From positions 65,794-129,793 of the forward strand of contig JBGSYZ010000011.1 in assembly GCA_041750655.1 (NCBI GenBank): DNA of 64,000 nt. The letters run 5' to 3'. This document shows positions 1-64,000 of the stretch, piece after piece. The notes under the pieces were generated by a model. That model saw nothing but the letters and a program-made list of their open reading frames with translations, was not told the origin of the DNA and ran no database searches. How positions within the stretch are numbered: the stretch's first letter is position 1; each line of letters begins with the position of its first letter. This DNA comes from Minisyncoccia bacterium. GTDB lineage: Bacteria > Patescibacteriota > Minisyncoccia > Phycocordibacterales > UBA918. Made by a program: the position numbers and the translations under genes.

Positions 1-457
1 TTCCCAATCAGTCCCGGTTACATCCCAGTATAATTCTGGATTGTTGTTTCCATAATATGAAAGACCACCTTCAACTCGATAATAGATTCTATATTCATGA
101 ACACCAGTGATTGTCACATCTGGGTCACCAATTTTAATCTCCAATTCGTTTCCACTTTCACTTAAATTAAAAGGAGCTGACGACCTGTCTACTTGAACAC
201 TATTTACCTCTACTTTGATTTTTCGTTCCTTGTACCACGATGAGGCTTTTTGTGGGTGTATAAGTGGAATAGTTCTAAAAATTCCATGCTTATTGAATAC
301 ATCAAAGTCGTATTGAATTACCTCCTCAACATCAAAGGAGCCGTCTTTATGAAGTGTTATTACTGAATCAAAATTATTGATTTTTTCATACCCAAAAACC
401 GTCACTGGCAGCACCAGAAAAATACAAACGGCTATGAATAAAGAAGCCAATACATTT

Positions 458-841
458 CTACTCCGTGTCATGTCGGATTCCCTGCGGTGTTTCATTACTG
501 TGATAGTCAGTGTCTTCAGACCAATGTAAAAACAACTGTCGTTTATACGAACCTTTTTCGTTGATGTTTTCTTCCAACGCCGTCTTGATATCAGCTTCTG
601 AAAATTCCATCAGCTGCATAAGTGTATCTAAGGCCACCATTAAATCAGCATATTCACTAAGAAGATCATTACGATTACGGGCTTTTACTAAACCACCCGC
701 TTCTTCGATTATTTTTTTGAGGAGCTCTTGTTGAAATTCATGAGCATCATCCAGAACCCGTACGTCGCACAGCTCTCCTTTACCTTCAATTATTTCTGGA
801 ATTTTGTCCCGAATTAATTTGTTATAGAAAATTCGTGCCAT
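458..841 (-). CDS. MazG-like / house-cleaning NTP pyrophosphohydrolase family protein (putative)
   Basis: The 127-aa ORF is all-alpha. Its N-terminus MARIFYNKLIRDKIPEII and the EExxD-type acidic layout recall MazG-like NTP-PPases. Assignment rests on motif memory only. Confidence 0.45.
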   Translation of the reverse strand: MARIFYNKLIRDKIPEIIEGKGELCDVRVLDDAHEFQQELLKKIIEEAGGLVKARNRNDLLSEYADLMVALDTLMQLMEFSEADIKTALEENINEKGSYKRQLFLHWSEDTDYHSNETPQGIRHDTE

Positions 842-850
842 AAGCTGTTG

Positions 851-1435
851 TTAGAATGTAACTTGTACGTTCTCCTTCTCTACGCTATCTGCTTCAAGCT
901 CAAAGTACTCTTCTTCTTTGAAACCAAACATCTTACCAATAACATTGCTTGGGAATGACTGAAGTGCAATTGCCAAATCCCGTACATTGCCGTTGTAGAA
1001 ACGGCGGGCGGCTTGAATCTTATTTTCTGTGTCTGACAACTCAGTTTGGAGTTGGCTGAAGTTTTGGTTAGCCTTGAGATCAGGATACGCTTCGGCAATA
1101 GCCATCAATCTTCCTAATGCCCCAGAGAGATTCGTTTCAGCTCCCGCCATAGCCTGGATTTGTTCAGGAGTGATGTTTGAAGGATCAACGTGTACCTTAG
1201 TTGCTTCCGCCCGAGCAGCTACCACAGCATCAAAAGTCTCCCGCTCGTGACTCGCATACCCTTTTACAGTTTCCACCAAGTTGGGAATTAGGTCATAGCG
1301 GCGCTTTAGTTGTACATCAATGTCGGCCCACGCTTCTTTGGTACGTTGTACCAACTTTACAAAGTTGTTGTAGGCAAAGATAGCCCAAAACACCGCTACA
1401 GCTATTATCCCTAAAATGATCCACATAGTCGTCAT
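851..1435 (-). CDS. lemA: LemA family protein
   Basis: 194 aa with an N-terminal TM helix. The full-length pattern (WADIDVQLKRRYDLIPNLVETVKGYASHE ... RRFYNGNVRDLAIALQSFPSNVIG) is typical of LemA. Confidence 0.85.
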   Translation of the reverse strand: MTTMWIILGIIAVAVFWAIFAYNNFVKLVQRTKEAWADIDVQLKRRYDLIPNLVETVKGYASHERETFDAVVAARAEATKVHVDPSNITPEQIQAMAGAETNLSGALGRLMAIAEAYPDLKANQNFSQLQTELSDTENKIQAARRFYNGNVRDLAIALQSFPSNVIGKMFGFKEEEYFELEADSVEKENVQVTF

Positions 1436-1561
1436 AAAATAAATCTAGTTTATTCAGTAATGTGAATATATTAGCATGTTGTGGAAAACTTGACACATAC
1501 GCGAGAAGTATTATCTTGTTTTTAGAGTTCGACACCCGTTTCATAGAAAAAAGGTGACACA

Positions 1562-1819
1562 ATGGCTTTCACTAAATTTGATGACCTGAAGATTGGTGAT
1601 CGATTCTATACCGACGGACACATTTGGGAAAAAATTGATACTAATTTCAGTTTGTTTAATTCTAAGCCTGACATATCTGCAAAAATTAATGCCCGAACAG
1701 TAAATCGACCAGACGCTGTTGAATTTAGAGAATTTGACGATGCGTGTCTGGTTCAAATAGAAATTCCAAACCCTGCTGATGTTATTTCGTTCACAAGATT
1801 AAGAGGGATTGAATCATAA
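1562..1819 (+). CDS. hypothetical small protein (85 aa)
   Basis: A clean ORF with a strong intrinsic terminator immediately downstream. I recognise no family. Confidence 0.4.
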   Translation: MAFTKFDDLKIGDRFYTDGHIWEKIDTNFSLFNSKPDISAKINARTVNRPDAVEFREFDDACLVQIEIPNPADVISFTRLRGIES

Positions 1820-1850
1820 GCGCGGGTCCTGCGGACCCGCGCTTTTTCTT
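1819..1850 (+). terminator. Rho-independent terminator (GC-rich hairpin AGCGCGGGTCCTGCGGACCCGCGCT + T-run)
   Basis: The sequence forms a perfect GC-rich stem followed by TTTTTCTTT. Confidence 0.7.
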
Positions 1851-1912
1851 TATATATTGACTTCGTTGTTTTTTACCCTACAGTAGCTTATAGATGAATG
1901 AGGTAGTGCAAA

Positions 1913-2431
1913 ATGAAACGAAATGAGCTTGGAGTGCCAATCCGATCGTATCGATGGGCAGAGAATAGCGACAACCAAAGACTTTTACATAGACTTGCAC
2001 ATTCTCACAATAAATTTGTACGCGCGGCGGTAGCTCGAAACAAACATGTTTCTGGTGTCTTGTTAGAGATGTTACTACACGATGAATCACCGGGTGTGGT
2101 GGCTCACGCATTAGGTAACAAAAACCTGACACGAGAACAATTCGAATCTGTGTTTATTCGTATGTCAGGAGCTTTTTGCTGGGTTATTCATCCCGTCTTG
2201 GCCGGACACAAATTGGCAACCATCGACGAACTTACCATATTACTTGATCGTAATTATTGGAATATCAAAATCGCCATTTTAAACAACCATTTTGGGAGAG
2301 ACCAGGACGCATATAAAGCAATGATTAAGCCTATAGTTCCCACCAGTGAAAGCGAGGAAAGCATTCTCACTTGGAAAGAGATAGATTTCTTAGCCTATTA
2401 TCGTTACTACGGTGTGCGAAAATTTACGTGA
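1913..2431 (+). CDS. hypothetical protein with LRV-like (leucine-rich repeat variant) helical repeats
   Basis: 172 aa. The repeated KFVRAAVARNKHVSG / PGVVAHALGNKNLTREQ pattern resembles LRV/HEAT-like repeats. Weak call. Confidence 0.35.
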   Translation: MKRNELGVPIRSYRWAENSDNQRLLHRLAHSHNKFVRAAVARNKHVSGVLLEMLLHDESPGVVAHALGNKNLTREQFESVFIRMSGAFCWVIHPVLAGHKLATIDELTILLDRNYWNIKIAILNNHFGRDQDAYKAMIKPIVPTSESEESILTWKEIDFLAYYRYYGVRKFT

Positions 2432-2442
2432 ACTTAACACAT

Positions 2443-2476
2443 AGCGCGGGCCCTACGGGCCCGCGCTTTTTCTTTT
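2443..2476 (+). terminator. Rho-independent terminator, near-identical stem to the one at 1819-1850
   Basis: AGCGCGGGCCCTACGGGCCCGCGCT followed by TTTTTCTTTTTT. Confidence 0.7.
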
Positions 2477-2550
2477 TTATAATAAAGAATTAAAAACCTT
2501 CCATTCGAATGGAAGGTTTTTAACTATTGCGTCAAGCGTATTAACTGAGG

Positions 2551-4206
2551 CTAATACATACCTCCCATTCCCCCTCCCATACCAGACATATCTGGCATAC
2601 CCGGCTTATCGTCCTCTGGAGCATCGGCAATCGCACACTCACTTGTGAGCAAAATAGCGGCCGCTGAGACAGCGTGCTGGACACCAGCTCTCTCAACTTT
2701 CACCGGGTCGATGATTCCGGCCTTAATCATGTCATCAATCATCTCGCCTTTGAAAGCATCATACCCAGCGTTGCCACCAGCTGTTCGAACCTTCTCAACA
2801 ATCACTGCCCCATCGTGCTTACCGGTATTGTCGGCAATCTGTCGCAGTGGCATTTCGAGTGCCTTAAGTACAATGTTGTAGCCCACCAATTCTTCTTTGC
2901 TTAAATCTTTTTTATTGAGTACACCCTTTTCTACCACCGCGGCTGCGCGAGCGAGCGAAGTTCCACCACCCGGCACAATCCCTTCTTCTATCGCAGCCTT
3001 AGTAGCGTTGACAGCATCTTCAATCTTGAGCTTGAGATACTTCATTTCAGTTTCAGTCGCTGCTCCTACTTTTATCACTGCCACACCGCCAGAGAGCTTC
3101 GCGATTCGTTCTTCCATTTTTTCCTTATCGAACTTTGAACTCGCTTGATCAATTTGGATGCGCAAAGCCTTAACTCGATCGTCAATTTCAGACTTGGTTC
3201 CGGCACCACCAACTATAACAGTGTCTTCTTTGGTAGAAACGACTCGGTCGGCTTTACCAAGCTGGCTTAGCTCAGTATCTTCGAGCTTGAGACCAACCTC
3301 TTCTGTAATAACAGTCCCGCCAGTCAAAATAGCAATATCCTGGAGCACATCTTTCTTGCGGTCACCATATCCCGGAGCCTTAACAGCCAATACCGAAAAC
3401 CCGCCTTTAAGTTTATTAACCACAAAGGTCGCTAGAGCTTCTCCTTCCACATCGTCAGCAATAATCACTAACTCTTTCTTTCCGCTTTGAGCAACCTTTT
3501 CCAGTAATGGCAATATTTCTTGCACGCTAGAAATTTTCTTATCAGTAATAAGAATCTGAGCGTCTTTGTATTCTGATTCCATCCGTTCTGGATTAGTCAC
3601 CATGTATGGTGAGACATACCCACGATCGAACTGCATACCCTCAGTGAATTCAGTTTCAATACCAAAACTCTGACTTTCTTCTACTGTCACCACGCCATCC
3701 TTCCCTACCTTGTCGATAGTTTCGGCAATTTTAGCGCCAATGTCAGCACTTTCGGCTGAAATAGTGGCCACTTGCTTAATCTCTTCAATTGAATTGATTT
3801 GCGTCGCCATCGCTTTAAGAGCCTCTACCACATCATTAGAAGCGTGCTCCATACCAGTGCGCACTGCCATTGAATTGAGTCCCATGGTGGTTTGCTTCAG
3901 CCCTTCAGTCACTAATGACTGCATAAGGACGGTCGCGGTGGTAGTTCCGTCTCCAGCCAGCTCATTAGTTTTGTTGGCTACTTCCTTAACCATCTCAGCC
4001 CCCATGTTCTCAAACTTATCTTTGAGCGTGATTTCCTTGGCGATAGAAACACCGTCGTTGGTGATCATCGGACCACCATAACCTTTATCAATAATTACAT
4101 TGCGTCCGCGGGGACCTAAGGTTACCTTTACCGCGTTGGCTACTGTATCTACTCCTTTCTTCAGTTTTTTCTTTACGTCTTCGTCAAAAATTACTTCCTT
4201 TGCCAT
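2551..4206 (-). CDS. groEL: chaperonin GroEL (60-kDa chaperonin)
   Basis: 551 aa with full-length GroEL signature (AKEVIFDEDV..., GDGTTTATVL, C-terminal GGM repeat MGGGMGGMY). GroES lies immediately upstream on the same strand. Confidence 0.97.
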   Translation of the reverse strand: MAKEVIFDEDVKKKLKKGVDTVANAVKVTLGPRGRNVIIDKGYGGPMITNDGVSIAKEITLKDKFENMGAEMVKEVANKTNELAGDGTTTATVLMQSLVTEGLKQTTMGLNSMAVRTGMEHASNDVVEALKAMATQINSIEEIKQVATISAESADIGAKIAETIDKVGKDGVVTVEESQSFGIETEFTEGMQFDRGYVSPYMVTNPERMESEYKDAQILITDKKISSVQEILPLLEKVAQSGKKELVIIADDVEGEALATFVVNKLKGGFSVLAVKAPGYGDRKKDVLQDIAILTGGTVITEEVGLKLEDTELSQLGKADRVVSTKEDTVIVGGAGTKSEIDDRVKALRIQIDQASSKFDKEKMEERIAKLSGGVAVIKVGAATETEMKYLKLKIEDAVNATKAAIEEGIVPGGGTSLARAAAVVEKGVLNKKDLSKEELVGYNIVLKALEMPLRQIADNTGKHDGAVIVEKVRTAGGNAGYDAFKGEMIDDMIKAGIIDPVKVERAGVQHAVSAAAILLTSECAIADAPEDDKPGMPDMSGMGGGMGGMY

Positions 4207-4294
4207 GTTAATTGTTAGTTACTAGCTTTTAGTCCTTAGTCCTTAGGAAATTTGCCGAAGCAAATTCTAAGCGCTACTAGCTAAGGACTAGGCG

Positions 4295-4603
4295 CTAACT
4301 GATAATACCCAGAATGTCCGATTCAGCGATTATCCAATACTCTTCTTTTTCAACATTCATCTTTTCACTCCAACTTTTGAAAATTACGCGGTCACCAACT
4401 TTTACCTCCATATCCATTCGTTTACCATCATCATCCCGCGCGCCCGGACCAGTCGCTACGACAACTCCTTGGTCGCTGCGCTCTTTGGCTGAAGCTGAAT
4501 CAGGGATAATAATTCCGGAAGCTGACTTACTGCCAGCCTCTTCATCAGTAAGAGGACGAATGACAACTCGATCTCCTAATGGTTTGATTGTTACTTCTGA
4601 CAT
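4295..4603 (-). CDS. groES: co-chaperonin GroES
   Basis: 102 aa with the typical IKPLGDRVVIRP ... mobile loop ... VGDRVIF pattern. It sits directly upstream of groEL. Confidence 0.93.
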   Translation of the reverse strand: MSEVTIKPLGDRVVIRPLTDEEAGSKSASGIIIPDSASAKERSDQGVVVATGPGARDDDGKRMDMEVKVGDRVIFKSWSEKMNVEKEEYWIIAESDILGIIS

Positions 4604-4745
4604 AGGTCTTTATCGTATTAAATTACTTGGTTTTACAACCCTTTTAACTTTCCAAACAAAAGAAGCATTACACCTCCTTCGTGCGAGTGACATTATATGT
4701 CAATGCGGTATAGTGTCAAAAGAATCATGTTTCCAGGAGGAGAAA

Positions 4746-5069
4746 ATGTCCAAGAAACTAAGCAATGAAGCACTCTTGTACCGAGCAGAAAAGTGGCTTT
4801 ACAGAGGAGTACCACTTGGTTCGATGTTGTCTTTGATACCCTCATTTATTGGTCTTTTTATTTTTGATCTAAATGAACCTGTATCGTGGCCATTTTTGGT
4901 AATTCCGTTTTTCGGTCTCGTAATAATTTTTATTTCATTAACAATTACCGAAATTTGCCAACGTGAGCTACAAAAAGAAAAGTTCAAAAATACGGCTTTT
5001 AAAGTTTCAAAAATTAGCCGCGCGATTACTCGCGCGGCCATTTTTCTTTTACGTCTTTCAAAAGAATAA
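4746..5069 (+). CDS. hypothetical small membrane protein (2 TM)
   Basis: I take the internal ATG at 4746, which is preceded by GGAGGAG. The longer 4314 start is antisense to groES. Two hydrophobic helices. Confidence 0.4.
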   Translation: MSKKLSNEALLYRAEKWLYRGVPLGSMLSLIPSFIGLFIFDLNEPVSWPFLVIPFFGLVIIFISLTITEICQRELQKEKFKNTAFKVSKISRAITRAAIFLLRLSKE

Positions 5070-5259
5070 TAGAAGTTAATTTGAGACTTGCTGGAGTGGC
5101 TAGAAATTACAGGAGCTGGAGCCGGGGGGCGCGACTGTTTGAGCGTTAGCGAGTTTCGCGCCCGCCGTAGTGTAAGCGACTTTATATGTCAAAGCACGAA
5201 GCATTCTCATCATTATTCACTTGCTCTCCGACCCCCTTTCTGGTATCATCGACCGCGAT

Positions 5260-5490
5260 ATGGAAACTTTATCGTCGGTGTTGCCGTACGTGCAAATCAT
5301 CCTCTCCATCATTCTCGTGACTGTAATTATGCTGCAACAGCGTGGTTCTAGTTTGGGTGGAGCTTTTGGTAGTGACAACTACAGTGCAACATTCAATCAA
5401 CGTCGTGGAGCAGAACTATTCCTCTTCCGCTTATCTATTGCCGTCAGTATTTTATTTGTACTCTCAGCGATCGCTTCCCTCGTTATCTAG
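5260..5490 (+). CDS. secG: preprotein translocase subunit SecG
   Basis: IMLQQRGSSLGGAFGSDNYSATFNQRRGAELFLFRLSIAVSILF matches the SecG signature (LLQ.GKG.GLGGAFG ... RG....L.R.T). A TTGCTC-17-TATCAT promoter lies just upstream. The start is taken at the internal Met (METLSS). Confidence 0.7.
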   Translation: METLSSVLPYVQIILSIILVTVIMLQQRGSSLGGAFGSDNYSATFNQRRGAELFLFRLSIAVSILFVLSAIASLVI

Positions 5491-5583
5491 CGACGGTTCC
5501 ATTCGTGGTTACGTTTCATCTTTTAGTATTCGTATTCACTAGTTTCAGCACTCCTGAATCGGTTATTTATAGCGCATTTATTT

Positions 5584-7335
5584 ATGGACAACCCATTTAT
5601 CCCGAAGCGGGTCGCAAAGAAGCGACGCACGTTGGTAGAAAAATATTTTGAATTTATAGACAACAGACGCCCAAGCGACCGGTTTTTATTGTATTTATTT
5701 ATTACTGCCCTGGTAATAAGTGTCTCTTTGATATTTCTTGATACCAATAAAGCCAACAGTGTAGAAACTCCAACCACCGGTGGAGAGCTCAAAGAAGGAA
5801 TTGTCGGTTCACCTCGTTTTGTAAACCCAGCTCTCGCTATTACCCGAGCCGACCAAGACATGGCGGCCTTGCTCTTTGACGGACTACTTAAAGTGGGCGC
5901 TGAAGGCGAGCTGGTGCCAAATATTGCTAAATCAATCACCCTATCTTCCGATGCCACTGTCTACAACGTTGTTTTACGTGATGATATAAAATTTCACGAT
6001 GGCACACCTCTAACTGCTGATGATGTAGTATTCACTATTGGACTAATCCAGAACCCCGAATTAAAAAGTCCCTTGCAAGGAAATTTTAATGACGTAGTCG
6101 TTGAAAAATTAGGTGACCATGAGATAAATTTTGTTCTTGAAGAACCATATGCTCCATTTATTGAAAACTTAACAGTTGGTATTCTCCCTCACCATGAATG
6201 GAAAGATCTATCAGTGGACCAAATACCCTTCAGTCAGCATAATACTGAACCAGTTGGTTCTGGTCCATACAGAATTAAATCAGTAAAAAGAAGCGTCTCT
6301 GGACTGATTGATGGATATACCTTGGAAGCATTTAAAGACCATATTCACTCGCCTCAAATCCAAACTATCACGATTTCTTTCTTTACTAACGCACCAGCCT
6401 TGGTGAGCGCAATAAAAGAAGGTAAAGTTGATAGTGCGACTGGCTTAGCTGAATTTACTGATGAAATTCTTACAGCTCGTTCTGACCTAACCAGCACAGA
6501 AGCACCACTCCCCCGAACGTTTGCTTTATTCTTTAATCAGAATAAATCGGCAGCACTACGACAACCGGAAGTACGAAAAATATTAGAAGCTGCTATTGAT
6601 AGAGATGCACTCATAAATAGCGCTCTAGATGGTCACGGTGTCCCCGCCACTAGTCCGGTTCCAACTGGCTTTGAGATAAGTGACATCACAAGCAGTTCAA
6701 CAAAAACGTCTGCTAGCAAGGAAGAATTGATAGCAAAACTTGAAGCTAATGGATGGAACAAAAACAGTGAAGGGATTTGGAGTAAAAAAATTGACGGTTC
6801 TGAAACCGAATTACGAGTTGATATTGCTACCGCTAACCTTCCTTTCTTGGCCGCTACGGCTGAATACTTGAAAAATGCGTGGGGAGAGATAGGTGTGCCG
6901 GTAAGTATTCGTCAATTTGAACAGTCTGACCTAACTCAGACTGTCATCAGAACTCGTGACTACGAAACACTTTTATTTGGAACTTCGGTTGGACGAAGCT
7001 TGGATTTTTATCCATTTTGGCACTCAAGCCAACGTAACGATCCAGGTCTTAATGTGGCTCTGTATGCCAACATTACGACCGACTCAGTGCTTACCAAAGC
7101 CAGGACCAGCACCAGTACTGAAGTTCGTGCAGATGCCATAAACACCTTTGTGAACGAAATAAATGACACAGTACCAGCTATCTTCTTGTTTGTGCCGACT
7201 ATTTCAACAATTGAGCCAAAGTCGTTAACAAGAGAACCAGTAAAGAAAATGTCCGTGCCGAGTGAAAGATTCTCTAACATCGAAGACTGGTACATAAAAA
7301 CTGAATCCGTATGGCCAATTTTTAATAAAAATTAA
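5584..7335 (+). CDS. ABC transporter substrate-binding protein, family 5 (peptide/nickel type), membrane-anchored
   Basis: 583 aa with an N-terminal TM anchor. The SBP_bac_5-like core (VPNIAKSITLSSDATVYNVVLRDDIKFHDGTPLTADDVVFT) supports the call. No permease or ATPase gene is adjacent. Confidence 0.65.
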   Translation: MDNPFIPKRVAKKRRTLVEKYFEFIDNRRPSDRFLLYLFITALVISVSLIFLDTNKANSVETPTTGGELKEGIVGSPRFVNPALAITRADQDMAALLFDGLLKVGAEGELVPNIAKSITLSSDATVYNVVLRDDIKFHDGTPLTADDVVFTIGLIQNPELKSPLQGNFNDVVVEKLGDHEINFVLEEPYAPFIENLTVGILPHHEWKDLSVDQIPFSQHNTEPVGSGPYRIKSVKRSVSGLIDGYTLEAFKDHIHSPQIQTITISFFTNAPALVSAIKEGKVDSATGLAEFTDEILTARSDLTSTEAPLPRTFALFFNQNKSAALRQPEVRKILEAAIDRDALINSALDGHGVPATSPVPTGFEISDITSSSTKTSASKEELIAKLEANGWNKNSEGIWSKKIDGSETELRVDIATANLPFLAATAEYLKNAWGEIGVPVSIRQFEQSDLTQTVIRTRDYETLLFGTSVGRSLDFYPFWHSSQRNDPGLNVALYANITTDSVLTKARTSTSTEVRADAINTFVNEINDTVPAIFLFVPTISTIEPKSLTREPVKKMSVPSERFSNIEDWYIKTESVWPIFNKN

Positions 7336-7351
7336 CAGTAACCATTATTAT

Positions 7352-9373
7352 TTGTACAACGTAAAAAATTACATTATGAACACAGAAAACACAAACCGAG
7401 CGAATAACAACCGAACACCCCGAACAAACAACAATCAGTCGCGTAGCAACAACCGCCAGCACAGTAATCGAAACCAAACTCGCGTCTCTGTTCGTGGCGA
7501 AGGACAAAACAGCACCCGCAAGAGAACTGGTCCACACGCACCGCGTAAAAATTCACCAGGTCACCAAGGTGGTGCTCGAAAGAATTCACGTAAGCGTTCA
7601 CCACGACGTGATAATCGCCGCTCAATGACCAATCCAGCCCTTAGTCATCGCATGGCTCCCAACGACGACAAGGCTCCTATCCTGCCGGAAGTTACTGATG
7701 AGGATGTCGTACGTATTATCCCGATGTCAGGAGTAGAGCAAATTGGTCGTAACATGACCATTGTTGAAACAAAAGACGATATCATTATTTTCGATATTGG
7801 TTTTCAATTTGTGTCTGAAGAAAGTAACGCTCCTGGTATAAATTACATTCTTCCTAATACACAGTACTTGGAAGAACGAAAACATAAAATTCGTGCGTTA
7901 GTCATCACCCACGGTCACCTTGACCACATCGGTGGTATTCCGTTTGTGATGGAACGAATTGGTAATCCTCCAATTTACACTCAGTACCTGACTTCTCTTA
8001 TGGTGTTGAAGCGCCAAGAAGAATTTCCCCACATGGATCCCTTCACTATAAATGTCATAAAAGAGGGTGAGTCTTTCACTGTGGGGAGCACTAAAATCAA
8101 AACCTTCCCAGTAACCCACTCTATTCCGGATGCAATGGGTATTTCAGTGATAACCAAACATGGAAATGTAGTTATTACTGGTGACGTAAAACTTACTCAT
8201 GAGGACGGGAAAGTTGTCGACGAAGAAGCAAAGGCCTGGAAAGAGATTGGCAAAGATAACAATATTGCTCTAGTGTGTGACTCAACCAATGCTCACCAAG
8301 CTGGTTTCTCAGCTGGAGAGACTAATGTGTTGGCCAACTTGGATAAGATTGTACAAAGCGCCACCGGTCGTCTTATCATAGGTACTTTTGCTTCAAACTT
8401 CGAGCGTCTTTTTAGTGTTATTCATTCATGCGAAAAATACGGAAAAAAGGTGGTACTCGAAGGCCGTAGTATTAAAAATAGTATAGATATCGCTATCACG
8501 GCCGAACTTTTAAAGGTTGACCCTAAAACCTTCATTACCGCCAACGACATGGGTGATTACCCTGCCGACCGAATTGTGATTCTTTCAACTGGTGCTCAAG
8601 GAGAAGAATTTGCCGCCTTGATGCGTATGGCTACTGATAAGCACAAGTTTATTACCCTAAATGAGCGAGATACGATTGTACTTTCCTCTTCAGTGATCCC
8701 CGGCAACGAAATTTCAGTCCAGATGCTTAAAGACAATATTTATCGTCGCAACGTAAAGGTAGTGACGGTTCAATCAGCTGCAGTTCACTCTACTGGGCAC
8801 GGTAACGCTGGCGAGTTAGTCTGGATTCACCAAACCGTAAAGCCGAAATTTTTGATTCCTGTGCACGGTCACCACTTTATGCTTAAAAGCCATATGTATG
8901 TGGCAATTGAAAATGGTTTTCCAAAAGAAAATATCTGTGTACCCGATAACGGCTTTTTGATTGATATCAAAAATGGTACAGACATGATTGTTCAAAAAGA
9001 AAAAGCCCCCCAAGAAGATGTGTATGTGGATGGCTTTACTGTTGGTACTCGTCAAGAAGTGGTATTGCGTGACCGCAAATCATTATCTGAGGATGGTATG
9101 TTCGTGATTATTGCGACTGTTAATTCCAAGACTGGAAAGCTACGGAAATCACCTGATATCATTTCGCGCGGTTTTGTGTACTTACGAGAAAACCAACAGT
9201 TATTGTCTGAAGCTCGTGTGTTGATTAAAAAGACCGTTGAAAAGAGCACCGAACATATGAATCCACTAGATTTGGATTACGTAAAAGATGAAATTACTGA
9301 CAAAGTGTCTGGCTTCTTGATGCAAAAGACCAACAAGACGCCAATGGTTATTCCGGTGTTGATAGGGATTTGA
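7352..9373 (+). CDS. rnj: ribonuclease J (metallo-beta-lactamase / beta-CASP RNase) with N-terminal Arg/Asn-rich disordered extension
   Basis: It has the HxHxDH motif ITHGHLDHIGG, a beta-CASP region and a C-terminal domain. IIPMSGVEQIGRNMTIVE is the typical RNase J start. The first roughly 115 aa are low-complexity (N/R/S/Q-rich). Confidence 0.85.
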   Translation: MYNVKNYIMNTENTNRANNNRTPRTNNNQSRSNNRQHSNRNQTRVSVRGEGQNSTRKRTGPHAPRKNSPGHQGGARKNSRKRSPRRDNRRSMTNPALSHRMAPNDDKAPILPEVTDEDVVRIIPMSGVEQIGRNMTIVETKDDIIIFDIGFQFVSEESNAPGINYILPNTQYLEERKHKIRALVITHGHLDHIGGIPFVMERIGNPPIYTQYLTSLMVLKRQEEFPHMDPFTINVIKEGESFTVGSTKIKTFPVTHSIPDAMGISVITKHGNVVITGDVKLTHEDGKVVDEEAKAWKEIGKDNNIALVCDSTNAHQAGFSAGETNVLANLDKIVQSATGRLIIGTFASNFERLFSVIHSCEKYGKKVVLEGRSIKNSIDIAITAELLKVDPKTFITANDMGDYPADRIVILSTGAQGEEFAALMRMATDKHKFITLNERDTIVLSSSVIPGNEISVQMLKDNIYRRNVKVVTVQSAAVHSTGHGNAGELVWIHQTVKPKFLIPVHGHHFMLKSHMYVAIENGFPKENICVPDNGFLIDIKNGTDMIVQKEKAPQEDVYVDGFTVGTRQEVVLRDRKSLSEDGMFVIIATVNSKTGKLRKSPDIISRGFVYLRENQQLLSEARVLIKKTVEKSTEHMNPLDLDYVKDEITDKVSGFLMQKTNKTPMVIPVLIGI

Positions 9374-9574
9374 GTAGCAATGAGCGCCAGCGACTATGTT
9401 CTCAAATCGTTCCGTTAGAGCTTTTCCAAGAAAAAGCTCGAGGAACACCATAACCGAACGATCATCAGTAAACTTAAAAAACAGCCGAGCAGCTCAGCTG
9501 CCGAGGTTGTTTACTTTTCTCATATTTAAGGTATATTTCACAAGAGAACCATTCCTCAAAGGAAGGAAGAGTCC

Positions 9575-10105
9575 GTGATCTCAATAAAACGCCAAATAGA
9601 CGATGAGCAAGTTGAAATTATAGTCACAAACCCAAGCGACCTTCCTGAAGAATTACAGGAAGAAAGAAAAAACCATTTCAGCATTAGAGTACACTCGGAG
9701 AGTGGGAAGATTTGGTGTGTTTTCCCTTACTCGCGTGTAATAACAAGTCTGCTTTATAATTCTTTCAATCTTTTCCTAAGCAAGGATCCTTTAATCTATT
9801 ATGAGAGAAACAGTAGCAACATTGTATTAACCACTAAAGGTGACCTGAGGAAGTTGGACTTTAAAAGCTTTGCAATGGATTTCGCTTCACAAATTGAATT
9901 ACGTGAACCGATACCATATCGACTCATCGTGGACACAGATCATCCAGATCGTACCGGTAGAGTAATTATCATGTTCTATGATGAGAAAATGGAACTTATA
10001 AGCTTGATGTTACCAAATGAATCGTGGCGGCGCCTACCTTCACTTGTGGCAGGAATTCTCCTGACGAAAGAGCAAGTGCAGTCACGTATGAAGTACAAAA
10101 TATAA
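9575..10105 (+). CDS. hypothetical protein (176 aa)
   Basis: A clean ORF followed by a compound palindrome/terminator. I recognise no family. Confidence 0.4.
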   Translation: MISIKRQIDDEQVEIIVTNPSDLPEELQEERKNHFSIRVHSESGKIWCVFPYSRVITSLLYNSFNLFLSKDPLIYYERNSSNIVLTTKGDLRKLDFKSFAMDFASQIELREPIPYRLIVDTDHPDRTGRVIIMFYDEKMELISLMLPNESWRRLPSLVAGILLTKEQVQSRMKYKI

Positions 10106-10112
10106 ATCACAC

Positions 10113-10169
10113 CCGCCCCGAGTTCTGCTTGGGGCGGCTTTTCTTTTCCGGGGAAAAGAAAAGCCGCCC
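10113..10169. terminator. compound palindromic terminator: hairpin CCGCCCC-N11-GGGGCGG overlapping the perfect palindrome GGCGGCTTTTCTTTTCCGGGGAAAAGAAAAGCCGCC
   Basis: Read directly. The second element is a perfect 36-nt palindrome with A/T-rich tracts on both sides, so it could act as a bidirectional terminator. Confidence 0.55.
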
Positions 10170-10201
10170 TTTCTTACTCTCACGGTACAATATATTCAAC
10201 T

Positions 10202-11401
10202 ATGGGTATGTTTCGCAAACATAATATTGGCCACACCGGGCACACCTCTCTAAAGTTTTGGAGCATATTTCCTCTATCACTTTTGTTTGTATTTCACGGT
10301 CTGATGGTGGCCTACATTAACTCTACCTACATGGAGCGCTATCTCTCACCTGAAGGCGTCGGCGCTCTCTATACCATTGGTTCTGCTTTAGCGGTACTAG
10401 CGTTTCTTTTTTTCTCGCACGCATTACGAGCTATAGGAAACGTGAAGCTGTCTCTTACCTTGGCCATTATTGATATTGCATCACTCGTTACTATGGGTGC
10501 GGCTGAGAGTAGTGCGACTGCAATTGTGGCCTTTGTTATTTTTTTAACAGTTAATCCTCTTCTCTATTTAAATATTGACATATTCTCTGAAGCTATCATT
10601 GGCACCGACGAATCTGGAACTGGCAGTAAAAGAGGTCTGACATTAGCTTTAATGAGTATATCTGCTACTTTAGCGCCGCTGGCTATGGGACTAATAGTAG
10701 ACGGTACTGATAACCTCGAATCGGTATACTACTATGCCGCTGGGATATTTGTCTTTTTTATTTTCTTCTTGCTGTGGCGCTTTAAGGAATTTAATGATCC
10801 GGACTACAATCATTTTCATATGCGGAAATCTATCCATTGTATGTGGTTATACAAAGATATTCGAAATGTGATGTTTTCACATTTACTTTTGCAGATGTTC
10901 TTTGCGTGGGCCATTATTTACATACCACTGTATATGGCAACAGTGGTCGGCTTTGGTTGGGATGAAATTGGCTACATCACCGCCGTGGGTCTTTTTGCAT
11001 ATGTGGTATTTGAGTGGCCAATTGGCTTTATTGCCGACACATGGACCGGCGAAAAAGAAATTATGGCTGCCGGCTTTTTGGTTTTAGCGGTATCAAGTTC
11101 ATGGCTCGCGTTTATGAGTGAAGCCAATGTGGTGGCCTGGATGATTTTAATATTTATCACAAGAGTCGGAGCCTCAATGGTAGAAGCCACCACGGAAAGT
11201 TATTTCTTTAAACATACAAACGGCTCTGATGCTAACACTATTGGTTTCTTTCGACTCTTGCGGCCACTATCTAATGTGTTCGGTGCTCTACTTGGTAGTG
11301 CCGCTCTATTGTACTTACCATTTAATCTTACCTTTATTGTCTTGGGTTGTATGATGCTACCCGGTCTCTACTTTAGTGCTGCGCTTAACGATACAAAATA
11401 A
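10202..11401 (+). CDS. MFS-type transporter (putative)
   Basis: 399 aa with about 12 predicted hydrophobic helices and an MFS-like layout. The substrate is unknown. Confidence 0.5.
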   Translation: MGMFRKHNIGHTGHTSLKFWSIFPLSLLFVFHGLMVAYINSTYMERYLSPEGVGALYTIGSALAVLAFLFFSHALRAIGNVKLSLTLAIIDIASLVTMGAAESSATAIVAFVIFLTVNPLLYLNIDIFSEAIIGTDESGTGSKRGLTLALMSISATLAPLAMGLIVDGTDNLESVYYYAAGIFVFFIFFLLWRFKEFNDPDYNHFHMRKSIHCMWLYKDIRNVMFSHLLLQMFFAWAIIYIPLYMATVVGFGWDEIGYITAVGLFAYVVFEWPIGFIADTWTGEKEIMAAGFLVLAVSSSWLAFMSEANVVAWMILIFITRVGASMVEATTESYFFKHTNGSDANTIGFFRLLRPLSNVFGALLGSAALLYLPFNLTFIVLGCMMLPGLYFSAALNDTK

Positions 11402-11430
11402 AACAGTCAGCCTGTAGGCTGACCATTTTC
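11402..11430. terminator. bidirectional intrinsic terminator (CAGTCAGCC-TGTA-GGCTGAC + T-run)
   Basis: The hairpin lies between the convergent MFS and glycosylase genes. Confidence 0.55.
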
Positions 11431-11588
11431 ATTGATGCGTGATTTTCAGTCACAGATTTTACTTTTGGTGGTATTTTCACATGTTGTGAACCCGGCTTAT
11501 CAATAAAGAAATGTTGTCCCTCACCGTACGAATTCATTTGTTTGGTCACTTTAGAATAGCCTCGAGTGTAAGCATTGCGTTCTCCTGT

Positions 11589-12401
11589 CTAATTTCCAAG
11601 TATATAATGTTGTCCCTTTTTGGCGATTAATTTTTCACTAATTAAATTATCTAGTTGGTGTCGAATACGCGCCGCAGTGAAACCCAAAGCAAAAAAGTCT
11701 TGTCTTGAGGCATGTGATTTTTTAGATAGAAATCTAACAATCGCGCCTCGTATCTCTCTGTCACTTCCCTTAAATGGTGATTGTTGTGCATGGTGTGAAG
11801 CCCGCCGACTCGGATTGGGATAGGCTTTCTTTAGGTACACTCCATAATCCATCAAAGCCGCATACCACTGGCGAGGATTTGAGTGATCAAGCGTCTTCGT
11901 TACTATTTTCATTAATTCTTTCTCACTCACGTCACAGGTGTTTGGAAAAAAGTGGTGTAGGTAGACACTGCGTATATTAGTTTCAATAATTGGTACGGGT
12001 GTATTGTACGCAAATGCCATCACCGCGCCAGCCGTATACGGGCCGACACCTGGTAAAGCTAGTAATTCTGTATAAGTGAGAGGCCATACACCATTATGTT
12101 CTCTGACAACCACTTTGGCACACTCATGAAGCATTTTTGCCCGACGGTTGTACCCGAGCCCCTGCCACTGTGTCAGGACTGCCGAGAGAGGCGCTGCTGC
12201 AAGCTGTCGTGTCTCAGACCATTTCTGTACAAAAGCCTCAAATTTAGGGATAACTCGCTCCACTTGTGTTTGTTGGAGCATTATTTCTGACACTGTAATC
12301 AAATATGGGTCTCTGGTCTCACGCCATGGCAAATGCTTCCGCCCATGTTTTGTATAGTAATCTAAAACAGTCGCCCTAAAGTTTTGTTCTTTTATGCTCA
12401 T
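11589..12401 (-). CDS. HhH-GPD superfamily DNA glycosylase, MutY/Nth-like (A/G-specific adenine glycosylase-like, no NUDIX-type C-terminal domain)
   Basis: HhH-GPD motifs (LPGVGPYTAGAVMAFAY, WQGLGYNRRAK). At 270 aa it covers only the catalytic domain. I cannot see a four-Cys Fe-S cluster loop by eye. Confidence 0.65.
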   Translation of the reverse strand: MSIKEQNFRATVLDYYTKHGRKHLPWRETRDPYLITVSEIMLQQTQVERVIPKFEAFVQKWSETRQLAAAPLSAVLTQWQGLGYNRRAKMLHECAKVVVREHNGVWPLTYTELLALPGVGPYTAGAVMAFAYNTPVPIIETNIRSVYLHHFFPNTCDVSEKELMKIVTKTLDHSNPRQWYAALMDYGVYLKKAYPNPSRRASHHAQQSPFKGSDREIRGAIVRFLSKKSHASRQDFFALGFTAARIRHQLDNLISEKLIAKKGQHYILGN

Positions 12402-12408
12402 ACACTCC

Positions 12409-12597
12409 CTACCACCGCTTAGGAATTACCAAAGCAGCGATTAGATACATTAAAGCCATTGGGAAAATGCCGGTTACAATAGTAATAAAAATACCGATCA
12501 GTCGTACTAGCACTGGATCAATTTCATAATATTCTGCCACTCCGCCTGCTACGCCCGACAGCACTTTATTCTCGTCGCTTTTATACAGCTTCTTCAT
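12409..12597 (-). CDS. PspC-domain membrane protein
   Basis: MKKLYKSDENKVLSGVAGGVAEYYEIDPVLVRLIGI... is a PspC domain. I chose the internal start because the longer ORF overlaps the upstream XRE gene. Confidence 0.55.
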   Translation of the reverse strand: MKKLYKSDENKVLSGVAGGVAEYYEIDPVLVRLIGIFITIVTGIFPMALMYLIAALVIPKRW

Positions 12598-12662
12598 AAT
12601 ATTAGTATACAAAATTGTAGCCCGACCGAACAGATGTTCGATCGGGCTACACATGACCCCTT

Positions 12663-13022
12663 CTACTTTGGTGCCGCTCTTAATACTGCCCACACAGCAG
12701 CTTGAGTTGCTGTTGGGGCAATTTCGAAGGCGATGGCAACTTTAGCAGCATCACGGCCAACAATCGGTATTGCTGCTATGTCGCCAGGTGACGTGCTGAG
12801 GTCTTCATAAAAGATCGAAATTTTGACCTTGAAAGCCCTGGCAATATCCCAGAGCCGAGAAGCTGAGACTCGATTAACACCCGTCTCATATTTTTGAATC
12901 TGCTGGAACTTGACGCCAACAATGGCGGCCAATTCTTGTTGGGTCAGTCCCCGAAAGTGGCGGAGCTGACGAATCTTTTTTCCTACGTGTACGTCCACTG
13001 GATGTTTGACACTTTTCGGCAT
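12663..13022 (-). CDS. XRE-family helix-turn-helix transcriptional regulator
   Basis: LRHFRGLTQQELAAIVGVKFQQIQKYETGVNRVSASRLWDIARAF is the HTH_XRE (Cro/C1) signature. Confidence 0.7.
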   Translation of the reverse strand: MPKSVKHPVDVHVGKKIRQLRHFRGLTQQELAAIVGVKFQQIQKYETGVNRVSASRLWDIARAFKVKISIFYEDLSTSPGDIAAIPIVGRDAAKVAIAFEIAPTATQAAVWAVLRAAPK

Positions 13023-13089
13023 TATTGTAGTCTCCTTTCAGATACTTTCCAACTAGGGCTACAATACAACAAAACTCTTAAATAACAAC

Positions 13090-13776
13090 CTATAACTCAT
13101 AAATCACATCCTTTCGCTCAACGACTGTCTTCCATTCCATTTGTTTTGCGTACTCATACAATCGCCGATTGGGGTTAAAACAAATTGGAGTATCAACCAT
13201 CTCAAGCAACGGAATATCACCCTCAGTATCTCCCACTCCAATTGACCCTTCTTTGGTTACATTTTCTACATCAAACACTCGCTTCACAATGTTAGCTTTG
13301 TTCTGAATGTAATGCTCATCGGTTACTTTTCCTGTAAAACTATCGTTGGGGCCAATTTCATAAAATCGTCCGTACACTTTATCAAAGCCATAACCTTCAC
13401 AAAATTCATCAAGAATAGTCTTGGGTGACTGCGAAATAGCTACCACATAATAGTCTTTAGCTTTTAATTCTTGTATCAAATCTCTAGTATAGCGATAGAC
13501 CTGTTTACCGTGTTCAGCTACAATCATACGCCCAACATCCGCTAAGTCCCCATAGAAAACTCCTTTAATATTTTTAATGAAGCTTTTAATAACGGCCTCA
13601 ATGTAGTCTTCATAACTACCCTCCCGGTTTTGCCAGGCTTCAAACTCTCTTCGATACGATTGTGTAGCTCGGGCTGGAAAAATATTTTCGTCAACCAGTG
13701 TTTCAACCAATTCAATCAATAAACTCGAGCGAAATACCGTTCCGTCTATATCAAAAAAGGCTGCGGGTCGTTTCAT
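13090..13776 (-). CDS. HAD-superfamily hydrolase (subfamily IB-like phosphatase)
   Basis: DxDGT motif FFDIDGTVF near the N-terminus. VGDTEGDIPLLE near the C-terminus is HAD motif III/IV. Confidence 0.7.
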   Translation of the reverse strand: MKRPAAFFDIDGTVFRSSLLIELVETLVDENIFPARATQSYRREFEAWQNREGSYEDYIEAVIKSFIKNIKGVFYGDLADVGRMIVAEHGKQVYRYTRDLIQELKAKDYYVVAISQSPKTILDEFCEGYGFDKVYGRFYEIGPNDSFTGKVTDEHYIQNKANIVKRVFDVENVTKEGSIGVGDTEGDIPLLEMVDTPICFNPNRRLYEYAKQMEWKTVVERKDVIYEL

Positions 13777-13803
13777 ATCTGTTATTGTAGCAGGTTAAAA
13801 CAC

Positions 13804-14724
13804 CTAAGAAAATTGGATAAATATTGGCTTTAATTCTTGCCAGACTTCTTTACTCAACATACGCTCGTTGTAATACCCTGGCTCTGGAACACCGATTTCC
13901 GACAAACTAATTGATTCATCGGGAAACACTGCTTCAACATAAGCTACGTATCCTTCCTCCTCTGAGATATACTCCATAACCGAACCAGTTTTAGGACGAA
14001 CAGAGAGATGTGCCCCTGACACTCCCTTGAATATTTTTTGCCATAACCCAGCAGTACGTGGGCGATCGTCAACTTTTGGTAACACAATACCTCGTGTAAA
14101 CAATTTATAATAAATATATTCTTCAGGGTGGAGCGGTAATCCAGCCTCTTCGCCAAAAAAAACATCATTAATCATCAAACGTAAACGTTTGGTATTCTCT
14201 GAATCAGGACCACAATACTCTTTTATTACAAAATAAGGTCTAGTCTGGGACACACGAGTGGTTATATTGTCACGCAAGAGCCAACCAGGTATGTTGTGGT
14301 ATGTGATATTCGCCCACAAACCCTCTTCACGTACAATTGTGACCAACGCCCCATATGGTAAAACCTTTATAACCGAATCAAATTCTTTCGTGTTTCTAAT
14401 GTAAAGCGGTGCATCGTTTTTAATTACAGCCGCTTCGTTTGGTTCCAAATTCTTCTCTACAGTCAGGGCCAAAGGAATGTTTTTTTTATCAACAATTGGA
14501 GCGACTCGATTTTCTACCACGCTCTTTAACGTTTTAAACTCCGATTCATCTAAGTCCTCATTGCTATCTTCGACTAAAATCAAAGAATTTTTGGGTTTAT
14601 CAATAATTTTACTGATTGGCGGTGCGATCAAGGCTGAAGTACTGGATTTTTGCATGAGTACACGAGCAAAAAAACGATACCAAAATCGATATAACCCAGT
14701 AGCTGCCATCCAGAAATAGTCCAT
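13804..14724 (-). CDS. hypothetical protein (306 aa)
   Basis: Clean ORF. It has a possible SH3-like segment and a Cys/His-containing C-terminal half. No confident family. Confidence 0.35.
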   Translation of the reverse strand: MDYFWMAATGLYRFWYRFFARVLMQKSSTSALIAPPISKIIDKPKNSLILVEDSNEDLDESEFKTLKSVVENRVAPIVDKKNIPLALTVEKNLEPNEAAVIKNDAPLYIRNTKEFDSVIKVLPYGALVTIVREEGLWANITYHNIPGWLLRDNITTRVSQTRPYFVIKEYCGPDSENTKRLRLMINDVFFGEEAGLPLHPEEYIYYKLFTRGIVLPKVDDRPRTAGLWQKIFKGVSGAHLSVRPKTGSVMEYISEEEGYVAYVEAVFPDESISLSEIGVPEPGYYNERMLSKEVWQELKPIFIQFS

Positions 14725-14799
14725 AATGCATGAACTATATCACCAGAATAGTCTTAAAACTATTGACGACAACAATAGTTTTGTTTGCTATAAAAACCC

Positions 14800-15909
14800 T
14801 TATGAACGAATTGTTAGAAAAATACTTCTGAGTAACGCTCCAAAGACAATGAAGAAAAGTAACACGAGGGCGACAAAACCGATGACAGGAACCAACAGCA
14901 TCGCTTGCAACACGACTGCCCCCAGTATGGTATAGACTACACTTAAATTAGTACTTTTGTTCATGTATGTACTGAGAAGAGTACCAATATAAATACTGGA
15001 AAGAGCACAAGAAACCAGCACGAGCAAAAGAAAAGCGAAGAGAGTGATTAAGCCAACCATAAACCCTAGCATGCTCGCTAGTGACACCACAATCAACATT
15101 GGGGTAATAATCATACCGGCCATACCAATCAAACCTGCCATACCAATATTTTGAGTCATGACCGGTAAAGCTCTTTGTAACTGTGAACGGAATAAAAGCT
15201 GTAATACTAAAGCACTAAACAACACAATTATAAATGAAATTATGTAGCCTTCGTATGACACTGGGGTCTCAACAGTAACGGTATTTTTTACAATCTCACC
15301 TACCACGACCGCGTTTTGGCTTCGCACAACTTCAGTGGCCGATAGATACCTGACATCACCTAATACCTCTGCCCTGTCACCAAGTGTCAATGAGCCCGTC
15401 TTCATGTCAATTGATTGTCCAACATGAGAATCAATTCTCACACTGTCGGCTGTACCCATAACCGACCCTTCGACATCACCAAGCACTTGCAATTCACCAC
15501 CAAAAAATAGGACATCGCCTTTAATGTCAGCGGTCGAAAGAATCTTAAGCAGCCCACCAAACACCACTACATCACCGCCAACATTGCCGGCAATAACGAC
15601 TTCACCACCAGCGACACGGACATCATCGGTGACTGAAGCATGTACTTGAGCTGAACCCGCTACTACAGTAAGATCACCTTCAATTATTCCATTATTGGTA
15701 AAACTACCAGCCACTGTATACAAATCACCTTGAATCAAGCCGGAGTGAGAAACAGTACCACCAGACGCATAAAAATCACCAGCCACTATCTGATCATCCG
15801 CTACACTCACTGTCTCTCCTGTTCGGAGTATTGTAGACGCTGAGACAGAGAATGGTATCAATACTGCAACAAAAGCTATTATTGTAATTTTTTGGGCCAA
15901 TGTATTCAT
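14800..15909 (-). CDS. membrane protein with bactofilin-like (polymer-forming, beta-helical) repeat region and C-terminal multi-TM domain
   Basis: Signal/TM at the N-terminus. About 160 aa of short G-D/N-V-x-x-x-G repeats (GDLTVVAGSAQV..., GGEVVIAGNVGGDVVVFGG...) resemble the bactofilin/DUF583 beta-helix. About four TM helices follow at the C-terminus. Confidence 0.45.
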   Translation of the reverse strand: MNTLAQKITIIAFVAVLIPFSVSASTILRTGETVSVADDQIVAGDFYASGGTVSHSGLIQGDLYTVAGSFTNNGIIEGDLTVVAGSAQVHASVTDDVRVAGGEVVIAGNVGGDVVVFGGLLKILSTADIKGDVLFFGGELQVLGDVEGSVMGTADSVRIDSHVGQSIDMKTGSLTLGDRAEVLGDVRYLSATEVVRSQNAVVVGEIVKNTVTVETPVSYEGYIISFIIVLFSALVLQLLFRSQLQRALPVMTQNIGMAGLIGMAGMIITPMLIVVSLASMLGFMVGLITLFAFLLLVLVSCALSSIYIGTLLSTYMNKSTNLSVVYTILGAVVLQAMLLVPVIGFVALVLLFFIVFGALLRSIFLTIRS

Positions 15910-15963
15910 AACGTAGATTTATGGTTTAGTATACAGAATTTCGACCAAAAAACCATTGCCGGA

Positions 15964-16434
15964 TTAATTTTTAAGACAACCCACTAATGAACTAGCTTCT
16001 GTAAAACTAGGTGCTGAACCGGTTATAATTTCGTCTAGTCGAGCCGCGCCCAACTTAGTTTCCGCACAGACTTTCATCTCAGCAGTGATAGTAATATTCT
16101 CGCCAAAACCAAACGTGGTTAAAATTGATTGTTGAGCCTCGGGTAGACTCGATTTTTTGATTATTATTGGAGCGATTTCTTGTATATACTCTCCTACTGA
16201 AGTAGAGCCCTCTTTCATAGTCTCTACATTTGCTCCATTTTTGTCTAGTGTTTCTTTGGTTTCATTTAAAAAATCTGAACCCGTATCTTGAGTCTTTTGA
16301 TATGCTGAATCAAGACGGTTTTGAGCATCTTGTATAGGAGCCAAGACTAAAAAATACCAGACAATCACCGCCGTCAGTAAAGCCACTATTAACAAAGAAA
16401 GTGTCAATAATATATACTTTTTAAGTTTACTCAT
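15964..16434 (-). CDS. hypothetical membrane-anchored protein (156 aa)
   Basis: N-terminal TM helix. I recognise no family. Confidence 0.35.
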   Translation of the reverse strand: MSKLKKYILLTLSLLIVALLTAVIVWYFLVLAPIQDAQNRLDSAYQKTQDTGSDFLNETKETLDKNGANVETMKEGSTSVGEYIQEIAPIIIKKSSLPEAQQSILTTFGFGENITITAEMKVCAETKLGAARLDEIITGSAPSFTEASSLVGCLKN

Positions 16435-16630
16435 ACTGATTGTGCATACTCAACCGGTGACTGCAAAAAAGTGATAATCAAAAGTCCGAGCAAAATAAAC
16501 CCAATAGCAGCTAAAAATAACACCAACCGGTCTCGAGAAACCTCATATGTTCCTTCGTGCCAATTACGCACAAATAGGAAAGGAAAAATAAATCGTAAAA
16601 AACGCATCATGTACCTATAGTACCTGACAA

Positions 16631-17641
16631 TTACTTTTCCCTAAAGAGGGTTTTTCCCTTGTCCCACATTTCGTTGTGACCTTGTAAGTGCAGCCAGTAC
16701 CACCATTCCGCGCCCCAAAGATATTGCTTCTCAAAACGAGTGTCTTTGGCATACGTAAGAATATCTTCAAACTTTGCCAAGTCCATCCGTGAGTACTGAG
16801 TTTCTATATCTACTTCAGTTACTGGTTGTAAGAGCCATGGTTCAGCCGAAAGTTCAATCAACATGGTTTCCTTTTTGCCAAACAAAAGAGCCATCGTATT
16901 GGCTTTCACCCGATAAAACCATGGTGGTAAAATTGACCGGAATTGTCCTAGTTCAGGGTTCCAAAAATGCACGTATACACTCGTCCCAAACGCATCACCC
17001 GCCCGGTATGGACCAATCCAAGTACCGAGATTGCCACTATCGGTCACTAAAAGTGGGCGCGAACTATCTAGTGCTCGCATAAATTCCACTTCAGCTTTAA
17101 AAAATTTTTTATCAAACTCGCCACAATGTTCTTTAGCAAAAACTTCTAGATATGGTTCGTTTTCTACCTGCCAATATTTTATGGCTGGATTATCTTTATA
17201 CCGCTCTACCACCGCTTGCATGTACGTGAGAATTTCTTGCTGTTGTTCGTTCCATGTCATTTCTTGTGCCCACGCAGGAACATGACACTCTGGCCATCGA
17301 GGCAATCTCCGACCAACAGCTAAAATAACATCGGCGCCGGCCGCCTCAGCTTTAGCTAATTGGTAGTCCATCTCTACCCAATTGTATTCATCCTTTTTAG
17401 GTTCAATCATCGGCCAATGGGCAGCCAAACGTAAGTGTCGCACCTGAAGTTCGTCGATAATAGCGTCGTAGGTCTCCAGCCAATCAAGACCAAGTTCATT
17501 GGCATACATAGTATTGAAAGACATACCATATTGGATTCTCTCTGGCTTTTTCTTGAGAGACAGGACAAAAACTATCACCAACAGAATAATGACCAAGATG
17601 ACCAATTTTTTCAAACAGCTTTTAAGGCTACACATCAACAA
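16631..17641 (-). CDS. glycoside hydrolase, clan GH-A TIM-barrel (GH5/GH113 mannanase-like), membrane-anchored
   Basis: N-terminal TM anchor. WQVENEPY contains the clan GH-A catalytic NEP motif. HWPMIEP...EYNW resembles the start of a cellulase/mannanase-type barrel. Confidence 0.5.
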   Translation of the reverse strand: MLMCSLKSCLKKLVILVIILLVIVFVLSLKKKPERIQYGMSFNTMYANELGLDWLETYDAIIDELQVRHLRLAAHWPMIEPKKDEYNWVEMDYQLAKAEAAGADVILAVGRRLPRWPECHVPAWAQEMTWNEQQQEILTYMQAVVERYKDNPAIKYWQVENEPYLEVFAKEHCGEFDKKFFKAEVEFMRALDSSRPLLVTDSGNLGTWIGPYRAGDAFGTSVYVHFWNPELGQFRSILPPWFYRVKANTMALLFGKKETMLIELSAEPWLLQPVTEVDIETQYSRMDLAKFEDILTYAKDTRFEKQYLWGAEWWYWLHLQGHNEMWDKGKTLFREK

Positions 17642-18566
17642 ATAATATCACAAAGCCGATCGCGATTACGGCTACGTATAAAGCTTTACGGAAGATTGTC
17701 TTAGCATCTTCATCATTTTCTCCAGCTGTAATTGGCGTGAACTTACCAACGATTACACCGAGAAAGAGAATAAATACAAATTTCAAACCATCAGTAGCCT
17801 GTACCACTGATACTTCTCCTAAGTCAGTAGCTTTTAAGAGCAAGAAAGCGGCCACTCCAGCCAGAACCTTAGTGTGTAAAACCAAAACTCCTGCCCTTCT
17901 AGTAGTGTTTTTGGTTTGTTCTTTAATTTTTTCAAAATAAACCGGCACTAAAAGTAAAGTAAGCGCAAAAACTACAAAACTTACTCGAGTCCAAAAAAAG
18001 CCATCGTCAAAATTAGTCTCTAAAAACAAACCTTTCATGGTTATATAATGGAGAGCAAAGAAAATACCACTATGTAAGGTATTTAAAAACACTTTTACTT
18101 TAAACCGACCAGTTGATACTAGTAATGTTCCAGTAGACAGAAGGGCTACTCCCCAAATGAAATTCTGTGTCAAATTACCGCCCAAAAACAAATAGGTCAT
18201 TCCAAATGACGAAACGGCTGATACAGCGCCCACCACCGGCATAACATCGGATGCATCAGCATGTTTAAGGGCGTCGTACATGGACACCAACGCAAAGAAG
18301 AAGGTATAGGCCGCCAAGAGCGACATCCCTACTACCTGAATGGTGGGAGATTTAACGTTATCAAAATTTGGTAAACCAAGTTCGCCCAAACCGGGTATGA
18401 GACTGATAAAATACACCACCACCCAACCACCGGTTACTAAACACGAATAAAAAGCATAGACAAAAGGTCGCGGCAACACCCGTTCGTCTGACACAATGAA
18501 TTTATCTAAAATCGCAACAACCGCGTTAAAAAATTGCGCTGTGGCCGCGAGGAATAACCAGGTCAT
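17628..18566 (-). CDS. polytopic membrane protein (about 9-10 TM)
   Basis: 312 aa and highly hydrophobic. It sits between two glycoside hydrolase genes, so a sugar transporter or DMT-like protein is possible. Confidence 0.4.
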   Translation of the reverse strand: MTWLFLAATAQFFNAVVAILDKFIVSDERVLPRPFVYAFYSCLVTGGWVVVYFISLIPGLGELGLPNFDNVKSPTIQVVGMSLLAAYTFFFALVSMYDALKHADASDVMPVVGAVSAVSSFGMTYLFLGGNLTQNFIWGVALLSTGTLLVSTGRFKVKVFLNTLHSGIFFALHYITMKGLFLETNFDDGFFWTRVSFVVFALTLLLVPVYFEKIKEQTKNTTRRAGVLVLHTKVLAGVAAFLLLKATDLGEVSVVQATDGLKFVFILFLGVIVGKFTPITAGENDEDAKTIFRKALYVAVIAIGFVILFVDV

Positions 18567-18570
18567 ATAG

Positions 18571-19779
18571 TTATTCTACCTTGCTGTACTTCTCAATAAG
18601 CTCTTTATACACCCACGCGCTGGGGCGAATTTTACGCTCCAAAGTTTCGTAATCTATTTCTATCAACCCAAATTTTTTCTCAAACCCGAGTGCCCACTCG
18701 TAGTTATCCATCAAGGACCAGTACATGTGACCATGGACATCTATTCCTTCTTTGAGAGCTCGTTCAACACCCTCAACTTGTTTCGTAATGTACTCAGCGC
18801 GATCAGAGTCGTCATCATCAGCAATACCGGCTTCGGAAACATATAGAGGTTTATTATAGCGCGACATAAGAGCCAAGGCTTCATATATTCGTTCAGGAGT
18901 ATAATTCCAACCCATATCTGTTTTTCTATTCGTTAACTCTATACCATATTGTGAAGCTTGATAAAAATTTACACCGATTTCATCAGTATATCTATATACT
19001 CGACGTGTAAACCTATGATTTTGAAAGAAATTACTAAGTACTGCATGAAACTTATTTACAAAACCTTTTGGAATTAAATAAACATGTATATGTTTAACAA
19101 AACCAACTTTTGCATTCGGCTGGATATTTTTGATTCTTTTATAAGCAAGAATATGTGCTCTAGAAAGGTTCTTAACCACTTTAAAATAATTTAATAAAGT
19201 TAATGCCTTGGAACGTTTTTTTATAACTTTGCCAGTATAACTTCTTTGCCACGGTTTTTTACTAACTTTAAAAGGTGGCCACTCTCCATTGATCCAACCT
19301 TGTGTAGCAAAAACATTCGGTTCATTCATGGTAGAAAAATGGTCGCACAAATCCCCAAGTTCCGACGCGACAAAAACTGCATACCGAGCAAAAATTTCTG
19401 GTGAATCCTTTCTTTCGAATCCACCCGACTCCGAGAACCATAATGGCTGGGTAAAGTGCCAAATAGTTACGAAAGGTTTAAGGTTGCGCGCCTGAAGGGT
19501 GCGCAATACCTCCCGATAGTGTTCAATTGCCTCTTTATTAAACGTACCCTCTTCTGGTTCGATTCTAGCCCATTCTACGGAGAAACGATGAGCAGTATGA
19601 CCAAGTTCTTTAGCAAGATCAAAATCAGCCTCGAAGCGATGGTAGTGGTCACAAGCCCGGCCACAGGGCGGCACTCGTCCTTCGCGCGCGGCCTTCGCCC
19701 AATCACAATTTTCTATCCCACCTTCTACCTGATATGAAGCCGTGGCTGCGCCCCAGTAAAAATTCTTCGGAAATTTCAT
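18571..19779 (-). CDS. glycoside hydrolase family 1 (beta-glucosidase/beta-galactosidase-like)
   Basis: FYWGAATASYQVEGG is the GH1 N-terminal signature. The acid/base NEP lies in STMNEPNVF. The nucleophile region is YVSEAG. Confidence 0.8.
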   Translation of the reverse strand: MKFPKNFYWGAATASYQVEGGIENCDWAKAAREGRVPPCGRACDHYHRFEADFDLAKELGHTAHRFSVEWARIEPEEGTFNKEAIEHYREVLRTLQARNLKPFVTIWHFTQPLWFSESGGFERKDSPEIFARYAVFVASELGDLCDHFSTMNEPNVFATQGWINGEWPPFKVSKKPWQRSYTGKVIKKRSKALTLLNYFKVVKNLSRAHILAYKRIKNIQPNAKVGFVKHIHVYLIPKGFVNKFHAVLSNFFQNHRFTRRVYRYTDEIGVNFYQASQYGIELTNRKTDMGWNYTPERIYEALALMSRYNKPLYVSEAGIADDDDSDRAEYITKQVEGVERALKEGIDVHGHMYWSLMDNYEWALGFEKKFGLIEIDYETLERKIRPSAWVYKELIEKYSKVE

Positions 19780-19916
19780 ATGCTATATCGCTGCACCTTA
19801 CAGGTGCTGTACACCTTGTCTATATTTTGTTTACTTGCGTCACAAAATATTAGGCAAGGTCTTGCGAAAGCGTCCCACGCTTTCTCACCCCAATAAAAAT
19901 CTTTCGGAAATTTCAT
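19776..19916 (-). pseudogene. 46-codon upstream ORF that duplicates the first 10 codons of the downstream GH1 gene (MKFPKDFYWG... vs MKFPKNFYWGA); its stop overlaps the GH1 start (ATGA)
   Basis: Nucleotide repeat CCCCA(G/A)TAAAAAT(T/C)TT(T/C)GGAAATTTCAT at 19749-19779 and 19889-19916. I translated the second copy by hand: MKFPKDFYWGEKAWDAFARPCLIFCDASKQNIDKVYSTCKVQRYSI*. Confidence 0.45.
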
Positions 19917-19934
19917 GTTGGTTAGTATAGCAAA

Positions 19935-20597
19935 TTATAATTCAAGGTTTTTGAAGGCAGCAGGGGCCAAATATGTGTGCCACTTTTTATAGAGTGTGGT
20001 GGTGGCAATGACGTCGCGAGTGTTGTAAGTGGCGATATCGTGGAACTTTTCCGTACGGAAAAGTTCCGCGACATCTTTACCGCTAACCCCTTCTTCTTTA
20101 GAGCTTTTAATCCCAAATGTCTCACAACACGCTCCGAGTGAAGGTTTTCTGCTCATGGCTCCATAGTAGGAAATTTGATCCTGTAAATCGACATGGAAAG
20201 CAGATTTTTGGCGCAGTAAGTAACGGTGTTCCATCAAGTCTTTGGTGAGTGGAATTTCATGAACAACAGAGCGAATATTTATAAACGGCACGTCAAATCC
20301 ACGGCCAGCGAAGGTCACAAACACATTATAGTCGCGGGCACCTGCCCAAAAATCTTCGAGCATTTGCTTTTCTGTTCTTTCTTTAAGTACAAATCCTTCA
20401 TAGGACATTTCAACACCATTACCGTCACCTTGGTAATACACCGCTCCTTGTTGACGTTCCAAGTCATACACGCCGATAGCTACTATTTGCCCAGTAAGTG
20501 GCGACAGCCCACGAGTATCTTGCTCTTCCGAATTGGTAGTTAAAAACGGCTCGTCAGAAAGAGGAGCCGTTTCAATGTCGAAAATAAGTGTTGCCAT
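19935..20597 (-). CDS. RNase-H-like 3'-5' exonuclease (PolB-exonuclease-like, DEDD-type)
   Basis: LIFDIETAP is the ExoI motif near the N-terminus. YNTRD and HxxxD-like elements lie further along. At 220 aa it is stand-alone. Confidence 0.5.
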   Translation of the reverse strand: MATLIFDIETAPLSDEPFLTTNSEEQDTRGLSPLTGQIVAIGVYDLERQQGAVYYQGDGNGVEMSYEGFVLKERTEKQMLEDFWAGARDYNVFVTFAGRGFDVPFINIRSVVHEIPLTKDLMEHRYLLRQKSAFHVDLQDQISYYGAMSRKPSLGACCETFGIKSSKEEGVSGKDVAELFRTEKFHDIATYNTRDVIATTTLYKKWHTYLAPAAFKNLEL

Positions 20598-20599
20598 AC

Positions 20600-21394
20600 C
20601 TAACCAGCCAAAATCGGCTGTTGTGGTTCACTCATAAAACAGCCGAGAATAAAGTTTTCATTAGACCGAAGGTTATATTGATACCCAGTCGCTGTCGTTT
20701 GTCCTCCACACGTATCTAATTCTGTATTTTCTGCAGGACCATAAATTGGATTACCATCAAATGCATAGCCGACCAACGTTGTCGCAGCATATCCTTTATA
20801 CAAAATTACATCGTTGTTGTGTATCAAACGACCGTCTTTTGTGACCCCAATATAACCACTAGTTAAACACGATGGTTCTGTGCGGAGAACTGGTCTCACC
20901 GGGAACTGCAGCAAAGTGACTGGTGGTTGCGCAACAGTACCAGAAGCTGTTTGTATAGCCGGCTTCTGTTCAACAACAACCCTCGCTCCTTCTCGCTCCA
21001 CTACACTCACTTCTTTGGGCCAATTAGCCGCTAATTGAGCTTCAAGAACAGTGGCATCACACCAAATTATTTCTCTATTTGTTGCATCATTATTTAAGTC
21101 TTCTTGGTCATTTTTCTCTTGATCAGTTTCTGCCACTACTGGCTCAGGTACGACAATCGTATCAACCCGCCTGGCCAACTCTTTTTTCATCATGGCCACA
21201 AATGAATCTCGACCTTCCTTTTGTGGGATAATTGCCGTTTCAGGAACCACTCCAGCACCCTCAGACACTGCCACATTAGCCGACAAGTTCATCGCTGGAG
21301 TTGAACCAGCGTGTAAATACATCTGGGCACTAGTAAAAAACAGCCCAATAAAAAGAAGTACAAAGGCAATAATTACATTACGGGTCCATCTCAT
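20600..21394 (-). CDS. hypothetical membrane-anchored/secreted protein (264 aa)
   Basis: N-terminal TM/signal. Gly/Tyr-rich C-terminal half. Confidence 0.35.
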   Translation of the reverse strand: MRWTRNVIIAFVLLFIGLFFTSAQMYLHAGSTPAMNLSANVAVSEGAGVVPETAIIPQKEGRDSFVAMMKKELARRVDTIVVPEPVVAETDQEKNDQEDLNNDATNREIIWCDATVLEAQLAANWPKEVSVVEREGARVVVEQKPAIQTASGTVAQPPVTLLQFPVRPVLRTEPSCLTSGYIGVTKDGRLIHNNDVILYKGYAATTLVGYAFDGNPIYGPAENTELDTCGGQTTATGYQYNLRSNENFILGCFMSEPQQPILAG

Positions 21395-21412
21395 AATTGG
21401 CTCTATTGTAGC

Positions 21413-21441
21413 AAAAAACCGGGCTAATCGCCCGGCTTTTT
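21413..21441. terminator. bidirectional intrinsic terminator (A-run, CCGGGC-TAATC-GCCCGG, T-run)
   Basis: Read directly. It lies at the left edge of the AT-rich island. Confidence 0.6.
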
Positions 21442-21458
21442 GCTACTAGGTGTTAAGA

Positions 21459-21551
21459 CTAGTAGTCGTCATCACTATAGTCATCGTCTTCTTCCACCTC
21501 TTCCTCGTCTTCAACTCCATCATCTGACATATCATCGAAAAGATACACCAT
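21459..21551 (-). CDS. unannotated 30-aa hyper-acidic peptide ending in Tyr: MVYLFDDMSDDGVEDEEEVEEDDDYSDDDY
   Basis: Translated by hand. Eighteen of the 30 residues are Asp/Glu and the C-terminal residue is Tyr. It is on the same strand as the ATP-grasp gene and 68 nt downstream of its stop. No strong SD is visible. Confidence 0.3.
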   Translation of the reverse strand: MVYLFDDMSDDGVEDEEEVEEDDDYSDDDY

Positions 21552-21619
21552 ACGAATTGTCTTATATTTATAAACTGTCCTAGTAGAGCTAGTCCAGTCC
21601 GTAAATTATATACCTGTTT

Positions 21620-22960
21620 TTAAGGTTGTGAAGGTGTCCTATTTATTTTTTTAACGGTCTTTTTGGTAGTTGAATTATTAGTATTTTTATTAGACATCTT
21701 AATATCTACCATTTTTTCTATTCGTCTAATGTCTGCCAAAAGTTTTGACCTCTCTTCATTATAGAGAAACAAATTAAAAATAGATTTACCACCATTTTTA
21801 GAATAATATGCTCGGTCACCAACTTTTTTATTTATGGTGATACTATGAAAAGACTCTACATCCTCTAATTTTTTTATGCCTTTCATTTCGGAAATAACCC
21901 CTTCACTTTCAGCAAACCACTTAATTGCACACGCGTAGCCTTTGCATTTTTTTGGAATGACTGGTTTCTTAGGAACCCGAACTAAGATATCATTTTTTAT
22001 ATGATCAATATCACAACTCAAACTATGTAATGTATGTCGAAATCCTCCCATGCGTGGTCCAACTTCAATAATTTTCCATTCATCATCAATCTTCATCAAC
22101 TCAGTGTGTGCAGTCACACTTCGAAGACCGAGCGCATGAATTGCTGTTTCAGCAGCTTTTTCAGCCATTTGCGCTGTTTCTTTTTTGAGCGCAGTGGGTG
22201 TCATTTGCTTATAATTATAAAAATCATCGTGACCTATATTTCTACCAGTCACTACTCGTACAAGTGGGCAATGATATACCTTTCCTCGACTATTGACATA
22301 GGAGTCAATCGAGTACATATCACCGTCCATATACTCTTCGGCAATAATTTTAGGTGTCTCCGTCCTGTTGCCACTTGCATACAAACCTTTAATCTTTCTA
22401 AACATTGTCTTAAGAGTTTTTTCAAGTTCTTCCTCATGATAACAAATAGATACTAACAGACTAGCACCTAAATTTGTTGGTTTTACTATCATTGGAAACT
22501 TAACTTTTTCGGCGACACGTTTCCTTTCTTTTTTTGAATTTTCTTTAACCCAAGTAAATCTGGGAGTATTTTTTTTGTCGAATAAATTAAAACGCTTTCT
22601 CATCTCATACTTATCAGTTGCCCAGCGTAACGACTCAGTTGAGGGTGTCCTTAGGTATGGAACATGTGGAATTATATCAGCAAAACGAGTTATATGATCA
22701 TCAGAGCCACACGTTATAGTCAATAGATTATCTTGATAAGGCATCAAGGCTGAAGCTATTTTCCACGGTTTTGAAAAATCAAACTCAAGTACAGTAGCGA
22801 TTTTATCGTATTTACTATTTCTTCTAATACGTGAGTCCCACAGGAGTATAGGCTTTATCGGAACCCCAATCTCAGCAGAAAGAACTTCCAGACTACGTAA
22901 AGTCCCTGGAGGCATCATCATTACAAAAGCTACAAGGTTTTTAATTTGTTTTTTACTCAT
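21620..22960 (-). CDS. ATP-grasp ligase (RimK / alpha-L-glutamate-ligase-related; TTL-like fold) with about 150-aa N-terminal extension
   Basis: ATP-grasp motifs FPMIVKPTNLGAS, IAEEYMDGDMYSIDSYV and HTELMKIDDEWKIIEVGPRMGG. The gene is visibly AT-rich compared with its flanks. Confidence 0.75.
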   Translation of the reverse strand: MSKKQIKNLVAFVMMMPPGTLRSLEVLSAEIGVPIKPILLWDSRIRRNSKYDKIATVLEFDFSKPWKIASALMPYQDNLLTITCGSDDHITRFADIIPHVPYLRTPSTESLRWATDKYEMRKRFNLFDKKNTPRFTWVKENSKKERKRVAEKVKFPMIVKPTNLGASLLVSICYHEEELEKTLKTMFRKIKGLYASGNRTETPKIIAEEYMDGDMYSIDSYVNSRGKVYHCPLVRVVTGRNIGHDDFYNYKQMTPTALKKETAQMAEKAAETAIHALGLRSVTAHTELMKIDDEWKIIEVGPRMGGFRHTLHSLSCDIDHIKNDILVRVPKKPVIPKKCKGYACAIKWFAESEGVISEMKGIKKLEDVESFHSITINKKVGDRAYYSKNGGKSIFNLFLYNEERSKLLADIRRIEKMVDIKMSNKNTNNSTTKKTVKKINRTPSQP

Positions 22961-23133
22961 ACGTGAGATGATAATATTGACCTAGAATTAAACAACATAC
23001 TACATAAACTAGACTTTATTGCAAACCAACACAATTATGCATAAAAACAATTCTTGACAGAATATTTGGAGAAATATTTATCAACTATTATGCTACACTA
23101 ACAAAATTCAATATAAATCGGTTACACACAGCT

Positions 23134-23874
23134 ATGATAATAAAGTATCCAAATAAAATTGCTTGGCGAAAGCGAATCATGGAGGGTGAAAATTTTTTTA
23201 AAGGGAAGAAACAAGTTCGCCTTACTAAACTTCTTGGTAACCTTGATGCATACACGATTACACATCGTTTTACAGTACCTGACGAAAAATTTTTTGAATG
23301 GTTTTGTCCTGAATATGAAAAAATGATTAGTGCTAAAGATAACGCGCTTAACATCAATGTTAAGAATTACAGTATTCAAGATGACAATAAACCAGCAAAA
23401 CGAATGGCTTTGGAAATTTATAATAATGACATTCTGATAGGTGCTACACTATTTTTCGATTGTCGTTTATCCGCGAACATTGCTTTTAAAACATACAAAA
23501 ATAAATGGAACATCGTTGGTCCGCAAATTGGACCGTCTCTGTATAGTGAGTATTTAATATACGAATGGGCTAAAGAGCATAATAAGAAATTTGTATCTCT
23601 TGGTGTAGATAGAAATCCATATGGTCCAAACGCAAGTATTGGCTTAGCTTCATACAAGTTGTCTGCTGGGTATTATCCCAAACAACCGAAAAAATGTGTT
23701 TTACTAGAAATGGACACTGACACCATTTTTTCTGATACTCTAATATTTAGTACAAATGACACTGAAAAAAAACAAATTTTGAAAGCTACACTTATTACTA
23801 CTAACCCAAAAAATTATGAACTTTTGTTAAAGCAGAGTAAAAATATTATCCAAATTGATACACTAGCATTATAG
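23134..23874 (+). CDS. hypothetical protein (246 aa), weak GNAT/FemAB-like resemblance
   Basis: It is divergent from the ATP-grasp gene. Its 3' end overlaps the convergent metallopeptidase gene by 6 nt. YEWAKEHNKKFVSLGVDRNPYG resembles a GNAT motif-A region. Speculative. Confidence 0.35.
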   Translation: MIIKYPNKIAWRKRIMEGENFFKGKKQVRLTKLLGNLDAYTITHRFTVPDEKFFEWFCPEYEKMISAKDNALNINVKNYSIQDDNKPAKRMALEIYNNDILIGATLFFDCRLSANIAFKTYKNKWNIVGPQIGPSLYSEYLIYEWAKEHNKKFVSLGVDRNPYGPNASIGLASYKLSAGYYPKQPKKCVLLEMDTDTIFSDTLIFSTNDTEKKQILKATLITTNPKNYELLLKQSKNIIQIDTLAL

Positions 23875-25179
23875 ATTTGGAATTATACCAAGCTCAATCA
23901 TCGCTGTGGTATGCAATTGATTTGTTGGATCAAATTTCCCCACTAATAAATACTTCAACCATTCATGATTATTTTTTAATAACGAGTGAACAGCAATGTT
24001 TCCATCACGATAACTACATTGTAATGTTAAAAATGCACCTGGGATTTTTCCATCAGTACCTTTGAACAAGTGCGCACAAACACCAAATGCAACGTTCTTT
24101 GCATTCACCTTTTCATTACTAAAGTAAATAGTATAAAAATCAAGCATAATTTCGAAAACCTCTCTGAAAGTTCTAGGTATGCCGCCCCGATCTAGTCCCA
24201 TAGCAATCCCAGCAGCAAAATAGGATTTGCCATTGGAATAATCATTCGCTCCCTTAACCAATTGTTCACGATATGTAGCAACGCCCTCTTCCCCTTTTAG
24301 ATACGCATGCAAACCCACTGACAAAAGCTTTAGTTTCGAGGATAGACCATTTTCATATCTCAAAATATGAGTCAACTCATGAGTAATTAAAGCATCAATA
24401 TTTCGACTCGTTAAAACACTTTCGGCTCTTCTTGAACTTAATGCTGTATCGTTTGGAATAATGACTCTTTTTGTGTTTGTTTTAACTACAAAATTTGATC
24501 GGCTCTTATGCCCATCAACTAGGCGCCATTGTGTCAAACCTAATTTTTCAAAAGCTTCATAAAAACGCTTTTTGATTTCATTTCTATCAGTCACCAAATT
24601 ACCTTCATCTGGGATCGAAGGTCTAATATTTAGATTATTAATAGTGCTAGCTGGTACTGTGTCAAAAATACTTCTTAGCCTGTAATATGCTTCTTTATTT
24701 CGTATTGAAAGTGGCGCAATAGTGAGTCTTTCAGCTAAGACAGTACATGAATGATAAAAGGTGTCTGGTTTTATTTTACCAAAGACTTCATTTGATAACT
24801 CTGTGAACGATTCAGCATACTTTTGTTTATCATTCTCCGCACTTATAAGTAACGCTGAGTTTCTCACTAAATTTATCAGCATTACTTTTTCGTCAATCTT
24901 TTTAAAGTATAAATTTTTAACAATTGGAATCGTATCTGAGCAGGATGCAATGTCTGATCTAAGTTGCTCTAATGTATCTAATTTGTATGAAAAATTACTG
25001 TCCTCAATATTATGGTATTTAAAATCCGGACCGACGCCCGTCCCATTTAAAAAGGCTTCTCTTGTAGAGTTATAATCATACAAAGTGAAGCGCGCAGGAA
25101 CACCGTCCTGAATTTTATGCAAACGCTCAAACCATTTTTCATCAAACGCTTCAGATGGTGTTTGGTTTGTTAGATTCAC
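23869..25179 (-). CDS. DUF1704 / MATCAP-like putative zinc metallopeptidase (QEGLA-motif family)
   Basis: HExxH in ITHELTHIL. A Glu-containing GEEGVA (QEGLA-like) motif lies about 25 aa downstream, consistent with the third zinc ligand of a gluzincin. Members of this family are typically paired with RimK-like ATP-grasp genes. Confidence 0.6.
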   Translation of the reverse strand: MNLTNQTPSEAFDEKWFERLHKIQDGVPARFTLYDYNSTREAFLNGTGVGPDFKYHNIEDSNFSYKLDTLEQLRSDIASCSDTIPIVKNLYFKKIDEKVMLINLVRNSALLISAENDKQKYAESFTELSNEVFGKIKPDTFYHSCTVLAERLTIAPLSIRNKEAYYRLRSIFDTVPASTINNLNIRPSIPDEGNLVTDRNEIKKRFYEAFEKLGLTQWRLVDGHKSRSNFVVKTNTKRVIIPNDTALSSRRAESVLTSRNIDALITHELTHILRYENGLSSKLKLLSVGLHAYLKGEEGVATYREQLVKGANDYSNGKSYFAAGIAMGLDRGGIPRTFREVFEIMLDFYTIYFSNEKVNAKNVAFGVCAHLFKGTDGKIPGAFLTLQCSYRDGNIAVHSLLKNNHEWLKYLLVGKFDPTNQLHTTAMIELGIIPNL

Positions 25180-25181
25180 AA

Positions 25182-25856
25182 TTAAAAACTAAATTCAACA
25201 TCGGTAGCAGCAGTGGCCTCTACCTCATCTGGTGCTGTTACGCCTATAGCGACTTCAATTTGTTTCTTAAAATCATCAAAGGTAGTAATTTCTATTTTTT
25301 CACCATTTAAGTAAAATGTTGGGGTGGCACTAATTTTAAGAACTCGTCCTTCGCGCATATCATTTTGAACCGCCTCCCGTACGACTGATGAATTAACATC
25401 ACGGTTAAATTTGTCTACATCAAGACCCAGCTCTTCAGCATAGCTGGAAAATAGATTTTTAGGATTGATATTTTGACTCCAATTTTTTTGACGTTCAAAT
25501 AGAATATCGTGCATTTCCCAAAACTTTCCTTGTACTCCAGCCGCTTCAGCTACACGAGCGGCTAATTCTGCGCTAGGGTGAATTGAGATAAGCGGAAAAT
25601 GATGGTACTCAAATCGAATCTGATCCCCATACTCATCAATAATATTGCTAACCACCGGTTCAAACTGCCCACATGCCGGACACTGAAAATCACTGTGTTC
25701 TGATAACACTACAGTTGCTTCAGGATTGCCCTTTACTTTTTCTTGTAGAGTGATGACTTCATCTGTTCCTCCACCTTTCACATTTGAATACACTAAAGCC
25801 CCGCCCAGCAGAACAATAAAAGAAACAGCAATAATAACCAGTGATGATTTTTCCAT
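25182..25856 (-). CDS. DsbA-family thiol:disulfide oxidoreductase (thioredoxin fold), membrane-anchored
   Basis: CxxC active site in FQCPACGQF. Thioredoxin-like layout with an N-terminal TM helix. Confidence 0.7.
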   Translation of the reverse strand: MEKSSLVIIAVSFIVLLGGALVYSNVKGGGTDEVITLQEKVKGNPEATVVLSEHSDFQCPACGQFEPVVSNIIDEYGDQIRFEYHHFPLISIHPSAELAARVAEAAGVQGKFWEMHDILFERQKNWSQNINPKNLFSSYAEELGLDVDKFNRDVNSSVVREAVQNDMREGRVLKISATPTFYLNGEKIEITTFDDFKKQIEVAIGVTAPDEVEATAATDVEFSF

Positions 25857-25927
25857 AAAACTCCGTTATATCGTTAATCCCATTACTATACCAAACCCGG
25901 TCGCGTTTCTGAAGTATTTGGGTATAC

Positions 25928-26290
25928 TTGCTGTATATGTCAGGAATAAGCGCAGTAGTGAGAAAGTTTATGTACAGCGTCAAAGGTGTAATACACGCTA
26001 CCGTAAACGATACTGGTTTCCGAGCTCAGTTGTTAGTTGGTATACCGGGTTTGGTGATTGTTTGGTATTTGGCCCGCCCTTTATCCGAAATTGATATAGT
26101 TTTAATTACCTTAGCTACCATGCTAGTACTTATAACTGAATTGCAAAATTCAGCCTTTGAAAGTGCTCTTAATCACCTTCACCCTGAAAAACACCATAAT
26201 ATAGGCCACAGTAAAGATATGGCGGCGGGAGCCGTCCTGTTATCCGCTGTTTTTGCTTTATTAATTGCTGTGGTGGTTGTTTGGTTTTAA
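25928..26290 (+). CDS. dgkA: diacylglycerol kinase / undecaprenol kinase family (DgkA-like)
   Basis: 120 aa with 3 TM. ELQNSAFES matches the prokaryotic DAGK E-x-x-NSA-I/F-E motif. Confidence 0.65.
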   Translation: MLYMSGISAVVRKFMYSVKGVIHATVNDTGFRAQLLVGIPGLVIVWYLARPLSEIDIVLITLATMLVLITELQNSAFESALNHLHPEKHHNIGHSKDMAAGAVLLSAVFALLIAVVVVWF

Positions 26291-26402
26291 GTCTTTTTGC
26301 TATTGTGTTATTCCCTAGATATGCTTTAATTCTCTGCAAGACCGGCGCCTCCTAAGTTTAGTCGATTTGGTGGTAGGTTAGTTAACAATAAAAATCAATC
26401 CA

Positions 26403-26600
26403 ATGACAGGAACTATCGCACGACTGAAGGATCAGGGTTTTGGCTTTATCAAGCCAGCTGAAGGAGATAAAGATATCTTCTTTCACGCTAACTCTCTTCA
26501 AGGCGTAACTTTCGAGGAACTCCAAGAAGGTGATGCAGTGTCTTTTGAAGTTGAACAAACTGAAAAAGGACAGAACGCTACAAACGTTCAACGAGCATAA
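26403..26600 (+). CDS. cspA: cold-shock protein (CspA family)
   Basis: GTIARLKDQGFGFIKPAEGDKDIFFHANSL contains the RNP-1/RNP-2 cold-shock-domain motifs. A long 5' leader (about 110 nt) lies upstream. Confidence 0.9.
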   Translation: MTGTIARLKDQGFGFIKPAEGDKDIFFHANSLQGVTFEELQEGDAVSFEVEQTEKGQNATNVQRA

Positions 26601-26625
26601 GCTTTACGCTAACTCGGACCAATAC

Positions 26626-26656
26626 AAGAAGCGCGGGCTACGCCCGCGCTTCTTTT
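26626..26656 (+). terminator. Rho-independent terminator after cspA
   Basis: AAGAAGCGCGGGCTACGCCCGCGCTTCTT followed by TTTT. Confidence 0.7.
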
Positions 26657-26679
26657 ATTGTTTATACATTGTATATTTA

Positions 26680-27207
26680 TTATCTATCTCCTTGTATTCT
26701 TTTTAAACCATTCATTTTGTGCACACCTCGATGTTCACCAAATCTGCCTGTATGCTCACCTCGCTCAATTCCAAGTTCGGTCATTATAGCGTGTGCTTCT
26801 TCAAACTTACCTTCTGCCATTAATTCATGTGCTTCCACAAACTTAGTAAACTCTTCCTTGGTGGTAATGTGTTCGGCTAAAGGGCTATCAACAATAGCTG
26901 TCTTGAAGGCTTCATAGTCGTTATTCTCAACAGCGTCCTTAATAGCGTCTCGCATTTCCATACGATACTTATGCATGGCACTACGGATTTCGTGCATAGT
27001 CTTTTTGTCAATATCAGCCTCTTCCAACACTGTTCTTGCTGCATCAAAATCACCAGACTCTCGCAGCTCATGAGACTCTTCCAAGGCCTCTATTTGGCTC
27101 GTGGTTAAGTTAACGTTTATTTTATCTAATATATCGCCGTTAAAGGCACTGACCCCGGTAGCGCTTACCATGAAGGCAGCCATGGGAATCATAATGTGTT
27201 TTATCAT
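26680..27207 (-). CDS. secreted alpha-helical protein (175 aa), hypothetical
   Basis: Signal peptide, then a charged helical body. A periplasmic stress/chaperone-like role (Spy/CpxP-type) is conceivable, but I see no clear motif. Confidence 0.35.
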   Translation of the reverse strand: MIKHIMIPMAAFMVSATGVSAFNGDILDKINVNLTTSQIEALEESHELRESGDFDAARTVLEEADIDKKTMHEIRSAMHKYRMEMRDAIKDAVENNDYEAFKTAIVDSPLAEHITTKEEFTKFVEAHELMAEGKFEEAHAIMTELGIERGEHTGRFGEHRGVHKMNGLKRIQGDR

Positions 27208-27366
27208 GTGTTGAATATATTTAAGCGTTAAGTAATTTTATAATTGCACAATATAGTTTGGTGAGGCCGTTAGGGCAGAGTAGGTACATGGTCTTGTAGA
27301 TAAACATGTGAGATGTCCTAGCACGCCCCTGGTCTCGTTATTTATTACAAACGTTACCAAGTTTTA

Positions 27367-28122
27367 TTACAATTTAGATTCTAACTCATCTTCCTCTTTG
27401 AATATTTTTTTCTCAATTCTTTCTATTGGTCTAAACATCTTCCTTAAAAATGGCTTTACCCCGAAAGCTTGAATTTCGTTATTAGTTATTGGGCCATAGA
27501 CTATCACTTGATCACCAACCTGAAATACAAAGTTGTTTGGCTTTTTGGTGGACTCAGTAACAATCACGCTTAATTCCCCTTTCACTCGCTCGTCTAAAAG
27601 AAAGCCATTTTCATTAATAATCTCAATTTCACCAATATTAATTCGCTCATTTGGTGTAATTCCGTAACCTTTATATACACCACCAACTATTGGTAAACGA
27701 CTTTCGACGGAACGCTGCATAACCAAGTCATGAAGACCGGTTTGAGAAACTATAAACGTCCCTAATATTGTGAACCCAACTATCCCAAACAGTGTATACA
27801 TTAATGGCTTACGATAACCGAACGAGTATCGGTTAACTAATACTTCAAGCAATAGTATAAAGACTGCTGCAATCAAGATAAGAAGCCATGGTAGTGCGAA
27901 CAAAAATTCAACCAAGCCTTGAAAACCAAAAGCAGGAATCATGATAATACCCGAGGTAGCTAGTGCAAAAACTATAAAACTAACCAAATATACTAACCAC
28001 AGCGTGAGAATACATATACCAACTATGGCTAGAAAACTTTTTAAAACAAAGTGCCATCGGGGTCGCATCGCCACGTCTCCGTGTTTAATTTTATTTAAAA
28101 CTGTTTCTTTTACATTATTCAT
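27367..28122 (-). CDS. membrane protein, candidate anti-sigma factor partner of the upstream ECF sigma
   Basis: It overlaps the sigma factor gene by 8 nt on the same strand. It has a short cytoplasmic N-terminus, about 4 TM helices and an extracytoplasmic C-terminal domain. The role is assigned by context only. Confidence 0.4.
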   Translation of the reverse strand: MNNVKETVLNKIKHGDVAMRPRWHFVLKSFLAIVGICILTLWLVYLVSFIVFALATSGIIMIPAFGFQGLVEFLFALPWLLILIAAVFILLLEVLVNRYSFGYRKPLMYTLFGIVGFTILGTFIVSQTGLHDLVMQRSVESRLPIVGGVYKGYGITPNERINIGEIEIINENGFLLDERVKGELSVIVTESTKKPNNFVFQVGDQVIVYGPITNNEIQAFGVKPFLRKMFRPIERIEKKIFKEEDELESKL

Positions 28123-28672
28123 AGTGTTTTTTAGTATACAAATGTTTTAATTTTTCTTTTCCTCGATTAATTCGAACACCGACCGTCGTAACCGGGATAT
28201 GAAGTACTTCAGCAATGTCTTGATAGCTTAACTCTTCATAAAAAAACAACACCAGCGGTTCACGATACTTACCATCAAGTTCAATTAAAAACTCTTCCAT
28301 TATTTTTTTAAGTTCCGCTTGCTCGGTGGGGCCGTCAGTGGTCTCGGAAGAAACAACAAACGGTAAAATAGTATCTGGATCAAAAAAGCCAAGTGGTTGG
28401 CGTGTCTTTTTCCGCAACTCGTTTACAAACTCATTATGAGCGATGCGATATATCCAGGGCGAAAAACGCTGAGTGGCATCAAATGATTGAATGTGGGTGT
28501 AGGCCTTAATAAAAACCTCTTGTACTATGTCTTCGACATCCTCCTTGGTGTTAAGGAACTTACGGCCGTACCGTTTAAGCTTATCTTCATAACGCTCAAT
28601 CAAAAAACCGAACGCATCCGAGTCGCCAGCCTGTACGTGTATGGCAATCGTCTCATCCGATTCTTGCTGCAT
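28115..28672 (-). CDS. RNA polymerase ECF-type sigma-70 factor (sigma-24/RpoE-like)
   Basis: Region 2 (DIVQEVFIKAYTHIQSFD...FSPWIYRIAHNEFVNELRK) and region 4 HTH (LSYQDIAEVLHIPVTTVGVRINRGKEKLK). Confidence 0.85.
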   Translation of the reverse strand: MQQESDETIAIHVQAGDSDAFGFLIERYEDKLKRYGRKFLNTKEDVEDIVQEVFIKAYTHIQSFDATQRFSPWIYRIAHNEFVNELRKKTRQPLGFFDPDTILPFVVSSETTDGPTEQAELKKIMEEFLIELDGKYREPLVLFFYEELSYQDIAEVLHIPVTTVGVRINRGKEKLKHLYTKKHYE

Positions 28673-28749
28673 TTACTAATAATACATCTAAAATTAACTT
28701 TTATTACAAAAAAGCCCGGCGCCAAAGGCGCCGGGCCACACCCCTCTAA

Positions 28750-29661
28750 CTACCTCGCTACATTCTTATTCTCAAAGTAACTAAACAAAGCTTTTACTCC
28801 GGCCATATTTTGAACCCATTCGATTGATTGATAACTCTTTAATTCAACCGTAATCGCTGGAATACCAATGGAGGCTAACCAACCTTCAGCGTCGCCAGTG
28901 ATGGGATAAGCGGTAAAAGCCGGAACAGCACCGTACCCGGCGGCATTGGCGTAGGCATCCATGATGGCAAGAGTTTCTGGTAGTGGTCCAGATTCACACT
29001 CTGAAGCGTAGACATTGTTGGCTTGTGAGTGCCAAAAGACAACCGCGTCTGGTGTATTTGCCAAAACATAGTCTCGCAGAGCTGCTGCTTCTGGCTCAGA
29101 GAATGGCGCTGTCCCAGCACTCACCGGATCACCACGCCAGGTACTTTGTGGTGCCCACTTACAATCAAAGTTTCGGTTGAGATCCACATAATTCTTATTG
29201 AAGCGACCATCAGCCACCCGAGTGGTTGGGTCGGTGATGTCGGTGGCCGCGAAGCGGCCACCGGTACCGGTCACCATCGCCAAACCATCAGGGTTGATTG
29301 ACGGAATTACCGCCACACGCACCCCTTCCGGTATCATGTCCAAATTTTCTCCCAAATAATCTATAAACTCGTACGCCAAAAGAGCACTGTTCCACTCATA
29401 CCCACCGTGCATACCACCCACAAACAGAATCTCAGTCTCCCCGTTACCAAATACGTACGCTGAAATATCTCGCCCCGCTACCGAATGTCCAATGACCGAA
29501 ATTTCAGGGTACGAAGGAGTGGGTTCTTCATCAACTACCGGTGTTTCATCAATTACCGGCGGTAACTCTACTTTAGTTTCTGGCCAAAAGAATATCGCTA
29601 ATCCGACCGCTAACAAAATGGCTAAAAGCGCCCCAATTACAAACTTCAACTTACTCGGCAT
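28750..29661 (-). CDS. M14-family zinc carboxypeptidase, secreted
   Basis: Signal/TM at the N-terminus. GGMHGGYEWNSALLAYEF is the zinc-binding HxxE region. NPDG and DLNRNFDCKW are M14 motifs. Confidence 0.7.
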   Translation of the reverse strand: MPSKLKFVIGALLAILLAVGLAIFFWPETKVELPPVIDETPVVDEEPTPSYPEISVIGHSVAGRDISAYVFGNGETEILFVGGMHGGYEWNSALLAYEFIDYLGENLDMIPEGVRVAVIPSINPDGLAMVTGTGGRFAATDITDPTTRVADGRFNKNYVDLNRNFDCKWAPQSTWRGDPVSAGTAPFSEPEAAALRDYVLANTPDAVVFWHSQANNVYASECESGPLPETLAIMDAYANAAGYGAVPAFTAYPITGDAEGWLASIGIPAITVELKSYQSIEWVQNMAGVKALFSYFENKNVAR

Positions 29662-30586
29662 AATGATTTAACACCGCTTCAATTCCCTTCACGTTCTTAC
29701 TCCACTCTGTATCGGTGTGAGTGGTCAAAAGAACGCTTATGGCCGGAACACCTTCCTTAGCCAACCAATTCACCATGTCACCAGTAATCGCATAGTAATC
29801 AAACTCTTCGTATCCTTTATAGCCTGAAGCTTGGGCATAGAGCTTGGTTAGTTCTTTCGTTTCAGCAGACACGCCGTTCTTACAACTAGAAGAATACACA
29901 CCACCGGCGGCACTATACCAAGTTATGACTGCCGCTGGCTTACGGGACTCAATATAACCACGCATGGCATCGGCTTCTGGTTCTGAAAAAGGTGCGCTTC
30001 CCCCACTCACTGTTTTATTCTGCCAGGTTCCTTTTTCCTGCCATTCACAATCAAAGTTTCGGTTAAGATCAACGCCGTTAGCGTTAAATCTTCCTTCTGT
30101 AGTATTTCCCTTTACATCAGTTGGTGAAAAGTAACCAAGTTTGCCAGTTACTTTCTCAAGCCCATCCGGGTTAAGGACTGGTATGACGCTCACCTTCACT
30201 CCATCCGGAATTGTGTCTGGATTAGCTTCTAGATAATCCATGAGTTCATACGCCACAAGCGCAGTGTTCCAAGAGTAGCCACCATGAATACCACCTACAA
30301 ACAGAACTTCGGTATCACCAGAACCAAAGTGATATGCGGTTAAATCATTACCATCAACTGAACGTCCAAAAACAGTTTTCGTTTCATCAATAACTTCTGG
30401 CAACGGGTCGGCACCGTCACCGATACCCTCATCTGGTTCAACTGGCAAAACGTCACCAGACATTTCCGAACCAGAACCAGGGGTTTTGTTGTCTACTTTG
30501 GTAGTTTCAGAAGACTTTTGTAATACGTAATACACTCCAAATCCAAGCGCTAATAACAAAATAATTGCAATAATGGTATTTTTCAT
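29651..30586 (-). CDS. M14-family zinc carboxypeptidase, secreted (tandem paralog)
   Basis: A paralog of the downstream gene with the same motifs (GGIHGGYSWNTALVAYEL, NPDG, DLNRNFDCEW). It overlaps its neighbour by 11 nt. Confidence 0.7.
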   Translation of the reverse strand: MKNTIIAIILLLALGFGVYYVLQKSSETTKVDNKTPGSGSEMSGDVLPVEPDEGIGDGADPLPEVIDETKTVFGRSVDGNDLTAYHFGSGDTEVLFVGGIHGGYSWNTALVAYELMDYLEANPDTIPDGVKVSVIPVLNPDGLEKVTGKLGYFSPTDVKGNTTEGRFNANGVDLNRNFDCEWQEKGTWQNKTVSGGSAPFSEPEADAMRGYIESRKPAAVITWYSAAGGVYSSSCKNGVSAETKELTKLYAQASGYKGYEEFDYYAITGDMVNWLAKEGVPAISVLLTTHTDTEWSKNVKGIEAVLNHYAE

Positions 30587-30709
30587 ATACCTCTATTGTA
30601 TAGCTATAAACCATAGTTGGCCAATGTTGCTTAATTAAGCGTACGCTGAGCCATACTTGTCTGCGTGTTATACTTCTGTTAGAAAATTGAAAATCTCGGG
30701 AGAGGTAAC

Positions 30710-31306
30710 ATGGAACTTAGTATCACCGTTGCTGCAACCTTAGTGGTTGGGTTAATGTACGCATCAATCTTTGAGTGGGCAGTGCATCGCTATATCATGC
30801 ATCGTCCAATCGGGTTGCTCACGTATGCCTACAAAATGCATACCAAAATACACCATCATGTTTTTCAGGCGGATGAAAGTTATCATCTCAAAAATCCAGA
30901 AGACATATCCAAGATTCATATGCTGTGGTGGTCAGGGGTAGTGGTCATTCTGGGTTCAAGTCCATTTACTTTGATTGGTTTTTTCTTAGTATATCTGGGT
31001 TTTGTGAGTACTGGTTGGTCAATTATAGTTTCGGGTGTGGTGTTGTCTTTGGGTTACTACGCCTCATACGAATATCTACACTGGTGCATGCACTTGCCGA
31101 AAGAACGACGACTGGAAAAATCTCGGTTATTCCGCCGAATAAACGGTCATCACATATTGCACCACAAGTACATGTACAAAAACTATAACGTGGTACTTCC
31201 CTTTGCTGACTGGTTGTTTGGTACCCTTATTCTTCGTGCCAAAAGAAACTTCAATCAAGTTAGAGGTCCGTCCGTACCAGATGTTCAACCACAAAATGTA
31301 CCCTAA
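30710..31306 (+). CDS. fatty-acid hydroxylase / sterol desaturase superfamily membrane protein
   Basis: Three His boxes (HRYIMH, HTKIHHH, HHILHH) in a 4-TM protein. Confidence 0.55.
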   Translation: MELSITVAATLVVGLMYASIFEWAVHRYIMHRPIGLLTYAYKMHTKIHHHVFQADESYHLKNPEDISKIHMLWWSGVVVILGSSPFTLIGFFLVYLGFVSTGWSIIVSGVVLSLGYYASYEYLHWCMHLPKERRLEKSRLFRRINGHHILHHKYMYKNYNVVLPFADWLFGTLILRAKRNFNQVRGPSVPDVQPQNVP

Positions 31307-31393
31307 CCACCCCCTCTTGAGCTAACGCTCAAGAGGGGTAAATATATTTTCATTCTAAAAAAGTGTCTCGGGACGAACATCAACCACACGTAC

Positions 31394-31783
31394 CTACAAC
31401 ACCGCGTGTACCAAAATCATTATGACAACCATAGCCACTACATAACCAGCCTCAACCATAACAGCATAGGTACTTTTTTGTGCAAAGAGACCATTAGTTA
31501 TTATTAAAACTGAGGTGGTCGAGGCAATAAGAATTGCTAACATGAGCGAATCGGTAGTAGCTGTAATACCAATTACCCACGCCAACATAAAAGTACCGAC
31601 AGCTTGGGTAAGCATAGCTGGCAGCATAGAACCTCCGGTGTTAGCAGTCATGTCAATCCTACAACCTTCGGCCCATTTTTTTACAAACATCATGGGCGAG
31701 TACCACAGTGCCCCCAGACCATACGCTAAAACTGCCCCCACGATAACGGCGAGCCAGTTTACGTTCATTAGTAATTCCTCCAT
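31394..31783 (-). CDS. hypothetical 4-TM membrane protein (129 aa)
   Basis: Hydrophobic throughout. Confidence 0.35.
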   Translation of the reverse strand: MEELLMNVNWLAVIVGAVLAYGLGALWYSPMMFVKKWAEGCRIDMTANTGGSMLPAMLTQAVGTFMLAWVIGITATTDSLMLAILIASTTSVLIITNGLFAQKSTYAVMVEAGYVVAMVVIMILVHAVL

Positions 31784-31855
31784 ATTTTAGAGTTAACCCA
31801 ATAATAGTAATTATATCACCATGAAATATAACTATTAATCTTGGAGATTGTTTAT

Positions 31856-32287
31856 CTATCTTTTGTACACCACAAAATGTGGTAGTTTATCCAAACCAAC
31901 ATAGTTAAACATCTTGTAGTTTGCCCGCCGAGCTGTACTTGAAAGTTGACGCTTTTTTAGATGTACTTTGGGAACGAAAGGATAAAAAATTATTTCCTGT
32001 TGATTTTTCCCCTGCTCAATCCATTTAAAATTAGCAATCAGTGGCGGGACCATATAACCTGATTTTGTTACTTTATCCATAATTTCCCAACCAGCACCAA
32101 ATATTTCTTTTTTGGGTTTTGACAGATTTGTTTTTACCTGTGCTCTAAATTCACACCCACTACACTGAACATCAAACAATGGGTAGCTGGGTGGCAAGAG
32201 CATTAACTCTTTAGAACAATTTGGACATCGCACTAAATTAACAACTTCCAATTCTCCGTCGTCACCTGATTTCTTATTTCCAGCCAT
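31856..32287 (-). CDS. hypothetical zinc-ribbon protein (143 aa)
   Basis: CPNC...CSGC four-Cys ribbon near the N-terminus. Confidence 0.35.
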   Translation of the reverse strand: MAGNKKSGDDGELEVVNLVRCPNCSKELMLLPPSYPLFDVQCSGCEFRAQVKTNLSKPKKEIFGAGWEIMDKVTKSGYMVPPLIANFKWIEQGKNQQEIIFYPFVPKVHLKKRQLSSTARRANYKMFNYVGLDKLPHFVVYKR

Positions 32288-32341
32288 GATTCTTGAATTA
32301 GATCATAGCCCAACAACCTAAGCAAGTTGGTTTTAAAATTT

Positions 32342-33268
32342 TTACTCAAACAAAATCGGAATCTCAAGCGCATCGTCGTTTTCGGGAAGACCAGACGGAT
32401 TGTCCTTTTTGAAGATTAGGGTGCCACGTTTATACGGAGTATCTTCCGGTAAATCGTAGTTGATAGTGCCGGTAAAGGGTACGAAGTCTTCAGTCATCCA
32501 GTCACCGTCAGCGGTAGCAAAACCTTCACCAATAATGCGGCCGTCCCAGTCGGTAACAACAAGCGGGAATGACGCTTCAAAGTACCACATACCGCGTGCT
32601 TGACCAGAGACCGTTATAGGGTTGGTGACAGTTGCGCTCGGTTGAGGACTTGTCACGTTAATTACATTAGCTTTATCATTGGCAGGTAAATTTGATTCCC
32701 CTTCAAAATTCTGCACTACTTCGCCAAAGTCATTGCTCTCTGAGTTATAGAGAATGTACATACTTTTACCAACTGACGGTTGCGCACTCATTGGCTCACC
32801 CGGAGCTCGGTCAGCGTAATTCACCACTACCTGAGTACCAGGCCCGGCGTCAGTAGACTGTGGAGCAATCCGGTCGCCCAAGAACATTGCTTGCGTACCG
32901 CGATACCCATCGGCTTCTTTGATAGCTCCCACAACGTAGAAGAAAGTACCACTGCCGCCGCCATCATCGGTTACTAAGAAAACCATGTCCAAATCACCAT
33001 CACCATCGATATCGTGAGCCAACTCGTTACCAAAATAACGAACGGTCAATACTGAAGCTGAACCAGGCGCCACTGGTGTCACTGACACACCATCGACCAG
33101 AGTAACTGGCTCGCCACTAATGGTAAATGTAACGGCTTTAAAATCTTGCGATAAGGTATTTTCGGGAGTGACGTCGGGAGTCTTATCGAAAAACTTATCA
33201 AACAGCAGCAAACTGACACCCACTACAACAATGCCTATATAAATAAAGGATTTGGTGGATAATTTCAT
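32342..33268 (-). CDS. secreted hypothetical protein with FG-GAP/VCBS-like Asp-rich loop (308 aa)
   Basis: Signal/TM at the N-terminus. DIDGDGDLDMVFLVTDDGGGSG resembles calcium-binding FG-GAP loops. Confidence 0.35.
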   Translation of the reverse strand: MKLSTKSFIYIGIVVVGVSLLLFDKFFDKTPDVTPENTLSQDFKAVTFTISGEPVTLVDGVSVTPVAPGSASVLTVRYFGNELAHDIDGDGDLDMVFLVTDDGGGSGTFFYVVGAIKEADGYRGTQAMFLGDRIAPQSTDAGPGTQVVVNYADRAPGEPMSAQPSVGKSMYILYNSESNDFGEVVQNFEGESNLPANDKANVINVTSPQPSATVTNPITVSGQARGMWYFEASFPLVVTDWDGRIIGEGFATADGDWMTEDFVPFTGTINYDLPEDTPYKRGTLIFKKDNPSGLPENDDALEIPILFE

Positions 33269-33367
33269 AATATAGTGTATCTAGAGTTAATAGCTTGATT
33301 GTAGCAAAAATACGTATGCACCTAAAGCACCCAAAATATTACGGTAAGCTGGTAGAATATAACCACT

Positions 33368-33790
33368 ATGAATTGGGCTATATACGCACTACTTTCAGCT
33401 TTCTTTGCCTCGTTGGTGGCGATTTTTGGGAAGATTGGGATTAAAGGAGTGGATAGTAATTTGGCCGTAGCGTTGCGGACCGTCATTATTGTTTTCTTTG
33501 CGTGGGGGGTGGTATGGATGCAAGGCAACTTCAGTGACATGTTCAAAATCTCTCGCTTCTCGTATATCTTTATTTTCCTCTCTGCTCTCGCTACTGGCCT
33601 GTCTTGGATGTTTTACTACAAAGCTCTCCAGTTAGGTGAAGTTTCTCGTGTCGTTCCAATCGACAAACTCTCAATTGCTTTGACCGTTATTCTCGCCATT
33701 GTCTTTCTGGCCGAAAAACCAAGCCTTGGTAATGTACTTGGTTCCCTCCTAGTCACCGCCGGGGTGATGGTGACTATTTTTGTGAAGTAG
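33368..33790 (+). CDS. EamA-like small (4-TM, single-domain) transporter
   Basis: 140 aa with four TM helices and an EamA/DMT half-transporter layout. Confidence 0.5.
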   Translation: MNWAIYALLSAFFASLVAIFGKIGIKGVDSNLAVALRTVIIVFFAWGVVWMQGNFSDMFKISRFSYIFIFLSALATGLSWMFYYKALQLGEVSRVVPIDKLSIALTVILAIVFLAEKPSLGNVLGSLLVTAGVMVTIFVK

Positions 33791-33793
33791 GTG

Positions 33794-34279
33794 TTACTGA
33801 GTGATAGTGGTGGAGGCACTTAGATGTTGACCATCAACTACCCACTCACTGTGGTCGTTTGCATTAAGGGTAACTTCAATTACGTTGTCACCGTCTTTTA
33901 AAAAACTTGAGGGTAGATTGAACCAATCTCCATATAAGCGAGCCGCCTTGATTCCGTTTACATATATATGAGCATGACCTTCACCTTGTATCGGCTCACT
34001 GTTTACTTTTTCTGGTGTAAAAACATAATTTTTTGTGAACACATGCAAATTGTAACCATCTTTTTCATCTTTAAATGACTCAATCTCAACGGTGGGCACC
34101 GGCACAGTTTTGTCCACTTCCAACATACTGTGAGCATGGGTAGCCATCGTAGTACTGTCCATTTTGTCCATACTCATTGGAACATTTTCTTCAGGATTAA
34201 ATAATGGAGAAAAGATTACAAAACCTAATCCTAAACCTACCAAAAAATAAATAGATCCTGATTTAATATTCTTTTTCAT
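33794..34279 (-). CDS. secreted hypothetical protein (161 aa)
   Basis: N-terminal signal/TM. I recognise no family. Confidence 0.35.
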   Translation of the reverse strand: MKKNIKSGSIYFLVGLGLGFVIFSPLFNPEENVPMSMDKMDSTTMATHAHSMLEVDKTVPVPTVEIESFKDEKDGYNLHVFTKNYVFTPEKVNSEPIQGEGHAHIYVNGIKAARLYGDWFNLPSSFLKDGDNVIEVTLNANDHSEWVVDGQHLSASTTITQ

Positions 34280-34503
34280 ATAGATTTATTTTACTATATT
34301 ATCTGTTAGTGACTATTTTTGTAAAATAAAAAGGCTGAAATTATAGAAAGTTTATGGTACTCTATTGCCCACAGCAACATTGTTTCGTTGGAATATAGAG
34401 GTTCAAATCCTCAAACAATGGGTGGAGAAAGAAAGGGTGCTCGGGTGCCTTTGGCCGACAAAGGTCAAATTGAACTAGACAGCTTCTCCACTGCTGTCAA
34501 TTT

Positions 34504-34574
34504 TGCCGGATCGTCTAATGGTAGGACACATGGTTTTGGTCCATGGTATCTAGGTTCGAGCCCTAGTCCGGCAG
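34504..34574 (+). tRNA. tRNA-Gln (anticodon UUG)
   Basis: Cloverleaf folded by hand: acceptor TGCCGGA/TCCGGCA with U1:A72, anticodon stem CATGG/CCATG, loop TTTTGGT, T-arm CTAGG-TTCGAGC-CCTAG, discriminator G. CCA is not encoded. Confidence 0.8.
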
Positions 34575-34722
34575 CACAAACAAGGAGCAAAATGAGTAGC
34601 ATTTTGTGACTATGTTTTGCTAGCCTGACTAGGGCTCGAAAAGCTTTTGAGATAGATTTGACTGGAAGGAAAATATATCCAAAAGGTATACTGTCCATGT
34701 AATGGAAGAGCCCTCGAAAAGG
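34575..34722 (+). repeat. tRNA-Gln-linked repeat unit 1 (about 150 nt; inverted copy of the tRNA T-arm/acceptor 3' segment at its 5' side; degenerate att-like copy at its 3' end)
   Basis: The unit shares long identical stretches with unit 2 at 35277-35437. GACTAGGGCTCGAA is the reverse complement of the tRNA segment TTCGAGCCCTAGTC. Confidence 0.6.
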
Positions 34723-34868
34723 TTCGTCAGATATTTCTGAAAGAAATACCGACAACCTGTACTGCTCGTGTAACGAGAGAGGTCCCCAGTACGGCAACAA
34801 TATTGACTTTTATAAAAAAGTATTTTAAAGTACAGAAAGATTTTTAGATTTTTTCTTCTTGAGAGGAC

Positions 34869-35186
34869 ATGGTCATGACAGACAATAATGAAGTTGTGAA
34901 AGAGAAGCTTTTGCGACTTGCTCAGCAACGTGCCAGAAACTCAGTCATCGCATTCAGGCGCCAGAGTGATTCAGGTATTCACGAAGGGAGGGTTCGTGCC
35001 GACAAAGTCTGGGGTGGACAACAACAAGAACTTGCAGCAACACTGCCCGAGGACGACCCACTTCGCGAGGTGGTTGAGTTTATCGGGAAACTCGATGTGA
35101 TTAGCCCGCCGCAACATCTCGTCTCCAAGATTCCCCAGAAATCAGGAGTAACACTAGGTGATGTGTGGCCTGATTCTGAAGATTGA
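34869..35186 (+). CDS. hypothetical protein (105 aa), cargo ORF between repeat units, visibly higher GC than flanks
   Basis: Clean ORF followed by the strong terminator at 35203-35246. No family recognised. Confidence 0.45.
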   Translation: MVMTDNNEVVKEKLLRLAQQRARNSVIAFRRQSDSGIHEGRVRADKVWGGQQQELAATLPEDDPLREVVEFIGKLDVISPPQHLVSKIPQKSGVTLGDVWPDSED

Positions 35187-35202
35187 GTGAACTCTGAACT
35201 CA

Positions 35203-35246
35203 AGAGCCGTTTAGTACCGAAAGGGGAAAACGGCTCTTTCATTTTA
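35203..35246 (+). terminator. Rho-independent terminator (GAGCCGTTT...AAACGGCTC + T-run)
   Basis: Read directly. Confidence 0.65.
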
Positions 35247-35276
35247 TATATAAGTTCCAACCTCGTCCCAGACGGC

Positions 35277-35437
35277 CAGCACAAACAAGGAGCAAAATGA
35301 GTAGCATTTTGTGACTATGTTTTGCTAGCCTGACTAGGGCTCGAAAAGCTTTTGTGACAGATTCGACCAGAGAGAGAATATGTCCAAAAGGTATACTGGT
35401 CATGTAATGACCGAGACCCCTAGTCCGGTCCGGCAGC
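35277..35437 (+). repeat. tRNA-Gln-linked repeat unit 2, ending in direct repeat of tRNA 3' end (GAGACCCCTAGTCCGGTCCGGCAGC)
   Basis: Near-identical to unit 1 over CAGCACAAACAAGGAGCAAAATGAGTAGCATTTTGTGACTATGTTTTGCTAGCCTGACTAGGGCTCGAAAAGCTTTTG. Confidence 0.65.
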
Positions 35438-35539
35438 CAATTAATATTAACTTTATTTTTCAACGCTGGTTCGGTTCGAGTACTTAGTTAAAACAGAAAA
35501 CCCACCGACGGCGGGAATTCCGTGGCGGGTATGTGTGCC

Positions 35540-35746
35540 TCAGCCGTGCAGAGTGTATTTACCGACCGAGTTAAAAATCAGCGACACTTCCTGAGGATTG
35601 AAGCCCAGATCAGCGACTTCTTTAAGAGTGAGGATGGTCAGCTGCCCCCAGCCAGTGATTCCTTCTTTTGTAAGACGGGAAACAATATCTTCAGAAAGTC
35701 CCATTTTAGAAACAGACAGGTTGTCGTCTCGTTCACTCCAGGGCAT
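35540..35746 (-). CDS. hypothetical small protein (68 aa), possible helix-hairpin-helix fold; cargo ORF
   Basis: LSEDIVSRLTKEGITGWGQLTILTLKEVADLGF resembles HhH/RNAP-alpha-CTD-like motifs. It lies between repeat units 2 and 3. Confidence 0.35.
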   Translation of the reverse strand: MPWSERDDNLSVSKMGLSEDIVSRLTKEGITGWGQLTILTLKEVADLGFNPQEVSLIFNSVGKYTLHG

Positions 35747-35896
35747 GTTAGTCTCCTATTCAAGTTATCTTTCGAAAAACTAACACGATTTTACAAAAGT
35801 TTCAACATCATCCCAGACAGCCAGCTTGAGAAAATACGCACCGCATGGGGCGATTTTCATTCAAGCTGCCGGAAGAAAGTGCTGGGAGCACTTTCG

Positions 35897-35998
35897 TCTA
35901 GGGCTCGAAAAGCTTTTGAGTTATTTCTGGAAGTATTGAACAGAAATAGCTAAAAGGTATACTGGTCATGTAATGACCGAGACCCCTAGTCCGGCAGC
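35897..35998 (+). repeat. tRNA-Gln-linked repeat unit 3 (3' two-thirds of the unit), ending in direct repeat of tRNA 3' end (GAGACCCCTAGTCCGGCAGC)
   Basis: It matches units 1 and 2 from TAGGGCTCGAAAAGCTTTTG onward. Confidence 0.6.
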
Positions 35999-36077
35999 AC
36001 TTAACAAAAAAGTAGAGCTTTTCTGTCTTCTATGCATAGTAAGTTGAAAACAAATCTACTCGGTATATACTGCGGGT

Positions 36078-37013
36078 ATGAAAATTCTTATCTATTTTGT
36101 GTTTGTACTAGTGATTATTAGCGGATCTTATGCTGCATATAATTTTTATACTACACCGGCAGCAGTACCTACTCCAACTCCAATAGTAGCCACTTCCACA
36201 CCAACAGTAGTTGGCCAAGCCACCTATCAATGTGACGGTGATAAAATTCTTGAAGCTACTTTTTTTGAAGACGCCGCTAAAGCCGTCGCATCAGTACCAG
36301 GAGAGCCACCAGTACCAATTGGCTCAGTCAATCTATCAATTAATGGCGTCCCGAGTGCGGCCCTTATGCAAACCATTTCTGCCGACGGTGCCCGCTACGC
36401 TACTCCTGATGACTCATTTGTATTTTGGAGCAAAGGCAACGAAGCCTTAGTGCTAGAGGAAGGCGAACAAAAAAATTATACCGGGTGTATTGTTATAGCG
36501 AACGATCCTGGCGGCTTACCTGAAATATATGCTAGTAGCACCCAAGGGTTTTCGCTCCGCTACCCAGCTGATTTTACAGTGGATGATACCTACCAGTACG
36601 ATGACTTGGGACCAGACAAAATTATTCCGGGTATCAAATTTACCATTGCTGAGTCAATGGCGACTAGTACTAATCTAAGCTCTAACAGCTATCTTAGTAT
36701 CGAACATATTGAAAGTCCCGATGCGACCTGCACACCAGAAGTATTCTTAAGTTCTGTACATGGCAGCAGCACTCCAGTTACCAGCACCAATGATGTCACC
36801 TATCTAATGGCTTCCTCTACCGAGGCGGCGGCTGGGAATCGGTATGAAGAGTACGTATTTACCATTGAAGGTTTAGCCCGCTGTCAGGCCATTCGTTATT
36901 TTATTCACTACGGAGTATTTGAAAATTATGAACCTGGAACAGTTACTGAATTTGATACAGCCAGCCTACTATCTGAATTTGATAAAATCCGCGATACGGT
37001 GATTTTTAACTAG
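36078..37013 (+). CDS. secreted hypothetical protein with Thr/Pro-rich linker (311 aa)
   Basis: Signal/TM followed by a TPAAVPTPTPIVATSTPT linker. Confidence 0.4.
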   Translation: MKILIYFVFVLVIISGSYAAYNFYTTPAAVPTPTPIVATSTPTVVGQATYQCDGDKILEATFFEDAAKAVASVPGEPPVPIGSVNLSINGVPSAALMQTISADGARYATPDDSFVFWSKGNEALVLEEGEQKNYTGCIVIANDPGGLPEIYASSTQGFSLRYPADFTVDDTYQYDDLGPDKIIPGIKFTIAESMATSTNLSSNSYLSIEHIESPDATCTPEVFLSSVHGSSTPVTSTNDVTYLMASSTEAAAGNRYEEYVFTIEGLARCQAIRYFIHYGVFENYEPGTVTEFDTASLLSEFDKIRDTVIFN

Positions 37014-37019
37014 GTTAGA

Positions 37020-37670
37020 TTACACTCTCTCCTCCAAATGTTTGTGCGCATTGAATGAAACCACTTCCCATGGGCAGACGTTTTTCTCAGTCTCGCCAAT
37101 GTAACGAACGTGAGTAACTCCGGAGTTTTCGTAACGAAGAATTTTTAATAGAAGTGGCGCAGCTTTGAGAACATTTATTCCTTTATCCTGGCAAAGATGA
37201 GCGATGAAAAAGTTGGTGAAAATGGAGTGGGAAACAACCACTACCCTATCTCCTGTGTGTAACTTTGCAAAATAATCGCGTGCTCGGAAAATACGCTCCG
37301 AAAACTCTTTCTTGGTTTCAATCTGGTCAGTTATATTTTCAGGTAGCAGATTGAAGTACCAACGCATTAAATAAAACATTGATTGCGGACCATAATGAGA
37401 TTTTCCGTATAAATAATCTGGAACCTTTAGTTCACTCACATCTTCCAACCACGTTGCTTGTAATTCTGTTGCGTATTCAAGAAAATGGGTTGTTTCTCTA
37501 GCGCGAGTGTAGTGGCTAGTATAGAGATGAGTAGGCTCAAACTCTTGAATAGTGCGGACTAGGCGGGCCACCTCAGCAGCACCAGCTATAGAAATAGATT
37601 CGGTTGGTGGTTGGTATATGTGGCGAGCATTAGCTTTGGTCTCACCGTGTCGTACGAGAAGAAGCTCCAT
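37020..37670 (-). CDS. histidine phosphatase superfamily protein (phosphoglycerate-mutase-like, branch 1)
   Basis: LLVRHGETKAN contains the RHG catalytic motif at the N-terminus. Confidence 0.7.
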   Translation of the reverse strand: MELLLVRHGETKANARHIYQPPTESISIAGAAEVARLVRTIQEFEPTHLYTSHYTRARETTHFLEYATELQATWLEDVSELKVPDYLYGKSHYGPQSMFYLMRWYFNLLPENITDQIETKKEFSERIFRARDYFAKLHTGDRVVVVSHSIFTNFFIAHLCQDKGINVLKAAPLLLKILRYENSGVTHVRYIGETEKNVCPWEVVSFNAHKHLEERV

Positions 37671-37675
37671 GTATT

Positions 37676-38728
37676 TTATACGTTAGATTTTTCAGACAAT
37701 TCCATAATCGCTATTTCTAACGGTAACTGCGGTAATGTTGCAAATCGCATTTGTTCTGAAGCTTCAAGCAAGCGTACCAAGGTATGAGAATTTAGTGAGC
37801 CAACGGCAGTACTCATTTCTTTTACACTTACTTGGTCTTCTTCAGGGAGCTGAGCGAGTAATGTCTCTGCTAGGGGTGCTTTATTGCGTAGCAACATAAC
37901 TAAGCGAACACGTTCGAGCAGTAGACGCATAAAAAGCCGCATATCGACATTTTCTTCTTGAGCCGAGTGGACACTAGAAAGACCTAAACTAGCGTCATTA
38001 GTATTAAGCGCTACCACTAAATCAGACAGCGTTTTGGTTTTAGGAGCTCCAATAATGGCGGCGACTTCGTCAGCATCAGCCTTAGTGTCGCTTGACGCAG
38101 TAATTACTTTTTGAGTAATCCCGAGAGCATCGCGAAACGAGCCGTCGGCGGCAATAGCAATCAAATCAGCAGCAGCGGCGTTAAGCTTGAACTTCTCTTT
38201 CTTGGCCACATCAATGACCGTATCGCGTAAATCTGCCCGGCTGGGATTATGGAACGTAAAAACCTGACACCGTGAGGTGATGGTCGGGAGTAGTTTGTCT
38301 TGTTCGGTGGTAGCCAGAATAAACAATACGTGTGCTGGCGGTTCTTCTAGAGTTTTCAGAAGCGCATTAAAGGCTTCCTTAGTGAGCATGTGAACTTCAT
38401 CGATGATGTACACCTTGAACGGTGACTCGTACGGTAGTGTGTGTACCGCTTCGCGCAATTCACGAATGTCATCGACACCGCGATTACTAGCCGCGTCTAT
38501 TTCGTAAATATCAATATCACTGGCTCCAACGGCTGATGCAAAAATTCGCGCCGTGGTGGTCTTGCCGGTTCCGCGGCCGCCACAGAAAAGTAGGGCGTGG
38601 GGAATTTGCGCTTTAGCTATCGCCCCCTCAAGTACTTTTACAATATGATCTTGGTTACGGATATCGGCAAATGTATTTGGGCGATACTTTCGGTACAGCG
38701 CCACATTCGGTTCAGTATTTTTACTCAT
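37676..38728 (-). CDS. dnaX: DNA polymerase III subunit gamma/tau (short form)
   Basis: Walker A GGRGTGKTT, DEVHML (Walker B) and TSRCQVF (the SRC motif). The LYRKYRP start is typical. Confidence 0.85.
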   Translation of the reverse strand: MSKNTEPNVALYRKYRPNTFADIRNQDHIVKVLEGAIAKAQIPHALLFCGGRGTGKTTTARIFASAVGASDIDIYEIDAASNRGVDDIRELREAVHTLPYESPFKVYIIDEVHMLTKEAFNALLKTLEEPPAHVLFILATTEQDKLLPTITSRCQVFTFHNPSRADLRDTVIDVAKKEKFKLNAAAADLIAIAADGSFRDALGITQKVITASSDTKADADEVAAIIGAPKTKTLSDLVVALNTNDASLGLSSVHSAQEENVDMRLFMRLLLERVRLVMLLRNKAPLAETLLAQLPEEDQVSVKEMSTAVGSLNSHTLVRLLEASEQMRFATLPQLPLEIAIMELSEKSNV

Positions 38729-38750
38729 GGCAACAGTATACCAAATTGAA

Positions 38751-39602
38751 TTAGCGATAATATACCTCGGTTCGAACGAGTTCCCGAAGTGATGCTATAT
38801 CCCCTTTTAAATCAGTACTACCGAGAACCACATACCCGACTAGCGCGTTTTTGTTCTTAGGAAATTGCTCATTAAACACAGCGACTGCCGTTCGACCAGC
38901 TTCTGGTGTGTAGCCATGTTTACCGCCGGCGTAGCCAGCATTAGTCACGAAGGGATTATTGTTTTGCCAGCCGTGTTTCTGGAATAAGAATTGTTTGAGT
39001 TTGGTAATATCAACAATGTGTGGCTGCTCTTTGTATATTACATTCGTAAGTCGAACCAAATCTAACACTGAACTTTTGTTTTCTGGTGACAACCCGCTCG
39101 CATCTTTAAACGAAGTAGAATTAAGTCCTTTGGCAGCCACAAAACTATTCATACTACTGATAAGTTCTCCGGGCGGAAGCGAACTTTCCAGAGTAGCGGC
39201 GGCGTCGTTGGATGATTCTAAAAGCAAAGGAAATAACAGCTGCTCACGAGACAACACTTCTCCAGGGGTAAGCCCACCAGCTCGGCCTTCGGTTGAGACG
39301 TCTCGCCAGGAAGTGGTAGTCGTGTATGTCATGTCATAGCTCCCGAGTAAGGTGGCAGCTGTAGCGAGTTTGGTGACCGAAGCAATTGGCAGCACCATGT
39401 TTTCATTTTCAGCAAACAATATATCACCAGTTTCAAGAGAAAATACCGCCCAGGCAGTGGCAGTAATTTCGGTCGATTGCTCACCAACAACATGAAGCGA
39501 TGCCTGATTGTAATAGATTGGTAAGTAGCGAGCTGATAACAATACGCCGACCATAGCAATCCCCACACACACAATAGCGCCAATAGTAATTCGACCTAAC
39601 AT
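38751..39602 (-). CDS. D-alanyl-D-alanine carboxypeptidase (peptidase S11, PBP5/DacA-like)
   Basis: SxxK (ASVTK), SxN (ESSND) and KTG-like (GGKHGYT) motifs. N-terminal TM. Confidence 0.7.
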   Translation of the reverse strand: MLGRITIGAIVCVGIAMVGVLLSARYLPIYYNQASLHVVGEQSTEITATAWAVFSLETGDILFAENENMVLPIASVTKLATAATLLGSYDMTYTTTTSWRDVSTEGRAGGLTPGEVLSREQLLFPLLLESSNDAAATLESSLPPGELISSMNSFVAAKGLNSTSFKDASGLSPENKSSVLDLVRLTNVIYKEQPHIVDITKLKQFLFQKHGWQNNNPFVTNAGYAGGKHGYTPEAGRTAVAVFNEQFPKNKNALVGYVVLGSTDLKGDIASLRELVRTEVYYR

Positions 39603-39695
39603 TCTCTAAGCATACCGTGAATCAGAGCTTGGTGGTATGTGGATTGTAAAAGCCGCTGGGGAGCGAAGCTCCCCAGCGACTTTTACTAATTGTCG

Positions 39696-40211
39696 TTAAA
39701 CCTTTTTAGCAGCTTTTTTCGTCGTCTTCTTAGTAGTTTTAGTAGCCGTCTTTTTTGCAGCTTTCTTAGTGGCCTTTTTTGTAGCCTTCTGAGCTGGTTT
39801 CTTGGCAGCTTTTTTAACAGCCTTTGCTACTGCTCCAGCGGCCATTTTCTTACCTTTCTTTTCAATCTCTCCCCAGTATTCTTTCATTTCTTTTTTGAAA
39901 GCAGACACATCACCTTTGGAGGCATCCTTCATAGAGGCGTACGTTGCAGCTACCCCTTCTATAAGTTGTTCATACTCAGCCTTACTCATGTGTTGTGCTT
40001 TTTCCATAGTGCTGAGTACCTCGGCTTTAGCACTAAGCATCCAGCTTTTAACTTTCTTACGATTCTTAGCGGCATCCTTACTTCCATAAAGAAAGTACGT
40101 TCCAGCAGCGGCCACTGCGGCGGCAGTAAGACCAACGGCGATTTCTACCTTCTGAGTTGGTGATAATGTTTGCTTTGTTTTTTTTGTTGCCATACAGTAA
40201 TTATGATTCAT
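39696..40211 (-). CDS. histone-H1-like Lys/Ala-rich DNA-binding protein (putative nucleoid protein)
   Basis: The C-terminal third is KKAAKKPAQKATKKATKKAAKKTATKTTKKTTKKAAKKV. The true start may be the internal MATKK. Confidence 0.5.
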   Translation of the reverse strand: MNHNYCMATKKTKQTLSPTQKVEIAVGLTAAAVAAAGTYFLYGSKDAAKNRKKVKSWMLSAKAEVLSTMEKAQHMSKAEYEQLIEGVAATYASMKDASKGDVSAFKKEMKEYWGEIEKKGKKMAAGAVAKAVKKAAKKPAQKATKKATKKAAKKTATKTTKKTTKKAAKKV

Positions 40212-40518
40212 CTATTATTGATAGTTTTGTACCTTTCTTTTTGTGTTTAGGAGCCTCCTCTCGATCATCGCGGATAGCAGCTTTAAAACCCAAAAGAGTA
40301 CTCATCATGTTGCTAGTGTTTTTAACCACACTGCGGGCGTGTTGGAGATCTTCCACTAACACCTCGCTGCCTGATTCGACTCGCTCGATTATTCGCCTTA
40401 CGCTGCGCACGGCTTTAATGACGTGAAAAAAAATAATCGACAAAAAGATTGTCAGTATTATAACTCCTGACGCGGTAATAAAAAAGAAAATATTCGTAAG
40501 TAATACCTCACCCATCAC
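40201..40518 (-). CDS. hypothetical small membrane protein (105 aa)
   Basis: One N-terminal TM helix. Confidence 0.3.
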   Translation of the reverse strand: MMGEVLLTNIFFFITASGVIILTIFLSIIFFHVIKAVRSVRRIIERVESGSEVLVEDLQHARSVVKNTSNMMSTLLGFKAAIRDDREEAPKHKKKGTKLSIIDES

Positions 40519-40573
40519 TCACTAGTGTACCAGGAGTAAAATTTTTATGAGGTGTGTAATACACAGTTAAAAA

Positions 40574-41635
40574 TCATCGTCTCGCTAAAAAATTATTAAT
40601 AATAGTTTCTACTTCATCAGGTGTGTTACAACTCATCAATTGACCGCGAAGTTCGGCTGCTCCGGGGAACCCATTAACATACGCTTTGTAATGCTTTTTC
40701 ATGACCGCAAAGTTTTTAAACGGAAGAAGTTCGACGAACAACTTTGAGTGTTCTACCAATACTTGTAGCCTTTCTTTTAAAGTTATGTATTCAATACCCG
40801 CTTCAGAAGTATCTTCAGTAATTAATGTTTCGCGATTCACTCCGTGGGTTGGTAAGGCAGTTAGACGAATTGGTAGTCGTTTGGTTGGATGAAAAAACCA
40901 CGGGTTGCCAAACAGGGCGCGCCCGACCATAACACCATCCGCGCGAAAAAGCTCCGCTTTTTCGCGCGCATCTTCCATCGACAGCACATCACCATTACCG
41001 AGTATCAATGTTTCACTCCCCAGCTCATCTCGTATCTCCACCGCCCGCTTCACTCTCTCCCAGTCGGCCGGTACTTTGCTCATCTCTTTTCGAGTACGGG
41101 CGTGAATAGTGACCGCCGCTGGCGCTTCAGAAAGAAGCGATGGTAACCACTCCTCAAGTTCATCGTGATTGTAGCCCAGACGAGTCTTCACACTTACCGG
41201 CACATCACCTGCTCCCCGCTTGGCCGCTTGGATAATTTTCTTAGCCACCTCGGGAGTTTTAATCATCGCCGAGCCACACCCTTGTTTCTCAATCGTCCTG
41301 TCTGGACAACCCATATTGATGTCTATACCATCAAAGCCTAATTCAGCACACAAACGAGCAGCTGCTTCCATATGCTCTTCGTTGCTGGTAAAAAGCTGCG
41401 CCACAATTGGTCGCTCTTCCTCGGAATACTTCAAATCAGCCATTAGTTTTTCCTTTCCTTCAGGGGTGGCTCGCATCAGCCCGTCGGCCGCCACAAACTC
41501 TGTCCACATGACTGTTGATTGTTGCTCTGGCCAATTTGAGTATTTGGCAATCATCCGCCGGAAGGGGGCGTCAGTGACATCCGCCATTGGCGCCACTGCT
41601 ATGATTGGTTTTGTAAGTTGTTGCCAAAAATTCAT
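40574..41635 (-). CDS. dus: tRNA-dihydrouridine synthase
   Basis: IAVAPMADVTDAPFRRM and DINMGCP (catalytic Cys). FMN-binding TIM barrel. Confidence 0.85.
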   Translation of the reverse strand: MNFWQQLTKPIIAVAPMADVTDAPFRRMIAKYSNWPEQQSTVMWTEFVAADGLMRATPEGKEKLMADLKYSEEERPIVAQLFTSNEEHMEAAARLCAELGFDGIDINMGCPDRTIEKQGCGSAMIKTPEVAKKIIQAAKRGAGDVPVSVKTRLGYNHDELEEWLPSLLSEAPAAVTIHARTRKEMSKVPADWERVKRAVEIRDELGSETLILGNGDVLSMEDAREKAELFRADGVMVGRALFGNPWFFHPTKRLPIRLTALPTHGVNRETLITEDTSEAGIEYITLKERLQVLVEHSKLFVELLPFKNFAVMKKHYKAYVNGFPGAAELRGQLMSCNTPDEVETIINNFLARR

Positions 41636-41682
41636 TGCGGTAGTACTTTAACCAAAGTAACTCAAAATTGAAAGGGAAAACA

Positions 41683-41832
41683 ATGTCTGAAGGATTTGCC
41701 CACTCGCTCGGGATTGGCTCCGACGCGTTCATGACTAGAGAAGAGTTCGTGGATTTGACTTCAAATTTGTTCAATCTACTCACGTTCTTCCTCGGTTTTG
41801 TTGCGTTGTTCTCACCCTGTCTGTTTGGGTGA
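41683..41832 (+). CDS. candidate small hydrophobic peptide (49 aa)
   Basis: Preceded by AGGGAAAA and followed by the terminator GCCGCCCGG-TTTT-GCTGGGCGGC + T-run. Not in the ORF track because it is under 60 aa. Confidence 0.25.
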   Translation: MSEGFAHSLGIGSDAFMTREEFVDLTSNLFNLLTFFLGFVALFSPCLFG

Positions 41833-41886
41833 GAAATGAACACTTTAAAGCCGCCCGGTTTTGCTGGGCGGCTTTTACTTTTAGGC

Positions 41887-42735
41887 TTATTCAATCACCT
41901 CCCCATCAGTTGAAGTGGATGCTTCCGTTTCGTTGAGCTCCTCGTTTACAAACACCTTATTACCAAACCGCAAATCAATATATTGAAAATTACCTGGACG
42001 CAAATGAGAAAAATTTTCCGAGCCAAGAATAGTATTGAGATTATCAAGTGTTACTTCGGTTGATTCTTCACTGTTAGTCAGGAGTTGACCACCACCAACC
42101 AAGTCATACGTCACATCTTTATTTTGCTCATACAAAACCCGTTCCACCGTAAAGCCAAACTCTTTTTTTAATTCCTCACTAAAAGTCAAAGTCTTGTGTA
42201 GCTGATTTCGAGACAACATGTTTTGCCGGAGTAACAGTGGTGTATCTTCAACCACAAAACGTAGTAATGAACCACCAGAAAGTTGTGGTGCATCGGTAAA
42301 AGCATACCCTTCTTCATCTACCAACAAACAATGCTCACTGCTTTCATCACACCACAACGCATAGGGTTTATATTCATCAAACGTAACCAGCAATTTGTTT
42401 TTACTTTCCCTACTGATACTTACATCTTTTATCCGTGGGATACTTTCAACCGAAGATTGAATTGCTGCCGTTGGATATAAATACGTAAACGTTTTAGGAA
42501 TAAAAGCCAAGTATGAACCTTGTAGCTCTATCTCTACCGCTTCACGTACAATAGTGTGCTTGATAGTGTCTCCCCCACTAATTTCTATTTCGGAAATGGT
42601 CAAAGATGGTATCCGAGTCACGTGCCAGATCCCCCAGCCCAGTCCTGCAAAGAGCGCTAGAATCAAAATTCCTTTCAGTATTTGAATAATATAGTTTGAA
42701 CGAGCCGTTCTTTTTCTAGCACGTGCCATTGTCAC
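41887..42735 (-). CDS. ftsQ: cell division protein FtsQ/DivIB-like (POTRA domain)
   Basis: N-terminal TM followed by a POTRA-like segment (ISEIEISGGDTIKHTIVREAV). Confidence 0.5.
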   Translation of the reverse strand: MTMARARKRTARSNYIIQILKGILILALFAGLGWGIWHVTRIPSLTISEIEISGGDTIKHTIVREAVEIELQGSYLAFIPKTFTYLYPTAAIQSSVESIPRIKDVSISRESKNKLLVTFDEYKPYALWCDESSEHCLLVDEEGYAFTDAPQLSGGSLLRFVVEDTPLLLRQNMLSRNQLHKTLTFSEELKKEFGFTVERVLYEQNKDVTYDLVGGGQLLTNSEESTEVTLDNLNTILGSENFSHLRPGNFQYIDLRFGNKVFVNEELNETEASTSTDGEVIE

Positions 42736-42756
42736 TAATCATAGCAAACGAGTGCT

Positions 42757-44031
42757 CTATGCTCCCGCCTTTTTAATGACATCTTTACCTAGATATTTTT
42801 GAAGTGGTTCTGGCACTCGCACAGAACCGTCAGCTTGTTGGAAGTTTTCTACCAATGAAACCAAAATTCGTGGTGTCGGAATAGCGGTACAGTTTAGAGA
42901 GTGAGCGTACCGCATCTTTCCCTCCTCATCTTTGTATCGAATATTGAAGCGGCGGGTTTGAAAATCATGGAAGTATGAAGCTGAGCTAATCTCACGGTAC
43001 TTTTGTTCGCCTGGCACCCATAACTCAACGTCATATTTTTTGACCTGACCTTGACCAATATCTCCACCACAATTGAGTACAGTGTGATATGGGATATTTA
43101 GTGACTCGATAAACTCCTCGGTATTACGATTAATTTCTTCATGATACTTCACACTTTCTTCATGACTCGCTTCACACAACACTACTTGTTCAAGTTTGTA
43201 AAATTCATGCACCCGAATGAGACCTTTGACGTCTTTACCATGACTCCCCGCCTCACGACGATAACACGGAGAGAAGCCTAGAAACTTAATGGGAAACTCT
43301 TTTTTATCAAGGACCTCGTTAGCATAATAACCCATAACCGAGACTTCACTCGTACCAATCAAATAATCCTCGTCTTGGGTATTGTAGACATCTTCAGCAT
43401 CGTTTGGTAGGTGCCCGGTGCCATAAAGATTTTCTTTACGAACAATCGTTGGTGGCAAAATTGGCGTAAATCCTTTTTTAAGGAAAAAGTCCTGCGCGTA
43501 GTTCCAAATCGCCCATGACAGTAGCGCCCCATCGCCAAGCAGATAGTAGCCACGGAAACCGTGCACTTTAGTACCACGTTCAAAATCAACCATTCCTAAA
43601 TTGGTCATAATTTCCACATGGTCTTTGGGTTTAAAATCAAATTTGGTTTGTTCACCCCACACCTTATGCTCGACATTATCAGCATCACTGTCTCCATCAG
43701 GCACAGTCATATCTGGCACTTGTGGAACTTGGAGCATAATAGCTTTCCATTCTTCTAAAATTGGTTTAAGCGCATCTTCTTCTTTTTGGATTTCCTCCTT
43801 CAGTATTTGCATCTCTTTGATAAGTTGCCCGCGAACTGTTTCGTCCTGAGTTCCAGCGATATCGGCTGACACTTTATTTTGTTCCGCTTTCTTCACTTCC
43901 ATCGCTGACATTACTTCCCGACGCTTGTCGTCGATTGATATAAGTTTGTCCAAATCGATAGTAATGTGTTTTTTGGTGGCAGCCATCTTGACGATGTCTA
44001 GATTCTCTCTAATGAATTTAATGTCTAACAT
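42757..44031 (-). CDS. serS: seryl-tRNA synthetase
   Basis: The N-terminal coiled-coil arm plus class II motifs (FRREAGSHGKDVKGLIRVHEF, GEQKYREISSASYFHDFQTRR) support the call. Confidence 0.92.
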   Translation of the reverse strand: MLDIKFIRENLDIVKMAATKKHITIDLDKLISIDDKRREVMSAMEVKKAEQNKVSADIAGTQDETVRGQLIKEMQILKEEIQKEEDALKPILEEWKAIMLQVPQVPDMTVPDGDSDADNVEHKVWGEQTKFDFKPKDHVEIMTNLGMVDFERGTKVHGFRGYYLLGDGALLSWAIWNYAQDFFLKKGFTPILPPTIVRKENLYGTGHLPNDAEDVYNTQDEDYLIGTSEVSVMGYYANEVLDKKEFPIKFLGFSPCYRREAGSHGKDVKGLIRVHEFYKLEQVVLCEASHEESVKYHEEINRNTEEFIESLNIPYHTVLNCGGDIGQGQVKKYDVELWVPGEQKYREISSASYFHDFQTRRFNIRYKDEEGKMRYAHSLNCTAIPTPRILVSLVENFQQADGSVRVPEPLQKYLGKDVIKKAGA

Positions 44032-44071
44032 GGTGAAAATATTATGTTCAAAATTATAACCTACTTATCTG

Positions 44072-44114
44072 ATGAAGAAAGCCGAATCCCGCTGGGGCGG
44101 GATTCGGCTTTCTT
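44072..44114. promoter_or_regulatory. perfect 19-bp inverted repeat GAAGAAAGCCGAATCCCGC-TGGG-GCGGGATTCGGCTTTCTTC in divergent serS promoter region
   Basis: Read directly. It lies about 40 nt upstream of the serS start. It is not followed by a T-run on either strand. Confidence 0.5.
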
Positions 44115-44288
44115 CGAGTGTCCACTCATCGATAACTACCCCGCCGTATGCGATCTAGAGGATAGCGATGTTGAGGATACGAATAACATATAAACAATAT
44201 ACACCGTTAATTAAAAAAGAAAAGTGCTGATATTTGACACATTATCATCTTGCCGTATCCTACGATTTAGATAGAAAAGGAGTGTGGT

Positions 44289-44789
44289 ATGGAAATATGT
44301 CATATCCCAATGGACTTACCCCAACACCTCCAAGACTATGCTCGAGGTGACACAGACAAATACCCAAATACCAGTGGGTTGAAAAGAAAAGATGTCCAGA
44401 AAATGGAAAGGTTCCGTAAAAACTATATCCGCAATCTTTTGATTAAAAACCCCAGAAAGGCACATAATTTGCCAGACTTTAATCGGCTTATGAGCGACGA
44501 AATCTGGAGTTATGCAAAACGTGAACTTCGGCCGATACTTTTCAAAAAATGGGACGAGGTCGTCGGTCAAATTCAGCCCCTATGGGATGAGTTTTACCGA
44601 GAAAACGCAAGATTGAATCGGGAGTATAAAGATGCTATTGACGAAGGTCGTCATTATACAAAGCATCGCTACCTTTCGATAACAGCCAAGCGTAGTGCGT
44701 TTGCTTCAGCGATTCGAAACCCGGTTACATTAGCTCATATTGAACTAATTTGTCTTGGCGAAACCCGCTACGGCATACCAGATCTTTAA
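44289..44789 (+). CDS. hypothetical protein (166 aa)
   Basis: Clean ORF with RBS AAGGAG. No family recognised. Confidence 0.4.
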   Translation: MEICHIPMDLPQHLQDYARGDTDKYPNTSGLKRKDVQKMERFRKNYIRNLLIKNPRKAHNLPDFNRLMSDEIWSYAKRELRPILFKKWDEVVGQIQPLWDEFYRENARLNREYKDAIDEGRHYTKHRYLSITAKRSAFASAIRNPVTLAHIELICLGETRYGIPDL

Positions 44790-44843
44790 GGGTCGGACGA
44801 TTTCATCGTCCGACCCTTTTGTATACATGATAAAATTTTTATA

Positions 44844-45710
44844 ATGAATTTTCCTATTCAAGAACTTCCAGTTGCAGAATTTCCTCCGCTATTGCGAGAA
44901 ATTCCGCAACCACCGAAAACGCTTCGCTATCGTGGTGCTCTCCCACCGCCAGATATAACGCTGCTCTCAGTCGTTGGTTCACGCCACTTTACTAACTACG
45001 GCAAGCAAGTGGTAGCTGAGTTAATAGCCGGACTCAAGGGATACAATGTTGGTATCGTTTCCGGTTTAGCTTTAGGTATGGACTCACTCGCACATGAAGC
45101 TGCCCTTGATAATAATTTATACACACTAGCTATTCCCGGTGGTGGTCTGGGAGATGAAGTTATGTATCCTCGTCGCCACCTGCGACTCGCCCAACGCATT
45201 ATGGAAGCTGGCGGGGGTCTGCTCTCAGAATATACTGACGATTTCAAGGCAACCAACTGGTCTTTTCCGCAACGTAATCGTTTGGTAGCCGGGATTTCTG
45301 TGGCGACGCTTCTCATTGAAGCAGCCGAAAAATCTGGCACGCTTATTACTGCGCGGATGGCGGCCGATTATAATCGTGAGCTCTTGGTCGTACCAGGTAG
45401 TATTTTCTCGGCGAACTCACGCGGCACACATCAATTCTTGAAACTCGGCGCAACGCCGATAACATGCAGCGAGGATATTTTAGAAGCTTTACATATTGAT
45501 ACAAGAGCAGCGCTGGCTCCGCCTGCGCTGCCGCAAAATTTATCCCTTGAAGAAACCCTCATCCTATCCTTACTTCATGAACCGCTCGAGCGCGATACCC
45601 TAATAAGGAAGTCCAATCTTCCCGCCCAAGAAGCCAACGTCCTTCTTATGAAAATGGAGATGTCAGACCTGATTGTCAGCGACCAAAATGTTTATAGAAA
45701 AAAGTTATAA
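44844..45710 (+). CDS. dprA: DNA-processing protein DprA (Smf)
   Basis: Rossmann-like DprA core (SVVGSRHFTNYGKQVV...GIVSGLALGMDSLAHEAAL...GGGLLSEY). Confidence 0.85.
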   Translation: MNFPIQELPVAEFPPLLREIPQPPKTLRYRGALPPPDITLLSVVGSRHFTNYGKQVVAELIAGLKGYNVGIVSGLALGMDSLAHEAALDNNLYTLAIPGGGLGDEVMYPRRHLRLAQRIMEAGGGLLSEYTDDFKATNWSFPQRNRLVAGISVATLLIEAAEKSGTLITARMAADYNRELLVVPGSIFSANSRGTHQFLKLGATPITCSEDILEALHIDTRAALAPPALPQNLSLEETLILSLLHEPLERDTLIRKSNLPAQEANVLLMKMEMSDLIVSDQNVYRKKL

Positions 45711-45749
45711 GTTGACACATGAATACATTAATAGTATTCATATCGGAAT

Positions 45750-48095
45750 ATGTCTACCTTAGTAGTAGTGGAATCACCGGCCAAGGCCAAGACGATTGAG
45801 AAGTATCTCGGTAAGGGGTATATAGTAAAATCGTCAGTTGGTCACGTACGTGATATCCCAAAGAGTAATAAAGACGCTGTCGATATCGACGGCGGTTTTG
45901 TGCCGCGCTACATTATCTCGCCCGGCAAAGAGAAAGTGATTAAAGACCTACAAACTGCTGCTAAGAAAGCTGACGAAGTGCTACTCGCCTCCGACCCCGA
46001 CCGTGAAGGTGAAGCGATTGCCTGGCACGTAGCGGAGCTCATCAAAAAAGACAATAAAAACATTAAACGAATTGTCTTCAATGAAATTACTGAACCAGCT
46101 GTCAAGGAAGCCATTCTCCACCCCCGGGAAATCGACCTTCATCTTAAAGAAGCCCAAGAAGCCAGGCGCGTACTCGATCGTCTCGTTGGTTACGACCTCT
46201 CGGGACTCATCTGGAAAAAAGTTCGCTACGGTCTCTCGGCCGGTCGCGTCCAGTCTCCAGCCCTACGTATCATCATGGAGCGCGAACGAGAAATTCGCGC
46301 GTTCATTCCGGAAGATTTTTTTGTACTCACTGCTCACCTCAAAGCTGATGGTGTGGTAGTGCCGTTTACCTGCACCCAAGAACCGCGCGAAGAAAAGGAG
46401 GCTACTCGGATTAAAAAAGTAGGCGAAGCTCATACTTGGGAGATTCGTGAAATTAAAGAAAGCGAAGCGAAACGAAGTCCAAAACCACCGTTTACTACAT
46501 CGACCTTACAACAAGCCGCGTCGACTCGCTTGGGCTTTTCGCCATCTCGCACTATGGGCGCTGCACAAAAATTATATGAAGCGGGACATATTACTTATAT
46601 GCGAACTGACAGCAGTACCATCAGCACGATTGCGCAAAAACAAATTATCGCCATGGTCACCAAAGATTACGGTACGGAGTACGTGTCTCCCCGTCAATAC
46701 AAAACCAAAAGCAAGAGCGCGCAAGAAGCTCACGAAGCGGTGCGGCCAACCAACGCTGCTAAGCACACTGCTGGCGCCACTGGTGACCAAAAAGCTTTAT
46801 ATGAATTAATTTGGGCTCGTACTGTAGCTTCGCAAATGTCAGACGCGGCTATGAAGCGCACTAAGCTATTGGCAAATGTCAAAAACAGCTCGGAAACTAT
46901 TCCGGATTTTTCTGTCAATGGTTCCCGCGTGATTTTTGATGGCTGGCTCAAGGCCGATCCAGCTGCCCGAGGTGAAGACACCGAAGTGCCAAAACTCAAA
47001 GCTGGTGATACACCAGACCTGTCCAAAATGGAAATTGAAGCGAAACAAACCCAACCTCCCAATCGCTACACTGAAGCAGGTCTAATTAAAGAACTCGAAA
47101 AACGGGGCATTGGTCGTCCATCTACGTATGCCAGTATCATGAAGACTATCAATGATCGTGGGTATGTAGAAAAAGTTGGTCGCACGCTTAACCCAACTGA
47201 CACCGGGGATGTTGTCTCTTCTTTTCTTGAGAAGCACTTTACCGAGTACATCAGCGATACCTTCACTAGTGAAATGGAAAATGAGCTTGATGAGATTGCT
47301 GAAGGAACGCGTGAGTATGTAAAAACCTTGACTGATTTTTACAAACCGTTCCAAAAAGCTGTTGCCGCTAAAGAAGATATCGAAAAGCTCACCAATCTTG
47401 GTGATGGACCCAAAGAATTTCCGTGTCCAAAATGTGGAAAACCAATGGTTATTAAATTAGGTCGTGGTGGACGCTTCCTATCGTGCGCTACGTTCCCAGA
47501 GTGTGATGGCGCACGACAGATAGATGGCGCTGAACTAAAAGATGACGAACCAATTGGTGTACACCCGGAAACCGGTGAGGGAATTTATGTACTCACCGGA
47601 CGTTTTGGGCCGTATGTTCAACTCGGTCCAACACCCGAAAAAGGTAGTAAAGGAGAAAAACCACGACGGGCCAGTATTCCGAAAGAAAAGAAACCAGAAG
47701 AAGTGACTTTGGATGAGGCCGTGAAGTATCTCCTCTTACCGCGTCAGCTAGGTGAACACCCAGAGACTGGAGAACCAGTGATTGCCAATACCGGACAATA
47801 TGGCCCATACATCGGACACGCTGGCGATTTTCGTTCACTTAAAGGCGAAGACAACCCGTACGACATCACCTTTGACCGAGCTATGGAAATATTAGCTGAA
47901 CCCAAACAAATGCGAAAGGGTGAAAAACTAGTTCGACAAATTGGTATCCACCCGAAAACCCGAAAACTAATTAATGTATTTGAATCAAAATCTGGAAGGT
48001 ACATGCGTAAAGGTTTTAAACGAATTAATATTCCTGACAGCGTAAAAGTGGAAGACATGACTATCGAAGATGCAGTTGAATTATTAAAACAATGA
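45750..48095 (+). CDS. topA: DNA topoisomerase I
   Basis: Toprim N-terminus VVVESPAKAKTIEKYLG. Active-site Tyr region. Multiple C-terminal Cys4 zinc ribbons (CPKCG...C..C). Confidence 0.95.
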   Translation: MSTLVVVESPAKAKTIEKYLGKGYIVKSSVGHVRDIPKSNKDAVDIDGGFVPRYIISPGKEKVIKDLQTAAKKADEVLLASDPDREGEAIAWHVAELIKKDNKNIKRIVFNEITEPAVKEAILHPREIDLHLKEAQEARRVLDRLVGYDLSGLIWKKVRYGLSAGRVQSPALRIIMEREREIRAFIPEDFFVLTAHLKADGVVVPFTCTQEPREEKEATRIKKVGEAHTWEIREIKESEAKRSPKPPFTTSTLQQAASTRLGFSPSRTMGAAQKLYEAGHITYMRTDSSTISTIAQKQIIAMVTKDYGTEYVSPRQYKTKSKSAQEAHEAVRPTNAAKHTAGATGDQKALYELIWARTVASQMSDAAMKRTKLLANVKNSSETIPDFSVNGSRVIFDGWLKADPAARGEDTEVPKLKAGDTPDLSKMEIEAKQTQPPNRYTEAGLIKELEKRGIGRPSTYASIMKTINDRGYVEKVGRTLNPTDTGDVVSSFLEKHFTEYISDTFTSEMENELDEIAEGTREYVKTLTDFYKPFQKAVAAKEDIEKLTNLGDGPKEFPCPKCGKPMVIKLGRGGRFLSCATFPECDGARQIDGAELKDDEPIGVHPETGEGIYVLTGRFGPYVQLGPTPEKGSKGEKPRRASIPKEKKPEEVTLDEAVKYLLLPRQLGEHPETGEPVIANTGQYGPYIGHAGDFRSLKGEDNPYDITFDRAMEILAEPKQMRKGEKLVRQIGIHPKTRKLINVFESKSGRYMRKGFKRINIPDSVKVEDMTIEDAVELLKQ

Positions 48096-48131
48096 GAAAG
48101 AGCGGCGTCCGCAAGGACGCCGCTCTTTCTT
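48096..48131 (+). terminator. Rho-independent terminator after topA
   Basis: GAAAGAGCGGCGTCC-GCAA-GGACGCCGCTCTTTC followed by TT. Confidence 0.6.
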
Positions 48132-48171
48132 AACAAAACTTGCCAACTTACGTACACCTCTCTACAATAGT

Positions 48172-49731
48172 TTGGTGACTGAACTAAAAAACATCATTGG
48201 TCAATTAACCTCTCCTTCTGACGAAGACAAGGCTTTAGTTACCAAAGCTTATGAAGTAGCCAAAAAAGCGCATGAGGGTCAAACTCGCTACTCTGGTGAG
48301 CCTTATTTTAATCACGTGGCCGTTGTTGCCTTTAAATTGGCTGAAATGGGTCTTGGACCTCGGACCGTTTCTGCTGGACTACTTCATGACACCCTAGAAG
48401 ATACCGAATTAACTGCCAAAAAAATCAAAGAAGAGTTTGGTGATGAAATTTTATTTTTAGTAGACGGTGTCACTAAGCTTGGCTCGGTACGCTATTATGG
48501 GTCTGATAGACACAACGAAAGTTTGCGCAAGCTGTTTGTAGCGGTCAGCCAAGACATACGGGTTCTTATAATTAAATTGGTTGACCGCCTGCATAATATG
48601 CAGACGCTGGAACATGTGCCCGAAGCCAAGCAAAAACGTATTGCTCGAGAAACGCTCGAGATATATGTCCCGGTTGCTCACCGCATCGGAATGAACAAAA
48701 TCCGTAAGGAGATTGAAGACTTAGCTTTTCCGTACGTCTACCCAGAAGAATACAAACGAGTCCTTGAGCTTATCGAGGGCCGTGTCGCCAAATTAGAAGA
48801 AACCTTAGAACGCGAACGTAAAAATCTTCAAAAAAGACTCGTCGAGAACGGCCTTAAAGATTTTTCTACTTCGTGCCGAGTTAAGGGAATGTATAGTTTG
48901 TACCAAAAACTGATTCGAAAGGAATGGAATATCGACAGTGTGTACGATCTTTTGGCAATTCGAGTCGTCGTGCCTGACACTGAGCAATGCTATCAAGTAC
49001 TCGGAACTATCCACAAAATTTGGCGTCCGCTTCCGAGCCGTATTAAAGACTATATTTCTTTTCCAAAACCCAACGGGTACCGTTCGATTCATACCACAGT
49101 GACTACTCCCAACGGTAATATTTTAGAGATTCAAATCCGCACCAAAGAAATGCATCACGAAGCTGAGTTTGGTATTGCTGCTCATATTATTTACAAACAG
49201 CAAAAATTAGACCGCTTAAACGCCGGTGGAAGTTCTTGGTTCGGTAATCTCGTCCCCTCCCTATTTCGTCCATCTTCTTGGCAACAAAAACAGGCAGTAT
49301 CTGCTGATGACACCGAAAAAGTCCTTCCACATCAAGAAAAGATCCCTCGATGGATTAATGAAATTGGTGAAATGTATACCGACACCACCGACAGCAATGC
49401 CTTCATGGACGATATGCGTAGAGATTTTTTCATGAATCGTATATTCGTCTTTACTCCCAATGGGGATGTTGTTGATTTACCACTTGGGGCCACACCGGTT
49501 GATTTTGCGTACGCTATTCACTCCGAAATCGGTGATCATACAGTGCGAGCTAAAGTAAATAACAAACTAGTCCAGCTTAACTCTGAACTACACAACGGAG
49601 ATATAGTGATTATCGAAACCGATAAAAAGTCAAAACCGACTCCGAAGTGGCTTGATTTTGCGACGACTTCCCTAGCTCGTCGTCGAATAAAAAATCGCTT
49701 ACAAGAAGAAAAAGAAAACTCTAGAAGTTAA
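48172..49731 (+). CDS. rel: bifunctional (p)ppGpp synthetase/hydrolase, short RelA/SpoT-homolog form (HD + synthetase + TGS)
   Basis: HD motif LHDTLEDT. Synthetase region (YRSIHTTV, VVPDTEQCY). TGS domain near the C-terminus (FTPNGDVVDLPLGATPVDFAYAIHSEIG). No ACT domain. Confidence 0.85.
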   Translation: MVTELKNIIGQLTSPSDEDKALVTKAYEVAKKAHEGQTRYSGEPYFNHVAVVAFKLAEMGLGPRTVSAGLLHDTLEDTELTAKKIKEEFGDEILFLVDGVTKLGSVRYYGSDRHNESLRKLFVAVSQDIRVLIIKLVDRLHNMQTLEHVPEAKQKRIARETLEIYVPVAHRIGMNKIRKEIEDLAFPYVYPEEYKRVLELIEGRVAKLEETLERERKNLQKRLVENGLKDFSTSCRVKGMYSLYQKLIRKEWNIDSVYDLLAIRVVVPDTEQCYQVLGTIHKIWRPLPSRIKDYISFPKPNGYRSIHTTVTTPNGNILEIQIRTKEMHHEAEFGIAAHIIYKQQKLDRLNAGGSSWFGNLVPSLFRPSSWQQKQAVSADDTEKVLPHQEKIPRWINEIGEMYTDTTDSNAFMDDMRRDFFMNRIFVFTPNGDVVDLPLGATPVDFAYAIHSEIGDHTVRAKVNNKLVQLNSELHNGDIVIIETDKKSKPTPKWLDFATTSLARRRIKNRLQEEKENSRS

Positions 49732-50827
49732 AATTTCTTAATGAGTACAAATCAGTATCATCACTTTCCTCTGGCTGTTTTGTGTTTTCTGGTTCGTTGT
49801 GAACATCTCCGTTGGTTAAAAATCTAGAAAAATCAGTCCGTGGTTTTTCATCTCCACCAATTGTCACTTCTTCTGAATTGTCACTAAAGTTGTCTTCTTG
49901 GATGGTCTCTTTTTCTTCAGGAGCAAACTCAATTGGTGTATCAGATTCCAATTTTTCTTGCATTTCGATTTCCATATTGGCTACTGCTTCTGCTACCCCA
50001 GCCTCCTGACGTTCAACTATGTCTAAAAGCTTTTCCAAATCGTCATTGGTAAAGTAGTCGATAGTAAGCTTGCCCCCAAAATCTGTTTTCATAATTTGTA
50101 CTCGAGTACCGAGTGTGTCGGTAAACCGCTTTTCAATTTCCAAAAGAATTGGGTCAATACCCCAATCTTTTTTTCGAACTTTGTCGGTCGCAATTTTGCG
50201 AGAAATACGCTCTACTTCACGCACTGATAGTTTCTTAAGAATTGTCTCTCGAAAGACTGTATCTTGCTCTTCTGGACGATCTGAGAGCATAAGAAGAGTC
50301 CGGCCGTGCCCTTCACTCATATCACCACCTTTGATAGCAGTGAGCATGTAGTCTGGTAACTGCAGCAACCGCAACGTGTTGGAAACATACTCTCGAGAAC
50401 GACCCACTTTCTTGGCTACCTGAGCGTGCGAAAGCTGAAACTGCTCGGCTAACTGTTTAAAGGCAATAGCACGGTCGACAGCATCCAGATCCTCACGTTG
50501 AAGGTTTTCGATTATAGCTAGCTCAAGTTTTTCTTGATCAGTCTGTTCACCACTGCGGATGATAACCGGCACTTGCGACAATCCGGCCAATTTGGAAGCT
50601 CGTAAGCGTCGTTCGCCGGCAATAAGTTCGTATTCACTGTAAAAGGTTCCGTCTTCACGTGATACTTCCTTACGAGTTACAGTAAGGGGCTGAAGCACAC
50701 CATACATTCGTACTGATTCAGCCAATTCATGGAGTTTACCCTCGTCAAAATCCCGTCGTGGTTGATACGGGTTCGGGACGATTTTTTCTACCTCCACCCA
50801 ATAAATTGAATCTCCTTGAAATGCCAT
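49721..50827 (-). CDS. parB: ParB/Spo0J-family partition protein with acidic C-terminal extension
   Basis: ParB box GERRLRASKLAGL. An HTH follows. The Asp/Glu-rich tail is about 100 aa. Confidence 0.8.
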   Translation of the reverse strand: MAFQGDSIYWVEVEKIVPNPYQPRRDFDEGKLHELAESVRMYGVLQPLTVTRKEVSREDGTFYSEYELIAGERRLRASKLAGLSQVPVIIRSGEQTDQEKLELAIIENLQREDLDAVDRAIAFKQLAEQFQLSHAQVAKKVGRSREYVSNTLRLLQLPDYMLTAIKGGDMSEGHGRTLLMLSDRPEEQDTVFRETILKKLSVREVERISRKIATDKVRKKDWGIDPILLEIEKRFTDTLGTRVQIMKTDFGGKLTIDYFTNDDLEKLLDIVERQEAGVAEAVANMEIEMQEKLESDTPIEFAPEEKETIQEDNFSDNSEEVTIGGDEKPRTDFSRFLTNGDVHNEPENTKQPEESDDTDLYSLRNFNF

Positions 50828-50995
50828 AACAAAAACAGTCGTTTAAAAAACTTACCTCCGAGCGCCCTACGCTCTACTAATTCGGTCATTATATCATAGG
50901 ACAAAATGTGGGTGTTTATAACTCAAAGATAATCTGGTAGACTCTTGTGACTCGCCTCGGACAAGGATGATTTTGTATCCTTTTGTTCCCATAGT

Positions 50996-51077
50996 GCCGC
51001 GGTGGCGGAATTGGTAGACGCGTACGACTCAAAATCGTATCTCGCAAGGGGTGAGGGTTCGATTCCCTCCCGCGGCA
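50996..51077 (+). tRNA. tRNA-Leu (anticodon CAA), type II with long variable arm
   Basis: Folded by hand: acceptor GCCGCGG/CCGCGGC, anticodon stem TACGA/TCGTA, loop CTCAAAA, variable arm TCTCGCAAGGGGTGAG, T-arm GAGGG-TTCGATT-CCCTC, discriminator A. Confidence 0.8.
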
Positions 51078-51128
51078 CTATGGGTGGAAATGATATACCG
51101 TTCGACAGTCTCCCAGACTGTCTCACCA

Positions 51129-51179
51129 ACTCAAAATCGTATGCTTCACGGCATGAGGGTTCGACCCCCTCCCGCGGCA
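51129..51179 (+). repeat. duplicated 3' portion of tRNA-Leu (anticodon-loop 3' side through acceptor 3' end), diverged in variable arm and T-loop
   Basis: ACTCAAAATCGTA...GAGGGTTCGACCCCCTCCCGCGGCA parallels tRNA positions 34-76. No matching 5' half lies upstream. Confidence 0.5.
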
Positions 51180-51223
51180 CAAATGGATTGGAGAAAAGTA
51201 TTAATTGAAAGTGATGTCTTATA

Positions 51224-51256
51224 AAAAAACCGTGGCGCATGCGCCACGGTTTTTTA
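51224..51256. terminator. bidirectional intrinsic terminator (A-run, CCGTGGCGCATGCGCCACGG, T-run)
   Basis: Read directly. It lies between the tRNA-Leu locus and the convergent pyrE. Confidence 0.65.
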
Positions 51257-51257
51257 G

Positions 51258-51944
51258 TCAAAAGATCCACTTGTCAGTAACCCACGATTCATCGTGGGGA
51301 TTTTCCAGCCATGAACGGATTAAAACTTCATACTCTGTATCAATCATACGTTCCTCGACAGCTGCTTCGAGCATCTGCTTAAAGGTACAGAGAGTGAAAA
51401 CCGCAACCCCAGCTTCATCAGTTTCTTTAATCATCTGAGGAAAACCATATGAGAAGACTGTGAGTGCGGTAGTTACTTTGCAGTTAAGCAGTTCACGCAA
51501 TGGTTTTATTGCTCCAAGCAAGCTCCCCGCAGTGGTGGTCATATCTTCAATCACCAGAGTATTTATATCTCGAAACAAGTCTACATCACCAGCAAACCAA
51601 CTTTGGTCACCATGACCTTTTGGTTCTTTCCTGACTCCCAGATAGGACTTTCCTAAACGTTCTGCCAGTATGGCTGCAAAACCAATTCCGCCAGTTTCAA
51701 CCGCAGCAATGCCTGAAAAAGATTCATTACGCTGTAGAACGAAATTTTGGTATCGATTAATTACCAAGCTTCGAAGAATTTTATTGGACAAAACCTTTCG
51801 GCAGTCACCGTACACTCCTGGAGACTTAATCCCTTTGGAAAACTTAATTCCCTTGCCTTTGGTAAAGCCTGTATAGCCAGACTCAACCAGTTGGTGAGCA
51901 ATCTGTTCTTGTTGTGATGTATTTCCTAATAATGTTAGGCTCAT
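51258..51944 (-). CDS. pyrE: orotate phosphoribosyltransferase
   Basis: Type I PRTase PRPP-binding motif VIEDMTTTAGS. I take the internal Met (MSLTLL...), which is preceded by GGGAGA. The longer ORF is an N-terminal read-through. Confidence 0.75.
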   Translation of the reverse strand: MSLTLLGNTSQQEQIAHQLVESGYTGFTKGKGIKFSKGIKSPGVYGDCRKVLSNKILRSLVINRYQNFVLQRNESFSGIAAVETGGIGFAAILAERLGKSYLGVRKEPKGHGDQSWFAGDVDLFRDINTLVIEDMTTTAGSLLGAIKPLRELLNCKVTTALTVFSYGFPQMIKETDEAGVAVFTLCTFKQMLEAAVEERMIDTEYEVLIRSWLENPHDESWVTDKWIF

Positions 51945-52002
51945 GATAATCTCCCGTGTTTGTTTCTGTGTAAAGACTAGCAGAGAGTAATTGTAAAAAC
52001 CA

Positions 52003-52923
52003 TTGACTTTGCTACACTCGAGTGACATGAATAAACCAAAAATAATCGTCGTAGTCGGTCCGACTGCCTCTGGGAAAACCTCATTGTCTGTAGCACTGGC
52101 ACGGAAGTTTAATGGTGAAATTATTTCCGCCGATTCTCGACAAGTGTACAAAGGATTGGATATCGGTACTGCCAAAGCAACTTCTAAAGAAATGGCGGAT
52201 GTGCCTCATCATCTCATTGATGTAGTCGATATCGACACTACCTACTCAGTCACAAATTTTAAAGTTGATGCCAATGTGGCAGTTAACCGTATTCTTAACC
52301 GAGACAAACTCCCTATTATCGCTGGTGGAACTTTTTTTTATGTTGATGCTCTTCTCGGCAAATCCCCTATTTCTGAAGTACCGCCAAACGAAGCACTCCG
52401 AACGGAGTTAGAAAAAAAAGACAAAAAAGATTTGTACAAAGCTTTAGAAAAACTAGACCCTCGACGCGCAGCTGAAATTGATCCTGACAACAAAAGAAGG
52501 TTGGTGCGTGCGCTGGAGATAATAGCGGCTATTGGCGCTGTACCGAAAAAAGACCCAAGTCCATCTCTTTATGATGTACTCACTGTTGGTATCAAAATAG
52601 ACAAAGAAGAATTGCGAGAGCGATTTAAAAAGCGAGCTGAAGAGTGGCTTGTAGGAGGATTTAGAGACGAAGTAGAAAAACTTTTGGCCGATGGCGTTAC
52701 CCGAGAACGTCTGCAAGAAATCGGATTTGAGTACATGCTGATGCTAGAGTTTATAGATGGTGACATTAGTGAGTCTGAATTTATTCAGAAGTTTATTGAG
52801 AAGAACTGGCAGTACGCCAAGCGACAGCTTATGTGGCTTAAACGGGATCAAAGCATAGTTTGGTTTAATCGAACTGACCGTGACGCGATATTTGAGAAAG
52901 TGCAGTCATTTTTGGCAGATTGA
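52003..52923 (+). CDS. miaA: tRNA dimethylallyltransferase
   Basis: P-loop GPTASGKTS. The following ISADSRQVYKGLDIGTAK is typical of MiaA. Confidence 0.9.
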   Translation: MTLLHSSDMNKPKIIVVVGPTASGKTSLSVALARKFNGEIISADSRQVYKGLDIGTAKATSKEMADVPHHLIDVVDIDTTYSVTNFKVDANVAVNRILNRDKLPIIAGGTFFYVDALLGKSPISEVPPNEALRTELEKKDKKDLYKALEKLDPRRAAEIDPDNKRRLVRALEIIAAIGAVPKKDPSPSLYDVLTVGIKIDKEELRERFKKRAEEWLVGGFRDEVEKLLADGVTRERLQEIGFEYMLMLEFIDGDISESEFIQKFIEKNWQYAKRQLMWLKRDQSIVWFNRTDRDAIFEKVQSFLAD

Positions 52924-53027
52924 TTTAAAGCGGTTTTTTAAGTAGTATGTTGAGCACATAAATAAACCGTGTTTAGTAAGTACATACGGAGATTTGTGCG
53001 TTAAAGAATTTAATTTAAGTTAGAGTG

Positions 53028-53195
53028 TGTACTGCACTCAACTTAAACAATGTGACGGCAAGAGGAGACAAGCGAAAGTTGGGGTAAGTTTTTCACTCAA
53101 CTTAAATTGCGTCCCAGACATTGTCTGCAAGAGGATGTGAGTAAGAGTTGGCGTGCGGATTGCACTCAACTTAAATCGCGCCCCGCGCAATTTAA
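53028..53195 (+). repeat. three direct copies of CACTCAACTTAAA at about 63-68-nt spacing, each followed by a local hairpin, immediately upstream of tRNA-Trp; preceded by an inverted partial copy (AATTTAAGTTAGAGTG)
   Basis: Read directly. Units 1 and 2 also share GCAAGAGGA and end in AGTTGG. Confidence 0.55.
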
Positions 53196-53266
53196 GGGCC
53201 TATAGTTTAGTGGTAGAATGCTGGTCTCCAAAACCAGCGGCCGTGGTTCGAGTCCACGTGGGCCCG
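53196..53266 (+). tRNA. tRNA-Trp (anticodon CCA)
   Basis: Acceptor GGGCCTA/TGGGCCC (one G-U), anticodon stem CTGGT/ACCAG, loop CTCCAAA, T-arm CGTGG-TTCGAGT-CCACG, discriminator G. CCA is not encoded. Confidence 0.85.
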
Positions 53267-53465
53267 CAGCAGCAAAAGAAAATGACCGAAACAGATGTTT
53301 CGGTCATTTTCTTTTAGCAAGCCAACTGCTTGGCTTGCGGCTGCCGCGGGAGGCGGAGCGCTGTGAGAAATTCATTTCTAGAATTTCGAACCGCGAGCCG
53401 GGGTCGAAGGTACTTAGTAGAATCAGAGCAAAGCGAATGATTATACTTAGTAACCTGTGACCGCC
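53267..53465 (+). repeat. tRNA-trailer structured repeat, copy A (terminator hairpin + conserved hairpin AGCAAGCCAA-CTGC-TTGGCTTGC + segment complementary to tRNA-Trp 3' end + about 100-nt conserved tail)
   Basis: Aligned by eye to copies B and C. GGCTGCCGCGGG is complementary to the tRNA-Trp 3' end CCCGCAGCAGC with one mismatch. Confidence 0.65.
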
Positions 53466-53528
53466 ATTGAAAACATCCAGCATACACTGGGTATTTTTTA
53501 CCCCACATATCAGTTCAGAACTTTAGTA

Positions 53529-53556
53529 TTGACAAAATATTATTTTAGTGTATTAT
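53529..53556 (+). promoter_or_regulatory. sigma-70-type promoter TTGACA-16nt-TATTAT driving the small high-GC ORF
   Basis: Read directly. A GGAGCA RBS lies 8 nt before the ATG at 53592. Confidence 0.6.
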
Positions 53557-53591
53557 GTGTTTCAGGTAATACAACGGTAGGAGCACCGACA

Positions 53592-53840
53592 ATGGAAGAT
53601 ACCGACCTCACCATACAGCAGATGGATCGCGGACCCTTCGAGGGCAAGTGGTTCTGTCACCGCAACGAAGGCATGGAGTACCTCCATTCCGACGGCTCGT
53701 GGCAGATGATGGCTGGCAAAACGGCCTACTTCGACTCCGAAGAGGACATCGAGGCCCTGCTCGACCGGCTGGACGAGGACGCCGGACAGGCCTACCTCGA
53801 CTTCCAGGAAGAACAGGTAGGTCGCACGGGCTATCCGTGA
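53592..53840 (+). CDS. hypothetical acidic small protein (82 aa) of atypically high GC; MEDTDLTIQQMDRGPFEGKWFCHRNEGMEYLHSDGSWQMMAGKTAYFDSEEDIEALLDRLDEDAGQAYLDFQEEQVGRTGYP
   Basis: I chose the internal start because it has a consensus promoter and an SD. The GC content is visibly far above the flanks (about 60% by eye, not computed). The overlapping antisense and out-of-frame ORFs here are artefacts of the high GC. Confidence 0.5.
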   Translation: MEDTDLTIQQMDRGPFEGKWFCHRNEGMEYLHSDGSWQMMAGKTAYFDSEEDIEALLDRLDEDAGQAYLDFQEEQVGRTGYP

Positions 53841-53993
53841 TTCGACCAATCGGCTCCCAACAAGCCGTCCACCACTCTTTGAAAGAGTCGGTTGGGCGGC
53901 TCTTTTGTTTTTATGTCACAAACTCCCGCAACACCTGAATACTCGACTTGATACACTCCTTCTCCCTATACAGTTCTGAAAGCCACATTTCTT

Positions 53994-54183
53994 GCCCGCC
54001 GAGGTACAAAAGAAAAAACTGATGCTTAAGCATCAGTCTTTTCTTTTGTAGCAAGCAAACTGCTTTGCTTGCGTGCCTCGGCGGGAGACGGAGACATGTT
54101 TCTTCTCCTTTCAAGATAAGAAATAGTCGAGTCCGGGGAGGAAGTTCTTATGAGCGTAAGCGAATTAGAAACTTGACCCCGCC
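53994..54183 (+). repeat. structured repeat, copy B (no tRNA upstream; the long-range stem pairs GCCCGCCGAGGTAC with GTGCCTCGGCGGG)
   Basis: Same architecture as copies A and C. Hairpin 1 is AACTGATGCTTAAGCATCAGT. The conserved hairpin is GTAGCAAGCAAA-CTGC-TTTGCTTGC. Confidence 0.6.
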
Positions 54184-54209
54184 AAAAATATTATAAAACA
54201 CAAAAATCC

Positions 54210-55298
54210 TTACCAAGCTACGTGAAGGTGAGTACCGCTACCAGCATTGTGTATCAAAGCTTCTCTTGCTCCGTTAGACTTGGCCCACTGCTGAGCAGCT
54301 TGCATTTGTGCTTGTGTCCCCACAAAATCTGCCGCTCGGCCAGTTAAATGGTATGAGGTTGAAACCCCGCCAGCATTGGCATTTTGGGTTGCTGTCCGAT
54401 ATCCGCTAGTAACAGTTAAACCAAAATTATTTGCAATATATTGCACATTACTTACAATACCACTATCAAATTGTCTGCCACTATAACTAGTTAGTGAACC
54501 ACTAGGACTAACTGTAGAAGTAAATCCACTATTAAATACACACGAACCAAATGCGTCAAAAGTATAGCCGGGTGGGCAACTACCCCCGGGTGACTGCAGT
54601 ATCGGCCCAGAAGCAACCACACACGAACCAAATGCGTCCATGGTATACCATTGTGGACACTGGCCTCCTGCTGAAGGTAACACTACCGTTTGAATACACG
54701 TGCCAAATGAATCCATAGCATACCCAAGTGGACAATGACCTCCTGGTGAAGGTAAAACTGACTGCTGCTGGTTGGTTGGGTCAAACGGTTGAACAGCAAT
54801 TACCATTTGCCACTCAGATGATCCAGGCAAAACAGCTGTTCCGTCATTTAATTGAACCTGACTTGAACAAGTAATTTGATTCATTTGATTCCACGGCATT
54901 GGGGAGTTGGTACCAAATTGCACTTCACCGTTTGGCAACAAAGACTTAAGCATCACGTCAATGACAAGCCACGCGGTGAGAATAATGATGAGACCAATCA
55001 GCACGTTGGTCATTACCCCTTTCCCTTTTTTAACTTGTGCGGCATTTCCAGCTGAACTAAGCATAAGCCACCCAGCATATATAAAAATAATTACTGAAAT
55101 TCCGACAGCCAAAACAATGATTATATCAGTGACGTTGTTAGCTAGTTGAACAATCTGACAGGTACCACAATCATCACCCGAACAAGGAACCAGAGGATTC
55201 GTCTGGGCACCAGTACTAAACGGTACAAATAAAACAAAAAGAAAAAAGAAAAAAGAAAATGAGATGATTTTATTTGCTGCAGAAAGTGAACAATACAT
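54210..55298 (-). CDS. secreted peptidoglycan hydrolase: N-terminal Cys-rich two-helix (T4SS/conjugative-pilin-like) domain, three GGxCPxGYxxDxFGxC repeats, C-terminal peptidase M15 (zinc D-Ala-D-Ala carboxypeptidase/endopeptidase) domain
   Basis: M15 motifs SYHLTGRAADF (SxHxxGxAxD) and THLHVAW (HxH). The N-terminal PLVPCSGDDCGTCQIV plus two hydrophobic helices are shared with the adjacent paralog. Confidence 0.6.
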   Translation of the reverse strand: MYCSLSAANKIISFSFFFFLFVLFVPFSTGAQTNPLVPCSGDDCGTCQIVQLANNVTDIIIVLAVGISVIIFIYAGWLMLSSAGNAAQVKKGKGVMTNVLIGLIIILTAWLVIDVMLKSLLPNGEVQFGTNSPMPWNQMNQITCSSQVQLNDGTAVLPGSSEWQMVIAVQPFDPTNQQQSVLPSPGGHCPLGYAMDSFGTCIQTVVLPSAGGQCPQWYTMDAFGSCVVASGPILQSPGGSCPPGYTFDAFGSCVFNSGFTSTVSPSGSLTSYSGRQFDSGIVSNVQYIANNFGLTVTSGYRTATQNANAGGVSTSYHLTGRAADFVGTQAQMQAAQQWAKSNGAREALIHNAGSGTHLHVAW

Positions 55299-55307
55299 AG
55301 GAATTCA

Positions 55308-56366
55308 TTATGGCATCGGAGCTTGGCCCGCCATACCTAGAATGTTGTTTACATAGTTTCTAGTTTCAGCATAGCCGGAGTTGGCTGTACACTGCCACCA
55401 TGTTTGTCCGGGACAGGTCACACTTTGATTGAGTGCCCTTGGGCCACCATTGTAATACGCAAGAGCATTGGCCACATTACCACTACTGGCTTGTAGTCCT
55501 TGTCCAAAGTATGTCACTCCTAGCTGCATGTTTATTTGTGGGTGCGAAGTGAGATATGACTGTATTTGTGAATTGCTCATACCAGATAAATCACAAAGAC
55601 CAGTTTGTGAGCATAGTTGACTTGCAGTGCCTGGCATTATTTGAAAGATTCCAGCTGCTCCCGCGGGACTAATCGCATTAGGATTGTACCCAGACTCTTG
55701 GTACATTTGCGCTTGCAAAATCCTACAGTACGCGCCCAGACCTTGTGAGGAAGCAATGCTACACAACTGTGTCGCATACGGATCATTTGGGTTATAAGCT
55801 ACGCCGGCGGCTGTTGCCAATTGTTGCGGTGTCATTTGTGTCGCATTTAAACCAGTCGCTGTCACTCGGGGCCAGTTACTCGACCCGGGCAGATGTGCAA
55901 TACCGTCACTTAGTGGAACTTGGTTAGAACACGACACCTGATTCCATGGTAACCACTGGCCAGCAGACATCTGGACTTGACCACTATTTTTTAGAAGTGC
56001 TTTCATGCCTGTATCAATAATAAGCCAGGCCACTAACATTAAAATAAGACCGATTAAAACATTCTTAAGCATGTTCTTGGCTCGAGTGTATTCCGATGGG
56101 TTGCCACCAGAGATAAGAAGATTGAATCCTCCCCAGGCTGCGAGCAGGACTACCCCCACAATCATTATCATAATGATAAATCGCAATACCCGGTTGCCGA
56201 GAACCACAATTTGGCACGTACCGCAGTCAGTACCCGAGCAAGGCACCAGGCCGCCTGTATCTCCCACTAGTGTGTTACCAGGAATACTTTGAGCCAAGAC
56301 AAACATTGGCAGTGCCAAAGTTAAAAAACCAAGAAAATATACGAGGCCGCGCTTCATAAAATGCAT
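55308..56366 (-). CDS. secreted peptidoglycan hydrolase: N-terminal Cys-rich two-helix (pilin-like) domain fused to lytic transglycosylase (SLT/GH23) domain
   Basis: SLT motif AQMYQESGYNPNAISPAGAAGIFQIMPGTA (ES...GxxQxM). The N-terminal GGLVPCSGTDCGTCQIV plus two TM helices are paralogous to the upstream gene. Confidence 0.65.
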   Translation of the reverse strand: MHFMKRGLVYFLGFLTLALPMFVLAQSIPGNTLVGDTGGLVPCSGTDCGTCQIVVLGNRVLRFIIMIMIVGVVLLAAWGGFNLLISGGNPSEYTRAKNMLKNVLIGLILMLVAWLIIDTGMKALLKNSGQVQMSAGQWLPWNQVSCSNQVPLSDGIAHLPGSSNWPRVTATGLNATQMTPQQLATAAGVAYNPNDPYATQLCSIASSQGLGAYCRILQAQMYQESGYNPNAISPAGAAGIFQIMPGTASQLCSQTGLCDLSGMSNSQIQSYLTSHPQINMQLGVTYFGQGLQASSGNVANALAYYNGGPRALNQSVTCPGQTWWQCTANSGYAETRNYVNNILGMAGQAPMP

Positions 56367-56638
56367 GTATACTAAAATCGTACCACAGGGCCTAATAAAA
56401 AACTTTTCGATATACCCCTTTTGTGGTAACGTATGCCAACGAATTTGCTCCGTAAATTCGTTGGTTCACAATCTAAGCGTTCGAACCAAATTAAATATCT
56501 GCGTCGGTGGATGAAACAAAAACTGCTTTTTGTTTCATCTGGCGCCAGCTTAGCTGGCAGACAGCGATGTGAACGAATGTGAGCAGCTGGCAAGTGGGCC
56601 AGCACCCGCATTTGTTCACACTCTGTGTGACAACACAT

Positions 56639-56724
56639 GCGTCGGTGGTGGAGTGGTCTATCACATCAGACTGTAAATCTGACGGCTTATGCCTTCGCTG
56701 GTTCGAATCCAGCCCGGCGCACCA
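56639..56724 (+). tRNA. tRNA-Tyr (anticodon GUA), long variable arm, CCA encoded
   Basis: Acceptor GCGTCGG/CCGGCGC (one G-U), anticodon stem TCAGA/TCTGA, loop CTGTAAA, T-arm GCTGG-TTCGAAT-CCAGC, discriminator A, then CCA. Confidence 0.85.
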
Positions 56725-56919
56725 AGGTATAAGAAAAATCACTGGAATTCATTCCAGTGATTTTCTTATAGCAAGCAAACTGCTTTGCTTGCGTACCTTG
56801 GTGCGAGGCGGAAGTATGTTTTTCATTCATTCCTAGAATGAAAAACAGCTGAGCCGGGGTCGAGAGTACTTAGCAAAATAAATGCAAAGCATTTATTTTG
56901 CTTAGTAACTCGTGACCAC
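56725..56919 (+). repeat. tRNA-trailer structured repeat, copy C (terminator hairpin ATCACTGGAA-TTCA-TTCCAGTGAT + conserved hairpin AGCAAGCAAA-CTGC-TTTGCTTGC + GTACCTTGGTGCG complementary to the tRNA-Tyr 3' end + conserved tail)
   Basis: Aligned by eye to copies A and B. The tail shares GAGCCGGGGTCGA(A/G)GGTACTTAG and CTTAGTAAC(C/T)(T/C)GTGACC with copy A. Confidence 0.65.
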
Positions 56920-56983
56920 ATAAACCTTTATAATATACTATAAATAGTGTATTATTTTGTACGAAACAGTTTGGAGAAAATCG

Positions 56984-57121
56984 ATGATGTCTGAACGCGA
57001 ATATCAACGTCGCCTTGCGCCTCTTCTCGAAGAGTTGCAGAGGGTAAAGACCCAGAAGCAGAAGGACGAGATCGAGCAAAAGATGCAAGCCCTCGACCGG
57101 CAAGCGAACGGCAGCAAGTAG
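56984..57121 (+). CDS. hypothetical coiled-coil small protein (45 aa): MMSEREYQRRLAPLLEELQRVKTQKQKDEIEQKMQALDRQANGSK
   Basis: It directly follows repeat copy C. TATAAT/TATTAT -10-like elements and a GGAGAAAA RBS lie upstream. GC is elevated relative to the flanks. A hairpin plus T-run terminator lies downstream. It shares the AGTGTATTAT promoter-region motif with the ORF at 53592. Confidence 0.4.
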   Translation: MMSEREYQRRLAPLLEELQRVKTQKQKDEIEQKMQALDRQANGSK

Positions 57122-57622
57122 AGCGCAACCGCCGACCCAAGAAAGCCCCTGGCTCTCTCACGGGTCAGGCGGTTTTCTTTTACACTAATCCCACCTTCTC
57201 ACACACGTATCTAGGTAAGAAACAATACTCACTTTCTATAATTGCAGTTCTAACTTCACGCATTCCTGCGCACGCGTATAAAAATGAGCATCCTTTGGAT
57301 GCCATTTTTATTGCGTGTGCCGGGAGTACGAGACTAATGTCTCGTACGGCTGGATTCGAAGCTCCGGACGATGTTTTGAGAGCTTCATAGCTAGCAAAAC
57401 GAGGAGGAGCCGTCCAAGAAACCGAGCCTAGTTTATGAACGTAGTGAAATAAAATAGCCGGTATTCGGGGACGAAGGAAGCCGGCACACAAATTATATAC
57501 TCCCATTTTGGAGAATTTAAAATTGGCTTTAATTACGTATTGTATGAGTTAACGTCATTCTCAACTTCTTGCCAATTGCTTAAGACTATGCCAATAATAG
57601 CCGCAGAGAAGGGAGAACGAAA

Positions 57623-58144
57623 ATGAATATAAGGATTGTGGGCGCTAGCCTTCTGGTATTCGTGTGCAGCTGTGCTGTGCCAGACCAAAAACCATTTGAC
57701 TACCCGCCCAAGGAGGCTCGATCCTGCTTGGCAAAAAGTTTAACCACTATGAAGGAGGACCCCAAAAACGCGCTTACGATTTTTGATGTGCCTAGCCTGT
57801 CTGCAAAAATTCGTAAGTATAGCCAAAACGAGGACATTACCGACGAACAAGTTGCTATCGAACTCGTGGCTATGGTATCTAAATACCAAAACGATTTACC
57901 ACGGTTGCTGCCCCCAGGCTTGATACATGTTTCAATGTACACTTCTATGAGTGATAACACGTATACTATGCAAGCCAATGTACCAGTACACACGGCAAAC
58001 AAAAAACAATTCCTGGTGACGTTGGTTCCCACAAACAATTCTTGTCGCCTGAAGGAGATGACTATAAACGGTTTCTCGTTTTCAGCACTAATTGCTGGAG
58101 TTTTAGCACCAGCTGATGATTACGAGAACTTTTATCATGACTAA
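57623..58144 (+). CDS. hypothetical secreted/lipoprotein-like protein (173 aa)
   Basis: Signal peptide with Cys at LLVFVCSCA, which is a possible lipobox. Confidence 0.4.
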   Translation: MNIRIVGASLLVFVCSCAVPDQKPFDYPPKEARSCLAKSLTTMKEDPKNALTIFDVPSLSAKIRKYSQNEDITDEQVAIELVAMVSKYQNDLPRLLPPGLIHVSMYTSMSDNTYTMQANVPVHTANKKQFLVTLVPTNNSCRLKEMTINGFSFSALIAGVLAPADDYENFYHD

Positions 58145-58207
58145 GTACTTATGAAAATCGCCGGCAGCCCATGGGCTGCCGGCGATTATTCTTTAGTAGG
58201 ATTTAAC

Positions 58208-60916
58208 TTACGCAGCGACCGGAGTCTTCTTCCTGGCTACACTCTTTCTCGGTGCTGCTTTTCTTTTTTGACCTTTCTTTTTTATATCAAAGACAAGTTC
58301 TTTTTTGTCTTTATCCATACTAACTTTAACTGTCCCACCTTGGAGCATACCTTGCCCAACCATCATATTAGCTACTGGTGTCAGGATTTTGCTTTGAATA
58401 AGACGACGCAGTGGCCGTGCTCCGTACTTTGGTTCGTAACCTTCTGTGGCCAAATACTCCCGCACATCCGCTCCGACTGTCAGAGCAATCTCCTTCTTAG
58501 CCAGACGCTGTGCTACTTCATCAATTTGCATTCTTACAATTTCGTTGATGGTTTCTGGAGAGAGAATATCGAAGATGATAATTTCATCGAGTCGATTAAG
58601 GAATTCCGGACGGAAGTACTCTTTAAGGCTTTCAAGGACTTTATCCTTGGCTTGTACATACTGACTGGTGTCATCATTAACTTCAGAGAAACCGAAGTTG
58701 GACATCCGATCAATATGTTGCGCTCCGATGTTGGATGTCATAATAATAATGGTATTTTTGAAGTTCACCTTTCTCCCTTTAGCGTCAGTAAGATGCCCAG
58801 AATCAAGCACTTGGAGAAGTATATTAAATACTTCGGGGTGAGCCTTCTCAATCTCATCAAACAGAATCACTGAATACGGACGGTGTCGGACTTGTTCGGT
58901 AAAGTGACTGCTCTCATCGTGGCCAACATAGCCTGGTGGAGAACCAATTATTTTCGATACTGAGTGACGTTCCATGTATTCACTCATATCCACCCGTACC
59001 AATGCGTCACGATCATCGAACATAAACTCAGCCAAGGCCCGCGATAGTTCAGTCTTCCCCACTCCAGTAGGACCTAGGAATAAGAACGAGCCAATTGGGC
59101 GATTTGGGTCAGCGATACCAGCGCGTGAGCGCTTTACGGCGTCAGAAATACGCTTAATAGCATCCTTTTGTCCGACTACCTTTTCAGTCAAATCTTCTTC
59201 CATGCGTGAAAGCTTCTTTGCTTCCTCTTCCAGCATACGTGCCACTGGCACGCCAGTCCAACGAGATACTACACCGGCAATGTCTTCCTCGGTAATCTCT
59301 TCTTTGAGAAGTCGGTGTGAACGTTGTACTTTTTGCAGCTTCTTCATCTTGGCTTCCATATCTTTCTCTACTTGAGGAATGGTGTCGTAACGAATTTCAG
59401 CAGCGCGAGTAAGGTCGGCCATCGCTTCTGCAGTCTCCGCTTCCTGGCGAAGACCCTCGAGTTCTTTCTTAAGAGTACGGATACCTTCAAGCGCTTCACG
59501 CTCGTTGTTCCATTTAGTTTCAATGGCTGAAGTTTTTTCTTTATACTCCCCTATTTCAGTATCTATTTCTTTGATGCGGTCTTTGAGTTTTTTCTTATCT
59601 TTAACTGTTTCAACATCTTTCTTTAGGGCTTCTTTTTCAATCTCAAGTCGACGGATCTGTCGATCAGCAGCGACCAACTCTTCTGGTTTATTTTCTAATG
59701 AGATACGTAAAGCTGAAGCCGCTTCATCAATAAGATCTACTGCTTTGTCGGGCAAGAAACGATCAGTGATATAGCGTGCAGAGAGATTAACCGCCGATAC
59801 GATAGCGTCGTCAGTAATACGCACCCCATGAAAGAGTTCGTACTTTTCGGCAATACCGCGGAGAATTGCTACTGCGTCATCGATCGATGGTTCATTTACA
59901 AACACGGGTTGGAAACGGCGAGTCAAAGCTGGGTCCCGTTCGATGTGTTTTTGATATTCCTTAAGCGTGGTAGCACCAATTACTCGCATTTCACCGCGAG
60001 CCAAGGCTGGTTTCAACATGTTACTAGCATCCATTGAACCTTCAGCTGCACCAGCACCCACAATGGTGTGAAGTTCATCAATAAAAAGTATTACCTGCCC
60101 CGCCGCTTGCTCCACTTCTTTCATAACTGTCTTAAGTCGTTCTTCAAACTCACCCCGAAACTTTGTGCCAGCGATAAGTAGTCCAAGGTCTAGGGAAAGA
60201 ATTTCTTTTTCTTTCATGGTTTCTGGCACTTGACCTTGCACGATAAATTGCGCTAAGCCTTCAGCAATAGCAGTCTTGCCTACTCCGGCCTCACCAATCA
60301 AAACAGGATTGTTTTTAGTACGTCGAGACAAAATTTGAATTACTCGTTGAATTTCCAAATCACGACCGATGACTGGGTCAAGTTTGTTTTCTTGGGCCAG
60401 CTTGGTGAGATTTCGAGCATATTTTGTGAGACTACGATATTTCTTTGGTTGCTGTACGTCACTTACATTGTTTTCACGTACTTCTTGAAGCACATTGGTC
60501 ACTTGTCGTTTGTCGACTCCGGTTCGTTGCAGAATTTCGATAGCGGGACCAGGGTATTCAAGAGCACCAATAAAGAGGTGTTCTACTCCGACATATGAGT
60601 CACCCAACTCTTCAGCAGCACGACTCGCGTGTTCGAGAGACTTAGCCAAATCAGGAGTAAGGTAGAGTTGGTAGGATTGCGAAACAGTACCGCTGATGTC
60701 CTCACCTTCAAGACTTTCAAGGAGCAAATCAGTAAACGCAATAATATCAATATCAAGTCTATCAAGTATAGAAATCACCATACTTTCGTCTTGCATAGCA
60801 AGAGCCGCCAGTAAATGTACTGGGCTAACATGATTTTGGCCGCGCTCAATAGCCAGTTCGTGGGCTTTACGAATTGCCTCTTTGGCGCGGGATGTAAAAC
60901 TAGAGAAACTAGGCAT
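58208..60916 (-). CDS. clpB: ATP-dependent chaperone ClpB (Hsp100) with Lys-rich C-terminal tail
   Basis: Clp N-domain repeats, two AAA+ modules ([18 protein letters not shown]) and a long coiled-coil middle domain between NBD1 and NBD2. Confidence 0.9.
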
Positions 60917-61028
60917 AATTCAGGGTCTTAAATCCATTATACGTCACATCTCTCGGACGGTCAGTAAAATCCGTGACTAACTCTTTCAAATCTCAAAATC
61001 AGGAGAATGTAACTCCTCTATATTGCAA

Positions 61029-62246
61029 TTATTTACTGGCTAAGTCAAATTTTTGCATCTTCTCGATATGTTCTGTGAGGACCTTAATGACAGTGTCGAT
61101 TTCTTGTTTGTTGGAGGTTTCGCCGAGCGTAAAGCGGAGGGTGGAGGTGGCGCGGGCGGCGTCGCCGGATATGGCTTTTACCACCCTGCTCTGCCCGCCG
61201 CCCGCGCCACTACAAGCACTCTTGGTACTGGCGGCAATACTATGCTCATCAAGAACCACGGCGGCAAATTCAGTATCGAGACCAGGAATAGAAATATTTA
61301 TATTATTGGCAACCCGTTCTTCTACACTTCCATTCACTATTGCTTCCGGTATTTCTGTACTCAGTTTTTCAAAAAAATATTTTTGCAGTTCTTTTATTCC
61401 TTCACTGCGACGTTCATAGTTTTCTTGCGCAATTGTAAGTGCCACCTGAAATCCTACAATCGGTGCCGGATTTTCAGTACCGGGTCGCAAACCTACTTCT
61501 TGACCACCACCGTAAGTAATTGGCGCTAGAGTTACTCCATGTCGGTGCGCTAACGCGCCGACCCCTTTCGGCCCATAAAACTTCCCCGCGTCGAGCGTCA
61601 AAATATCCGCCCCGATTTTCTCCAGCTGACAATTCATCCACAACGGCGCTTGGGCCCCATCTACTACTAATACTGCATTACTTCTCTTTTCTTTCATTAT
61701 CCGCTTCAACGCCCGCGTTGGTTGCACAATACCAATTTCACTATTAATAAGAGCGGTGGCAACTACTGCAGTTTTTTCATTGAGTAACTTTTCAAATTCT
61801 GCCATCACAATCAGACCACTTTCATCAACTGGGGTTTCATGCACAATGACACCACGCGACGAGAGGGCGCGGCAGGTATCCAATAACGACGGATGCTCCA
61901 GACTGGTTGTAATCACTTCCATGTCTTCATATTTTACCCCTTTGGTTCGCAAGGCTTCTACCACGCCTACTACTGCCAAATTATTAGCTTCAGTGCCGCC
62001 ACTGGTAAATAGTACGTCTTCAGTTCGTATCTGGAGTAGCCGAGCCACTTTCTCTCGAGCTTCTTCAATCAGCCGACGAGCTCTCTGCCCCTCTTTGTGG
62101 ATGCCGCTGGCGTTACCAAAAACATCGCGGTAAATCGGCCGCATTGCTTCCCACACTTCGTGGCGCAGCGGAGTGGCTGCGGCATAATCCATGTAGATTC
62201 TGTCGCCTTCATGATGCTCACCAAAAATCCGTTGTAGAAAATTCAT
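61029..62246 (-). CDS. cysteine desulfurase (class V aminotransferase, IscS/NifS-like)
   Basis: The N-terminus YMDYAAATP and the active-site Cys loop STKSACSGAG match the IscS/NifS pattern. The true start may be the internal MDYAAATP. Confidence 0.8.
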   Translation of the reverse strand: MNFLQRIFGEHHEGDRIYMDYAAATPLRHEVWEAMRPIYRDVFGNASGIHKEGQRARRLIEEAREKVARLLQIRTEDVLFTSGGTEANNLAVVGVVEALRTKGVKYEDMEVITTSLEHPSLLDTCRALSSRGVIVHETPVDESGLIVMAEFEKLLNEKTAVVATALINSEIGIVQPTRALKRIMKEKRSNAVLVVDGAQAPLWMNCQLEKIGADILTLDAGKFYGPKGVGALAHRHGVTLAPITYGGGQEVGLRPGTENPAPIVGFQVALTIAQENYERRSEGIKELQKYFFEKLSTEIPEAIVNGSVEERVANNINISIPGLDTEFAAVVLDEHSIAASTKSACSGAGGGQSRVVKAISGDAARATSTLRFTLGETSNKQEIDTVIKVLTEHIEKMQKFDLASK

Positions 62247-62344
62247 AAGTCAGAATAATGACACATTTGTAGCGTTTAAGCTAGATTATGGTATACTCGC
62301 GCTACATAAATAACGCCATACGGGCGTTATTACTAATTATAAAA

Positions 62345-63844
62345 ATGGCCAAGAAAAAAACTGCTGAACCAAATATCATCAAACGCCCACCGATTGTCGT
62401 CATCATGGGTCATATTGATCATGGCAAATCTACTCTTTTAGACTTTATTCGTAAGTCTAATGTCGTTGAGGGTGAAGCTGGCGGCATTACGCAACACCTT
62501 TCTGCGTATGAAGTGGAACATACCACTAGTGAGGGTTCTAAAGAAAAAATCACCTTTCTTGATACGCCGGGTCACGAAGCCTTTCAAAAGATGCGTTTAC
62601 GTGGAGCTGATGTAGCGGATATTGCTATTTTGATTGTCTCAGCCGAAGACGGCGTAAAGCCACAAACTCTCGAAGCTCTAAAATCAATCCAGAACGCCAA
62701 CATTCCATATATTGTGGCGATAAACAAAATCGACAAACCTGGTGCTGATTTAGTGCGAACGCAATCAAGTCTAATTGAAAATCAAATCTACATTGAAGGC
62801 ATGGGAGGCGACATCCCGTGGGTGGCGATATCAGCCAAAAGCGGCCAGGGAGTAGATGAACTTCTCGACACAGTGGTGTTAGCTGCTGATCTAGCTGAAC
62901 TAACTGGAGATACCAATGCACCGGCTGAGGGGTTAGTAATTGAAGGCCATATCGATAAACAACGAGGTACCACTGCTACTTTGATTGTCAGAAACGGCAC
63001 CCTTAAAAGTGGGATGTTTGTTGTATCCGGTCAAACCTACGCTCCCACTCGGATTATGGAAGACTATACTGGTAAATCTATCAAGGAAGCTGGTTTATCT
63101 ACACCAGTAGGTATTGTTGGATTTACTGAAATACCAAAAGCCGGAGCTTCTTTTACAGTGGCTGCATCTAAAAAAGAAGCGGAAGTAATGGCCAGTGAAG
63201 CTGAGAGTAATACACCTGAAAGCACCAGACATACGAGTAACCTGCCGATTGTGCCAATCATGATTAAGGCTGATGTACTTGGAAGCCTTGACGCTATCAA
63301 GCACGAACTTGATAAATTTGAATCTGACCGTATTTCTATTCGCGTTATTGGTGCCACTGTGGGCGATGTTTCCGCTTCAGATGTACAAGATGTAAGTGCA
63401 ACTAAAAACTCCATTATCGTTGGTTTTAATGTAAAAGTAGAGCGAGCAGCCACTGACCTAGCCGAGCGTCTCGGCGTTGAAATTGATACATTTGATATTA
63501 TTTACGAACTATCTGATTGGCTTAATACGGCCTTGAAGAACCGTACTCCTAAACGCGAAGAAAAGGTCATGACTGGACGGGCCAAAATTCTCAAACACTT
63601 TAGTACTCAGAAAAACACTCATGTGCTTGGAGGTCGGGTAGAAGAAGGTGAACTTAAAGCTAATCAAGTTGTTCGTATTCTACGTCGTGATATAGAAGTG
63701 GGAACGGGTACGCTTAAAAATGTTCAGCAACAAAAATCTGACACTCAAAAAGTAACTGACGGTGAGTTTGGTATGCAGATAGACTCGAAAGTCGAGCTCG
63801 CTCCAGGTGATTATATAGAGGCTTTTGATATTGTTATCACTTAA
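62345..63844 (+). CDS. infB: translation initiation factor IF-2 (short form lacking long N-terminal domains)
   Basis: G domain (GHIDHGKSTLLD, DTPGHEAF, NKID). C-terminal beta-barrel domains. The start is taken at MAKKKTAEP. Confidence 0.9.
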   Translation: MAKKKTAEPNIIKRPPIVVIMGHIDHGKSTLLDFIRKSNVVEGEAGGITQHLSAYEVEHTTSEGSKEKITFLDTPGHEAFQKMRLRGADVADIAILIVSAEDGVKPQTLEALKSIQNANIPYIVAINKIDKPGADLVRTQSSLIENQIYIEGMGGDIPWVAISAKSGQGVDELLDTVVLAADLAELTGDTNAPAEGLVIEGHIDKQRGTTATLIVRNGTLKSGMFVVSGQTYAPTRIMEDYTGKSIKEAGLSTPVGIVGFTEIPKAGASFTVAASKKEAEVMASEAESNTPESTRHTSNLPIVPIMIKADVLGSLDAIKHELDKFESDRISIRVIGATVGDVSASDVQDVSATKNSIIVGFNVKVERAATDLAERLGVEIDTFDIIYELSDWLNTALKNRTPKREEKVMTGRAKILKHFSTQKNTHVLGGRVEEGELKANQVVRILRRDIEVGTGTLKNVQQQKSDTQKVTDGEFGMQIDSKVELAPGDYIEAFDIVIT

Positions 63845-63845
63845 T

Positions 63846-64000
63846 ATGCTGGGAGAAAAAAATACTAATGATCGACACATCCGCGTGGCTTCACTCATCA
63901 AAGAATTGGTAGCGACTTTTATCCAACAAGAAGCTAACACGGATCCCATGATTACTGTCACCCGTGTCGACATTGCTCCAGATTATCGTAATGCCACAGT
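63846..64000 (+). CDS. rbfA: ribosome-binding factor A (partial, runs off window end)
   Basis: MLGEKNTNDRHIRVASLIKELVATFIQQEANTDPMITVTRVDIAPDYRNAT matches the RbfA pattern (R..RV...I..EL...I..E..DP....VTVT.V....D). Its start sits 1 nt after the infB stop (TAATATG). Confidence 0.7.
   Translation, partial: MLGEKNTNDRHIRVASLIKELVATFIQQEANTDPMITVTRVDIAPDYRNAT

Follow-up and report, generated by a model that had tools for sequence, protein, structure and literature searches.

Small gene-less elements at tRNA gene 3′ ends form an apparently undescribed, widespread family

Described systems and the elements behind tRNA genes

Two inverted, target-like copies lying tens of nucleotides apart in the attP of the CTX phage fold, when single-stranded, into a duplex that mimics the target. 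CTX phage and other Xer-exploiting elements are integrated by enzymes that they do not encode, and tandem arrays and satellites are formed. In IS200/IS605 insertion sequences, a guide located inside the element recognises, by base pairing, both the flanking target and the site of cleavage (PMC3201880), and a changed guide resets the target (PMC5934647); the pairing of element-borne guides with a flanking target is an established principle in IS608 (PMC3201880, PMC5934647). In addition, clusters of integron cassettes exist without an integrase, and are known as CALINs (PMC4889954).

Analysis of a 64,000-nucleotide stretch of DNA from a Minisyncoccia bacterium (the window) revealed three copies, A, B and C, of what is apparently a widespread and undescribed family of gene-less elements of about 200 bases located at tRNA 3′ ends. 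In our best reading, to which we assign a probability of roughly 0.45, these are non-autonomous elements whose folded tRNA-sense strand, probably as single-stranded DNA, is a recombination site with an internal guide reaching across the host-element joint. This logic would resemble that of IS200/IS605 guides, integron attC sites and the folded CTX-phage attP.

As in IS200/IS605 members (IS608, ISDra2, and the PATEs and REPs), ends fold in a strand-specific manner as single strands, a terminator-like hairpin is present at the left end, insertion occurs just 3′ of a specific sequence and non-autonomous derivatives are common; covariation and strand-biased motifs revealed both the strand-specific hairpins and the internal guide reading the flank. 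On the other hand, the guide is 11-24 nt long here versus 4 in IS200/IS605, lies 3′ rather than 5′ of the hairpin foot and also pairs with the first bases of the element itself, while the right end repeats the target and an extra two-domain core of about 110 nt is present. In 120 loci, neither a transposase nor a recombinase adjoined the elements, and no ORF recurred within ±4 kb; the top 25 Pfam families of the window ORFs did not include any transposase or recombinase either, and no linked Y1 HUH transposase TnpA was detected in either search.

Anatomy of the copies in the window

The three-copy repeat of the original prediction was confirmed, since A, B and C could be aligned across about 200 nt and a 24-nt hairpin block, AGCAAGCMAACTGCTTKGCTTGCG, is present exactly three times in the window (positions 53316, 54050 and 56770) versus 0 expected. 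The count of three proved incomplete: a fourth relative of different build, D, follows C, and a second sub-family is represented by three copies behind tRNA-Gln (34576-35996). All features described below are on the plus strand.

The tRNA-Trp gene preceding A (CCA anticodon; 53196..53267; ARAGORN, and Rfam tRNA at 67 bits) has its discriminator G at 53266 and ends at 53266/53267, the host-element joint being located after C53267. Sequence, fold and pairing table place the 5′ strand of the junction helix, X, at 53263..53273, where the tRNA end contributes CCCGC and the first bases of the element are AGCAGC. Sequence and fold also define a 19-bp terminator-like hairpin with an A-run and a T-run (53274..53315), which acts as a replacement terminator for tRNA-Trp and is one arm of a three-way junction. 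It is followed by the conserved hairpin GCAAGCCAA-CTGC-TTGGCTTGC (53317..53338; block count, alignment and pair counts), a true hairpin as judged from the stem-variant versions existing elsewhere in the family, and by the internal guide X′ (53340..53350; pairing table and fold). X′ is complementary to X, giving the helix CCCGC-A-GCAGC:GCTGC-C-GCGGG with one mismatched position. The structured core (53351..53464), delimited by RNAalifold and pair counts on 34 sequences and by comparison of ends, contains Pa (3 bp), then a GGA/GA internal loop and hairpin Pb, which a GG linker separates from the long hairpin Pc/Pd; its terminus, GTGACC-GC, mimics the tRNA end CCCGC.

Sequence features reveal a cargo part adjoining A (53475..53999). 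Its orphan ORF of 82 aa (53592-53840) is preceded by a terminator (53475-53500) and the promoter TTGACA-16-TATTAT (53529-53556) and followed by a second terminator (53880-53915); next come the right-end motif CAGTTCT.. (53970-53993) and the direct repeat GCCCGC (53994-53999). This segment is either part of A or a separate cassette; a homologous promoter module lacking the structured part is present at locus L146.

B is a minimal element of 183 bp (54000..54182), identified by sequence, alignment, hairpin block and pairing table. Its X, CCCGCCGAGGTAC (53995-54007), pairs with X′, GTGCCTCGGCGGG (54073-54085), including one T.G pair, and between them lie a terminator-like hairpin (54008-54049) and the conserved hairpin (54051-54072); the core (54086-54182) terminates in GACCCCGC. 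A near-identical counterpart of this X/X′ pair was found at tRNA-Trp in another organism (L149).

The tRNA-Tyr gene (GTA anticodon; 56639..56724; sequence, ARAGORN and Rfam) is joined to C after C56722, so that the final CA of its CCA end comes from the element. The structured module of C (56723..56919; sequence, alignment, hairpin block, pairing table and fold) has its X at 56717-56729; a hairpin follows (56730-56769), then the conserved hairpin (56771-56792) and X′ (56793-56805), while the core occupies 56806-56919. The helix is formed by GCGCACCAAGGTA (56717-56729) and TACCTTGGTGCG (56794-56805). Its adjoining cargo part (56920..57273; sequence features) has promoter-like sites (56912-56955) ahead of an orphan ORF of 45 aa (56984-57121) and a terminator behind it (57148-57178), with a right-end motif at 57244-57266 and the direct repeat GCGCAC at 57268-57273.

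Element D (57274..57489), read against the family architecture, shows the commoner build. It contains a hairpin plus X′a, TGCGTGTGCCGGGA (57312-57325), whose pairing partner is the acceptor 3′ strand, then the hairpin variant GTACGAGAC-TAAT-GTCTCGTAC (57326-57347), then X′b, GGCTGGATTCGAA (57348-57360), a perfect complement of the T-loop and T-stem of tRNA-Tyr, TTCGAATCCAGCC, and finally the core and, at 57476-57489, the tRNA end repeated in decayed form. A to D may tentatively be regarded, as in the best reading, as small non-autonomous mobile elements with a minimal size of about 0.2 kb, inserted exactly at tRNA gene 3′ ends.

Integration anatomy and distribution of the family

That the elements are integrated mobile modules is shown by tandem arrays, by direct repeats derived from the tRNA end, by orphan ORFs carried as cargo and by the varied occupancy of identical tRNA-Trp genes. 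This status, the straddling of the joint by the helix 5′ strand and the DNA-leaning signs described below go beyond the original prediction. A right-end copy of the tRNA end, with at least 11 of 17 nt matched and situated 70-130 nt after the hairpin, was found in 57 of 77 elements, the repeats in the window being GCCCGC, CCCGC and GCGCAC. Tandem arrays are present at L006, L040, L044, L109 and L139, and A-B and C-D are arrays of this kind in the window; those with orphan ORFs were observed behind tRNA-Trp, tRNA-Tyr and tRNA-Gln, and these ORFs, located between modules, look richer in G+C than the flanks by eye. The 15 organisms sharing an identical tRNA-Trp 3′ end differ in what comes next, namely various elements, cargo alone or just a plain terminator. 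Circular or empty-site intermediates were not seen directly, L151 being no more than empty-like.

Insertion at the tRNA 3′ end with restoration of that end, a direct repeat displaced to the distal end (the attL/attR-type repeats of the 57 elements above) and tandem accretion are shared with tRNA islands and CIMEs. In contrast to these, att here has a covarying inverted complement, and closely related elements use any tRNA isotype. Furthermore, unlike for tyrosine-integrase islands, no autonomous or integrase-bearing parent with the same att region was found in the 120 genome loci; the family is essentially absent from viral contigs, where one true copy (L121) was detected and no parent element was identified for it.

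As for integron attC sites and CALINs, the site appears to be defined by a one-strand DNA fold and not by sequence, the crossover point (here, the joint inside X:X′) falls within one arm of the fold, an arm that neighbouring units share, and small, often orphan ORFs form arrays. However, these arrays are anchored at tRNA 3′ ends and not at an attI beside intI, the modules are longer than attC and contain a three-way junction and a conserved core, and the cargo ORFs have their own promoters. An attC site is an imperfect R″-L″...L′-R′ palindrome with extrahelical bases and conserved core sites. The blocks conserved by eye in alignments and family consensus are GCAAGC..GCTTGC, GGAGC..GAG, GGGGTCG and GTGACC; no integron R/L core sites (GTTRRRY/RYYYAAC) were evident among them, and no Xer-type site was recognised by eye. 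Inverted target-like copies folding in a single strand and tandem arrays are also features of CTX attP, whereas the target here is a tRNA 3′ end differing per element instead of dif, and the elements measure 0.2-0.7 kb and are not phages.

The element also exists well beyond this locus, as the conserved hairpin was found in at least 120 other genomes, mostly of Patescibacteria/CPR. With few exceptions it is situated 3′ of a tRNA, within 60 nt of the gene and for at least 18 isotypes; copies also exist beside protein-coding genes (L005 after radA; L001 adjoining ftsK). Modules are always on the tRNA strand, directly downstream. In line with the original prediction, no described ncRNA family corresponds to the element: in Rfam 15, with membership set at the gathering threshold of each family, only tRNAs and an unrelated group I intron in L016 scored above it, and E-values up to 10 gave only noise matches for the hairpins. 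Membership in an Rfam RNA family (tRNA-like, ribozymes, introns, sRNAs) was rejected on this basis.

Covariation and the nature of the folded molecule

The core consensus was obtained by RNAalifold and pair counts on 34 sequences. In the conserved hairpin, the predicted C/A-G/T (G/U) covariation was borne out by 23 AU, 9 CG and 1 GC pairs in the 34 family members. The tail of about 110 nt is a two-domain fold with strong covariation, and the conserved segment GAGGCGGAG and the shared tail blocks, previously noted by eye, turned out to be parts of the conserved helices Pa/Pb and Pc/Pd. Pairing was possible in 96.5% of core cells, compared with 77% after shuffling and 19-42% in the slid controls; double changes numbered 173 versus 52 in shuffles, and one-sided changes were rare (19 versus 173 double). 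When folded computationally, A (z = -10 under DNA parameters) and C (z = -13.5 under RNA parameters) formed the three-way junction and the two domains of the tail.

An upstream-complementary segment had been predicted for A, B and C, and a long-range helix was found in all three. The claim that its 5′ strand is the tRNA acceptor 3′ strand was correct for the last 5-7 nt only (acceptor 3′ strand end, discriminator and one C), the remainder being the first 6-8 nt of the element itself; in the sub-type of the window, the helix is half tRNA end and half element. X′ pairs with the last tRNA bases and with the first element bases, which places the joint inside the helix. The element-borne half co-varies, with 13 distinct variants pairing at 6.5/7 positions with their own partners versus 3.9/7 with swapped ones, and none of 20,000 shuffles was as good. 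Elsewhere, the complementary segment was retained in about 75 of 81 tRNA-adjacent copies, covering at least 18 isotypes. The covariation of core and junction is far above noise, and supports a functional folded RNA or single-stranded DNA over a neutral duplication. X′ tracks the gene sequence into the non-CCA trailer (e.g. GCGCAC|CAAGGTA, GCCCGC|AGCAGC) instead of the mature CCA end, and a retroviral-type primer-binding site (tRNA priming) was rejected for that reason.

These statistics largely refute already the view of the elements as passive, CIME-like scars, i.e. leftover att sites and terminators of integrase islands with a functionless fold, whose inverted complement arose by mutational extension of terminator palindromes. 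The classical use of tRNA 3′ ends as integration sites, the direct repeats flanking the elements and a classical partial duplication present at tRNA-Leu would suit such scars. We nevertheless consider them very improbable, given the compensatory changes in five helices and in the junction helix, the strand-specific loop motifs, the sequence conservation across phyla and the lack of a parent in the 120 loci and for the viral copy; moreover, the conserved hairpin interrupts the complement at a fixed point, which template-switch extension would not yield.

Besides the tRNA-complementary segment 3′ of the conserved hairpin, a second one is often present 5′ of it. With such guides flanking the hairpin (X′a-hairpin-X′b) in a module of about 190 nt, re-set for each target tRNA, the module could be a guide RNA, similar to IS110 bridge RNAs or seekRNAs, used by an RNA-guided recombinase or transposase whose gene lies elsewhere in the genome, with X′ reading the target or the donor DNA; no recombinase is present in cis, but action in trans is possible. 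A structured segment of about 150-200 nt with a copy-specific flank complement is indeed common to IS110/IS1111 bridge (seek) RNAs and to group I/II intron guides. Those, however, are RNAs with an encoded recombinase, or ribozymes, whereas no protein, promoter or Rfam intron/ribozyme match was found here. Bridge RNAs such as that of IS621 carry guide segments that pair with both strands, while X′a and X′b form one continuous antisense to a single strand. Since no DEDD/IS110-type ORF recurs near the elements in the 120 loci, membership among IS110 bridge RNAs was rejected, and, with a DNA-like loop census, the wider guide-RNA proposal is improbable.

The main alternative, which we regard as rather unlikely, is a structured RNA. 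Read-through transcription starting at the strong tRNA promoter would generate it, or co-transcription where the terminator is absent, and it would either be released as a stable small RNA or act in cis on the pre-tRNA 3′ end, which it would sequester or mark for processing or decay. Mobility would then be a secondary property. This alternative would account for the invariable position of modules on the tRNA strand directly 3′ and for the terminator of A after its core (53475-53500), and the 25-30% of copies without a terminator between tRNA and module must be co-transcribed with the tRNA. Of 118 other tRNAs in these loci, about 45 likewise have an antisense segment; the feature is therefore very common, which could mean a host function. 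A terminator-like hairpin does intervene in about 70% of copies, however, and no promoter was found upstream of the structured module. Cis pairing of 12-24 nt of the tRNA 3′ strand would also compete with tRNA folding, and the copies near radA and ftsK and the Rfam result count against an RNA.

Signs in the fold lean towards DNA over RNA. On the tRNA-sense strand, c(GNA)g and c(GNNA)g caps numbered 99 and 108, versus 17 and 27 on the other strand, about fourfold over background. GCGNAGC and GCGNNAGC are extraordinarily stable as DNA, r(GCGAAAGC) melting at 39 °C and its DNA form at 76.5 °C, and such mini-hairpin motifs are found at single-stranded DNA priming sites (PMC13037366). GNRA loops represented only 15 of 147 tetraloops, and UNCG loops were absent. 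Among non-Watson-Crick positions of X:X′, 28 G.T were counted versus 13 A.C and 34 other mismatches; G.T is thus barely favoured, far below the G.U tolerance of tRNA acceptor stems in the same loci (52 G.U, 4 A.C and 5 others). The rarity of one-sided changes in the core is a further sign of DNA. The tandem G.A internal loops, typical of RNA motifs, within a multi-helix covarying fold, and the mild, about two-fold excess of G.T over A.C on the tRNA-sense strand fit RNA too. IS608 prefers the lagging-strand template, whereas local GC skew on the element strand was positive here in 49 of 92 loci, the 8-kb skew being a weak proxy for replication strand. The apparent lack of replication-strand bias and the lack of a linked transposase or recombinase, of directly observed circular or empty-site intermediates and, in about a quarter of copies, of a terminator are counted against the best reading.

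According to that reading, each element would supply a terminator that replaces the one of the tRNA, together with a three-way junction and a two-domain structured core, and the commoner build would also supply a replacement copy of the last 20 nt or so of the tRNA. We infer that the fold forms on the tRNA-sense strand when this is single-stranded DNA, and that it may serve as a recombination or transposition site. The internal guide X′ would pair with the last tRNA bases and the element start, holding the joint in a helix braced by two hairpins, where a putative strand-transfer enzyme, supplied in trans, would cut and join. The guide would thereby pick its target through base pairing. Because 4-20 nt of the tRNA end recur at the right end of the element, the helix would form again in an excised circle.

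Copies in the window and their covariation

The three repeat copies of the original prediction (A, after tRNA-Trp at 53196-53267; B, the next one; and C, after tRNA-Tyr at 56639-56724) could be aligned over about 200 nt, and the hairpin block AGCAAGCMAACTGCTTKGCTTGCG assigned to them occurred three times in the window against an expectation of 0. The order of parts was the same in A, B and C: a short stretch straddling the end of the upstream unit (X), a long stem of A-run, hairpin and T-run, the conserved hairpin, an internal guide complementary to X (X′), and a tail of about 110 nt. The proposed long-range stem and hairpins appeared exactly so in the computed folds of A and C, as a three-way junction plus two tail domains, with fold z-scores of −10 (A as DNA) and −13.5 (C as RNA). 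The helix with the tRNA 3′ end was also recovered, but the share of the tRNA in it had been overestimated, since the tRNA contributes its last 5-7 nt only and the element's first 6-8 nt make up the remainder of the 5′ strand. A fourth copy, D (57274-57489), follows C and shows the build termed Arch-1, with guide segments on both sides of the conserved hairpin; the segment after the hairpin (X′b, GGCTGGATTCGAA) is complementary to the tRNA-Tyr T-arm at every position, indicating that the insertion of C separated D from tRNA-Tyr.

Scanning metagenomes for the tRNA-Trp 3′ end retrieved 15 contigs, whose different upstream flanks indicate different organisms. Following the same ...GCCCGC end, the element starts TCGAG, ACAGGTAC, AGTAG and CGAGGTA were matched by X′ sequences GCTCGA-GCGGG, GTGTCTGT-GCGGG, GCTACT-GCGGG and GTGCCTCG-GCGGG, respectively, and the start AGCAGC of window copy A by GCTGC-C-GCGGG. 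The constant GCGGG of X′ pairs with the identical tRNA-Trp end, and its variable part follows the element's own start. In the junction helix (X:X′) of 16 copies of the second build, Arch-2, with 13 distinct heptamers, 6.5 of 7 positions were paired with the own partner vs 3.9 of 7 with swapped partners, a value equalled in 0 of 20,000 shuffles. RNAalifold analysis of 34 tails of one kind ("type I" cores) yielded helix Pa, a GGA/GA internal loop, helix Pb, a GG linker and helices Pc/Pd. Under this structure 96.5% of cells were paired, in comparison with 76.9% in shuffles and 19-42% in slid controls; double-change cells numbered 173 vs 52.5 in shuffles, one-sided changes were rare (19), and the covariation score was 0.50 vs 0.15. 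The covariation claimed for a folded element is thus beyond noise in both core and junction helix. The stem sequences of the middle hairpin differ considerably at other tRNAs (GAAAGTGC..GCACTTTC and GTAACAGTGC..GCACTGTTAC; with the CTGC loop, GAACCTGAC-CTGC-GTCAGGTTC and GCACACCAA-CTGC-TTGGTGTGC); pairing is kept and the loop is often unchanged, and this compensated variation rules out a double-stranded protein site. Hairpin and core alike are real structures of a single strand. The notion that the copies are functionless scars is contradicted by the covariation and retains a very small probability.

Further core types exist, such as that of the tRNA-Gln locus at 34504-35996 in the window, where three arrayed modules of a sister sub-type (core AAGCTTTTGAG..CCAAAAGGTATACTG-hairpin(TGTAA)-CGA) come after the tRNA. 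These modules lie at 34576-34712 (X′ GCCTGACTAGGGCTCGAA at 34622-34639), 35267-35438 and 35790-35996, the third with a full build of two guide segments around a different hairpin, and are separated by orphan ORFs at 34869-35186 (+ strand) and 35540-35746 (− strand). Immediately upstream of tRNA-Trp, at 53018-53190, there are three direct repeats of about 65 nt, each with a hairpin AGTTG..CACTCAACTTAAA and a GCAAGAGGA block. The 10 nt with which tRNA-Tyr begins (GCGTCGGTGG) recur at 56501-56510, 138 nt upstream of the gene, followed at 56511-56538 by a hairpin with the same CTGC loop, ATGAAACAAAAA-CTGC-TTTTTGTTTCAT, and by a long hairpin near 56570-56620; the whole feature (56501-56638) may be a 5′-end counterpart of the 3′ elements. 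Between B and tRNA-Tyr, at 54210-56366 on the − strand, the products of two paralogous genes combine an N-terminal T4SS_pilin domain with a cell-wall hydrolase, Peptidase_M15 in one and an SLT lytic transglycosylase in the other.

Distribution of the family and association with tRNA genes

A scan for the exact hairpin in one genome per species returned at least 120 loci, showing that the family is not confined to the window locus. Among the matches listed, most were from Patescibacteria/CPR and a few from Elusimicrobia, Gammaproteobacteria, a Campylobacterales genome, a Leptospira and a Parachlamydiales genome. A same-strand tRNA ended within 60 nt upstream in 81 of 128 listed hairpin instances, with at least 18 isotypes represented, and most of the remaining instances were second copies in tandem arrays or lay at contig edges. 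Copies were occasionally found behind protein-coding genes, as in loci L005 (just after radA) and L001 (adjoining ftsK).

The upstream-complementary segment was also present in copies elsewhere, as antisense to the tRNA 3′ end in both builds. In the commoner Arch-1, the segment before the hairpin (X′a) is complementary to the acceptor 3′ strand, the discriminator and a few trailer bases, and X′b to the T-stem 3′ strand and T-loop (positions −20 to −9), so that the two make up an antisense, interrupted by the hairpin at a fixed point, of the final ~24 nt of the tRNA gene. In the rarer Arch-2 (A, B and C, and loci L006, L013, L053, L087 and L117) the entire X′ follows the hairpin. The reading AATCGAA for T-loops such as TTCGATT identifies the segment as antisense and rules out a direct copy of the tRNA 5′ strands. 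A tRNA primer-binding site was ruled out as X′ tracks the gene trailer and not CCA. A T-loop intron with the right-hand copy of the tRNA end as true 3′ exon was discarded because these copies are often decayed, and the upstream tRNA was scored complete by ARAGORN and Rfam. T-arm antisense was found 40-80 nt downstream of 45 of 118 other tRNAs in the fetched loci vs 9 in the control, indicating that the superfamily is very common in these genomes; about 40% of unselected tRNAs in the sampled loci carry such a segment.

Two tRNA loci showed features of other kinds. At 50996-51180 in the window, the 3′ half of a tRNA-Leu (anticodon loop to end) is repeated with 83% identity 50 nt downstream (51129-51180); this repeat is devoid of an antisense segment and has the look of an att scar left by a classical integrase. 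A Moranbacteria contig (L016) carries a group I intron (Rfam, 61.5 bits) at 5280-5527, amid its tRNA genes, consistent with published accounts that such introns are frequent in Patescibacteria (PMC13011429).

Integration anatomy and associated genes

The elements are integrated mobile modules. They are bounded by direct repeats of the tRNA end, of 11-20 nt in Arch-1 and 5-6 nt in Arch-2, as in the window for GCCCGC (53262-53267 and 53994-53999) and GCGCAC (56717-56722 and 57268-57273). Among the matches listed, the right-hand copy was recognisable in 57 of 77 elements, 70-130 nt past the hairpin, which gives a minimal unit of about 200 bp with no gene. Tandem arrays are common (the unit in L109 measures 157 bp), and the end of the type I core, GACC-GC(A), mimics the tRNA end. 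In one metagenome contig (L139), core-only tandem repeats [GCGGG-AG-core-GTGACC-GCA]n devoid of both terminator hairpin and middle hairpin lie downstream of tRNA-Trp, which points to recombination at the CCGC motif as a possible means of unit multiplication.

One same tRNA-Trp was followed, in various organisms, by Arch-1, Arch-2, cargo only (L141, L146) or a plain terminator (L151). The cargo consists of small ORFs between modules, with their own promoters and terminators, no Pfam match and, as judged by eye, a G+C content richer than the surroundings; an exact-protein look-up of cargo ORF A gave matches from the same organism only. In contigs L141 and L146 a promoter and a small ORF directly follow the same tRNA-Trp end with no structured module, and the L146 promoter region is homologous to the region next to element A (53510-53560). 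The cargo may thus form a cassette type of its own, inserted at the same point as the modules.

All-against-all clustering of 2,187 ORFs from 120 listed loci revealed housekeeping synteny only, with no recurring ORF family near the elements. In Pfam searches, window ORFs and the ORFs neighbouring copies in non-CPR loci were assigned to FtsK, RadA and the like, with no linked protein; the window is an ordinary CPR chromosome (GroEL, TopA, ClpB, DprA, ParB, MiaA), and its listed Pfam families include no recombinase. A bridge-RNA-like role, in which the module would be a guide for a distant recombinase, is quite improbable. A phage origin was rejected: the hairpin was absent from IMG/VR, where the 16 core-motif matches were chance occurrences in a phage gene and a single true member (L121) was found via another motif.

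Folding strand and proposed mechanism

Several features of the sequences suggest that it is the tRNA-sense strand, as DNA, that folds. Mini-hairpin caps xC(GNA)Gx and xC(GNNA)Gx numbered 99 and 108 on this strand vs 17 and 27 on the opposite one, about fourfold over background. GCGNAGC and GCGNNAGC are "extraordinarily stable" DNA mini-hairpins, known from the ssDNA priming sites of G4, St-1/alpha3 and ssiA, and r(GCGAAAGC) melts at 39 °C as RNA in comparison with 76.5 °C as DNA (PMC13037366). Regarding tetraloops, GNRA was a minority (15 of 147), UNCG was absent, and GTCA and GTTA were frequent. Mismatches in X:X′ were 28 G.T, 13 A.C and 34 other, vs 52, 4 and 5, respectively, in the tRNA acceptor stems of the same loci. 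The scarcity of one-sided changes in the core (19 vs 173 double changes) goes in the same direction. A terminator-like hairpin stands ahead of about 70% of copies, and no promoter was found preceding the module. Other features point away from DNA: about a quarter of copies lack the terminator, the G.A internal loops are RNA-like, G.T mismatches are still about twofold more numerous than A.C, and no bias was seen relative to local GC skew (positive in 49 of 92 loci), a weak proxy for the replication strand. A structured RNA produced by read-through, acting on pre-tRNA or as a small RNA, is a possible although rather unlikely alternative. As originally predicted, the element matched no described ncRNA family in Rfam, either at the gathering threshold or at E ≤ 10, and hammerhead, HDV-like, box C/D, T-box and RNase P CR-I consensus motifs were all absent by eye.

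In the fold, the host-element joint lies in the middle of the helix made by the internal guide, and the same helix would re-form in an excised circle because the right end of the element repeats the last bases of the target. For element A, the predicted circle junction is ...GTGACCGC|AGCAGCAAAAG... or ...CATTTCTTGCCCGC|AGCAGC..., and the predicted exact empty site at the tRNA-Trp of the window is ...GGGCCCGC|CAAAAATATT. On these two features we tentatively favour a recombination site that one folded strand would form and that would carry its own, resettable recognition of the target; the module would be mobilised in trans, putatively by an enzyme encoded away from the elements. The nearest logics are those of IS608 guides, integron attC sites and the folded attP of the CTX phage. 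The guide sequences of IS608 (PMC3201880) have been lengthened artificially for specificity (PMC5934647), and attC sites include arrays without integrase (PMC4889954). The elements fall outside IS200/IS605, as they carry no TnpA and their guide geometry is different, and outside classical integrase islands, as no parent element was found; regarding integrons, no obvious core-site consensus was seen in the element by eye. Full-text literature searches, which covered tRNA-linked repeats of CPR genomes, folded attP and integron-like cassettes among other subjects, yielded no description of the family, which is best described as a new variant of "folded-strand, guide-bearing" elements. A bolder proposal, which we consider clearly unlikely, is self-contained nucleic-acid-guided insertion: a gene-less module of ~190 nt would direct itself into whatever DNA end is chosen (tRNA 3′ ends in the present case) by base pairing of 5-24 nt across the joint, with ubiquitous host enzymes only or a novel enzyme class. 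Such modules would be a major means by which gene cassettes are exchanged in CPR bacteria, which are naturally competent and have few mobile elements.

Whether DNA or RNA, the family is missing from Rfam and from annotation pipelines; if the fold works as RNA, it would represent a large and so far undescribed group of RNAs associated with tRNA 3′ ends. If the recombination-site reading is true, the modules would be a new, very compact class among elements choosing targets by base pairing (IS200/IS605, IS110, group II introns), with natural guides of 11-24 nt re-set for each tRNA, of obvious interest for programmable DNA insertion. They would also account for the occupant of the 3′ flank at a large share of Patescibacteria tRNA genes and for the shuffling of small orphan genes in these reduced genomes.

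Follow-up and report, generated by a model that had tools for sequence, protein, structure and literature searches.

A GC-rich orphan gene behind tRNA-Trp in a CPR genome as the probable cargo of a small cassette in a hypervariable array

How does a small gene, with a composition unlike that of its surroundings, come to lie just behind a tRNA gene, and from what source was it drawn? The question is posed by ORF82, a reading frame for an acidic protein in the window, by which is meant the whole 64,000-nucleotide stretch of DNA that was analysed. The answer argued for here, to which we would give a probability of roughly 70%, is that ORF82 is the cargo of a cassette of ~530 bp which site-specific recombination has placed at the 3' end of tRNA-Trp, where it forms part of an array that is hypervariable among Kaiserbacteria-like CPR bacteria. 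The features involved are set out in Table 1. The first-pass annotation had placed the ORF between two repeat copies, A and B; it does lie there, and a third copy, C, was also found.

Table 1. Features at and near the tRNA-Trp site, in coordinates of the window
Feature	Position	Strand	Basis or description
tRNA-Trp(CCA)	53196..53267	+	ARAGORN, Rfam; cassette array attaches at its 3' end, ...GGGCCCG(C)
Type i element, copy A	53268..53470	+	follows tRNA-Trp; in order: bidirectional terminator hairpin (53274-53315), then P1 (53316-53339); segment 53340-53350 complementary to tRNA end and junction; then AGGCGGAG (53351-53358); then P2, then P3 ending ..GTGACCGC
ORF82 cassette, ~530 bp	53471-53999		hairpin, promoter, ORF, terminator, 3' module
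Cassette 5' part	53471..53528	+	terminator-like insulating hairpin (53475-53492) and T run; TTTACCCCA..TTCAGAACTTT box
Sigma-70-type promoter, TTGACA-16-TATTAT	53529..53556	+	-35 at 53529-53534, -10 at 53551-53556
Shine-Dalgarno AGGAG	53578..53582	+	read from the sequence; 9 nt before the ATG at 53592
ORF82, acidic protein (82 aa) from a rare, unannotated family	53592..53840	+	dN/dS, family, AlphaFold2
ORF82 intrinsic terminator	53880..53913	+	11-bp stem, then T run
Cassette 3' module, ~100 nt, conserved	53908..53999	+	..AACTC.CGCAACA.CTGAATACT..TGATACACTCC.TCTCCCTATACAGTTCTGAAAGCCACATTTCTTGCCCGC; ends in att core GCCCGC
Type i element, copy B	54000..54182	+	closing helix CCCGC-CGAGGTAC with GTGCCTCGGCGGG
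Type i element, copy C	56725-56919		follows tRNA-Tyr

ORF82 is the single cargo gene of a self-contained cassette. When orthologous loci are aligned, conservation reaches well past the gene to the end of the module at ..AGTTCTGAAAGCCA..TTTCTTGCCCGC, and the 5' part, with its hairpin and box, is conserved both in orthologues and in other cassettes. The terminal GCCCGC is the 3' end of the tRNA-Trp acceptor stem (GGGCCCGC), and similarity between loci starts and stops exactly past it. Over its final ~28 nt the module looks like a degenerate tRNA-Trp 3' half, better-preserved remnants of which (GACCGAGTCCACGTGGACCC) are present in two of the metagenomic loci, L001 and L002, and an inverted repeat of 9-11 nt, AGTTCTGAA/TTCAGAACT, spans the junction between cassettes. 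A reading of the 3' module as a sigma-70 promoter was set aside, the spacing of its hexamers being judged by eye to be unfit.

The frame in which the cassette sits is conserved and its filling is not: ParB (minus strand), tRNA-Leu, MiaA (plus strand) and tRNA-Trp precede a variable region that is followed by pilin-M15 and pilin-SLT genes (both on the minus strand) and tRNA-Tyr. An exact search of JGI metagenomes for the 3' module, with 21 specified bases, found it in 36 loci at 1-3 copies each. In 14 module loci, and in the window and L001 besides, the module is preceded on its own strand by tRNA-Trp; the other module loci are mostly short contigs that start inside an array, and five (L015, L016, L027, L031 and L045) have more than 3.8 kb of upstream DNA without tRNA-Trp. 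The intervals between att copies measure 467-1500 nt (mostly 467-1050) and hold different ORFs, of 59-256 aa and with a GC anywhere from 0.29 to 0.60, the cargo including a recurrent NYN nuclease (on the opposite strand), GNAT, AAA_33 kinase and IS30 transposase together with membrane and secreted proteins and many of unknown function. Two cassettes stand in tandem in L004, a unit with a 60-aa ORF and the same module coming before the ORF82 unit, while in L002 ORF82 comes before a 112-aa cassette, after which stand a type i element and one more cassette, each unit ending ..TTTCTTGCCCGC. The position of ORF82 in the array in the window and L001 differs from that in L002 and L004; the NYN and 126-aa cassettes likewise stand at differing positions between genomes, and ORF82 is patchily distributed among syntenic relatives. 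A literature search found no description of such cassette arrays in CPR.

Pilin, TraG or TrbC genes adjoin in the window, L001, L005 and L046. A functional link of ORF82 to type IV secretion (T4SS) is not relied on, as these genes are common in CPR and location at a hotspot explains the neighbours of Trp arrays.

How might such an array grow? Each cassette brings its own insulating hairpin, near-consensus promoter, Shine-Dalgarno sequence, terminator and ~100-nt 3' module, and the copy of the tRNA 3' end that terminates the module (GCCCGC) would restore the attachment site, so that further cassettes could stack behind. The recombinase would act in trans. Comparison of cassette ORFs with Pfam and PHROGs found no recombinase inside the Trp arrays, and a crude motif scan, itself a weak test, found no tyrosine-recombinase motif in the ORFs of the window. 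With neither recombinase, excised circle nor empty site seen, it is from comparative anatomy that we infer mobility of the cassette and its site-specific recombination in trans.

Could the unit instead be what decay has left of a larger integrative element, whether phage, plasmid or integrase-bearing island, that once occupied tRNA-Trp, with the repeated modules as the att sites left over from successive integrations? We regard this as unlikely, both for the unit and for the modules, though it is deserving of some weight. Islands at tRNA genes typically show partial tRNA repeats and stacked integrations (bioRxiv 10.1101/2020.12.28.424599), and larger inserts, of 2.8-5.5 kb, are present at the same site in L023, L029 and L037. 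The different context of L015 is also in its favour: there a Nudix cassette that carries the module is next to a large but truncated serine recombinase, within a 1.85-kb insert with 56-nt direct repeats after rpsI. In L023 and L031 an insert of ~5 kb between tRNA-Trp and the module encodes proteins of 395 aa and 359/489 aa that are without annotation (a Rep-like identity for the 395-aa protein was considered, and dropped as without support from Pfam, PHROG or PDB). What tells against decay is regularity. The intervals are mostly uniform single-gene units, 0.47-0.95 kb in size, with promoter and terminator intact, and the modules are ~90% identical while the core proteins of the same loci stand at ~50% (MiaA is only 45-57% identical across syntenic loci). 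Decay would neither keep such regular and complete units nor shift one unit from position to position. Insertion of a ready-made cassette is the reading that we retain.

The composition of ORF82 is the feature that first drew attention, the first-pass annotation having put its GC far above the local background, and calculation bears this out. ORF82 has a GC of 0.598 against 0.426 for the window (z = 3.5) and is the highest GC peak of the 64 kb, with 0.12% of 249-nt windows reaching its GC. Its GC3 of 0.78 compares with 0.376 ± 0.078 when long ORFs are cut into 1206 chunks of equal size, no chunk being as high, and its codon adaptation score, which had been proposed as a companion check, is below that of every one of the 1206. 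At fourfold sites C accounts for 64% in ORF82 against 21% in the genome, and T for 6% against 35%.

Is this the imprint of a recent donor? Orthologues have a GC3 of 0.65-0.80 in flanks with a GC of 0.40-0.47, and their synonymous sites have largely turned over; raised GC3 is found also in the paralogues P0007, P0020 and P0015, and is absent from P0004, P0005 and P0006. Since it is common to diverged orthologues and several paralogues, raised GC3 is best seen as an old, maintained trait of the cassette gene and no fresh donor signature. ORF82 is younger than its neighbour, the flanking MiaA. Between the window and L001 MiaA has a pS of 0.82, which is saturated, at 56% amino acid identity, and ORF82 has a pS of 0.52 at 76% identity; in the same comparison the synonymous difference of ORF82 at sites with identical residues is 0.50, against 0.80 ± 0.11 at saturation as expected from the family's own codon usage (p ~0.004). 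Selection on synonymous sites could be a partial cause of the lower pS, beside younger age. Residence in a horizontally exchanged pool of cassettes would account for the atypical GC and codon usage, and the reservoir of the pool would perhaps lie in higher-GC members of the same phylum.

It is improbable that ORF82 is a resident gene, vertically inherited and highly expressed, whose GC3 was driven up by translational or mRNA-level selection. Such a gene might be expected from the consensus-grade promoter and Shine-Dalgarno sequence, of the same class as the groESL promoter, from the preference for C-ending codons in NNY boxes and from the raised GC3 kept by diverged orthologues. But fourfold C in GroEL, GroES and ClpB is 17-21%, not 64%; because these genes are without the bias, translational selection in the host is unlikely to have caused the C-ending preference, and it was rejected as the origin of the high GC. 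Further, all six glutamine codons of ORF82 are CAG although the window's own tRNA-Gln reads CAA, the GC-rich stretch runs on into the 3' UTR (GC 0.55), and most syntenic relatives lack ORF82 and have other cargo in the slot, to which its younger age relative to MiaA must be added.

To which organism does the array belong, and need one look beyond its phylum for a donor? The window encodes GroEL/ES, ClpB, TopA, SerRS, ParB, MiaA and pilin-peptidase fusions, a gene set typical of CPR genomes. Among 185,579 species genomes the sole match to ORF82 is a metagenome-assembled genome (MAG) of Candidatus Kaiserbacteria, in the Parcubacteria group, where the locus is syntenic with the window (AhpC, MiaA, tRNA-Trp, ORF82 and T4SS-pilin genes). 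The nine relatives of ORF82 with readable context are all on CPR-like contigs of 40-50% GC, which, taken together with the Kaiserbacteria match, points to a Parcubacteria/Kaiserbacteria-like organism. Neither in the genes of the window nor in the relatives of ORF82 and their contexts was there a sign of a Saccharibacteria-type epibiont of Actinobacteria. The names of Kaiserbacteria MAGs at NCBI, interpreted by their naming convention, suggest genome GC from 38% to 59%. With values up to 58-59% thus suggested, a donor outside the phylum is not needed, and a higher-GC member of the same phylum may be a simpler reservoir for ORF82 than Actinobacteria.

That an epibiotic CPR cell took the gene from a high-GC actinobacterium serving as its host, an origin that the first-pass annotation had raised as a possibility, is accordingly very improbable. 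Composition (GC 0.60, GC3 0.78) is what commends it. Against it, the homologue search that had been suggested as a check, over 1.84 billion representatives and 5.8 billion proteins, returned homologues limited to about a dozen small proteins, with all the readable ones in the CPR-like setting just described; the single genome match is to Candidatus Kaiserbacteria, whose GC range as suggested by MAG names extends high enough; and tblastn found no match in phage and plasmid collections. In addition, fourfold C in ORF82 is far in excess of G (0.64 vs 0.21), whereas actinobacterial genes use both C and G heavily at such sites. 'Likely foreign' remains apt for ORF82 as the cargo of a mobile cassette at tRNA-Trp, and is not supported for it as a captured actinobacterial host gene. 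A high-GC island in a CPR genome, as the case makes plain, is not necessarily host-derived DNA.

ORF82 is a real protein-coding gene. For the four orthologues dN/dS is 0.05-0.18, and substitutions at sense-frame codon positions 1, 2 and 3 number 11-16, 3-13 and 23-38. Two ORFs overlap it, of 95 aa on the minus strand and 96 aa on the plus strand; spurious frames on both strands had already been noticed, and these are compositional by-products since the substitutions sit at third positions of the 82-aa frame, a pattern on which antisense or alternative-frame coding was rejected. The near-perfect promoter and Shine-Dalgarno sequence earlier read ahead of the ATG also hold up on inspection. The promoter, ~35 nt ahead of the ATG, has 11 of 12 consensus matches, and in DNA alignment it is kept in orthologues, in all of which AGGAG is invariant and the ATG conserved as well. 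A sigma-70 site of this grade is not rare by itself, as the window has three with at least 11 of 12 matches against 1.75 ± 1.3 expected, among them a 12/12 site upstream of groES-groEL. Distant paralogous cassettes have the promoter in the form TTGACA-N12-TAGTGTATT(A/G)T. One might suppose instead that ORF82 does not code for protein, its frame being a side effect of a structured, GC-rich element of RNA or DNA, and cite in support the codon-aligned antisense frame that is open too in all four orthologues and the structured noncoding elements on both sides. This notion is essentially refuted by the dominance of third-position substitutions with low dN/dS, the conserved start signals, the confidently modelled core and protein-level relatives down to 40% identity, tandem-repeat versions included.

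What sort of protein is it? A word-indexed scan of the 5.8 billion proteins found three close homologues, at 76-80% identity, and an exhaustive HMMER scan of the 1.84 billion representatives a handful of further relatives, of 57-83 aa and 40-60% identical; by profile search the family has only 12 members. In two proteins the domain is repeated in tandem, four times in one and twice in the other. ORF82 has a pI of 4.08, with 20 D/E against 6 K/R and a net charge of ~-14. The conserved core of the family comprises ~55 aa, with G14, C22, Y30, D34, W37, Y46, F47 and I53 invariant, and only some members have the acidic C-terminal tail. An AlphaFold2 model from the family alignment (pLDDT 78 overall, ~90 for residues 10-60) has three short strands that make up a beta unit, and then a long C-terminal acidic helix, for which model confidence beyond residue 60 is low (pLDDT 48-61). 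No family match was found in Pfam, PHROGs, PADLOC or NCBIfam; weak matches to DUF4279 (E 0.086) and RecX (E 0.095) were dismissed as chance, and those to large multi-domain proteins (choline-binding repeats, Reg_prop, laminin B and others) were put down to repeats or composition and not to family. Profile search of the PDB gave nothing significant (E at least 0.9), nor did fold search with Foldseek against the PDB (E at least 1) or BFVD, where the best match, an uncharacterised phage protein, had an E of 0.023. Viral contigs contained neither a relative of ORF82 nor a copy of the 3' module.

The best explanation is that the product is a small, acidic, cytoplasmic protein, predicted to be strongly expressed. 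From the compact beta unit with its acidic helix, the lack of a catalytic motif and the tandem repetition of the domain elsewhere, we infer that it is no enzyme and acts by binding a partner, as an accessory factor in the manner of an inhibitor, adaptor or decoy. The earlier suggestion of a DNA mimic or inhibitor is taken up in a weak form, with ORF82 as a possible non-enzymatic binding protein. Like ArdA and Ocr it is small and very acidic, has its own (predicted) strong promoter and is carried on mobile DNA. Unlike them, it is without sequence or fold similarity to these proteins, and several members of its family lack the acidic tail; its conserved core is the beta unit with the invariant residues G, C, Y, D, W, Y, F and I, rather than a surface-carboxylate array. 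None of the family, profile and fold searches listed above gave significant homology to a known mimic family.

The repeats on either side of the cassette are of a kind that we call type i, and nine copies, A, B and C among them, fit a common structure of 44 pairs. In this structure 95% of cells are paired, against 35-43% when partners are slid, and 26 pairs are changed on both sides, against 4-12; of 500 shuffles none reached the observed values. Taken singly, the sequences fold at z = -5.3 and -9.4. There is one more helix, in which the segment immediately 5' of a conserved AGRCGGAR pairs with a stretch made up of the final 5-7 nt of the tRNA or module and the opening 6-8 nt of the element. 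This helix covaries: besides the pairing of copy B in Table 1, CCCGC-TCGAGT with GCTCGAGCGGG, CCCGC-AGTAGT with GCTACTGCGGG and CGCACCA-AGGTAT with GTACCTTGGTGCG. Elements of a second kind, type ii, present at the window's tRNA-Gln and in many Trp arrays, contain 16-18 nt that are antisense to the T-arm and the acceptor 3' strand of the tRNA next to them; from genome to genome this segment follows the sequence variants of that tRNA, and every element closes with a new copy of the tRNA 3' end. No Rfam family is matched by repeats A, B and C, only tRNAs reaching the gathering threshold, and sub-threshold matches were discounted as chance ones of hairpin type.

Elements of the two types could be RNAs, acting as guides or by antisense, or else structures in single-stranded DNA that offer the att site as a duplex. 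There is precedent for the latter: the attC site of integrons acts as a folded bottom strand, and the attP of CTX-phi is recombined by XerCD. The resemblance, drawn by analogy, is that type i and ii elements carry an att copy together with its complement, so that a single strand could by folding form the att region as a duplex; the helices of the elements covary.

The tRNA-Trp site is not alone. Every tRNA in the window has the same kind of architecture: behind tRNA-Tyr come type i element C, a promoter-driven 45-aa ORF (GC3 0.70) and a terminator; behind tRNA-Gln an ORF of 105 aa, driven by a promoter, stands between two copies of a noncoding element, with a remnant of the tRNA-Gln 3' end after the second; and tRNA-Leu has its 3' half duplicated. 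Distant members of the ORF82 family are similarly placed in other genomes. P0006 lies between two copies of a tRNA-Tyr 3' end (..cccggcgcaca), P0007 directly after tRNA-Leu(GAG) with a ..gcgcaca repeat downstream, and P0020 after the 3' end of a type i element and a tRNA-Tyr remnant, all three with the promoter form given above for paralogous cassettes.

Does all this amount to a mechanism of its own? A bolder reading, which we put forward tentatively and would not wager on, is that the tRNA-adjacent arrays represent an undescribed gene-capture system of CPR, integron-like and anchored at tRNA 3' ends (Trp, Tyr, Gln and Leu), with a trans-acting enzyme, a choice of site guided by type i and ii elements, and the ORF82 family specific to cassettes. 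The 11-18-nt antisense segments of these elements would specify the site, or assist in its use, as guide RNA or as a folded single-strand att. On such a reading ORF82 and its paralogues are possibly anti-defence or decoy factors. CPR (Patescibacteria) have tiny genomes, and little is known of how they exchange genes; interchangeable, self-expressing cassettes at tRNA 3' ends in relatives whose core proteins are ~50% identical point to a dedicated gene-shuffling mechanism, which, if it proved to work through RNA guides or folded single strands, would be a new recombination system. For annotation, the arrays would account for the compositionally odd small orphan ORFs that cluster beside tRNA genes in these genomes, and for biology, a role in anti-defence or as an interaction factor is a reasonable guess for the ORF82 family, a repeated cassette cargo with predicted strong expression.

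Among known systems tycheposons of Prochlorococcus have much in common with the arrays: they integrate at tRNA 3' ends, leave partial-tRNA repeats, and by successive integrations push older ones outward, but are multi-kb elements with their own tyrosine recombinase and replication modules (bioRxiv 10.1101/2020.12.28.424599). The Trp array also starts at a tRNA, each of its units ending ..GCCCGC, and repeats of tRNA-Tyr and tRNA-Leu flank P0006 and P0007; common to both, too, are cargo genes and the use of several tRNAs as hotspots in a streamlined genome. Unlike tycheposons, the units of Trp arrays are ten times smaller at 0.5-1 kb, have one gene and no recombinase, and stand beside structured noncoding elements that contain antisense to the 3' end of the tRNA. 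No element-encoded integrase was found in the Trp arrays, the truncated serine recombinase in the unrelated context of L015 being the sole one.

Integron cassettes are like the present ones in forming arrays of small, mostly single-gene units of ~0.5-1 kb at one chromosomal site, in the conserved recombination-type module of ~100 nt that ends each unit, and in a diverse cargo, mostly of unknown function and mixed in composition, whose position varies by genome. By eye, no pair of attC cores (RYYYAAC/GTTRRRY) was seen in the sequences between cassettes, and no intI adjoins the array, which has MiaA and tRNA-Trp upstream and pilin genes downstream. The two differ further: integrons are anchored at attI next to intI, and their cassettes are usually promoterless and end in attC, whereas those of Trp arrays are anchored on the 3' end of a tRNA, bring a strong promoter and a terminator of their own, and end in a module that mimics the very tRNA 3' end on which the array begins.

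Behind tRNA-Tyr lies a second mini-cassette (see the table of features), with its own promoter (..TAGTGTATTAT), a Shine Dalgarno sequence and a 45-aa ORF. Its terminator is also found behind P0007 and P0020, distant paralogues of ORF82, the GC-rich gene for an acidic protein carried 3′ of tRNA-Trp. The tail of the mini-cassette (..AGTTCTAACTTCACGCATTCCTGCGCAC) parallels the 3′ module with which Trp-type cassettes finish, yet closes with the end of tRNA-Tyr.

Type i noncoding elements have three covarying hairpins and a conserved core, AGRCGGAR...GAGYCRGG, with an additional covarying helix in which an internal segment pairs with the terminal stretch of whichever tRNA or module precedes the element. 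Comparison with Rfam gave no match, and the element is a candidate for either a new structured RNA or a new element of single-strand DNA. At tRNA-Gln the flanking elements are of type ii: the ~125-nt copy after the tRNA includes CCTGACTAGGGCTCGAA, antisense to the T arm and acceptor of tRNA-Gln, and the same scaffold recurs in the Trp arrays (cassette stacks after tRNA-Trp) of other genomes, there with anti-tRNA-Trp segments. The 3′ half of tRNA-Leu(CAA) is duplicated 50 nt downstream (51129-51180, 83% identical), an att-like partial-tRNA repeat with no obvious cargo gene.

Features of the window and of related loci (coordinates without a locus prefix are those of the window)
Feature	Position	Strand	Remarks
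groEL	2551-4206	-	
groES	4295-4603	-	
Promoter TTGACA-16-TATAAT	4690-4719	-	perfect, 12/12; upstream of groES-groEL
tRNA-Gln locus	34504-35438		type ii elements and orphan gene
105-aa orphan ORF	34869-35186		own promoter and terminator; 3′ of first tRNA-Gln element
tRNA-Gln element, second copy	35280-35409		beyond 105-aa ORF
tRNA-Gln 3′ remnant	35410-35438		gaccgagacccctagtccggtccggcagcc; after second element copy
tRNA-Leu(CAA) and partial duplicate	50996-51180		
Three tandem repeats	53018-53184		~60-69 nt each (..AGTTGGNGT......GCACTCAACTTAAAT..); between miaA and tRNA-Trp
Type i noncoding element	53268-53470, 54000-54182, 56725-56919		~150-200 nt; three copies in window
Two adjacent pilin-hydrolase fusion genes	54210-56366	-	
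Second mini-cassette	56920-57270		3′ of tRNA-Tyr and type i element C
45-aa ORF of mini-cassette	56984-57121		GC 0.54, GC3 0.70
Terminator of mini-cassette	57148-57169		
1.85-kb insert	L015 7230-9200; also L035		after rpsI operon; bounded by 56-nt direct repeats
~5-kb insert	L023 893-6445; L031 1054-4860		between tRNA-Trp and 3′ module

The groES-groEL promoter is the sole perfect consensus site within the window.

Pilin genes adjoin the ORF82 copies of both the window and L001, a relative's locus. Both fusion genes of the window carry a T4SS-pilin domain (TrbC/VirB2-like) at the N terminus, fused to a cell-wall hydrolase that is Peptidase_M15 in one gene and SLT in its neighbour; the first gene has three internal Cys-rich repeats of ~25 aa (DNA repeats 54540-54759). 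At two further loci a distant member of the ORF82 family directly precedes a type IV secretion gene, which encodes a TrwB/TraG coupling protein in L005 (10001-12512) and a TrbC-like pilin in L046 (95-1674). This proximity to type IV secretion and pilin genes could be functional or coincidence.

Within the 1.85-kb insert of L015 a large serine recombinase (phrog_95, E 5e-15), present in truncated form, is accompanied by a Nudix cassette that has its own promoter and ends in the 3′ module of Trp arrays; the module is thus also carried by integrase-bearing islands away from tRNA-Trp. The cassettes may have an autonomous relative in the ~5-kb insert of L023 and L031. It codes for 395-aa and 359/489-aa proteins that had no match in Pfam, PHROG or PDB, and the motif H.YSG...RVFYDK bears a likeness, itself unsupported, to the initiators of rolling-circle replication.

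Follow-up and report, generated by a model that had tools for sequence, protein, structure and literature searches.

Patescibacteria make up a large share of bacterial diversity and live attached to other cells, and the ways in which they breach or remodel cell walls are little known. VirB2-like pilins are the one feature that separates their type IV secretion systems (T4SSs) from those of other monoderms, and they are essential in one cultured species. Essential arrays of such pilins have been reported from Saccharibacteria, and most Patescibacteria with a VirB2 have no recognisable VirB1 (PMC12102498, PMC10633639, PMC12857230). The described Patescibacteria pilins of the PF18895 family (Quinonero-Coronel et al. 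2025, PMC12102498; Wang et al. 2023, PMC10633639) are short (~100-150 aa) and are often encoded in arrays near virB4. The VirB2/TrbC pilins of Proteobacteria (PF04956; e.g., Agrobacterium VirB2, RP4 TrbC) have a signal peptide and a two-helix hairpin with both ends outside, mature to ~70-120 aa with no further domains, and VirB2 carries neither a Cys staple nor C-terminal cargo. Its gene lies within the T4SS operon and, in virB operons, adjoins the lytic transglycosylase gene virB1. VirB2 and TrbC subunits undergo head-to-tail cyclisation. On the enzymatic side, the VirB1-like hydrolases of monoderm T4SSs (TraG of pIP501, PrgK of pCF10, CwlT of ICEBs1) are membrane-anchored, extracytoplasmic proteins with a glycan-cutting and a peptide-cutting domain (PMC12102498). 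They are single polypeptides with one N-terminal anchor and a CHAP or NlpC/P60 peptidase, encoded inside the T4SS cluster. A pilin-like hairpin is absent from the Slt70-type (GH23) enzymes and from the Streptomyces albus G zinc DD-peptidase (PDB 1LBU), which are either soluble or lipid-anchored.

We analysed a pair of genes from the lineage of the PF18895 pilins, located in a 64-kb stretch of DNA (hereafter, the window) in which all features given with coordinates lie on the minus strand. Gene 1 (55308..56366, an ORF of 352 aa; an alternative start at Met4, position 56357, gives 349 aa and matches a public gene call) encodes a pilin-like module followed by an SLT (GH23) lytic transglycosylase, and gene 2 (54210..55298, an ORF of 362 aa) encodes a pilin-like module followed by an M15/LAS zinc peptidase. 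The two co-directional ORFs probably form one operon, since just 9 bp separate the stop of gene 1 from the start of gene 2; a promoter/terminator scan around both genes gave scores no better than those of shuffled sequence.

In about 50 species-level genomes, fusions of this kind are found in the clpB-miaA interval, within the gene order IF2-aminotransferase-ClpB-fusions-MiaA-ParB-RelA-TopA. Most of these loci hold a pair, and in every pair whose two domains could be assigned a lysozyme-like enzyme precedes a zinc peptidase: 31 of the ~50 loci begin with an SLT or c-type-lysozyme-like gene, and each later fusion gene that could be assigned encodes a LAS peptidase. The original prediction had proposed looking for linkage to T4SS genes, and the search did not reveal it: VirB4, VirB6 and VirD4 were found neither in the window nor among the candidate ORFs, large or with a Walker-A motif, that were taken from 78 related loci (±10 kb) for testing. 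A 650-aa Walker-A ORF in one of these loci (L026), considered as a VirB4, matched no Pfam family and, in PDB, no VirB4.

The N-terminal 164 residues are common to both proteins (BLASTP, 44% identity, E 9e-39), with no alignment between them beyond this point, and share the same layout, in which a signal peptide and a Cys motif precede two hydrophobic helices with a short basic loop between them, followed by a conserved W..C. The ORFs, the BLASTP alignment and the motifs thus bear out the earlier description of a shared signal/TM segment followed by a Cys motif, two TM helices and a WNQ..CS tail. The signal peptides span residues 1-26 in gene 1 (56289..56366, ending in ..VLAQ/S; hydropathy and sequence) and residues 1-31 in gene 2 (55206..55298, ending in ..TGAQ/T; hydropathy and a modelled helix 4-28), both with a predicted cleavage site. 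The module itself occupies residues 39-156 of gene 1 (55899..56252; local HMM 131.6 bits; AF2 helices 24-59 and 64-101 in fragment numbering), in the order Cys1-3 motif, helix 1, basic loop, helix 2 and W..Cys4, and residues 35-153 of gene 2 (54840..55196; local HMM 129 bits; AF2 helices 46-80 and 86-120, pLDDT 82-94). The motif LVPCSG(D/T)DCGTCQIV covers residues 40-54 of the SLT protein and 36-50 of the M15 protein. The loops between helices 1 and 2 (SAGNAAQVKKGKGVMTN and SGGNPSEYTRAKNMLKN) contain three K/R and zero or one D/E, a composition that fits a cytoplasmic loop. Helix 2 reads VLIGLI..(T/V)AWL(V/I)ID in both proteins and is followed by PWNQ..CS.QV.L.DG and LPGSS.W. In the AF2 model a signal helix is followed by a two-helix hairpin and so, as judged by hydropathy and AF2, the N-terminus has the arrangement of VirB2/TrbC pilins, i.e. 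a (putatively cleaved) signal peptide and a pair of hydrophobic helices with a short charged connecting loop.

Four Cys had originally been assigned to the conserved motif; the motif is indeed present, but it holds only three of them, and the fourth lies after helix 2. Cys1, Cys2 and Cys3 are found within LVPCSGTDCGTCQIV in gene 1 (56205..56249) and within LVPCSGDDCGTCQIV in gene 2 (55149..55193), while Cys4 is found within PWNQVSCSNQVPLSDG in gene 1 (C146, the predicted partner of Cys3; 55902..55949) and within PWNQMNQITCSSQVQLNDG in gene 2 (C144; 54840..54896). Cys3 marks the start of helix 1 and Cys4 comes just after helix 2. When Cys presence was scored by HMM-column count, 241 modules had both Cys3 and Cys4, 2 had Cys3 alone, none had Cys4 alone and 37 had neither (Fisher 3.5e-44, a value not corrected for phylogeny), and 19 modules kept Cys1-Cys2 without Cys3/Cys4. 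This pattern indicates that Cys3 and Cys4 are gained and lost together, and we reason that two disulfides, Cys1-Cys2 and Cys3-Cys4, probably staple the outer side of the hairpin. A membrane-anchored DsbA-like CPAC protein is encoded within the window.

Pfam scores and catalytic motifs agree with the assignment of the divergent C-termini to SLT (GH23) and M15. The gene 1 protein scored 60.3 bits against the SLT family (PF01464; cut-off 21.3), and its catalytic domain (residues 203-346; 55329..55760) aligned with that of Slt70 (E 3e-9, ES on ES). It has the E-S, GxxQ and AYNxG motifs of GH23 family-1 lytic transglycosylases in the form of QES (residues 223-225; 55680-55700), which aligned with the QES of Slt70-type enzymes, GIFQIMPGTA and AYYNGG. 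The gene 2 protein scored 43.6 bits against Peptidase_M15_3 (PF08291; cut-off 23.2), and its peptidase domain (residues 265-362; 54213..54506; pLDDT above 92; sequence match E 3.7e-5) found its best fold match in the Zn DD-peptidase 1LBU (36% identity, probability 1.00). The zinc ligands of LAS/M15 peptidases (H-x6-D ... H(-x-H)) are contained in SYHLTGRAAD (54327-54356) and HLH (within 54213-54230), and H317, D324, H357 and H359 are invariant or nearly so among 40 homologues. Thus, both catalytic domains align with known soluble or lipid-anchored enzymes, with conserved motifs, and differ from them in the hairpin to which they are joined. The linker after Cys4 is poorly conserved and was modelled with low confidence. 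In gene 2 it contains three Cys-pair beta-hairpin repeats (residues 186-253; 54531..54758, located by regex; GGHCPLGY.., GGQCPQWY.. and GGSCPPGY..), which were modelled as three strand pairs (pLDDT 62-75). The three repeats that had been noted before are therefore present, although the second has W in place of G, so that the consensus becomes GGxCPx[GW]YxxDxFGxC; this pattern is rare among relatives (8/372). Matches of the repeats to 'Pizza' designer beta-propellers were rejected as chance, being sums of insignificant 26-residue matches (i-Evalue ~1e2 each).

No homologues were returned when just the N-terminal 174 aa were used in a word-indexed search, and an exhaustive profile search, which matched 68,157 clusters, was used in its place for the module family. 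The PF18895+M15_3 architecture was present in about 45 clusters. In 124 and 85 close members, the recognised C-terminal domains were peptidoglycan hydrolases only, plus two Ig-domain proteins. As cargo of the module we registered at least five hydrolase families (M15 variants, SLT, SLT_3/c-type-lysozyme-like, NlpC/P60 and CHAP, and Amidase_5), as well as giant Ig-like proteins. Roughly one in two C-terminal domains fused to the module in relatives lacked a Pfam match, so a statement that the cargo is 'always hydrolases' rests on the recognised half together with local motif and profile work. The module is also found without cargo, in arrays that reach 7 genes, and the short-pilin arrays that we sampled adjoin gyrA and a solute-binding protein. 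The fusion to lytic domains, which had appeared unusual in the single locus, turned out to be common in Patescibacteria (routine in Paceibacteria and Kaiserbacteria), and the name 'Peptidase M15/Type IV secretion system pilin' is already in use for a relative in one source. PF18895-hydrolase fusions are not mentioned in the papers searched, nor are M15 or SLT fusions in the supplements of the 2025 T4SS survey. With this range of partners, hydrolases of at least five families and the Ig-like giants, the module thus behaves as a general anchor or presentation module.

We consider it on balance probable that the two genes encode a core-genome, membrane-tethered wall-cutting pair carried on a disulfide-stapled, pilin-like anchor. 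This account draws on the domain content, the predicted hairpin, the conservation, the synteny and the co-occurrence of Cys, from which we infer the topology, the disulfides, the substrates and the wall that is cut. It also draws on the similarity of neighbouring hairpins, which co-evolve: at one locus (L008), two adjacent genes with unrelated enzymes have hairpins that are the same across about 110 aa (100% identity), and in the window the two hairpins share 48% identity with each other vs at most 43% and 40% with genes at the same position in other genomes. Each protein would be exported by its Sec signal peptide and held in the cytoplasmic membrane by the two-helix hairpin, with both termini outside and the basic loop in the cytoplasm, and the two disulfides would probably staple the hairpin on the outer side. 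The flexible linker (45-110 residues) would bring the enzyme into the wall, where the lytic transglycosylase of gene 1 may cut the glycan strands and the M15/LAS zinc peptidase of gene 2 the peptide stems or cross-links, two activities that together could open peptidoglycan completely. The pair would most likely open or remodel the cell's own wall close to the membrane in a controlled way, as a function of the core genome, and the pilin-like hairpin would serve as an anchor and perhaps also dock to other PF18895 proteins. The same two activities are combined in TraG, PrgK and CwlT; in contrast to these single polypeptides, they are split here between two proteins that each have a pilin-like hairpin, the peptidase is of the M15/LAS type, and the genes occupy a core chromosomal locus with no T4SS cluster found nearby. 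What remains is a functional analogy to the VirB1-like hydrolases of monoderms.

How far the module resembles genuine pilins bears directly on the alternatives. Both proteins passed the gathering score of PF18895 (T4SS_pilin; 36.6 bits for the SLT protein and 33.3 for the M15 protein vs a cut-off of 26.6), with matches covering 58-67 of the 71 model positions, and they have the signal peptide, Cys motif, two hydrophobic helices and short basic loop of the described members. They differ from these in their length (~350 aa, with C-terminal enzymes) and in their housekeeping locus with no virB4 found nearby. Neither protein had a direct Pfam match to PF04956 (TrbC/VirB2) at E<=1, and this family matched 11/124 and 8/85 close relatives (about 10%; best E about 1e-6). 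Alignment by hhalign against 8 genuine VirB2/TrbC pilins was colinear across helix-loop-helix (probability 52%, E 1.5e-4), and the profiles share an ..IVDT.. at the end of helix 2. Against NCBIfam NF045849 (the Mbov_0395 pilin-like conjugal transfer family of Mycoplasma ICE) the hairpins aligned to positions 8-78 and 11-74 of 80, at 22.3 and 21.2 bits vs a cut-off of 40, which places both proteins outside the family. The module profile found no pilin in PDB (its matches to sensory rhodopsin transducers were judged to be chance), and hairpin-only fold searches yielded just generic, non-specific helical hairpins; the best non-enzyme fold match was the archaeal conjugation pilin 8dfu, with a probability of 0.91 but a weak E of 1.1. 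The predicted VirB2/TrbC-type hairpin is thus supported as a pilin-like module by PF18895, hhalign and the AF2 model, while the T4SS linkage that would accompany such a pilin was not found, and proteins of 352 and 362 aa with SLT and M15 domains depart from the size and single-domain make-up of VirB2/TrbC.

These resemblances raise the prospect, which we regard as unlikely, that the proteins are enzyme-bearing pilins: a T4SS-like machine would extract the VirB2-type hairpins from the membrane and place them in, or on the tip of, a pilus made of short PF18895 proteins, so that a glycosidase and a peptidase are carried to the wall of the host from which the epibiont feeds. Apart from the PF18895 membership, the PF04956 cross-matches in relatives and the hhalign, Mycoplasma ICE and 8dfu matches, such a reading gains from the occurrence of the module alone in arrays, on hydrolases and on Ig-like giants, which recalls a set of major and minor pilins, and from the reports of essential VirB2-like arrays and of a missing VirB1 in Patescibacteria. 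The concerted evolution of adjacent hairpins fits co-assembly as well. However, tight helical packing is difficult to square with subunits that each bear a C-terminal cargo of 200 residues, the fold searches with the hairpin alone were generic, no VirB4, VirB6 or VirD4 turned up in the window or in the candidate large ORFs of the 78 related loci, and even the sampled short-pilin arrays have gyrA and a solute-binding protein as neighbours.

A related and rather doubtful proposal is that the hairpins are working VirB2-type subunits in which the Cys3-Cys4 disulfide replaces head-to-tail cyclisation, which would leave the C-terminus free for cargo and give rise to filaments decorated with enzymes or adhesins. 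If true, Patescibacteria would build conjugative-type filaments tipped or decorated with muramidase, peptidase or adhesin. These filaments may drill enzymatically into the host's wall or into that of the cell itself, and the fused hydrolases would supply the VirB1 function that surveys have missed in most of these genomes.

Improbable in our view is a third possibility, in which the PF18895 hairpin is a lineage-specific export or sorting tag and the cargo is released, with or without cleavage, as soluble secreted lysins. The original prediction had named fusion to unrelated domains as the outcome that would point to a generic tag, and the diversity of the cargo (at least five hydrolase families and the Ig-rich giants) goes some way towards it, as do the poor conservation and low model confidence of the linker after Cys4. 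The cargo is, however, non-random and functionally coherent, being overwhelmingly made up of wall hydrolases; no conserved cleavage motif was seen after helix 2 beyond W..C, and a second export signal would be redundant since a classical signal peptide already precedes the module. Although a two-helix segment beside SLT and M15 domains (both common in phage lysins) superficially recalls a holin-endolysin module, a prophage or integrative-element lysis cassette with a holin-like part fused to endolysins is scarcely credible and is largely refuted by synteny: rather than the variable position and mobile context of such cassettes, the genes hold a fixed position among clpB, miaA, parB, relA and topA across about 50 divergent genomes. 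In addition, the pair has no flanking phage or integrase genes in the window, GC content is unremarkable, and holins do not share the predicted N-out/C-out topology with a signal peptide in front.

A membrane-tethered wall-cutting pair thus remains the reading that we favour. To what is known of Patescibacteria we add that hydrolases of the cell wall are routine cargo of the PF18895 module in Paceibacteria and Kaiserbacteria, that a conserved pair (glycosidase, then peptidase) occupies a fixed site in the core genome, that a co-varying Cys pair probably staples the hairpin, and that the hairpins of neighbouring genes are homogenised. The fused hydrolases are candidates for the 'missing VirB1' of Patescibacteria T4SSs. 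They also make one ask whether PF18895 proteins truly are pilins, or serve instead as a surface-anchoring device peculiar to this lineage. Either answer would change the reading of thousands of 'T4SS pilin' annotations.

Two adjacent reverse-strand genes, 9 bp apart and probably co-transcribed, encode the fusion proteins: gene 1 (55308..56366, -; an ORF of 352 aa whose public gene call starts at Met4) the SLT protein, and gene 2 (54210..55298, -; an ORF of 362 aa) the M15 protein. The two align at 44% identity over their first 164 residues (E 9e-39) and not past them. Both open with a hydrophobic signal-like segment, LVPCSG(D/T)DCGTCQIV and a long hydrophobic helix, followed by a short basic loop (SGGNPSEYTRAKNMLKN or SAGNAAQVKKGKGVMTN, three K/R) and a second helix that ends in AWL(I/V)ID and precedes PWNQ..CS.QV.L.DG and LPGSS.W. 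The original prediction of two paralogous fusions with a common N-terminus (hereafter the module) was thus confirmed by the ORFs, this alignment and the domain matches (Pfam SLT, 60.3 bits; Peptidase_M15_3, 43.6 bits). The proposed enzyme identities were also borne out: the SLT part aligns with an Slt70-type catalytic domain (QES on QES), the M15 part resembles the Streptomyces albus zinc DD-peptidase 1LBU in both sequence (E 3.7e-5) and fold (36% identity, probability 1.00), and H317, D324, H357 and H359 of the M15 protein are kept across 40 homologues. Judged by these domains, one protein is predicted to cut glycan and the other peptide. The three repeats noticed in the M15 protein are real (GGxCPx[GW]YxxDxFGxC, residues 186-253); AlphaFold2 models them as three small beta-hairpins, and they constitute a rare linker insert (8/372 relatives).

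Both N-termini pass the gathering score (26.6 bits) of PF18895, 'Type IV secretion system pilin', with 36.6 and 33.3 bits. AlphaFold2 folds the isolated module into a two-helix hairpin (helices 24-59 and 64-101, mean pLDDT 72), while in the full M15 protein (helices 46-80 and 86-120, pLDDT 82-94) the hairpin lies between a signal helix and a linker modelled at low confidence. The suggested pilin likeness therefore holds for the PF18895 match and the predicted hairpin, but neither protein matches PF04956, a family that recognises 11/124 and 8/85 close relatives in two sets. Profile-profile comparison with eight annotated VirB2/TrbC pilins taken from plasmids gave a colinear helix-loop-helix (probability 52%, E 1.5e-4), and the NCBIfam Mycoplasma-ICE 'pilin-like conjugal transfer protein' model covers both hairpins at near full length, below its cut-off. 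Searching solved structures with the hairpin, by sequence or by fold, gave no informative match; for the full-length query the top non-enzyme fold match was the archaeal conjugation pilin 8dfu (weak, E 1.1). A link to the classical VirB2/TrbC pilins is plausible, not proven.

Four conserved cysteines are indeed present, although only three of them (Cys1-Cys3) precede helix 1, where all four had been placed, and Cys4 follows helix 2. Of 280 distinct modules in the profile alignment, 241 have both Cys3 and Cys4, 2 have only Cys3 (one of them truncated at a contig end), none has only Cys4 and 37 lack both, while 19 keep Cys1 and Cys2 without Cys3/Cys4 (Fisher 3.5e-44 for Cys3/Cys4 co-occurrence, uncorrected for shared ancestry); a cruder earlier count had hinted at two possible exceptions. 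This pattern predicts a Cys1-Cys2 and a Cys3-Cys4 bond, the latter of which would, at the outer face of the membrane, link the beginning of helix 1 with the stretch that follows helix 2. Also encoded in the window is a DsbA-like thioredoxin (25182..25856, -) that is membrane-anchored and has the active site CPAC; it could plausibly catalyse the predicted disulfides of the module and of the Cys-pair repeats.

The window genes are housekeeping only: SerRS, DprA, TopA, RelA/SpoT, ParB, a phosphoribosyltransferase, MiaA and tRNA-Trp (53196-53267, +) lead up to the fusion pair, and tRNA-Tyr (56639-56724, +), ClpB, a class-V aminotransferase and IF-2 lie beyond it. Two small ORFs (53457-53840 and 57623-58144) have no Pfam match, and the window holds no further module copies. 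Cell-wall peptide-processing enzymes are abundant in it, with two tandem paralogous M14 zinc carboxypeptidase genes (28750-30586, -) and an S11 D-Ala-D-Ala carboxypeptidase (38751-39602).

The order IF-2, aminotransferase, ClpB, fusions, MiaA, ParB, RelA, TopA is shared by an 82%-identical relative, by distant relatives and by about 50 of 78 species-level loci, which mostly have two fusion genes at most about 1.5 kb apart (some have one or three). Clustering and profile searches class the first gene as SLT in 6 loci, the window included, and as c-type-lysozyme-like in 25 others (ES...GxFQIN motif; E 1e-4 versus human lysozyme). In loci L012-L077 of the related-genome scan, first genes fuse the module to a bacterial domain with the c-type (GH22-like) lysozyme signature ES..G...D...GxFQIN (alignment A7). 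Later genes, wherever classable, encode LAS-type zinc peptidases (M15_3, VanY/M15_4, a Hedgehog-like group and a group with HxxG..D...HxH motifs). In 25 related genomes the first gene is c-type-lysozyme-like, and a secreted 311-aa protein of the window with an MliC domain (membrane-bound inhibitor of c-type lysozyme; 36078-37013, +) might serve in self-protection, even though the window's own pair opens with an SLT-type gene. The pair is conserved, and each member is an exported protein that combines a two-helix membrane hairpin of the pilin family with an intact wall-hydrolase domain.

The fusion had been considered unusual, but in this lineage it is not. About 45 cluster-level homologues of the M15 protein, from Kaiserbacteria and Paceibacteria, share its PF18895+PF08291 architecture, one of which already bears the name 'Peptidase M15/Type IV secretion system pilin' in one source. 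Against 1.84 billion representatives (clusters at 50% identity), the module profile found 68,157 clusters at E<=1e-3 and 9,642 at E<=1e-10, and in the best 124 single-module proteins all C-terminal Pfam matches are peptidoglycan hydrolases (M15_3, VanY, M15_4, M15_2, Hedgehog-type LAS, Extensin-like_C, SLT, SLT_3, NlpC/P60, CHAP). The 78 loci, from a one-genome-per-species scan and essentially all labelled Patescibacteria or subgroups, hold 167 module-bearing ORFs (local HMM) of three kinds: free-standing (100-150 aa, arrays of up to seven genes), 85 fusions (270-690 aa) and giants (840-2,524 aa). Recognised cargo of the 85 fusions is wall hydrolases alone, except for two with Ig domains; SLT_3 is matched in only 5. 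The giants tested and three of the largest fusion-set proteins carry Big_5, TIG or Big_7 Ig-like domains, and a seventh protein tested has a PF18895 match alone. The module is therefore a general device for anchoring or presentation at the N-terminus, and what it usually carries is a wall hydrolase. The giants (L069, L075, L076, L079, L085; N-terminal module) adjoin relA and a class-II aminoacyl-tRNA synthetase-like ORF (His-type match), and those scanned (L069, L076, L085; Big_5 or TIG) look like adhesins on a PF18895 anchor. Four proteins from the cluster search (P0059, P0061, P0069, P0085) contain 8 to 17 tandem modules (e.g., 820 aa with 8; 1,775 aa with 17) and represent either 'poly-pilin' genes that arose by fusion or arrays that gene calling has merged. 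The best genome match to the module (44%) lies on a 2-kb contig binned as an Archaeoglobaceae archaeon (L009, JALWBF010000174.1), probably mis-binned Patescibacteria DNA.

Neighbouring genes have hairpins that evolve in concert. Those of the window are 48% identical to each other and at most 43% and 40% identical to same-position genes of other genomes (close relative left out). At L008 (10001-12220), adjacent genes share a 100%-identical hairpin over ~110 aa although one carries an SLT domain and the other an unrelated Hedgehog-like LAS peptidase, which points to recent gene conversion or module swapping.

This concerted evolution, together with a family repertoire resembling major and minor pilins, speaks for the main rival explanation, in which the hairpins are real polymerising subunits and the enzymes are displayed on a host-aimed pilus. 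We nevertheless regard it as unlikely, given the bulk of the enzyme cargo and the missing T4SS linkage. A check for that linkage found none: nothing resembling VirB4, VirB6 or VirD4 was found in the other 45 kb of the window, and no T4SS ATPase among a chosen subset of large unexplained ORFs, every Walker-A candidate included, Pfam-scanned at the 78 loci. The surroundings of short-PF18895 arrays are not a T4SS context either, the sampled ones adjoining a sigma factor, YceG, GyrA and a solute-binding protein, not virB4. In eight loci (L044, L055, L058, L060, L063, L068, L072, L074) an array of 3-6 such genes directly follows a ~430-aa ORF, itself after a ~820-1,200-aa ORF; in L044, where neighbours were scanned (the others being matched by ORF size and order), these are the solute-binding protein and GyrA, with the sigma factor and YceG lying upstream of them. 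IF-2, aminotransferase and ClpB are only 2-4 kb away from the array in L044 and L072. The published survey puts virB4 of Paceibacteria near dnaA (PMC12102498), and 1.5 kb separates dnaA from one related fusion; the genome may therefore carry a T4SS outside the window. Less likely again is that the module serves as a release tag, and a prophage lysis cassette is highly improbable.

Databases already show the fusion architecture, but the literature searched does not discuss it. Three findings seem to be new: the conserved pairing of glycosidase and peptidase at clpB-miaA, the coupled presence of Cys3 and Cys4, and the homogenised hairpins. An N-out/C-out topology is our inference from the signal peptide and basic loop; the site of action is likewise inferred. 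We rank above the rivals, with slightly better than even confidence, a role in which the pair opens or remodels the cell's own peptidoglycan near the membrane in a controlled way: a core-genome cassette, its anchor derived from the pilin family, would thereby perform the same job as VirB1-like enzymes.
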